The notes under the pieces: model-generated | The model's input: only the letters and a program-made list of their open reading frames with translations | Told to the model about the DNA's origin: nothing | Databases searched by the model: none | Shown: piece after piece, positions 1 through 6,324 of the stretch | How the letters are laid out: each line of letters opens with the position of its first letter | Numbering within the stretch: position 1 is the first letter of the stretch | Program-made: the position numbers and the translations under genes | Virus record (IMG/VR): IMGVR_UViG_3300020041_000054 | Location: 1-6,324 of that record | Length of the DNA stretch: 6,324 nt | From: a virus | Reading direction: 5' to 3' (one strand)

Positions 1-121
1 AATCAATATCAGAAAGGGTTTCCATAGCTTTAGCATCAGCGAGCTGTCTAGCACCTTGCAATTGAGATTTTTCAGATTGCATCAACTCGTATTGGAATAT
101 GTTACCAATGGAAGAACCTAT
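1..121. repeat. Terminal direct repeat, copy 1 of 2; marks a circular genome assembled with overlapping ends
   Basis: Read by eye: bases 1-121 match 6204-6324 exactly over all 121 nt. The offset is 6203, which is therefore the unit genome length. The VP2 reading frame continues without interruption across the junction. Confidence 0.95.
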
Positions 122-487
122 GCCAGAATAATCAGCCTGGAAAGGCTGCATGACAGCATTCCCAGAAGATGAAGCTGTAGCACCAGTACCAGCAGATTGA
201 GCAACACCAGGTGAACCTCCATTCATCATCAAATAAGGATTCAAACCAGCCTCTTCGAGACGTTGACGTTGAGCAGAAGCAGTGTTATAAGCGTTCTCCT
301 TATTCCACATGTTCTCCTGCCAATTACGCTGCTGTATCGCCATACGCTCGTTAAACTGGTTATTCATCTGATTAATTTTATAATTCATCTGGTTAGTCTC
401 CCGGACATTCTGTCTATTCTGCGAATTCTGAAACGCAGAAGAACCAAGACCAAGGAGACCACCAGCAATTGAACCAAGAAAACCCAT
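1..487 (-). CDS. VP2: VP2 minor capsid / DNA pilot protein, N-terminal part; the gene continues across the circular junction into 6203..5602
   Basis: Manual translation from the ATG at 487..485 gives MGFLGSIAGGLLGLGSSAFQNSQNRQNVRETNQMNYKINQMNNQFNERMAIQQRNWQENMWNKENAYNTASAQRQRLEEAGLNPYLMMNGGSPGVAQSAGTGATASSSGNAVMQPFQADYSGIGSSIGNIFQYELMQSEKSQ... This runs in frame into the tracked ORF 5602..6288, whose leading 'M' is really a TTG Leu codon. An in-frame stop lies at 493..491, just upstream of the ATG. The Gly-rich hydrophobic N-terminus followed by a Q/N-rich region is typical of microvirus VP2. The start overlaps the VP3-like stop as TAATG. The full gene is 1089 nt (362 aa). Confidence 0.85.
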   Translation of the reverse strand, partial: MGFLGSIAGGLLGLGSSAFQNSQNRQNVRETNQMNYKINQMNNQFNERMAIQQRNWQENMWNKENAYNTASAQRQRLEEAGLNPYLMMNGGSPGVAQSAGTGATASSSGNAVMQPFQADYSGIGSSIGNIFQYELMQSEKSQLQGARQLADAKAMETLSDID

Positions 488-969
488 TATTCAGAAGAAG
501 CAGTATCAGCGGAAGCAGCATCCGCATTTTCTGCCTCTTGTTTAGCGGTTTCAGCATCAATCAAATCCTGAGCCTGCGTCTCAAGGTGTTCAGCATAAGC
601 CGCCAATTCCTTAGACCAGGCAATAATCTCAGAAGGAGCCTGGATATGCCGGGAACGAACCGTTGCCAGAAGGTCATCATCAGACATCTTATCCATAATC
701 TGCTGGATCTGAGAAGCAGACTGTTTACTTTGACCAAACTTAGAAGCAATAGAAAGACCAGCACGGGAAGCCAGGTCCTTAGTATGAAGAATCAAACGAA
801 CATCAGAGGTATAACGAACCGGACGAGTTTCATCAGTATCGTCAATCTCTACACGAAGTTCTTCAGTACAATCAAACTCAGGAGCAACAGCAAAAGCATC
901 AGGCATAACATTAGGAATAAGTCCAGAACCTTGTTCCAGAGATTCCAAAGAATTGAATTTTCCTATCAT
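487..969 (-). CDS. Acidic 160-aa protein, putative internal scaffolding protein (VP3-like)
   Basis: Tracked ORF with ATG at 969..967 and TAA at 489..487. It sits between VP1 and VP2, is tightly packed against both, and has a strongly acidic C-terminal tail (AETAKQEAENADAASADTASSE). The functional call rests on position and composition only. I do not recognise a diagnostic motif. Confidence 0.6.
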   Translation of the reverse strand: MIGKFNSLESLEQGSGLIPNVMPDAFAVAPEFDCTEELRVEIDDTDETRPVRYTSDVRLILHTKDLASRAGLSIASKFGQSKQSASQIQQIMDKMSDDDLLATVRSRHIQAPSEIIAWSKELAAYAEHLETQAQDLIDAETAKQEAENADAASADTASSE

Positions 970-987
970 AATTAAAACAAAAAAAAA

Positions 988-2835
988 TTAGTAAGGTACA
1001 CCATCACGAGACAAATTACGGGCAACATAGCAACCGATATAGGAATTAACCAAGAGTTGGTCAGTATCCCAAGTAGAATCAGCGGCAACACCAAAGATAG
1101 GGTCAAGAACAGTAGGGTTGACCTTGAAGAATTTGTAGTTCAAGACAACGCGAGTATTCTCGTTAACATCACTTTCCTGGTAACCAAATCCAAACCATCC
1201 GGAAAGGAGAGATTCCGTAACAGGAGAAACCCAAGATTTAAGAGTAGTAGTAAACGCACCGTTAATGACATCAAGCTTAGTTTTCCAATTGAAATAGCGG
1301 GGATTGTAACCTGCATTGAACAAATTAACAATAGACGCTTTCGGAGAATTGAAAATCTGAGTCATAGGAAGAACTTCCATACCAATGTTATCAAATTCAG
1401 GAATCGGGAGAGACTCGGCATCAGTCACAAGCAGCTGACCGTCCTGACCGGTAATCGTGTAATCAAGAAGAGGAACGGCGTGATAAATACACATAACGAC
1501 ACAATGCTCATTGGTAGTATAAGTGAAAGAACCATTTCCAGCACCGACACCCTTACCAGCAATAACAGCAGTATCACCTTCGGAAGCAAGATTATTATTC
1601 ACAACCTCACTAATATCAAGGTTACGGGAAATACCGCCGATATAGGTGCACATATTGGAAAGAGCCTGGGGAAGGTTCACACCAAAATGCTTGCGAATCT
1701 GTTCACGATAATCGGAATCACCGGACTGACTGATTTCCTTCCAACGCTGCAGAGCTTCAGCCTGACGAAGAGCAAGAACAGTGAACTGAGATTGCAGAGT
1801 AGACAAATCAACACCGAGAACAGAGCCTACAGGGACAGTATTAGAAGAAGAAGCCTGAAGAGCAAAGAAAGGAACTGGAGACGAACTAGAAGAGACGGTA
1901 GAAGCAACACCAACTTTGCTATTAATACCATCACGGCCTAAAATAACATCAGAAGCTCCAGAACTAGCAATATCAATCACAGCAACGTCGCCAAACTGAG
2001 AATTCGGAAGAACGCCCATCAGCATATCTTTGTTCCAATTGCAATACTTGAGGTCAAACATTGTATCTGACTTCCAGTAATCAGCATTAGAACCGGGAAG
2101 AGAAGAAATCAAGTAAGGATCAACACCAGAAAAATAGTCCACATTGTAAGAAGAAGGATTCGCATTTTCCCATTGAGACCAACGGAAAAAGTCCTGATAA
2201 ATCTTTTGATAAGCAAGAATAGGGAAAATATTCACAACATTATTCTGAATATATTGCTGAGTATAAAAAGAAGAAGTGGCATTCTTTAAAGTTGTAGACC
2301 ACCACCGATTGCCAGAAGAAGGAGTATTAGATACAAAATTACCATAACCGAGATAACTTAAAAGCTTATAGCATAAATCGCCGCGATTAAAACCAAACAT
2401 ATTATTTAAAGAAGAAGAATTACCAGGATTGACGCTATCTCCATTAAACCTACTCAAAGCTTGATAAAAAAATCGGAGAGGTAAAGAAGGTAAGTAAGTA
2501 CCAAGAGCCAAATTCTGGGTCAAAGACAAAGCCTGGATCTGATTGATATCCTGCATCTGAGTCAACACAGAAGGAGCAGACTTCCAGAGAAGACGCAACG
2601 GCACAGCATAAAAATCAAAATATTCACGCAACCGGGTATAAGCAGAAGTCTCAACAGGTTGGGTACGGGTAAAATACTCAACGTTAAACTTGTACTTATC
2701 ACCAGGCATAGAAATATCCCAGTAAACAGGAAGAAGCTCACCAACTTTCGCAGTAAATGCATTTTTACGTCCAATATCAAATCCAGAACGGTGAGGGTGA
2801 TTTTGGAGATTGGACATTCCAGTGTAAGAAGCCAT
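988..2835 (-). CDS. VP1: VP1 major capsid protein (Microviridae F-protein family, Alpavirinae-like)
   Basis: 615-aa ORF. The N-terminal block HPHRSGFDIGRKNAFTAKVGELLPVYWDISMPGDKYKFNVEYFTRTQPVETSAYTRLREYFDFYAVPLRLLW matches the conserved N-terminal jelly-roll signature of microvirus major capsid proteins as I remember it. The length (over 600 aa) fits Alpavirinae better than Gokushovirinae. Confidence 0.93.
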   Translation of the reverse strand: MASYTGMSNLQNHPHRSGFDIGRKNAFTAKVGELLPVYWDISMPGDKYKFNVEYFTRTQPVETSAYTRLREYFDFYAVPLRLLWKSAPSVLTQMQDINQIQALSLTQNLALGTYLPSLPLRFFYQALSRFNGDSVNPGNSSSLNNMFGFNRGDLCYKLLSYLGYGNFVSNTPSSGNRWWSTTLKNATSSFYTQQYIQNNVVNIFPILAYQKIYQDFFRWSQWENANPSSYNVDYFSGVDPYLISSLPGSNADYWKSDTMFDLKYCNWNKDMLMGVLPNSQFGDVAVIDIASSGASDVILGRDGINSKVGVASTVSSSSSPVPFFALQASSSNTVPVGSVLGVDLSTLQSQFTVLALRQAEALQRWKEISQSGDSDYREQIRKHFGVNLPQALSNMCTYIGGISRNLDISEVVNNNLASEGDTAVIAGKGVGAGNGSFTYTTNEHCVVMCIYHAVPLLDYTITGQDGQLLVTDAESLPIPEFDNIGMEVLPMTQIFNSPKASIVNLFNAGYNPRYFNWKTKLDVINGAFTTTLKSWVSPVTESLLSGWFGFGYQESDVNENTRVVLNYKFFKVNPTVLDPIFGVAADSTWDTDQLLVNSYIGCYVARNLSRDGVPY

Positions 2836-2859
2836 AAAAAAATAATTTAGTGAAACATA

Positions 2860-4569
2860 TTAATTCTGGTAAGAAAAAATACCAGACAAATCATTCAACC
2901 TCTTGTGTTTAACCTTATCCCTGCATTTAATCAATGCAGCGGCAGCCAAACGACGAACAAGAGGAAGTTTTTGATAATCAGGCTCTGCTTCCTTACCATA
3001 GTCAATTCTATTATAACGAAACGAATAATTACGAAGCTCAAAATCAACCAAATCCTTATCATCGGAATCCTCCAAAGTCTGATAAAAATCAACCAGACGG
3101 TTATAGTCATAACGATTCCAAAAGGATACTATTGATTCGGAGAGGATTCGAAAAGTTTTGTCTCGACACGCAAAGCAGCCGGCATATCGCTCAGATTCGG
3201 GGTAGAAATTTGCTCCGAGTTCATCATAGTATGTCCGAAAGAATTTAGACATCGAGAGAAAGAATCGATAGCAGCGGGATAAGCGAAAAGCCGAATCCAA
3301 ATTAACACCATCATAAAGACGACATTCAGTAAGAATAAGAATATCGCTAGACGGTAAATTCGATTTAGGAAGGACTAAATGTCGGGAGAAATGGTCTTTT
3401 CCATAATTGTCAACATAATTTAAATATTGCTTACAAAAAGAAAGTATGTTTTGTTTAAACAAAGCATTAGGATTAAAAGGATCGCAACTTAAATCAGAGC
3501 ATCCGCTACGAATGACTCGTTCGGGCGCTGTGAACGTAGCAAATAATAACTGGTAAATACTCGATGGAGATTTACGAATAGCATCCGAAAATCGGGGGAA
3601 TAATCGAAGGAGATACGGCCAAGAAGGCTTAATCGCCCGAAAATACCCATTGCGTTCAACGCAGACTCCATTAAGGCACTTATCGGCAACTTCGTCAATT
3701 TCGGTAATTCGTACCTTTCGAGGAAAGAGATTTGAATCTGTAAATCCAATGGAATGGAAGGATTTAGGTCGCACCACTTTTGGCATCTGAGTATAAAAGT
3801 CGGGTAAAGCGACAAAACTGTTAACATACGACGCAACATACGGAGCTGCGAATCCTCTCGAGAGTGTCGCATCACAACGACCGTAAGACCAAGCTTTAGA
3901 TACATTTTCAATAACAGTTTGCGAGAATCGCTCGGAATTGGAAAACAATAACAAATGCCAATGCGGGCGGAAACTGGTAGGGCCGTATTCTGATACAGCG
4001 TAGTAACGTAATTTTTCATCTGGGTAATAACTTCTTAAACGTTTCAAAAATAAATCAAGGTCACGATTACACACATAAGGAATTCTATTGGGAATATTAT
4101 GGTTAATCTTACCAAGAATAGACAATAAATCCCTGGACTTCATAGGATAGGTAAACTTTACCTCCGGGTCTTTAAATGTACGCTCAACAGTAGAATTTTT
4201 CAACTTAACAGAAGAGGTACGAGGAACGCTGCGAAAACCAAACAAATAAGTGTTAGGGTCACCAGCGTCCAGGTCATTAATATTGGGAACACAGGATACA
4301 TCCGCAATATCATCCGTACAAGTTTCAACAACCGAAACCTCCAAAGTAGGAAGAAAGCGAGGAGCATAAGTAAGAGTAACAAAATAAACATAACGAAATT
4401 GAGCAGAATAAATATTAAGCAAGTTTGTTTGAATCCCGGAACGGCGAAGAATACAAGAAGGACAAGAGCCACAAGACACAAGAACAGGCTCATGCGTATA
4501 CTTGTTAACAACCGTACGAGGGTTCTGACAACGAGTCACCAGCTTATTCTGCAATTCCTTGGTAATCAT
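2860..4569 (-). CDS. VP4: VP4 replication initiation protein (HUH rolling-circle endonuclease)
   Basis: 569-aa ORF with four recognisable elements. The N-terminal Cys cluster is CGSCPSC (aa 33-39). RCR motif I is FVTLTY (aa 63-68). The HUH motif is HWHLLLF (aa 203-209). The catalytic di-tyrosine motif YVASYVNS has Y244 and Y248 in Y-x3-Y spacing, as in the phiX174 A protein. The start overlaps the upstream peptidase stop as ATGA (4569..4566). Confidence 0.92.
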   Translation of the reverse strand: MITKELQNKLVTRCQNPRTVVNKYTHEPVLVSCGSCPSCILRRSGIQTNLLNIYSAQFRYVYFVTLTYAPRFLPTLEVSVVETCTDDIADVSCVPNINDLDAGDPNTYLFGFRSVPRTSSVKLKNSTVERTFKDPEVKFTYPMKSRDLLSILGKINHNIPNRIPYVCNRDLDLFLKRLRSYYPDEKLRYYAVSEYGPTSFRPHWHLLLFSNSERFSQTVIENVSKAWSYGRCDATLSRGFAAPYVASYVNSFVALPDFYTQMPKVVRPKSFHSIGFTDSNLFPRKVRITEIDEVADKCLNGVCVERNGYFRAIKPSWPYLLRLFPRFSDAIRKSPSSIYQLLFATFTAPERVIRSGCSDLSCDPFNPNALFKQNILSFCKQYLNYVDNYGKDHFSRHLVLPKSNLPSSDILILTECRLYDGVNLDSAFRLSRCYRFFLSMSKFFRTYYDELGANFYPESERYAGCFACRDKTFRILSESIVSFWNRYDYNRLVDFYQTLEDSDDKDLVDFELRNYSFRYNRIDYGKEAEPDYQKLPLVRRLAAAALIKCRDKVKHKRLNDLSGIFSYQN

Positions 4570-4874
4570 TTTCTATCAGTAAAATCAAGTTCCATACGAC
4601 GAGGCTTGCGACCACGAGCAAAGGAAATATGAACAAATGTGCGATATTTTATAAATTGGTCGAAAGTAAAAGGAGAATTCTTGACAATCGAAATAAACTC
4701 GTCAATCGAAAGATCAACAGGTTTAAGGTCAATGGCATCTCCGGTCAGATGCTGAGAATTCTTAGAACCATTACACGCATCATTCTGTGCTACAGTCCGG
4801 AAAGCGGAAGTAACAGTAAAATGAATATTCCGGCGGAGAAGCCAATCAATAAAAAGCATTAATCCTGGATTCAT
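4566..4874 (-). CDS. Compact M15-family (LAS-type) zinc peptidoglycan peptidase, putative endolysin
   Basis: 102-aa ORF. TSAFRTVAQNDACNGSKNSQHLTGDAIDL carries the S-x-H-x3-G-x-A-x-D / H-x6-D zinc-ligand motif (H42, D49). FVHISF supplies the third ligand (H82). The RTVAQ...H-TGDAID pattern resembles, from memory, phage M15 cell-wall peptidases such as the T5-type L-alanoyl-D-glutamate peptidase. No N-terminal signal peptide is evident. Confidence 0.8.
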   Translation of the reverse strand: MNPGLMLFIDWLLRRNIHFTVTSAFRTVAQNDACNGSKNSQHLTGDAIDLKPVDLSIDEFISIVKNSPFTFDQFIKYRTFVHISFARGRKPRRMELDFTDRK

Positions 4875-4877
4875 GAC

Positions 4878-4967
4878 TTACGAAAATATTTGAGAAATAG
4901 ACGTAAGAAGACTAACAGCAGCTGCAATAATTGCAGACCAAATTTTAGATTTAGTTTCACTCTTCAT
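4878..4967 (-). CDS. 29-aa single-pass transmembrane peptide (holin-like / membrane-anchor candidate)
   Basis: Not in the ORF track because it is too short; found by manual translation. ATG 4967..4965 to TAA 4880..4878 gives MKSETKSKIWSAIIAAAVSLLTSISQIFS. It has a Lys-rich N-terminus followed by an uncharged hydrophobic stretch of about 20 residues. It ends 3 nt before the peptidase ATG and is in the same frame as the peptidase. Confidence 0.4.
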   Translation of the reverse strand: MKSETKSKIWSAIIAAAVSLLTSISQIFS

Positions 4968-5130
4968 TATAATTAAATTTAAAAGTTGAACAATAAGAAA
5001 CAATAAGAACACAATCCTGGTGAAGATTTAAAGAAACGAAATCAGAAATTTCGTCAACAGGTACAAGAATGGTTTCATTCTTATTAGGATTAGTCTTCGA
5101 CTGAACAGAACACAAATAATACTTTTCCAT
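4957..5130 (-). CDS. 57-aa hypothetical protein, first ORF after the promoter
   Basis: Manual translation from ATG 5130..5128 to TGA 4959..4957 gives MEKYYLCSVQSKTNPNKNETILVPVDEISDFVSLNLHQDCVLIVSYCSTFKFNYNEE. It is the first ATG downstream of the predicted promoter and has an AT-rich leader like the other genes. I recognise no motif. Its 3' end is shaped by a 10-nt tandem duplication (see findings). Confidence 0.35.
   Translation of the reverse strand: MEKYYLCSVQSKTNPNKNETILVPVDEISDFVSLNLHQDCVLIVSYCSTFKFNYNEE
4989..5008. repeat. Perfect tandem duplication, 2 x 10 nt (aacaataaga on the plus strand, ttcttattgt on the gene strand)
   Basis: Read directly: 4989-4998 is identical to 4999-5008. 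The unit length is not a multiple of three, and the repeat lies inside the 57-aa ORF. Confidence 0.9.
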
Positions 5131-5174
5131 AAACTTAAAAATTTAAATTAGACATTGTTTTTTTAAAGACAGAG

Positions 5175-5207
5175 CAAAGATATAAATAAGAATTTGAAAA
5201 AAACAAA
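5175..5207 (-). promoter_or_regulatory. Bacteroidetes-type promoter (-33 TTTG / -7 TAnnTTTG) for the whole gene array
   Basis: On the minus strand, TTTG lies at 5207..5204 and TAtcTTTG at 5182..5175, separated by 21 nt. This matches the published Bacteroides sigma-AB consensus as I recall it. The site sits in an extremely AT-rich stretch about 45 nt upstream of the first ATG (5130). No experimental support. Confidence 0.5.
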
Positions 5208-5242
5208 TATGAGCATATATTATTAACATTAAAAAACAATAA

Positions 5243-5540
5243 GCTATACGGGTGGCAGGCTGGTCTGTGAGTTTGCGTCTATAAGACAAGGAGGAGACTG
5301 AAAGCGATGAGGTAAATCGCTTTCCCTTCGGGCAAACTCATGTAGGCTTCGCCAATTTATATTTTAGGTGTTTAGCGGCGACGGCAGAGAGGAGCTCTCC
5401 AGGAGATTGCCTACGCGTTGCAAGCGTCAAGTTTTTAGGATGGCAGTACTATAGCCTAACGGCTCTGATTCCAGTCGACGAGTCTCCCGGAATTCAGTAG
5501 GTGTATAACCACGCTACGCGCGGTTGCCGGAAGTTACTCC
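5243..5540. other. GC-enriched, ORF-free, helix-dense noncoding element (candidate complementary-strand origin or structured ncRNA)
   Basis: Hand count gives 145 G+C in the 280 nt of 5251-5530 (about 52%) against 18 in the 110 nt of 5131-5240 (about 16%). No ORF of 60 aa or more lies within 5131-5523 on either strand. Two perfect 9-bp helices are nested: 5268-5276 with 5332-5340, and 5300-5308 with 5316-5324. Further helices are 5342-5347 with 5409-5414, 5349-5353 with 5377-5381, and 5465-5472 with 5489-5497. Strand and molecule (DNA or RNA) are unresolved. Confidence 0.5.
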
Positions 5541-5578
5541 AAAAAAACAAAACCCGGCGCGTATCACTACGAACCGGG
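5541..5578 (-). terminator. Rho-independent terminator downstream of VP2
   Basis: On the minus strand, the stem CCCGG (5578..5574) pairs with CCGGG (5557..5553). Inside it are a 2x2 internal loop, a 4-bp inner stem (5571-5568 with 5563-5560) and a 4-nt loop. The hairpin is followed immediately by UUUUGUUUUUUU (5552..5541). It starts 24 nt after the VP2 stop codon (TAG, 5604..5602). There is no T-tract on the plus-strand side. Confidence 0.7.
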
Positions 5579-5601
5579 ACAAAAAAAACTACAAACAAAT
5601 A

Positions 5602-6324
5602 CTAACGCTTAGTAGAAATAACCCTATGAGGCAAGAAATTACCTACAGTATTACCAATACTAGTACCATATCCGACCCATTTATCAGCATCATAATACTG
5701 ATACCTTTTCTTTTCATTTCTAGAGCGATACCATTCCTCAATATTCTTGCTTCGAGCATTGTCCTGAGGAAGACCAAGTCTTAGCTCCTCATTATGATAA
5801 GCGGCAGAAGATTGATTAGCCGCAATATTAGCGGCAATTTGAGACTCAGCAATACGAGAGGCAACCTTATTAGAAATATTCTGACCACGCGTACGAGCAG
5901 CTGCCAAAGCTTCTTCAGCTAAAGCCTTTTTAGCTTCAGCATAAGAAAGATAGCCAGAAGACATACGCTGGTAGTAGTCCGCAGCCTTAACGTTCAAATC
6001 AATCTGTTGCTGTTGGTCAAGATACTTATTCATAATACCTTTAGCCTCATTGTCAAGAAGCATACCAGAACGTTGAGCACGCATAATAAGACCTGTCATT
6101 GCCATATTATCAGCTTCCTGTTGCTCCTTAGCATAACCAAGCTGAGCACGCGCCAAACCGGTAGACCTCAAATAATTACGAGTCTCATCAGTAAGTTTAC
6201 CCCAATCAATATCAGAAAGGGTTTCCATAGCTTTAGCATCAGCGAGCTGTCTAGCACCTTGCAATTGAGATTTTTCAGATTGCATCAACTCGTATTGGAA
6301 TATGTTACCAATGGAAGAACCTAT
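5602..6324 (-). CDS. VP2: VP2 minor capsid / DNA pilot protein, C-terminal part; the last 121 nt duplicate window bases 1-121
   Basis: The tracked ORF 5602..6288 stays open to the window edge. 6324 is the first base of a codon, and the frame matches the 487..1 segment after subtracting 6203. The C-terminal region is long, Ala/Gln-rich and probably helical (AEEALAAARTRGQNISNKVASRIAESQIAANIAANQ), as in other microvirus pilot proteins. Confidence 0.85.
   Translation of the reverse strand: MGSSIGNIFQYELMQSEKSQLQGARQLADAKAMETLSDIDWGKLTDETRNYLRSTGLARAQLGYAKEQQEADNMAMTGLIMRAQRSGMLLDNEAKGIMNKYLDQQQQIDLNVKAADYYQRMSSGYLSYAEAKKALAEEALAAARTRGQNISNKVASRIAESQIAANIAANQSSAAYHNEELRLGLPQDNARSKNIEEWYRSRNEKKRYQYYDADKWVGYGTSIGNTVGNFLPHRVISTKR
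6204..6324. repeat. Terminal direct repeat, copy 2 of 2; duplicate of bases 1-121
   Basis: Exact 121-nt identity with the start of the window. Base 6203, the last before the repeat, is the last unique base of the circle. Confidence 0.95.

Follow-up and report, generated by a model that had tools for sequence, protein, structure and literature searches.

What is known of the first replication step, from single-stranded to double-stranded DNA, comes from coliphages and not from the abundant Bacteroides gut microviruses. The sso elements of rolling-circle plasmids, which are 150–300 nt in length, are orientation-dependent, independent of the Rep/dso pair and horizontally exchanged. Complementary-strand priming sites of phages G4, St-1 and alpha3 carry mini-hairpins of the forms GCGNAGC and GCGNNAGC, the ssiA signal of RSF1010 carries a CCGAAGG mini-hairpin, and such mini-hairpins are nuclease-resistant and poorly bound by SSB (PMC13037366). 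Within the microviruses, the intergenic hairpins of reekeekee- and roodoodooviruses are conserved, show compensatory substitutions and have been proposed to be where the negative strand is started (PMC9865509).

Here we analyzed a viral DNA stretch of 6,324 nt (the window), which represents a circle of 6,203 nt and a terminally redundant stretch of 121 nt, and whose minus strand carries all of its long genes. Its main intergenic region harbors an element of approximately 300 nt that, with moderate confidence, we read as a cis-acting folded ssDNA on the T-rich strand and a candidate complementary-strand origin for a host factor. The kind of element is already known and the family is not previously described; our literature search found no description of this element or of antisense-packaging microviruses.

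Location and parts of the element

The gap at 5131–5601, for which a preliminary description of this DNA had seen no plausible gene, indeed contains no ORF longer than 48 aa; the short ORFs present are disrupted by indels in relatives, and the 'hypothetical protein' annotated across the element in Dulem virus 257 is not conserved among relatives. The compositional contrast noted by hand count is also real, with a G+C content of 51.3% in 5243–5540 beside 16.1% in 5131–5242, and 40.1% overall. The parts of the region, from the spacer to the terminator-like hairpin of the pilot-protein (VP2) gene, are as follows.

5131–5242, minus strand: AT-rich spacer, 16% G+C, outside the folded element
5207–5204 and 5182–5175, gene strand: promoter-like boxes, −33 TTTG and −7 TATCTTTG, 21 nt apart
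5243–5261, minus strand: conserved GC-rich flank, plus strand reading GCTATACGGGTGGCAGGCTG, no structure assigned
5262–5344, minus strand: domain 1, in which helix H1 encloses hairpin H2 and the mini-hairpin CCC-GAA-GGG (5324–5332, minus strand); present in the window's lineage only
5345–5353, minus strand: mini-hairpin GGC-GAA-GCC, which contains GCGAAGC and was found by motif scan
5354–5365, minus strand: AT-rich linker between the domains, an insertion hot spot
5366–5497, minus strand: domain 2 core, consisting of a 5' box, two hairpins and a bulged 8-bp stem
5366–5383, minus strand: conserved 5' box of domain 2, AGGTGTTTAGCGGCGACG
5413–5416 with 5424–5427, minus strand: hairpin ACGC/GCGT of domain 2
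5453–5464, minus strand: hairpin AGCC-GTTA-GGCT of domain 2
5465–5472 with 5489–5497, minus strand: bulged 8-bp stem of domain 2, with a variable arm on top
5498–5540, minus strand: near-invariant module, reading GGAGTAACTTCCGGC-AACCGCGC-GTA-GCGTGGTT-ATACACCT
5541–5578, minus strand: terminator-like hairpin of the VP2 gene (on the gene strand, hairpin 5578–5553, loop GTGA, and then a T-run at 5552–5541)

On the gene strand of the window, the element lies 3' of the terminator-like hairpin and its T-run and 5' of conserved promoter boxes, in keeping with its earlier placement between the VP2 terminator and the promoter. As RNA of the minus strand, the VP2 hairpin folds with −15.8 kcal/mol (z −3.05), and relatives carry compensatory variants of it, such as CCCGG/CCGGG to TCCGG/CCGGA; it was missed by a consensus terminator scan due to a loop of more than 8 nt, and was revealed by a separate fold. 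On the presumed packaged strand, this hairpin forms the upstream boundary of the element. The TAnnTTTG box in the spacer is kept across relatives, with variation at the nn positions, and we read the spacer boxes as a putative gene-strand promoter on the basis of what we take to be the Bacteroides consensus (a TAnnTTTG −7 box). The GC-rich flank at 5243–5261 is kept in most relatives of the same lineage and replaced in two (L002 and L004).

Comparative evidence for the fold and its strand

Compared to shuffled controls, the single sequence gave z −1.3 for the plus strand and z −2.2 for the minus strand when folded as RNA, and z −2.35 and z −3.06, respectively, when folded as DNA. By this measure, the folding energy departs only modestly from that of the controls, and strand choice is impossible from z-scores alone. 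RNAalifold folds of the two strands differed, were partly spurious and had near-equal energies, and were dropped. We assembled a structure from covarying pairs in a MAFFT alignment, using a covariation filter that was tightened after a loose one proved noisy. The resulting 52-pair structure is 96.4% paired over 76 distinct homologues, as compared to 27–46% in slid controls, and includes 15 pairs with changes on both sides, a result matched by none of 500 shuffles. This comparison argues strongly for a conserved structure.

All helices listed in the preliminary description are found in the window exactly as written, and three of them hold up across the 76 homologues: helix A (here H1, 5268–5276 with 5332–5340) is 98.8% paired and nearly invariant, the 9-bp hairpin that it encloses (H2, 5300–5308 with 5316–5324) is 99% paired and shows a G-C to T-A exchange in 34/76, and the bulged helix (5465–5472 with 5489–5497) shows a T-A to C-G exchange in 25/76. 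Three further hairpins, not listed before, are also backed by the comparative data. The other proposed contacts fared less well. Helix B, thought to abut helix A, is contradicted by changes at 5346 and 5347 that are compensated at 5352 and 5351, within a local mini-hairpin, and not at 5410 and 5409, and the helix that it was said to enclose (5349–5353 with 5377–5381) is unsupported across the 76 homologues. The 4-bp arm is intact in only 12/76, the three-way-junction detail is not conserved either, and the pseudoknot between 5481–5487 and 5293–5299 is intact in 26/76. The cUUCGg tetraloop register suggested for the plus strand suits one hairpin and the other three need a triloop register; indeed, when the small hairpins are read as c(UNCG)g on the plus strand, CCCTTCGGG is the only one that fits, and covariation confirms the triloop register elsewhere. 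A possible GAGAG/CTCTC helix (5388–5400) was 73% paired and is considered unproven.

The small hairpins share a defined loop. The minus strand of 5243–5545 carries four C-GNA-G or C-GNNA-G mini-hairpins, with cores CCGTTAGG, GCGTAGC, GCGAAGC and CCGAAGG, and the plus strand carries none; the shuffle mean is 0.12, and none of 5000 shuffles reached four. Over 12 divergent variants, the count was 40 on the element (minus) strand versus 1 on the other. GNA loops differ among members at N only: the loop at 5324–5332 is GAA, GTA or GGA, and that of the module is GTA in 63 members, GAA in 33, GCA in 6, GGA in 2 and GAAA in 1. Pairing in the stems is maintained by exchange, since both inner pairs of the mini-hairpin at 5345–5353 covary (G-C to A-T in 24/76, C-G to T-A in 12/76), and in the GNNA hairpin (5453–5464), whose loop has the form G(N)1–2A, each of the three inner pairs shows compensatory changes. 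We note that GNA triloops form in RNA as well.

The alignment also distinguishes between the strands. On the minus strand, pairing of the ACGC helix reaches 98.4% only by virtue of T·G, which takes the place of C-G in 26/76 and 37/76; the same substitutions would be C·A mismatches on the plus strand. The module hairpin, of 8 bp (5507–5514 with 5518–5525) closed by the GNA triloop at 5515–5517, has a G·T wobble (5521/5511) in 76/76 sequences, and the adjoining pair covaries in the divergent lineage. When one weak helix is excluded, G·T pairs amount to 155 on the minus strand versus 15 on the plus strand. The G·T wobbles and mini-hairpins, together with the polarity described below, point to the minus strand acting as DNA.

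The module is found in every member and is 100% identical over 44 nt in the otherwise unrelated Dulem virus 262. Its sequence conservation makes it the probable recognition or start (priming) site, and we propose that domain 1 and the variable arms may be accessory. The TAGCGT hexamer, put forward as resembling CS-6 of ssoA, is present on the gene strand at 5516–5511, but its T occupies the variable central position of the GNA loop, where more than 40 members have A, C or G, so that the resemblance carries no weight.

Distribution, polarity and possible role

The element is present in approximately 114 distinct microvirus contigs. A sensitive blastn search with 5131–5601 against 50,697 phage records returned 16 faecal microvirus records only, with no coliphage matches. 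Some contigs exceed one genome in size: four of these (L057, L061, L080 and L090) have direct self-repeats, as would be seen in concatemers or in assemblies of mixed strains, and three (L091, L134 and L135) have no self-repeat. Matches in L037, L120 and about 16 metagenome loci were chance matches to a short pattern, with no profile hit, and were set aside. Conserved blocks are 92–99% identical to the window and domain 1 is 95.5–99.2% identical, versus 74.7% at Rep third codon positions. Insertions in the linker, seen in seven contigs (L003, L023, L025, L027, L032, L038 and L045), bring in extra GC-rich modules of 60–150 nt, most of which add a GNA mini-hairpin of their own.

A second lineage lacks domain 1 and shares domain 2 at 75–85% identity; there, the element lies between the Rep gene, directly 3' of it, and the next gene, and is probably transcribed as well. 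Domain 2 is 82–85% identical between the window and two members of this lineage (L105 and L128), whereas their Rep proteins show no significant similarity (22% identity, E = 0.12) and differ in size (569 aa versus 378 aa). Conversely, the Rep of L136 is 59% identical to that of L105, yet the element is absent. Both domain-2 variants are found in both lineages, which implies at least two transfers, with polarity kept each time. Judged by these comparisons, the element is decoupled from Rep phylogeny and is exchanged horizontally as a cassette, and its occurrence in lineages with unrelated capsids and Reps would indicate that its partner is supplied by the host and not by the phage.

Of 114 contigs, 112 have the minus version of the element on their T-rich strand; a palindromic misassembly and a 1.6-kb fragment are the two exceptions. 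If 'sense' refers to the plus-strand version of the element relative to the genes, the element is antisense in 73 contigs to genes with T-rich third codon positions (T-A skew of about +0.5), and in 8 second-lineage contigs it has the same sense as genes with A-rich third positions (skew −0.27 to −0.63). Orientation follows the T-rich strand and not gene direction, a correlation that comes from two deep lineages, perhaps two or three transfers, with a chance probability of approximately 0.1–0.25. In ssDNA phages, the packaged strand becomes enriched in T (PMC3278643), and from composition we infer that the T-rich strand is presumably the packaged one. In the window phage, the minus strand is both the T-rich and the gene-sense strand. 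The lineage with all major genes on the A-rich strand includes mar45, mar40, mar49, L038, L105 and L128, and Sigmofec 4510 and Dulem 214 are among its relatives that lack the element. Element-free second-lineage relatives carry clusters of GNA mini-hairpins in the intergenic region after Rep, on the T-rich strand only, and these may be analogous elements. Tentatively, since we hold it to be somewhat short of probable, we suggest that the element marks the strand that is displaced and packaged, or sets it together with a nearby nick site, and that the cassette was installed in a lineage whose major genes lie on the A-rich strand and which would package the antisense strand.

As a complementary-strand origin, the element could work in the following manner. 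On entry into a Bacteroides cell, the circular single strand would be coated by host SSB, and the element would fold into SSB-resistant hairpins, namely the four very stable C-GNA-G/C-GNNA-G hairpins and the longer stems, as a structured landmark. A host priming enzyme may recognize this landmark and make an RNA primer, candidates being DnaG alone, which serves G4, St-1 and alpha3, RNA polymerase, which serves M13 and ssoA, or the PriA primosome, which serves phiX174, and host polymerase would extend the primer to yield the double-stranded replicative form. Of the three functions suggested previously, this one, an origin folded in the packaged strand, is the best supported, by orientation, GNA mini-hairpins, G·T wobbles and the decoupling from Rep; its CS-6 argument and part of its fold did not stand.

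Alternatively, the near-invariant module could be a rolling-circle plus-strand origin, with a Rep binding and nick site that chooses the displaced strand, either alone or with a complementary-strand origin in the remainder of the element. A nick site would yield an orientation locked to strand composition, and the 44-nt identity between unrelated genomes recalls the shared origins of phiX-like phages, which have a 30-nt origin in common, and of CRESS Reps, whose divergent proteins share a nonanucleotide; the location directly 3' of the Rep gene in the second lineage fits as well. We nevertheless judge it unlikely, since the module is common to phages with unrelated Reps and absent from L136 despite its closely related Rep, and its sole loop, a GNA turn of 3 nt in which the middle base is free to vary, would make a poor nick-site loop. 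The best match to the phiX 30-nt origin (taken as CAACTTGATATTAATAACACTATAGACCAC) in the whole genome is 18/30, which is at chance level. We note that the data do not discriminate between a complementary-strand origin and a nick site for Rep within this module.

Some other role of the packaged ssDNA that does not involve priming, for instance as a signal for packaging or condensation, as a contact for capsid or pilot protein, or as a site of nuclease or SSB exclusion, would draw on the same strand, polarity and mini-hairpin evidence as the complementary-strand origin. We know of no packaging signal in Microviridae apart from the origin, and sharing across unrelated capsids and Reps points to a host partner; we regard such a role as improbable, even though the resistance of mini-hairpins to nucleases and their poor binding of SSB would suit it (PMC13037366).

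It is similarly improbable that the element is an independently transcribed structured ncRNA, as had been proposed, or a 3'-UTR-derived RNA acting on host or phage. Covariation, a multi-domain fold and GNA/GNNA loops, which occur in RNA also, would be expected of an RNA, a sigma-70-like match is present on the plus strand (5194–5223), and in the second lineage the element is inside the gene-strand transcription unit. However, cmscan of both window strands against Rfam returned nothing at E ≤ 1, ARAGORN found no tRNA or tmRNA, and no conserved promoter is present, sigma-70 matches being at chance level (2 versus 1.5 expected) in a host that uses Bacteroides-type promoters. Furthermore, the minus version follows a terminator and is co-directional with the genes in the window's lineage and is antisense to them in the other, so that no single transcription logic fits, and an RNA model leaves the link between orientation and composition unexplained.

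Lysogeny of element-bearing relatives in Bacteroides is real, as L102 and L118 are true integrations in Bacteroides chromosomes. Their junction repeat, CAATATCAGGA(G/T)(A/T)ATGTTTAATATAA, maps to the AT-rich spacer, with the GC-rich element intact in both, and the CAATATCAG half of this repeat is absent from the window. Although these two integrations and the known use of dif-like sites by Bacteroidetes microviruses (PMC3091885) make an attP site or host-derived segment conceivable, this very improbable reading is largely refuted, since two scans of 185,579 species-representative bacterial genomes for the module and domain-1 patterns revealed no true copy (a single match in a Terriglobia coding region is due to chance), and in the L118 provirus the 26-nt junction repeat lies in the spacer, with the GC-rich element internal, intact and not duplicated at the junctions as a dif-like attP would be.

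If the element is a complementary-strand origin, it offers a bounded candidate with a 43-nt core and mutable predicted loop bases, which makes the question testable, and a potential part for ssDNA vectors or phagemids in Bacteroides. The occurrence of GNA mini-hairpins both at enterobacterial phage and plasmid priming sites and in unrelated Bacteroides phages would argue for a general start-site mark on SSB-coated DNA. Comparing the element strand with the codon third-position skew gives a simple assignment of the packaged strand in metagenomic ssDNA genomes, and it was this orientation test that exposed a lineage with genes apparently antisense to the presumed packaged strand.

Comparison with known systems

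The element has no sequence-level match to any characterized oriC, ssi or sso element, and its likeness to them is one of organization and motif. Among the closest systems are the oriC regions of G4, St-1, alpha3 and phiK, which, like the element, are noncoding, intergenic in a microvirus, composed of several hairpins and located on the packaged strand (presumed for the element). G4 oriC has GCGAAAGC and St-1 and alpha3 have GCGTTAGC (PMC13037366), for which CCGTTAGG, GCGTAGC, GCGAAGC and CCGAAGG are the counterparts here, and the G4-type mini-hairpin motif occurs four times in the element, where 0.12 would be expected. In each case the reader would be a host factor, and both could move between phages. 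Blastn over the 50,697 phage records showed no sequence similarity between them, and the element is larger (about 300 nt and two domains, with a Bacteroides host) than the G4-type oriC (about 140 nt and three hairpins, with an enterobacterial host).

The ssiA and ssiB signals of RSF1010 can be likened to the element in that they are hairpins active only as ssDNA and in one orientation, and the CCGAAGG mini-hairpin of ssiA is that found at 5324–5332 of the window (PMC13037366). The ssi signals are, however, about 40 nt long and read by the plasmid-encoded primase RepB', whereas the window phage encodes no primase. The sso elements (ssoA, ssoT, ssoU and ssoW) are, like the element, structured noncoding cassettes decoupled from Rep; they are known from Firmicutes plasmids and depend on RNA polymerase, and the CS-6 hexamer of ssoA is not conserved in the element.

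The phiX174 primosome assembly site and the M13/f1 minus origin have the same proposed job, the conversion of ssDNA to dsDNA by means of a folded intergenic signal, but the former is recognized by PriA and consists of one hairpin of about 55 nt, and the latter is a promoter mimic. Helix H1 reads TGAGTTTG, which agrees at 7/8 positions with the presumed Bacteroides −7 box TAnnTTTG; a partner −33 box was not found, and domain 1 is absent in the second lineage. Finally, the intergenic hairpins of reekeekee- and roodoodooviruses are one or two in number, simple and confined to single clades (PMC9865509), whereas the element described here is multi-domain, has a defined loop motif and an orientation tied to composition, and crosses lineages.

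Genome layout and distribution of the element

The window comprises a 6,203-nt circle and a 121-nt terminal repeat, and its minus strand, which is T-rich and presumably packaged, carries all real genes. As the preliminary description had stated, the gap that follows VP2 holds no plausible gene: its longest ORFs are at most 48 aa, and are disrupted by indels in relatives. The contrast in composition was also confirmed, with 51.3% G+C in 5243-5540 (the element) versus 16.1% in 5131-5242 and 40.1% overall.

Features of the window (minus is the gene strand)
4569-2860, minus: Rep
2835-988, minus: major capsid protein
969-487, minus: scaffold
about 460, across the origin, to 5602, minus: pilot protein VP2
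5601-5131, minus-strand order: gap, after VP2
after the gap in minus-strand order, minus: 57-aa ORF, then peptidase
5131-5242: AT-rich spacer, with gene-strand boxes TTTG (5207-5204) and TATCTTTG (5182-5175)
5262-5344: domain 1 (helix H1, hairpin H2 and one small hairpin)
5345-5353: second small hairpin
5354-5365: AT linker, with insertions of 60-150 nt in relatives
5366-5497: domain 2
5498-5540: near-invariant module; 44 nt are 100% identical to the otherwise unrelated Dulem virus 262
5541-5578, gene strand: terminator-like hairpin and then a T-run, which close the VP2 gene

Sensitive blastn matched the region to 16 GenBank faecal microviruses, and a pattern derived from its most conserved part matched 46 IMG/VR and 79 metagenome contigs, mostly of about 6.2 kb and from human gut. 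Removal of chance matches with a profile filter, and of duplicates, left 114 distinct element-bearing contigs. Rfam and ARAGORN gave no match, and no copy was found in 185,579 species-representative bacterial genomes, where host homology had been suspected, by either of two pattern scans; the lone match, inside a Terriglobia coding region, was due to chance. The element is thus a conserved family confined to microviruses. Relative to the window, 43 genomes with a mean Rep identity of 81% were 74.7% identical at Rep third codon positions, 87.6% over the whole element and 92–99% in its conserved blocks.

Five metagenome contigs (L057, L061, L080, L090 and L107) exceed one genome, several with direct self-repeats; they look like concatemers or mixed-strain assemblies, and L107, in which both strands bear the element, resembles an inverted duplication, so that their lengths should not be taken for genome sizes. 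In Dulem virus 257 (L002:1463-1666), a GenBank 'hypothetical protein' (XCD03224.1) spans domain 1 and part of domain 2; its reading frame is not kept in the window or other relatives, and it is probably a spurious gene call.

The AT linker is an insertion hot spot, with GC-rich additions of 60-150 nt in seven relatives (L003, L023, L025, L027, L032, L038, L045). One inserted module, TCACTTAGGCG...GGGGTCGCAAGCGAC, is recurrent, and in most of the seven the added sequence includes a GNA mini-hairpin (a small hairpin of the form C-GNA-G or C-GNNA-G) of its own. A direct repeat, AGGTGTTTAGC and AGGTGTATAAC (TA[A/T]ACACCT on the minus strand), marks the two ends of domain 2 (5366-5376 and 5499-5509); in its first copy the two variable positions shift jointly from T..T to G..A; the repeats could be a protein binding site or a tertiary contact.

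Fold, loop motif and strand polarity

Single-sequence folding energies were only moderately unusual compared to shuffled controls. The deviation was larger for DNA (z = -2.35 for the plus and -3.06 for the minus strand) and smaller for RNA (-1.3 and -2.2, respectively); since the sequence by itself does not settle the question, comparative data were required. We thus specified a structure of 52 pairs and checked it against 76 distinct aligned homologues. In this structure 96.4% of cells are paired, versus 27–46% in controls with partners displaced by one to three columns, and 15 pairs changed on both sides, versus 6.0 in shuffles (none of 500 matched the observed value), so that relatives do display the covariation that had been sought.

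All helices proposed in the preliminary description exist in the window exactly as described, and three have comparative support: H1 (its helix A) is invariant, H2 (its inner 9-bp hairpin) changes from G-C to T-A in 34 sequences, and the 8-bp bulged stem 5465-72/5489-97 from T-A to C-G in 25. Support extends to the module hairpin, to AGCC/GGCT and to GGC/GCC, where double changes number 24 and 12. Three other proposals are not supported: helix B, since changes at 5346 or 5347 are compensated at 5352 or 5351, and not at 5410 or 5409; the 4-bp arm, intact in 12 of the 76 sequences; and the agtctcc/ggagact pseudoknot, intact in 26.

On the minus strand of 5243-5545, four hairpins (CGC-GTA-GCG, AGCC-GTTA-GGCT, GGC-GAA-GCC and CCC-GAA-GGG) have a G-N-A or G-N-N-A loop closed by C-G, while the plus strand has none; the shuffled mean was 0.12, and four were reached in none of 5,000 shuffles. 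The plus-strand cUUCGg reported earlier was discarded as a signature, the UNCG reading being suited to one hairpin out of four. Loops of the module hairpin are GTA (63), GAA (33), GCA (6), GGA (2) and GAAA (1), with G and A fixed and the middle base free. In 12 divergent variants, inserted modules included, the T-rich-strand version carries 40 mini-hairpins versus 1 on the other. GCGNAGC and GCGNNAGC are known, from the work of Hirao and colleagues, as DNA mini-hairpins of extraordinary stability, and SSB binds them poorly (PMC13037366).

Wobble pairs show the same preference. In all 76 sequences one pair of the module helix is G·T as read on the minus strand and A·C as read on the plus, and the neighbouring pair covaries in the divergent lineage; in the ACGC/GCGT helix, T·G replaces C-G in 26 and 37 of 76. 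Altogether, G·T cells number 155 on the minus versus 15 on the plus strand, one weak helix being excluded.

In the window lineage, the plus version of the element is antisense to the genes, whose third positions are 52% T and 14% A. In a second lineage (mar45, mar40, mar49, L038, L086, L105, L113, L122, L128) it runs in the same sense as the genes, whose third positions are 29–52% A and 14–16% T; the third-position T-A skew is negative in all these contigs (-0.27 to -0.63). The plus version lies on the A-rich strand in 112 of 114 contigs, the exceptions being a palindromic misassembly and a 1.6-kb fragment. Since third positions of known ssDNA phages are T-rich on the packaged strand, through C-to-T change in single-stranded DNA (PMC3278643), the minus version always lies on the strand with the composition of a packaged strand, in either gene direction. 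The two lineages have nothing else in common at the nucleotide level, and both domain-2 variants are found in both, indicating at least two transfers, with polarity retained each time. Three independent observations, namely polarity, loop motif and wobbles, point to an element that acts on the minus strand as DNA.

A-rich coding strands characterize a broad microvirus lineage (L006, L007, L008, L038, L086, L105, L113, L122, L128, L136-L141), with capsid proteins 31–55% identical to that of L105, third positions of 29–55% A and 10–24% T, and whole genomes of 36–45% A and 16–22% T. This composition is opposite to the NNT bias that characterizes known ssDNA phages, and suggests that the lineage packages the strand antisense to its major genes; we found no description in the literature of a microvirus lineage with A-rich coding strands or antisense packaging. 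The post-Rep 'intergenic' region of L136 (Sigmofec virus UA08Rod_4510; 4855-5239, minus strand of the locus) apparently holds a pair of small ORFs on the T-rich strand, and upstream of the second is AAGGAGG, which resembles a Shine-Dalgarno site; this hints at an ambisense layout. Element-free second-lineage relatives carry other GC-rich post-Rep segments (L136:4756-4782 and 5355-5391; L139:4694-4835) with 4-5 C-GNA-G mini-hairpins, including CGCGTAGCG, on the T-rich strand only, suggesting analogous elements of different sequence.

Candidate functions and integration

The finding is real, and the first hypothesis of the preliminary description, a complementary-strand origin, is the best of its three, although the fold has been corrected and the evidential basis is different. 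We lean towards this reading because of the placement on the presumed packaged strand, outside the transcription unit, the SSB-resistant mini-hairpins and the exchange as a cassette. DnaG, RNA polymerase or PriA could be the host enzyme, among which sequence cannot discriminate.

A Rep nick site within the module would be compatible with such an origin, but seems unlikely. Domain 2 is 82–85% identical between the window and L105/L128, yet their Reps (569 aa versus 378 aa) show no significant similarity (22% identity, E = 0.12), and L136 lacks the element despite a Rep 59% identical to that of L105. This loose link favours a host factor rather than Rep as the recognizing partner, and a complementary-strand origin is hence ranked above a nick site.

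An RNA, the second hypothesis, accounts poorly for the data: in one lineage the minus version comes after a terminator, in the other it runs antisense to the genes, no Rfam family matches, and no conserved promoter was found for the element, sigma-70-like matches being at chance level.

The third hypothesis, an attP or host-derived segment, is not supported for the GC-rich element, as no bacterial copy was found in the genomes scanned and the crossover lies elsewhere. In L118 (12.1 kb, both junctions) and L102 (from a 34.8-kb contig), a relative of the window phage lies beside the same bacterial genes, which encode a universal stress protein, 89–91% identical to Bacteroides proteins, and a TPR/SH3 protein; such relatives are integrated in Bacteroides chromosomes. 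The flanks carry a 26-nt direct repeat, CAATATCAGGA(G/T)(A/T)ATGTTTAATATAA (L118:about 1685-1710 and 8187-8212; L102:about 5900-5980). Circular relatives have this repeat within the AT-rich spacer, at a distance of some 60-90 nt from domain 1; the GC-rich element is intact within the provirus, and is ruled out as the place of crossover. The window itself has only a diverged right half, AGAATTTGAAAAAAAC, at about 5190-5205. These data are in line with the dif-like integration known from Bacteroidetes microviruses (PMC3091885).

The spacer also holds a -33 TTTG and a -7 TAnnTTTG, 21 nt apart on the minus strand (5204-5207 and 5175-5182); the signature is kept across the lineage, with nn of the second box differing among relatives. 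These boxes could form a Bacteroides-type promoter, in agreement with the host shown by the prophage flanks.

Relation to known origins

Functionally, the element is closest to the G4, St-1/alpha3, ssi and sso signals, but is not a sequence member of any. Mini-hairpins of this type lie at the sites of complementary-strand priming in G4 (GCGAAAGC) and St-1/alpha3 (GCGTTAGC), and RSF1010 ssiA contains CCGAAGG (PMC13037366). Sensitive blastn revealed no similarity to coliphage origins, a phiX-type origin was not found, and the element belongs to no Rfam family. The TAGCGT previously likened to the CS-6 hexamer of ssoA is not conserved, and overlaps a GNA loop whose middle base is free. The idea of a negative-strand origin is not new, since conserved intergenic hairpins have been proposed for this role in other microviruses (PMC9865509). 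The element is a well-defined candidate origin for phages that dominate the ssDNA phages of the human gut; as far as our literature search found, what is new is the family, its mini-hairpin signature, the modular exchange between lineages and the tie to strand composition.
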